A stretch of DNA of 11,447 bases from Candidatus Odinarchaeia archaeon (lineage in GTDB: Archaea > Asgardarchaeota > Odinarchaeia > Odinarchaeales > Odinarchaeaceae): contig JAHQXC010000041.1 of assembly GCA_029856525.1 (NCBI GenBank), positions 1 through 11,447 on the forward strand, read 5' to 3'. Under the pieces are notes generated by a model. It worked only from the letters and a program-made list of their open reading frames with translations. It ran no database searches and was not told the origin of the DNA. This document shows positions 1 to 11,447 of this stretch, piece after piece. Position numbers and translations under genes: made by a program. The number at the start of each line of letters is the position of its first letter. The stretch's first letter is position 1.

Positions 1-142
1 CACTAAAATCTGTAACATCTTCAACTTAAATTACAATATATGCCTGTTCAAATAAATGGTATACCCTCCTCAACCTTCATTAGACGGATGATAATGTTAG
101 AAAAATAAATGAACCATCCTTCAGCGCCCGCAGCCGCATCAA

Positions 143-159
143 GCCGCTGTAAGAGCGGC
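143..159. repeat. 6-bp GC-rich inverted repeat (GCCGCT-N5-AGCGGC) inside a GC-rich patch at 121-170
   Basis: gccgct at 143-148 and agcggc at 154-159 are exact reverse complements. Function unknown. Confidence 0.4.
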
Positions 160-363
160 ATCCGCCTCCCTTATGTCTGGTAAGAATTGAATATAGAAGA
201 CATGAGATTTATAAAGTGTTCCAGCTTTCACATCATCTGATCAAATGAAAGCCTCTCTTACCGGCGAGGTTAAAATATATGAAAACTAAACTTTTGTATA
301 CTTGTAATATTAATAAAACCTGATGCAAGCTAATAGAGTTTATTAGAAGAGTATAATCTAACG

Positions 364-2271
364 GTGGTTTCATTGGTTGACCCTTGGGGTATCTTTAAAA
401 AAAGTGTTGTAGAGGTTTTAGAATCCAGTTTTAAAAATAATAATTGGAGTAAACCTGATAAAGATTTCAATTTTTATATAGAAGTCCCCCCTGACAGTAA
501 ACTAGGAGATTTATCTTCAACGATAGCTTTTAAAGCAGCTAAAATATTGAAGGAAAAACCTATAAGTATAGCTTCTAAAATATTAAGGGACTATGAGTTA
601 AACCCTAATAAGCTTATCGAGAGAGTGGATGTAGTCGAGCCCGGTTACCTAAATTTCTATATAAAATGGTCTGAGTATTCTAAACTAGTTTTAGAAACTA
701 TTCTAAATGAAGGGGATAGTTACGGTTCCAGCGATGTAGGAGTGGGTAAAAAAGTTATAGTAGAGCATACTAGTGCTAATCCCACTAAGCCGATTCATCT
801 TGGAACAATGAGGTGCGCGGTTTTAGGGGATATAACAGCCCGGTTGCTGAGAAAAATAGGATATAATGTAGAAGTCCAAAATTATATGGATGATTTAGGC
901 CGTCAAGTAGCCGTTCTCGCATGGGGCTATCAGAATTTAAGCGGTGAAATTGAAAAGAAACCTGAATATAAAGATGATTACTGGCTTGGTCTAATATACA
1001 CGGCTGCAGCTCAAAAAATTGAAGAGAAACCTGAGCTTGAAGAAAGTATTAAAAATATATTGAAAAAAATGGAGGAAGGCGGGAACGAGTACTCGGATTT
1101 AGTTCAGAAATTAGTTTACATGGTGGTGAAAGGCCATCTTGAAACCGCGGCTAGAATGAATATTTTTTATGATCTGCTAATATGGGAGAAGGATATAGTT
1201 AGATCAGGTTTATTTAAGGAAGCTCTCAGTAAAATGTTGAAGTCTCCTCATGTATACAGGATTGAAGAAGGAGAGGACGCTAACTGTATAGTTATAGATA
1301 TGTCTCCTTTAGGAGAACCCTACAAGTCTTTGAAGAAAAGCTATAAGATATTAGTAAGATCGGATGGTGTTAGCACTTATACTGGTAAAGACATAGCTTT
1401 TCAAATGTGGAAGTTCGGTTTAGCTGAAGCTGACTTAAAGTTTAGAGTTTTCGGAGTTCAGAAAAATGGAAGAATATTGATGGAGACCTCTCAAGACGGG
1501 GAGGCTAATAGAAGCTTCGGACATGCGGATAAAGTGGTTAATGTAATCGGATATGAGCAAGCTCTCCCCCAGCAGGTAGTCTATCAAGCGCTTAAAATAA
1601 TGGGGTATGAAGAAGCCTATAAGAATTCTTATCATCTATCTTTTCAATGGGTTTGGCTTCCTGAACAAGTAGCGTTCTCCGGGCGGAAGGGAACATGGAT
1701 AGGCTTCCACGCAGACGCTGTTTTAGATAAAGCCTTACAACTAGCCATGGAGGAAGTGGAGAAAAGAAACCCTGAAATTGATCTCGAACTTAAGAAGAAG
1801 ATAGCTGAGGTGATAGCCTCAGGAGCGGTGAAATTTTATCTCGCAAAATACAGCCCCGAGAAAAAGATTGTTATAGACTGGAAGGAGGCTATTAATTTCG
1901 AAGGAGACTCAGCTCCTTACATACAGTATACTATAGTTAGAATAAATAGTATTCTAAGTAAAGCTGAGCATATAGGGGAACCAGACTACTCTCTTTTAAA
2001 AGATGAAACTGAAATAGATATTATCAGAGAATTGTCGAAATTCCCATCCACGGTGAAAGAGGCTGCTGAAACATACCAGTATCATCTAATACCTCACTAC
2101 TGTCTTACACTAGCTAATAAATTTAATGTATTCTATCATAAGCTACCTGTTTTAAAAGCTGAAAACGATGCGTTGAGAGCCGCGCGCTTAAACCTTATAA
2201 AAGCGGTAGCACAGACCCTTAAAATAGGTTTAAAAGATTTAATTGGAATAGATATACCGGTTAAAATGTAA
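364..2271 (+). CDS. argS: Arginyl-tRNA synthetase (class I, archaeal type), 635 aa
   Basis: N-terminal domain with GDLSS and PGYLNF; EHTSANPTKPIHLG (HIGH region); QNYMDDLGRQVA; FSGRKG (KMSKS equivalent); FEGDSAPYIQY; anticodon-binding FYHKLPVL; C-terminal Met. GTG start at 364 (TTG at 373 is an alternative). Confidence 0.97.
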   Translation: MVSLVDPWGIFKKSVVEVLESSFKNNNWSKPDKDFNFYIEVPPDSKLGDLSSTIAFKAAKILKEKPISIASKILRDYELNPNKLIERVDVVEPGYLNFYIKWSEYSKLVLETILNEGDSYGSSDVGVGKKVIVEHTSANPTKPIHLGTMRCAVLGDITARLLRKIGYNVEVQNYMDDLGRQVAVLAWGYQNLSGEIEKKPEYKDDYWLGLIYTAAAQKIEEKPELEESIKNILKKMEEGGNEYSDLVQKLVYMVVKGHLETAARMNIFYDLLIWEKDIVRSGLFKEALSKMLKSPHVYRIEEGEDANCIVIDMSPLGEPYKSLKKSYKILVRSDGVSTYTGKDIAFQMWKFGLAEADLKFRVFGVQKNGRILMETSQDGEANRSFGHADKVVNVIGYEQALPQQVVYQALKIMGYEEAYKNSYHLSFQWVWLPEQVAFSGRKGTWIGFHADAVLDKALQLAMEEVEKRNPEIDLELKKKIAEVIASGAVKFYLAKYSPEKKIVIDWKEAINFEGDSAPYIQYTIVRINSILSKAEHIGEPDYSLLKDETEIDIIRELSKFPSTVKEAAETYQYHLIPHYCLTLANKFNVFYHKLPVLKAENDALRAARLNLIKAVAQTLKIGLKDLIGIDIPVKM

Positions 2272-2287
2272 AGCGCCGCTAGTTTTA

Positions 2288-2710
2288 TTATTCAATAGGT
2301 TTACCCAGCTCAGCGCACCTAGACCTTATTTCAAGCATTCGCTGAGCTATTGAGACAACTTTAACCATTTTTTCACGGAATATTCTATCCCTCTCCGCAG
2401 GGTTAAGCTCACCGGCTGTTAAACGTTTATCTAACTCAGCTATCTCCAGTCGAATATTCTCCTTCTCCTTGGATAATCGCTCATATTCTTCATATAAAAG
2501 TTGAATCTCGCTTTTAGCTTCAGGTTCAATTCTGAGAGGTTGAATCACAGGCTCCTTAACTTCAACGCCCACGATGCCTGTGAGAGAAGCGGACTCCGGT
2601 TTAACCTCGCCTACTTGCAGTGAACCAGCCGCAGCGGTAAGCCTAGAGCCCTCCCCTCTCCTCCTAGTCAGCTTGTTGAAAAAAGCTTTCAATCTTAAGA
2701 TTAAACCCAA
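2288..2710 (-). CDS. Hypothetical protein, 140 aa; basic amphipathic N-terminus, linker, C-terminal helical hairpin/coiled coil
   Basis: TTG start preceded by SD-like GAGGTGG on the minus strand (2714-2720). Tandem TAA TAA stop. Fills the gap between argS and the operon without overlap. Charged heptad-like C-terminal half. Confidence 0.8.
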   Translation of the reverse strand: MGLILRLKAFFNKLTRRRGEGSRLTAAAGSLQVGEVKPESASLTGIVGVEVKEPVIQPLRIEPEAKSEIQLLYEEYERLSKEKENIRLEIAELDKRLTAGELNPAERDRIFREKMVKVVSIAQRMLEIRSRCAELGKPIE

Positions 2711-2729
2711 AGTCCCACCTCAACTAAAA

Positions 2730-2760
2730 AATACTTAAGATAATTTTACATTTAAGTATT
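2730..2760. repeat. Perfect 9-bp inverted repeat AATACTTAA-N13-TTAAGTATT; candidate operator
   Basis: aatacttaa at 2730-2738 and ttaagtatt at 2752-2760, in the divergent intergenic region. The regulatory role is inference. Confidence 0.45.
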
Positions 2761-2890
2761 ATTTAATGTTTACATTCATTTAACCTTTCTAAGTTGAACT
2801 TGACTTGAAGCTTAACAACCTTCTAGCAGCTGGAATCCGCATCCTCTCCATGTTTAAACTGCTAATCTTTAATAATTTATTTTTAATTAA

Positions 2891-2944
2891 ACCGTTAAAC
2901 TTTTAAATAAAGTCCCTTTAATGATTTGTATATAATTCGAGAGG
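2891..2944 (+). promoter_or_regulatory. Putative BRE/TATA promoter (TTTAAATA at 2902-2909) and SD (GAGG at 2941-2944) of the hydrogenase-Hdr operon
   Basis: TATA-like octamer about 45 nt upstream of ATG 2952; GAGG 7 nt before the start. The region is AT-rich, so other boxes are possible. Confidence 0.45.
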
Positions 2945-2951
2945 CGTAAAA

Positions 2952-3434
2952 ATGGCTGACACAGATGATCAGAAGGTTTTATTCTACGACCCTGAGCTGT
3001 GCAGCGGCTGCTCATATTGCATGTTAGCGTGTTCATACGAGCATTTTAAAGTTTTAGATTATGAATTATCGAATCTATGGATTTACCCGGATCCTCAAAG
3101 ACCGTTTTATTATATTGGAATACATTGCTCTCATTGCGACGACCCTATATGTAAGGCTGCTTGCCCCGTTGAAGCTATAAGTAAAGGTGAGGATGGGATA
3201 GTTAACATAGACCAGAATAAGTGTATAGGATGCAGAAGCTGTAATATCATGTGTCCTATTTCCGTTCCCTGGAAAAATCTTGAAAGAAGGGTTTCATTTA
3301 AATGCGATTTCTGTAAAGGGGACCCTAAATGCGCTAAGTTCTGCCCTACAGGGGCGATTTCTGTTAAAACACGGAAAGAAGCTAGAGAACTAGCTAGTAA
3401 ATTGATTTTGAAAGCGGAGGCTAAAAGTAAATGA
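2952..3434 (+). CDS. 4x[4Fe-4S] electron-transfer protein, HycB/HydN/CooF/DmsB family, 160 aa
   Basis: 16 Cys in four groups: CSGCSYCMLAC, CSHCDDPICKAACP, CIGCRSCNIMCP, CDFCKGDPKCAKFCP. This is the diagnostic DmsB/HycB arrangement. Confidence 0.92.
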   Translation: MADTDDQKVLFYDPELCSGCSYCMLACSYEHFKVLDYELSNLWIYPDPQRPFYYIGIHCSHCDDPICKAACPVEAISKGEDGIVNIDQNKCIGCRSCNIMCPISVPWKNLERRVSFKCDFCKGDPKCAKFCPTGAISVKTRKEARELASKLILKAEAKSK

Positions 3435-3706
3435 GCGAGGAGCAGGATAATCTTTACCCTCTTAGAAAAAAGCTGCTTAAGCTACCAGCCGCATATAAGG
3501 GGGCGATAGAGGAGATTCTCCGCGAGGGAATGAACAGAGAGCTACCTGGCTTCTTCGAAGATGAACGTGAAAACCTAGATATAGGTGAGGTTAAAACCGC
3601 TTGGAGAAATGAAGAGGCTCAAAGACAAATCCAGGAATTAGCTAAAATCCTAGGTGTAGACGAGAAGGTAGCATTCGACTGGAGTAAAAAAAGAATAAAA
3701 TATTGA
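3431..3706 (+). CDS. Small soluble helical protein, 91 aa, no Cys; C-terminus resembles the HdrC C-terminal tail
   Basis: ATGA overlap with the upstream stop; 10-nt gap to hdrB. The ORF is well supported. The HdrC resemblance (EAQRQIQELAKILGVDEKVAFDW) is from recalled sequence only. Confidence 0.8.
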   Translation: MSEEQDNLYPLRKKLLKLPAAYKGAIEEILREGMNRELPGFFEDERENLDIGEVKTAWRNEEAQRQIQELAKILGVDEKVAFDWSKKRIKY

Positions 3707-3716
3707 GGGCTATTAT

Positions 3717-4598
3717 ATGGTTGAAACTAAGAAAATAGCTTTCTATCTTGGATGCGCTTTACCGTCAGCTCAATTATTCGGGGAAGCTGCGGGTAAAATA
3801 GTTTTAAAAGATTTAGGAGTTGAACCTCTCGATATAGAGGGTGCTACATGCTGCCCTGACCCTGAGATTAGTAGAACTGTAGCCCCGGAGTTATGGGTTA
3901 CAATGGCTGGTAGAAATATAGCTTTAGCTGAGAAAATGGATGTTGACGTGTTCACTGTATGCAACGGCTGCTACGATACTTTAACACACGCCTATCATAT
4001 GTTAAGCGAAGACGAGCAACTTAACAGGAAAGTTAATGAAAACCTGATGAAGTTTGGAATCCAATATCAGGGGAAACATCGAGTCCTCCACGCTATAGAA
4101 TTACTCTATGATGTAATCGGCTTAGATAGGATTAAAAAACAGATTAAAAGAAAGCTTACAGGTGTAAGAGTTGGAATTCAGTACGGATGCCGGATTAGAC
4201 TCAACCCTAAGAAAGAGCTTGTTAGAAAATTCAGAGAGCTGGTTGAAATATTAGGCTGCGAAGTCGTAGACTTAGAAAGCGATCGCATATGCTGCGGTGT
4301 CCCCATGATGTATAAGGATCAGAAGAAAGCCTTAGCGCAGACGAAGACGAGGTTAGACGATATGGTGAAGCATAATGTGGATTGCATTGTTTTATTCTGC
4401 CCGGCATGCTACGATCGACTTGAAAAAGGCCAGTTAGAATTAAACCAGCAGGGCGGAGACTATGATATACCTGTATTCAATTACTTCGAGCTTTTAGCCT
4501 ACTGCTTCGGCCATGAACCGGATGAATTCGGTGCATATCTTCACAAACTCGACTACGAGAAAATATTTGAAAAAGCTCAATCCGGGGGTAAATCATAA
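3717..4598 (+). CDS. hdrB: Heterodisulfide reductase subunit B-like protein (two CCG domains), 293 aa
   Basis: CX31CCX35CXXC (C13, C45, C46, C82, C85) and CX33CCX34CXXC (C158, C192, C193, C228, C231). HdrB-like context AFYLGC, GATCCP, GRNIALAE, TVCNGCY, YGC. SD-like GAGGG at 3705-3709. Confidence 0.92.
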   Translation: MVETKKIAFYLGCALPSAQLFGEAAGKIVLKDLGVEPLDIEGATCCPDPEISRTVAPELWVTMAGRNIALAEKMDVDVFTVCNGCYDTLTHAYHMLSEDEQLNRKVNENLMKFGIQYQGKHRVLHAIELLYDVIGLDRIKKQIKRKLTGVRVGIQYGCRIRLNPKKELVRKFRELVEILGCEVVDLESDRICCGVPMMYKDQKKALAQTKTRLDDMVKHNVDCIVLFCPACYDRLEKGQLELNQQGGDYDIPVFNYFELLAYCFGHEPDEFGAYLHKLDYEKIFEKAQSGGKS

Positions 4599-4894
4599 TG
4601 GTTAAGTTATCTGAAAGACTTAAAAGGAGAACAATCGCCGTAGCGCTTGTTTTTCTAAGCCTAGGTATTCTAGGCTCATTCTTTTCAAGAACTCTTGTAG
4701 AATTCTTTCTAATGGCTGAAATCGTAGTGATAACAGCATTCTACGTGTTCTTCTCGATAATAGTACCAGGATTATATCCTAAAAAACGCAATAACGAGGA
4801 GATTTTCCTAGGAGGAGTAGCCCGTCCCCCGTATATTCACGAATACGAGTTATATGTTCCAAAGTCGGCTTTAATCTCTGAGGAGGAAACATAG
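4598..4894 (+). CDS. Small membrane protein (2 predicted TM), 98 aa; probable hydrogenase membrane-arm subunit
   Basis: TAATG 1-nt overlap with hdrB; 1-nt gap to the next gene. Two hydrophobic stretches (about aa 12-30 and 34-57) followed by a polar tail containing EEIFLGG. Confidence 0.8.
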   Translation: MVKLSERLKRRTIAVALVFLSLGILGSFFSRTLVEFFLMAEIVVITAFYVFFSIIVPGLYPKKRNNEEIFLGGVARPPYIHEYELYVPKSALISEEET

Positions 4895-4895
4895 G

Positions 4896-6461
4896 ATGGT
4901 CGCGGAGATAATTCTAGCTTTATGCCCGCTTATACTCCCTTTAACCGCTGCTTTAATAGGGTATTTATTCTCTTTAATAGGTGATAACGCTCGAGACGCG
5001 AGTATAATCGTTGTCATCTCCACAGCTTTCATAATTAATTCAATACTACTTATTCAAACCAACCTTGGATTATTCACCCCTGTAGAAATAGGCGCGTTAA
5101 TAATAAATGAATCAGGAATATTCGTCTCAGAGCTAGTTCTATTTTTAGCGCTTCTAGTCATAGTCTACTCGATAAGATACATGTCAGCTGAAAGAGATAA
5201 AAACCTATATTATATTCTAATATGCATATTCACCGGAACCATGATCGGTTTAATCTATTCATTCAATATTATTATACTTTACATGTTTATGGAGGCATCC
5301 ACTGTTACCAGTGCAATCCTAGTAATGTTCGGTAGAACTAGAAGAGCTAATAGAGCTGCTATAATTTATTTAGCTATAAGCATCTTAGGCGGGTTCTTTA
5401 TTTTAGGCGCGGAATTCGTTCTCGTATCAGCTTCCGGAATTGAACTTTTAACCGATCCCGCTATAGCCTTAATCCCCGCGGATATTCGAATAATAATCTC
5501 CATTCTATTATTAGTAGGGTTCGGTGTTAAAGCCGGGATTATACCCTTCGGTTTCATATGGCTGCCTAGAGCACACGCTGAGGCTCCTTCACCTATAAGC
5601 GCGCTTCTCAGCGGGGTATTAGTTCAGGTAGCTGCCTTCGCAATGATTAGAACAATAGGAGTAGTAGCCTTCAACATACAAATAGTTTCAATAATACTAA
5701 TAGTGTTCGGATTAGGCTCCATGCTATCAGGATCCCTATCCGCTCTCTTCGAAGTTTACGGTAGCAGGATCGCGGGTTACAGGTTCAGCAGAGATATAAA
5801 AAGAGTTTTAGCGTACTCTACAATAAGCGAGATCGGTTTCATAGTGATGTTAGGAGGGATCCAAGGCTTATTCGGCCCCTTCGCACCTCCCTTCGAGTTC
5901 TCAGCGCTCACAGCGATGCTAATACACTTATACAATCACGGCTTAGCTAAAGCACTCCTCTTCCTATCTGTGGGAGTAATAATGTACTATCTTCACATAA
6001 GAGATATAGGCCAGCTTGGCGGTTTATCGAAAAATATGCCTGTTACAACAGCCTCATTTCTCATAGGGGCTTTAAGCCTTGGAATGATACCGCCTTTATT
6101 CGGTTATAGAACAATATTCGAATTAGCGTTTGAAATCCCCATCCCGCTTCCCATAAATGTTTTCCTCATCTTATCTATAATAACAATAGGTATTACGCTA
6201 GCATTCTATATCTCCGCGTTCCTCTTCATATTTATTAAACCACGCCCTAAAGGCGCGCTCGGTGATATAAGCGTTGACGCGGCTAAGGTTACACCACCAC
6301 CACGCGTTAAATTATACCAGCCGCTGCCGATGATGGTTCCCATAGCCTTTATAACACTTGTAGTAATAGCGTTAGGAGTATTATTCTTAACAGGAGTGTT
6401 AAACACCCTTGTTTTAAACCTTGAGCATATCGCTTTCACAATAATAAACCCAGGATTGTGA
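4896..6461 (+). CDS. Antiporter-like (MrpD/NuoM/N/MbhH/HycC family) membrane subunit, 521 aa
   Basis: Highly hydrophobic multi-TM protein with family motifs FMEAS, GVKAG...WLPRAHAEAPSPISALLSG, LAYSTISEIG, HLYNHGLAKALLF, GGLSKNMP. Confidence 0.95.
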   Translation: MVAEIILALCPLILPLTAALIGYLFSLIGDNARDASIIVVISTAFIINSILLIQTNLGLFTPVEIGALIINESGIFVSELVLFLALLVIVYSIRYMSAERDKNLYYILICIFTGTMIGLIYSFNIIILYMFMEASTVTSAILVMFGRTRRANRAAIIYLAISILGGFFILGAEFVLVSASGIELLTDPAIALIPADIRIIISILLLVGFGVKAGIIPFGFIWLPRAHAEAPSPISALLSGVLVQVAAFAMIRTIGVVAFNIQIVSIILIVFGLGSMLSGSLSALFEVYGSRIAGYRFSRDIKRVLAYSTISEIGFIVMLGGIQGLFGPFAPPFEFSALTAMLIHLYNHGLAKALLFLSVGVIMYYLHIRDIGQLGGLSKNMPVTTASFLIGALSLGMIPPLFGYRTIFELAFEIPIPLPINVFLILSIITIGITLAFYISAFLFIFIKPRPKGALGDISVDAAKVTPPPRVKLYQPLPMMVPIAFITLVVIALGVLFLTGVLNTLVLNLEHIAFTIINPGL

Positions 6462-8212
6462 TCGAGATGAGCGGTAGTGGAACTGAAACTAGAACAGTTG
6501 AAAAATTCAGTATAGTCGACGAGATTAAATTATTTCTAAAAGAGATGCTTAAAGAAAAATATATTGAAGAAAAACAGATACAAAACAAAAAATATATTAT
6601 AAGAACCACACCTGAATATGTTAAGCCTATAGCTGATTATATGATTAGAAGAGATGGCAGGCTAGTTCATTTAACCGTGTCAGATGAGGGAGTTAACGGA
6701 TTTGAAATACAATACCATTATGGCTTCGATCATCTTGAAACAAACACTCATTTTATTATAAAAGTGAGAGTACCGCGTGAGAAACCTGAAGTCCCGTCAA
6801 TTTCACCGATTACATGGCAGGCGTCTTGGGCTGAAAGAGAAATGATGGATTTACTTGGAGTGAATTTTACAGGTCACCCTGATCCACGCCATCTCTTCCT
6901 CCCCTATGAATGGCCTGAAGAACCTGAAAGCGAGAAAGTTGACGGATTCAGCTTATACACTAAGAGAGATAAATCAGCGTATTATATCCGAAAAGAACTT
7001 GGAAAATGGGTTCCTTTAGCGTTAAGCCCGGCTGATGCTAAGCTCACCCTACTGCCGATAGGACCCTACCACCCTATGTTCATAGAATCCGAGTATTTCC
7101 GTGTGAGAGTTGAAGGAGATGAAATAGTAGACGTAGATATGAAAACAGGTTTCAACCATCGCGGGGTTATGAAATTAGCAGAGCAAAGGCATTACGCGAG
7201 AATACCCTTCCTGGTGGAACGTGTGTGCGGTATATGTAGCACCACCCACGCTACCGCTTACTGTAACACTGTGGAAGCTATGTTAAATATAGAGATCCCT
7301 GATAGAGCGAAGTATATTAGAACGATTATATTAGAGCTTGAACGGTTGCACAGCCATCTGATATGGCTTGGTGTAGCAGGTGATCTTATAGGGTTTAAAA
7401 CACTTTTCATGTGGGCTCTAAGAGATAGAGAACATGTGCTAGATTTATTCGAAAAATTAACAGGGAATAGAGTCCACCATGATATAGTATACTTGGGAGG
7501 GGTTAGAAAAGATATAAGTGAAGCTCACATCCCTGAGATAATTAGAAGAATAGAGTTCATCGAAGAATCTGTTAAAAAATATATAGATATAGCTTACGAT
7601 CATCCTGTTGTAAAAGCGAGAACAATGGATATAGGTAGACTCACCCTCAGCACAGCTAAAGACGCTGGGGCTGTTGGACCTACAGCTAGAGGCAGCAACT
7701 GGAAGATAGATGCTAGAAGCTCTAACCCTTACGCAGCTTATAGCCCGGAGTACACTACCTGGGAGGTGGTAACCGACTCGGGTGGAGATGTCTGGTCGAG
7801 GCTGGTGGTGAGGTTAAAAGAAGCGCTTGTCAGCTGTGATATAATAAGACAGTGCGTTGAGAGAATGAAGTCTACAAGCCCTGATATTAGAGTTAAACCG
7901 CATTTACCTGAAGATGGAGCTGAAGCTGTGAATAAAACAGAGGCGCCTAGAGGAGAATTATACTATTACATTAAATCGAATGGGACGAATATCCCTCACA
8001 CTGTTAGAATAAGAACACCAAGCTATAGAAATGACGCGGTGCTACCGTTCATGTTAAGAGGGCAAACATTATCCGACGCTCCTATTATTATAGGAAGCAT
8101 AGACCCATGCTTCTCATGCACTGATAGAATGATAAGAATAGAGGATGTTAAAACAAACCAGGTGAGGTTTGAGAGAATAGGTGATTTAGCTAGAAAATAC
8201 AGGAGGGCTTAA
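6458..8212 (+). CDS. Group 4 [NiFe]-hydrogenase large subunit, fused NuoC+NuoD-like (HycE/HyfG-like), 584 aa
   Basis: NuoC-like N-terminal part (WAEREMMDLLGVNFTGHPDPRHLFLP); GPYHP; L1 ERVCGIC (C257, C260); EAPRGE; RTPS; L2 DPCFSCTDR (C551, C554). GTG start overlaps the upstream TGA; ATG at 6467 is an alternative. Confidence 0.95.
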   Translation: MIEMSGSGTETRTVEKFSIVDEIKLFLKEMLKEKYIEEKQIQNKKYIIRTTPEYVKPIADYMIRRDGRLVHLTVSDEGVNGFEIQYHYGFDHLETNTHFIIKVRVPREKPEVPSISPITWQASWAEREMMDLLGVNFTGHPDPRHLFLPYEWPEEPESEKVDGFSLYTKRDKSAYYIRKELGKWVPLALSPADAKLTLLPIGPYHPMFIESEYFRVRVEGDEIVDVDMKTGFNHRGVMKLAEQRHYARIPFLVERVCGICSTTHATAYCNTVEAMLNIEIPDRAKYIRTIILELERLHSHLIWLGVAGDLIGFKTLFMWALRDREHVLDLFEKLTGNRVHHDIVYLGGVRKDISEAHIPEIIRRIEFIEESVKKYIDIAYDHPVVKARTMDIGRLTLSTAKDAGAVGPTARGSNWKIDARSSNPYAAYSPEYTTWEVVTDSGGDVWSRLVVRLKEALVSCDIIRQCVERMKSTSPDIRVKPHLPEDGAEAVNKTEAPRGELYYYIKSNGTNIPHTVRIRTPSYRNDAVLPFMLRGQTLSDAPIIIGSIDPCFSCTDRMIRIEDVKTNQVRFERIGDLARKYRRA

Positions 8213-8214
8213 AC

Positions 8215-9333
8215 ATGGCGGTATACCTACCCTTATGGGAGACCGTGATTATCTGTTTCACGCTACCTGTAGCCGGTTTCTTCTTAGGCGTGTTATTTCA
8301 AAGCCTTATTCGAAAGTTTACAGCCCGTTTTCAAGGTCGAAGAGGACCCTGGTATATTGTCCCTAAATCCTTAAGACCTGTAGTCGGCTCAACTAGAATC
8401 CTGCAACCTTTCTGGGATATAATGAAGTTAATGTATAAGCAAACACTGATACCGTCAACCGCTCAGAGAAAAATATTTATGTCAGCGCCTTTCGTAGCTG
8501 CTGCTAGTCTAATAATAGCTATCTGGTTTATTCCTGTTATAGGGGTATCCGCGTTCGGACCGTTCGAGTTCAGTTTGATCGTAACATTATATCTCATGTT
8601 GATAGTGCCTTTAACGATAGTGGCGAGTGGAGCTGCAAGCTCATCGCCTTGGGGTGCGATAGGAAGTTACAGGGAGGTTATACTTACATTAGCCTACGAG
8701 CTCCCTTTCATAATAGGGATATTTTCAACAGCAATGTTAACAGGTATATTAACACCTGTCTACGGAGGTTTACCTTTAATACCTGGAAGCCTCTCTATAA
8801 CAGATATAGTTAACTTTCAAGCATCTCATTCAATCTCATTCTTCGGTTTTAAAATCCCAGCGTTCTTTATAATCTTAAACCCGTTTGCAGCGGTTGCGAT
8901 TCTGATGAGTTTAATAGGAAAGCTTAAAATAAAACCGATGGATATCCCTGACGCAGAAGTAGAGGTTATCGCAGGAGCTTACACCGAGTACACCGGGAAG
9001 CTTCTAGGCGTCTATGAGATGGCGAAAATATTTCTATTATTCGTGAGTTTAACTTTATTCATAGACATGTATCTCGGAGGCGCGTTAATCACAGTAGATT
9101 ATCTAGGTGTCCCCTCATTTATATGGAGTGGAATAGTATTCGGAGTGGAAGCGATCATACTAATCTTAATAATATCAGTCGTTAACGCAGCTAACGCTCG
9201 TTTTAGAATCGACCAAGCCTTCACATGGTATATGAAAATACCTTTAGCGTTAAGTTTAATCGGCTTAGTCTGGCCTTACATTATGGTTTCACTGGCCGGT
9301 GCCGGAGTAAATATAGGGATAAGCATAGTATAG
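8215..9333 (+). CDS. NuoH/HycD/MbhM-like membrane subunit, 372 aa
   Basis: ARFQGRRGP, LQPFWDIMKLMYKQ, SSSPWGAIGSYRE, PMDIPDAEVEVIAGAYTEYTG, ARFRIDQ; multi-TM. Confidence 0.94.
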   Translation: MAVYLPLWETVIICFTLPVAGFFLGVLFQSLIRKFTARFQGRRGPWYIVPKSLRPVVGSTRILQPFWDIMKLMYKQTLIPSTAQRKIFMSAPFVAAASLIIAIWFIPVIGVSAFGPFEFSLIVTLYLMLIVPLTIVASGAASSSPWGAIGSYREVILTLAYELPFIIGIFSTAMLTGILTPVYGGLPLIPGSLSITDIVNFQASHSISFFGFKIPAFFIILNPFAAVAILMSLIGKLKIKPMDIPDAEVEVIAGAYTEYTGKLLGVYEMAKIFLLFVSLTLFIDMYLGGALITVDYLGVPSFIWSGIVFGVEAIILILIISVVNAANARFRIDQAFTWYMKIPLALSLIGLVWPYIMVSLAGAGVNIGISIV

Positions 9334-9343
9334 GAGGAGTAAA

Positions 9344-9952
9344 ATGGTTAAAGGTAAAATTAAGCTTTTAAAAGAAGCGTTGAGAAGCAGCGGAGACATA
9401 CAGACATTAGATTACCCTAGTGGAGATCCTAGGCTAGATTACTCTCAGCCAAGATTTGGAAGCGGAGCTAAGTACAGTCATATATGCGAGGGGTTGAGAG
9501 GAGCCCCACAATATAGTGAAGAGGATTGCTGCGGTTGCGCGGCATGTGAAAGCGTATGCACAGCTAACACTATTAAAACAGAGGATGTTAACGGGAAGAG
9601 AGTTTTTACAATAGATCTTGGTAGATGCGTGTTCTGCGGTCGATGTGAAGAAGAATGCCCTGAAGACGCGATAAAGCTTACCAGTAAATTCGAGTTAGCT
9701 TACACAGGTCCAGGTTCACAGAACCCGGCGAATGTGAGATTTGAAAGAGATTTAATATTATGTGAAAAATGCGGGAACCCTGTAGCTCCTGTTAAACAAT
9801 ATAAGATATACTCTGAGAAAGTTTTAAAAAACCTCGGTGAAAAATGGAGAGAGCAGAGTAGAGAAGACATTGAAAAAGCGGGTAAACTTTGCAGGGAATG
9901 CCGTAGAAGAAACGCTTACACACTTAACCTGCATACTAGAAAATATTATTAA
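9344..9952 (+). CDS. NuoI/HycF-like 2x[4Fe-4S] subunit with an extra C-terminal four-Cys site, 202 aa
   Basis: LRGAP; CCGCAACESVC (C62-C72); CVFCGRCEEECP (C95-C105); extra CEKC (C140, C143) and CREC (C183, C186). SD AGGAGG/GGAG just upstream. Confidence 0.93.
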   Translation: MVKGKIKLLKEALRSSGDIQTLDYPSGDPRLDYSQPRFGSGAKYSHICEGLRGAPQYSEEDCCGCAACESVCTANTIKTEDVNGKRVFTIDLGRCVFCGRCEEECPEDAIKLTSKFELAYTGPGSQNPANVRFERDLILCEKCGNPVAPVKQYKIYSEKVLKNLGEKWREQSREDIEKAGKLCRECRRRNAYTLNLHTRKYY

Positions 9953-9969
9953 AAAAGGAGAATGAGAGT

Positions 9970-10413
9970 ATGGGATTAAAGCAGAAAGCTAGATTATATT
10001 CGCCTTGGGTTTTCCACGCTCACTGCAGCGGCTGCAACGGATGTGGAATAGAGATAGCCGCCGCGTTAAACCCTAGATACGACCCTGAGAGAATAGGTGT
10101 CACATTACATAACAATCCTAGGCATGCAGATATAATGCTCGTGGAGGGAATAGTTGCAAAACAGCATGTGCCATTCCTTAAAAGAACATACGAGCAAATG
10201 CCTACTCCGAAAGCAGTTGTAGCGATAGGGTCATGCGCTATAACAGGCGGTGTTTTTAAACCGGACGATGATAAAGGTCCATCATACACTCAGGGAGGGC
10301 CTGTTGACAGGATAATACCAGTCGACGTGTATGTACCAGGCTGCCCGCCTAAACCTGAAGCAATCATAGATGGAATCATAAAAGCAGCGATCATACTCTC
10401 TAAAAGAGATTGA
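9970..10413 (+). CDS. Group 4 hydrogenase small subunit, NuoB/HycG/MbhJ-like, 147 aa
   Basis: CSGCNGCGIEI, NPRHADI, AIGSCAITGGVF, PVDVYVPGCPPKPEAI. SD AAGGAG at 9955-9960. Confidence 0.95.
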   Translation: MGLKQKARLYSPWVFHAHCSGCNGCGIEIAAALNPRYDPERIGVTLHNNPRHADIMLVEGIVAKQHVPFLKRTYEQMPTPKAVVAIGSCAITGGVFKPDDDKGPSYTQGGPVDRIIPVDVYVPGCPPKPEAIIDGIIKAAIILSKRD

Positions 10414-10458
10414 AAAAAAATAAAATTCAGTAATTTCCTCATAAAATTTTAATAAAAT

Positions 10459-10468
10459 TTTTATATAA
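10459..10468 (+). promoter_or_regulatory. Putative TATA box (TTTATATA) for a leaderless transcript of the kinase gene
   Basis: TTTTATATAA lies about 25 nt upstream of ATG 10490, and no SD precedes that start. Confidence 0.45.
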
Positions 10469-10489
10469 CAAGATTTAATAGATTTTTTC

Positions 10490-11164
10490 ATGGTCTCATT
10501 AGCTGAAATAGCAGTCACTATAACTTTATTTCTATGGGTCGCCTTCGTGGTAACTGTTTTAACGAGAAAACTATACTCGTTTCTAACGAAAAGAGGCGTA
10601 GAGCATACAATCGCGGTTTATTATAATCGGAAAGTCATTCATATGTTAGCCGGCGGGGTTTCCGCTATCGTAGTCCCCTTCGTCTATACAACTCCGATTC
10701 TCCCTTTAGCGTTCGCTTCTCTATTAGCGGTTTTCATATATATTCCACACCGGACAGGTAAACTTATGAACTGGTTCCAGGTATGCGAAAACTGTTATGA
10801 GGTATCTTTCGCTATCATGTGGGGGACGGTTTTAACTTTAGGCTGGTTTTTCTCAGGCGGTAACTTCTGGTTTGGAGTTCTACCAGCTTTATTCATGGCT
10901 TTCGGGGATGCGATAACAGGTGTTGTTCGAAACGCGTTATATAAAAGAAGAACTAAATCATGGTATGGGAATCTAGCTATGGCAACCGTTTCAATACCTA
11001 CAGGTGCGATACTCGGCCCTATGGGGGTTATCTCCGGTTTCATAGCTAGTATAATAGAGCATTTCGAGTTCGGTCCAATAGATGATAATATAACTGTTCC
11101 AGCCGTCACTTTGATATTACTACTCGTAGTAAATTACTTTATTCCAGGTTTCCTCTCATTCTAA
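10490..11164 (+). CDS. CTP-dependent isoprenoid-alcohol kinase family membrane protein (dolichol/phytol kinase, Dgk1-like), 224 aa
   Basis: Family motifs RKVIHML, FGDAITG, KSWYG, DDNITVP in a multi-TM protein. The exact substrate cannot be assigned. Confidence 0.85.
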   Translation: MVSLAEIAVTITLFLWVAFVVTVLTRKLYSFLTKRGVEHTIAVYYNRKVIHMLAGGVSAIVVPFVYTTPILPLAFASLLAVFIYIPHRTGKLMNWFQVCENCYEVSFAIMWGTVLTLGWFFSGGNFWFGVLPALFMAFGDAITGVVRNALYKRRTKSWYGNLAMATVSIPTGAILGPMGVISGFIASIIEHFEFGPIDDNITVPAVTLILLLVVNYFIPGFLSF

Positions 11165-11181
11165 GCAGTAGAGGAACGAGC

Positions 11182-11447
11182 ATGTTAGAGTTAGCCTTTC
11201 AACCATACAGGCTAGGCTGCTTAGAATTATCTAATAGATTCGTAATGGCCCCTGTATGGATGGGGATGGCTGATGAAAAAGGATATGTAACCGAACGTTT
11301 AATAAGACATTACAGTGAAATCGCTGAATCAGGGATAGGCTTAATAATAACAGAGTACGCTTTCATAAAATCCGGTCACCAGATTCTGCCACGAATGCTA
11401 GGTATAGGAGACGACAGCCAAATACAAGGTTTAAAGAGAATAGTTGA
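11182..11447 (+). CDS. NADH:flavin oxidoreductase / Old Yellow Enzyme family, 5' partial (runs off the window)
   Basis: Not in the ORF track. Own translation: MLELAFQPYRLGCLELSNRFVMAPVWMGMADEKGYVTERLIRHYSEIAESGIGLIITEYAFIKSGHQILPRMLGIGDDSQIQGLKRIV. This matches the OYE N-terminus (F.P..lG.L.L.NR.vmAP, G.GLIITE). SD GAGG at 11171-11174. Confidence 0.92.
   Translation, partial: MLELAFQPYRLGCLELSNRFVMAPVWMGMADEKGYVTERLIRHYSEIAESGIGLIITEYAFIKSGHQILPRMLGIGDDSQIQGLKRIV

Follow-up and report, generated by a model that had tools for sequence, protein, structure and literature searches.

An Odinarchaeia operon with the parts of an Ehd-type, HdrB-associated group 4 [NiFe] hydrogenase

Nine adjacent genes of a Candidatus Odinarchaeia archaeon probably encode one Ehd-type complex, in which a membrane-bound group 4 [NiFe] hydrogenase would carry an HdrB module on its peripheral arm. 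The complex is recognized by its gene content, by homology to solved subunits, by a gene linkage conserved across archaeal lineages and by a gene fusion found in relatives. The same design has already been published for other archaea and for Odinarchaeia.

Organization of the operon

Nine + strand open reading frames, all co-oriented and tightly packed, occupy positions 2952 to 10413 of the window (the whole stretch of 11,447 nucleotides that was analysed). The ORF listing reproduces the coordinates and spacings given in the original prediction, with distances from g1 to g9 of -4, 10, -1, 1, -4, 2, 10 and 17 nt. The gene order is HycB-like, ORF91, HdrB, ORF98, antiporter-like, NuoC/D large subunit, NuoH-like, HycF-like and NuoB-like.

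2880..2951, + strand: putative archaeal promoter and ribosome-binding region, predicted from sequence
2952..3434, + strand: g1, HycB/HybA-type ferredoxin with four [4Fe-4S] motifs and 16 Cys (Pfam Fer4_11, 1e-16)
3431..3706, + strand: g2, ORF91, Cys-free HdrC C-terminal tail (profile match to solved HdrC)
3717..4598, + strand: g3, HdrB with two CCG domains and ten cluster-binding Cys (5odc_B, E 1.5e-58, full length)
4598..4894, + strand: g4, ORF98, small membrane protein, two helices predicted (no known family)
4896..6461, + strand: g5, antiporter-like subunit of the MrpA/D, NuoL, HyfB type (Proton_antipo_M, 9e-40)
6458..8212, + strand: g6, fused NuoC/NuoD-type [NiFe] large subunit, group 4 (Pfam Complex1_30kDa, 49kDa and NiFeSe_Hases)
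8215..9333, + strand: g7, NuoH/HycD-like membrane subunit (Pfam NADHdh, 6e-55)
9344..9952, + strand: g8, HycF/HyfH-like subunit, 2x[4Fe-4S], with C-terminal CxxC...CxxC (NF009053, 5e-31)
9970..10413, + strand: g9, NuoB/HycG-like small subunit with the proximal [4Fe-4S] cluster (Oxidored_q6, 2e-34)

The region 5´ of g1 is a 240-nt, AT-rich intergenic stretch with a TATA-like box, TTTTAAATA, about 40 nt 5´ of the g1 ATG and a GAGG motif 6 nt 5´ of it; the operon's putative promoter and ribosome-binding region would thus lie at positions 2880..2951. Shine-Dalgarno motifs (GAGG/GGAGG-like) lie 5–10 nt 5´ of the start in eight of the nine genes, and no T6 run was found on the sense strand within the operon. 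Because the database copy of the g6 large subunit has 581 amino acids, g6 perhaps starts at ATG 6467 rather than GTG 6458, and the g5/g6 junction would therefore be +5 instead of -4. The gene hdrB, as originally claimed, lies inside the hydrogenase operon, between g2 (10-nt gap) and g4 (1-nt overlap). The nine genes are a genuine and well-supported operon, but one that is known in kind.

Hydrogenase core and membrane subunits

The hycBCDEFG-type parts list of the original prediction is borne out by the solved E. coli FHL-1 complex (7z0s), which provides the best structural matches for g6 (HycE, 7z0s_E, 1.5e-89; compare MbhL, 6e-76) and g8 (HycF, 7z0s_F, 6e-21), and whose HycB (7z0s_B, 8e-13) also matches g1. 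The Ni-Fe cysteine motifs of g6 are intact (RVCGICSTTH and DPCFSCTDR), with C254, C257, C548 and C551 invariant among 13 homologues. A 27-amino-acid C-terminal extension follows the DPCxxCxxR motif, and the genome encodes the maturation proteins HypD and a HycI-type endopeptidase. In g8, the C-terminal CxxC...CxxC that had been described as an extra Cys4 site is present but not special: its Cys pairs have aligned counterparts in E. coli HycF, which makes it a family trait.

The only antiporter-like subunit of the operon, g5, matches the solved MrpA (7qru_A, 3e-34) and MbhH (6cfw_H, 4e-33). It has Gln in place of the TM8 Lys and no TM12 Lys, a pattern kept in its Odin, Bathyarchaeota and Ehd orthologues, so that ion pumping is perhaps altered. 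The adjoining contig C96 has Mrp-like genes about 6–9 kb upstream of the operon, to which they do not belong. ORF98 gave no match against Pfam and Atlas; its orthologues occur in Odin, Bathyarchaeota, Baldrarchaeota and Methanomethylicaceae clusters, with identities of 24–97%.

HdrB, the HdrC tail and the HycB-like wire

HdrB would be the catalytic site for disulfide/thiol chemistry. All ten Cys are kept in g3, the cluster-binding Cys being invariant among 10 orthologues, and g3 is the sole HdrB of the 93%-complete genome. Its score against TIGR03288, 230 bits, is below the equivalog cut-off of 345; the SdhE (NF042965, 2e-31) and LdhH models match as well, and the second CCG domain reads GCR / CCGVPMM / CPACYD, compared with GCH / CCGAGGGV / CxFCHLQ in canonical HdrB. 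These departures could be read as an HdrB acting on a non-disulfide substrate, like the CCG-domain LutA/GlcF or SdhE-type enzymes. The full-length match to a solved HdrB with ten Cys kept, the presence of an HdrC tail and the same remodelled motifs in methanogen Ehd, where a heterodisulfide is expected, make this very improbable.

The operon had been said to have no canonical hdrC, which is literally true, as no full hdrC is present, but ORF91 is an HdrC C-terminal tail. A profile of eight orthologues matched residues 123–184 of HdrC 8rvu_c (E 4.4e-11) and residues 114–183 of HdrC 5odc_C (E 6e-8), and positions 23–89 of the profile are matched by the canonical HdrC (185–230 amino acids) of about 215 Asgard genomes. 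ORF91 gave no match to Pfam families, and its detected relatives number only 31; some of them, from Methanosuratus, Bathyarchaeia and other archaea, bear the source labels "hdrC-like" or "heterodisulfide reductase subunit C". The 2x[4Fe-4S] ferredoxin domain of HdrC is not in ORF91, which has no Cys and corresponds to the tail portion only. Because of its profile match to the solved HdrC tail, ORF91 is equated with the cluster-less protein called "HdrC-like" in published Ehd loci. In the Asgard sequences G001, G005 and L032 the tail is fused to a NuoC-like domain, with hdrB and then a NuoD-like gene downstream, which argues that the HdrB module is physically attached to the hydrogenase. ORF91 may act as a clasp on HdrB, anchoring it to the NuoC-like part.

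With its best PDB matches to 9mqx_E (1e-23) and FdnH (8e-20) and 16/16 Cys invariant among nine orthologues, g1 would be the electron wire from the hydrogenase arm to HdrB, replacing the ferredoxin domain of HdrC. The prediction of HdrB, ORF91 and g1 together, three of the nine subunits, yielded an interface between g1 and HdrB (ipSAE 0.83 for g1, against 0.00 for the best of three controls; 58/80 solved complexes and 2/110 mismatched pairs attain the mark used). Contact agreement between runs was at least 87%, the partner pLDDT was 89, and the CCG regions of HdrB faced the Cys-motif regions of g1. Thus, g1 is predicted to dock on HdrB:ORF91, although resemblance to solved HdrBC structures may be a cause of the high score.

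Conserved linkage and phylogeny

The g1-g2-g3 triad adjoins hydrogenase genes in all 17 strong loci with a stand-alone tail detected among 400 Asgard genomes, and it also occurs in Bathyarchaeota, Baldrarchaeota, Hermodarchaeota and Methanomethylicia loci. The linkage of hdrB to hydrogenase genes is kept in at least six archaeal lineages, where hdrB is interleaved among them in several differing orders. In a quick, unrooted tree of 84 large subunits, built without the HydDB reference set, one branch (SH-aLRT 93; 99 for the inner seven) sets all nine HdrB-linked sequences apart, and hdrB is within the hydrogenase cluster in 9/9 members of this clade. There, g6 groups with HdrB-linked large subunits of Methanomethylicaceae, Bathyarchaeota, Baldrarchaeota, Hermodarchaeota and Asgardarchaeum, the nearest non-Odin branch being that of the Bathyarchaeota locus L002. 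That the Hdr remnant and the hydrogenase are unrelated modules lying side by side is extremely improbable, given the start/stop overlaps between genes, this linkage in varied interleaved orders, the NuoC fusion in some genomes and the monophyly of the HdrB-linked large subunits.

The role of g1 might be conceived differently, mainly as the docking site for ferredoxin in a ferredoxin-oxidising, H2-evolving hydrogenase for which HdrB offers an alternative outlet (ferredoxin:disulfide). Mbh- and Ech-type relatives use ferredoxin, a 2-oxoacid:ferredoxin oxidoreductase, which produces it, is encoded within about 15 kb of the operon, and Appler et al. 2024 (10.1101/2024.07.04.601786) present the Asgard complexes as ferredoxin-oxidising, MBH-like enzymes to which an Hdr domain has been added. 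We nevertheless consider this unlikely, since both the strictness of the triad and the fusion of the tail to NuoC indicate that the wire terminates in HdrB as an integral component. The HycB-like-first layout without HdrB, found in about 55 bacterial loci, means that g1 alone needs no HdrB and is also counted here against ferredoxin docking.

Proposed mechanism, substrate and direction

For the Ehd-type complex, the order of assembly, the direction, the substrate and the coupling to ions are proposed as follows. Electrons would travel from the [NiFe] site of g6 through the proximal cluster of g9, the clusters of g8 and the four [4Fe-4S] clusters of g1 to the two non-cubane clusters of HdrB, while g4, g5 and g7 would form the membrane part and couple redox chemistry to ion movement. 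The reaction would link H2/2H+ to a thiol/disulfide couple by the exchange of two electrons and would involve no flavin-based bifurcation.

Genome content narrows the options. The operon is free of fdh, hdrA and mvhD, as originally stated, and a screen of the 93%-complete genome gave the same outcome: no PF00384 molybdopterin enzyme, FdhF included, was matched in the genome or the window, the HdrA2 model gave only ferredoxin-motif matches of at most 33 bits, and there was no FlpD/MvhD match. No full HdrC was detected in that genome, where the sole match to TIGR03290 is the N-terminal part of an HdrD-like gene on contig C117, and neither McrA nor ComA (CoM synthesis) was found. At 93% completeness such absences are not proof. 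With no HdrA, MvhD or HdrC ferredoxin domain, flavin-based bifurcation is not possible, and the lack of mcrA, hdrA, mvhD, fdh and comA makes CoM-S-S-CoB an unlikely substrate.

The best candidate for the disulfide substrate would be the lipoyl arm of the neighbouring GcvH. The GcvH gene lies within 3 kb of the hydrogenase cluster in Odin genomes (here about 3 kb from the operon, with argS between) and is directly adjacent and co-oriented in one Bathyarchaeota locus and one locus labelled Methanomethylicia. The genome has a complete glycine cleavage set with GcvT, GcvP and two Lpd-like proteins, and GcvH may do no more than serve that system.

Oxidation of H2 with disulfide reduction and outward ion movement, which would conserve energy, is taken as the most likely direction. 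The sequence does not reveal the direction, and Hyc and Mbh, the closest relatives with solved structures, are H2-evolving enzymes. The same complex could run in reverse, oxidising a dithiol (e.g., dihydrolipoyl-GcvH from glycine cleavage during amino-acid fermentation) and releasing H2, a reaction favoured by low H2 pressure at high temperature or driven by the ion gradient. The genome has a fermentative look, with three group 4 hydrogenases, the nearby 2-oxoacid:ferredoxin oxidoreductase and no respiratory molybdoenzymes; forward glycine cleavage makes a dithiol that needs an oxidant, and GcvH repeatedly adjoins these clusters. However, judged by established redox potentials, the reverse reaction would be endergonic under standard conditions with any disulfide couple known in biology, the two Lpd-like proteins could reoxidise GcvH, and Kohtz et al. 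2022 (PMC9723716) assume H2 uptake for the methanogen complex. The reverse direction is considered the less likely of the two.

Comparison with known systems

The Ehd complex of Methanomethylicia (Verstraetearchaeota) was named by Borrel et al. 2019, according to Kohtz et al. 2022 (PMC9723716), and the original prediction was right to name it as a precedent. The Ehd of Methanosuratincola petrocarbonis (L105) has all eight core parts in common with the present operon: antiporter-like subunit, Fer4_11 protein, HdrC-like tail (117 amino acids, the counterpart of ORF91), HdrB, C/D large subunit, NuoH-like, HycF-like and small subunits. Its large subunit belongs to the same clade as g6 (43–45% identity) and its antiporter shows the TM8 Gln pattern of g5. 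In Ehd, however, the antiporter gene leads the cluster, whereas in the present operon g4 and g5 separate hdrB from the large-subunit gene, and the HdrB motif is GCH instead of GCR. Ehd occurs in a methyl-reducing methanogen, which has mtaB/mtaC adjoining the locus and for which CoM-S-S-CoB is the expected substrate; in the present host Mcr and ComA were not found.

"Ehd-like" clusters have been reported in Bathyarchaeia and others, along with Ehe in Culexarchaeia (Kohtz et al. 2022, PMC9723716). Their hosts are non-methanogens with GcvH associated, as here. Bathyarchaeota L002 has nine of nine genes in identical order (ORF91 34% and ORF98 44% identity), so the anticipated hycB-like/ORF91/hdrB/ORF98/antiporter arrangement is conserved there; GcvH, GlcD-like and HdrD-like genes follow directly downstream in L002, whereas the GlcD/HdrD-like pair is on another contig in this genome. 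Ehe differs in its additional SdhA, CdhA and HdrA2B2C2 (Kohtz et al. 2022, PMC9723716). The "distinct architecture" originally seen in a HycB-type wire with absent HdrC does not hold, because homologues are identical in content to described Ehd clusters.

That claim is further weakened by Appler et al. 2024 (bioRxiv 10.1101/2024.07.04.601786), which already places HdrB-bearing group 4 hydrogenases in Odinarchaeia. In its account, the Asgard [NiFe] hydrogenases of groups 4l and 4q possess a "peripheral heterodisulfide reductase domain"; they are reported from Odinarchaeia, Baldrarchaeia, Hermodarchaeia and Asgardarchaeia, and the modelled complexes resemble MBH with an Hdr module added. The loci of these lineages considered here also have the triad; the tail-only split HdrC and the NuoC-tail fusion are not spelled out in the available part of that text.

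FHL-1 (group 4a) resembles the operon in its single antiporter-like and single NuoH-like membrane subunits and in the HycI-processed C-terminal extension of its large subunit, comparable to that of g6. The hycBCDEFG-type set is shared, but FdhF was not found in the genome or window; HdrB and the HdrC tail stand instead at the end of the HycB wire, and the small membrane protein g4 is extra. Mbh (group 4d) has a multi-subunit Mrp-like module, MbhA-H, whereas the operon has only one antiporter-like gene and a 98-amino-acid protein, and an Mbh-type identity was rejected for this reason. HdrABC-MvhAGD (5odc, 8rvu) shares a full-length homologous HdrB with all CCG Cys and a homologous HdrC tail; a bifurcating identity was rejected as no HdrA, MvhD or full HdrC was found, and electrons would here pass via the membrane hydrogenase. 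By its large subunit, hdrB, HdrC-like gene, antiporter and position in the tree, the operon is best assigned, on sequence grounds, to the Ehd-type, HdrB-associated group 4 [NiFe] hydrogenases.

Operon Organization and Gene Content

The window is one complete contig (C63) of 11.4 kb, and the genome holding it comprises 1.32 Mb in 127 contigs, with an estimated completeness of 93%. The original prediction of a nine-gene operon with a hydrogenase and an HdrB-like protein was borne out by the ORF listing, which places nine plus-strand ORFs at the predicted coordinates, separated by -4, 10, -1, 1, -4, 2, 10 and 17 nt. Their identities were assigned with Pfam and NCBIfam.

Genes of the operon (window coordinates, strand, assignment)
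g1: 2952-3434, +, Fer4_11 protein of the HycB/HybA type with 16 Cys
g2 (ORF91): 3431-3706, +, no Pfam or NCBIfam family
g3: 3717-4598, +, two CCG domains; HdrB model TIGR03288 at 230 bits, under its cut-off of 345
g4 (ORF98): 4598-4894, +, no family
g5: 4896-6461, +, antiporter-like subunit
g6: 6458-8212, +, [NiFe] large subunit with NuoC and NuoD fused
g7: 8215-9333, +, NuoH-like
g8: 9344-9952, +, HycF/HyfH-like
g9: 9970-10413, +, small subunit, NuoB-like

Both Ni-Fe motifs are kept in the large subunit. A GAGG-type ribosome-binding motif precedes eight of the nine genes, a TATA-like element (TTTTAAATA) lies about 40 nt 5´ of g1, and the sense strand within the operon contains no T6 runs. The start of g6 is ambiguous: GTG 6458 produces the 4-nt overlap with g5, and ATG 6467, which corresponds to the 581-aa database form, may be used instead (window 6458-6469). 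This choice alters one junction and is cosmetic. A listing of sequencing runs contained one sediment DNA run, the possible source, and no RNA run. The Cys4 site of g8, initially regarded as extra, is a family trait, since E. coli HycF has an aligned CxxC...CxxC. No Pfam family was matched by g2, by the downstream 224-aa membrane protein or by the upstream 140-aa protein, and g4 gave no Pfam family up to an E value of 5 and no usable Atlas match.

The large subunits closest to g6 are those of Odinarchaeia MAGs (67-93% identity), followed by Bathyarchaeia (about 50-59%) and Methanomethylicia/Methanosuratincola (43-49%). The best matching genome locus, L001 of Odinarchaeota J65_bin.29, carries the nine genes in identical order with 89-98% protein identity. 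Synteny with the 1-Mb contig of this genome orders the contigs as C96, C63 (the window) and C17. The operon is thus preceded by Mrp-like genes, a small GTPase, GcvH, ArgRS and the 140-aa protein, and followed by the 224-aa membrane protein, an OYE-type flavoprotein, an ArsB-like transporter and a second, five-gene group 4 hydrogenase.

Other genes in the neighbourhood and the rest of the genome
Window 2288-2710, -: 140-aa, coiled-coil-looking protein upstream of the operon, about 60% conserved at the same position in other Odin genomes
Window 10490-11164: multi-pass 224-aa membrane protein directly downstream of the operon, with its own TATA-like box; 86% conserved at the same site in a related Odin genome
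L139 (contig C96) 6554-7144 and Odin locus L106 130-726: Arf/Ras-like small GTPase gene that precedes the cluster by a few kb in Odin genomes
L138 (contig C17) 2879-6858: second compact group 4 hydrogenase, by synteny about 4 kb downstream of the window, with NuoA-like, small subunit, fused C/D large subunit, NuoH-like and NuoI-like genes and no antiporter gene
Contig C17 11356-14483: 2-oxoacid:ferredoxin oxidoreductase
Contig C54: third group 4 large subunit
Contig C117 2632-5197, -: 391-aa HdrD/GlcF-like protein, the sole other CCG protein of the genome, paired with a 462-aa GlcD-like FAD oxidase

The genome thus encodes three group 4 large subunits, together with HypD and a HycI-type endopeptidase, the presence of which fits the 27-aa C-terminal extension of g6.

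Proposed Split HdrC

Eight ORF91 orthologues were combined into a profile, which matches solved HdrC structures over their last 60-70 residues (8rvu_c, residues 123-184, E = 4.4e-11; 5odc_C, residues 114-183, E = 6e-8). ORF91 contains no Cys at all. Judged by sequence, it is the HdrC tail that would clasp HdrB, devoid of the 2x[4Fe-4S] ferredoxin domain. A search of 5.8 billion proteins gave just 31 relatives, some of them named at source as 'heterodisulfide reductase subunit C' or 'hdrC-like protein [Ca. Methanosuratus]'. The tail-profile match and these names indicate that ORF91 corresponds to the 'HdrC' of the published 'HdrBC' of Ehd, the HdrB-linked group 4 hydrogenase of Methanomethylicia.

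The g1 protein has four complete [4Fe-4S] motifs, invariant across nine orthologues, and resembles FdnH, HycB and related four-cluster subunits. In a three-chain prediction of HdrB, ORF91 and g1, the latter reached an ipSAE of 0.83 (0.81, 0.83 and 0.83 in separate runs) against 0.00 for the best of three controls, a score that likeness to solved HdrBC may inflate. Among solved complexes, 58 of 80 reach the ipSAE mark, as against 2 of 110 mismatched pairs. Contacts agreed between runs by at least 87%, the partner pLDDT was 89, and in the model two stretches of g1, around C17-C27 and around C127-C131, are turned towards the CCG regions of HdrB. The prediction supports a putative binding of g1 to HdrB:ORF91. 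HdrC would here be divided between a borrowed four-cluster ferredoxin and a tail devoid of Cys.

Conservation of the HdrB-Hydrogenase Linkage

A large-subunit profile was used to collect 80 loci, and hdrB adjoins the hydrogenase in nine of them.

Loci with hdrB beside the hydrogenase
L001, Odin: g1 to g9, order as in the window
L002, Bathyarchaeota: complete nine-gene set in the window order
L003, Baldrarchaeota: g4, g7, g8, g9, g1, g2, g3, g6
L004, Methanomethylicia-labelled: g1, g2, g3, g9, g5, g6, g7, g8
L005, Hermodarchaeota: g1, g2, g3, then the large subunit in split form
L006, L007 and L022, Methanomethylicaceae and allies: rearranged or partial
L032, Asgardarchaeum: NuoC-like, hdrB, NuoD-like

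In a tree of 84 large-subunit D-parts, which is quick, unrooted and built without named subgroup references (Ech, Mbh, Hyf, 4g), the nine HdrB-linked rows fall on one side of a branch with an SH-aLRT of 93, rising to 99 for the inner seven. The window and L001 pair together, with the Bathyarchaeota row as their sister.

In about 55 bacterial loci among L008-L080, from many phyla (Omnitrophota, Bacteroidota, Cloacimonadota, Planctomycetota and others), the group 4 hydrogenase genes follow a common layout: a HycB-like gene comes first, then NuoH-like, small subunit, split C and D, two antiporter and HycF-like genes. HdrB occurs in none of these HycB-first loci, whose enzymes appear in the same quick unrooted tree as a sister clade to the HdrB-linked ones.

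When 400 Asgard species genomes were searched with the ORF91 profile, about 19 strong, full-length, stand-alone tails were obtained, and all those examined lie within a g1-g2-g3 triad adjoining hydrogenase genes. The roughly 215 weaker matches correspond to ordinary HdrC of 185-230 aa beside ordinary HdrB. Furthermore, in three deep-branching Asgard genomes (G001, G005 and that of L032) the HdrC tail is joined to the C-terminus of a NuoC-like protein of 221-223 aa, and the fusion gene is followed by hdrB and then by a NuoD-like large-subunit gene.

NuoC-HdrC tail fusions
L124 1495-2160, -
L125 1495-2166, -
L032 8435-9100, +

By the Rosetta-stone argument, this fusion points to a physical attachment of the Hdr module to the hydrogenase arm.

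Proposed Electron Path and Substrate

A single complex is the supported reading of the operon. Connected by g9, g8 and the four g1 clusters, the [NiFe] site and the pair of non-cubane clusters in HdrB would exchange electrons, with HdrB held on the NuoC-like domain by ORF91 and with g4, g5 and g7 forming the membrane arm. In g5, Gln replaces the TM8 Lys of MrpA and MbhH and the TM12 Lys is missing (residues 238-248 and 398-412; window 5610-5640 and 6090-6130). This pattern recurs in the orthologues from Odin, Bathyarchaeota and methanogen Ehd clusters, is absent from those of Hermodarchaeota and Asgardarchaeum, and suggests that ion coupling may be modified.

McrA, MvhD, HdrA, molybdopterin enzymes, full HdrC and ComA gave no match in the 93%-complete genome. 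The absence of HdrA implies that the complex would work without flavin bifurcation. With any known disulfide couple, electrons flow downhill when they pass from H2 to the disulfide. This direction, coupled to ion export, is taken to be the most likely, and has also been proposed for Ehd (Kohtz et al. 2022, PMC9723716). The reverse, from thiol to H2, is a serious rival, favoured by the apparently fermentative character of the host.

CoM-S-S-CoB is an unlikely substrate in this host. The second CCG domain of HdrB reads GCR / CCGVPMM / CPACYD instead of the canonical GCH / CCGAGGGV / CxFCHLQ. The change from GCH to GCR and the loss of CCGAGGGV were considered as a sign of a substrate other than CoM/CoB, and this was rejected: CCGAGGGV and CxFCHLQ are also missing from methanogenic Ehd HdrBs, while canonical Asgard HdrBs from non-methanogens retain them. 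As methanogenic Ehd HdrBs share the loss, the altered motifs mark the hydrogenase-linked clade rather than a particular substrate.

Three Odin genomes have a gene for GcvH, with its lipoyl-lysine motif, at a distance of 2.9-3.2 kb from the cluster. The gene is also found, co-oriented, 25 nt after the small-subunit gene in the Bathyarchaeota locus L002 and 19 nt before g1 in the Methanomethylicia-labelled L004.

GcvH-like genes near the cluster
L139 (contig C96) 8511-8939, -
L001 3148-3576
L106 2835-3317
L002 13669-14103
L004 5682-6095

GcvH therefore lies near the cluster in three independent lineages, and is single-copy in the one genome checked, that of the window. In L002 it is followed by GlcD-like and HdrD-like genes, a pair also present, away from the cluster, on contig C117. 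The genome of the window encodes GcvT, GcvP and two Lpd-like proteins as well, so the link is suggestive only, and the presence of GcvH was rejected as proof of a dedicated partner. That the HdrB-hydrogenase of non-methanogenic archaea, the present Odinarchaeon among them, acts on the lipoyl arm of GcvH, tying glycine cleavage/synthase directly to H2 at the membrane, is a rather improbable proposal. GcvH was already suggested as a partner of the related Ehe (Kohtz et al. 2022, PMC9723716), and the novelty would lie solely in extending the idea to Odin and Bathyarchaeota and in tying it to glycine metabolism. If it held, glycine-derived electrons would be vented as H2, or H2 would charge GcvH for reductive glycine synthesis, and the enzyme would count as a lipoyl-protein:H+ oxidoreductase, not as a heterodisulfide reductase.

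Comparison with Known Systems

These complexes unite a methanogen-type disulfide reductase with a complex-I-like hydrogenase, and bear on the evolution of respiratory complexes and on hydrogen handling by Asgard archaea, the closest prokaryotic relatives of eukaryotes.

The window cluster differs from FHL in having no Fdh, from HdrABC systems in having no HdrA, MvhD or HdrC ferredoxin domain, and from Mbh in having no multi-subunit Mrp module. Conversely, at the sequence level it has all the features of the Ehd-type family. In Methanosuratincola petrocarbonis the Ehd locus (L105), which adjoins mtaB/mtaC, encodes, in this order, an antiporter, a Fer4_11 protein, a 117-aa protein, a CCG protein, the large subunit, a NuoH-like protein, a Fer4 protein and the small subunit. 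HdrB-interacting group 4 hydrogenases have been described, non-methanogens included, as Ehd (Methanomethylicia), Ehe (Culexarchaeia), Drh, Ehg and 'Ehd-like' (Bathyarchaeia and others) (Kohtz et al. 2022, PMC9723716), and the preprint of Appler et al. 2024 (bioRxiv 10.1101/2024.07.04.601786) includes AlphaFold-Multimer models. The operon and the core of its original interpretation stand, but an architecture distinct from Ehd is not supported: this kind of system has been described before, including in this class of archaea. The window offers one more intact example for biochemical work and adds small anatomical points to the known family, namely the split HdrC, the NuoC-tail fusion in other Asgard lineages and the conserved lysine change in g5.
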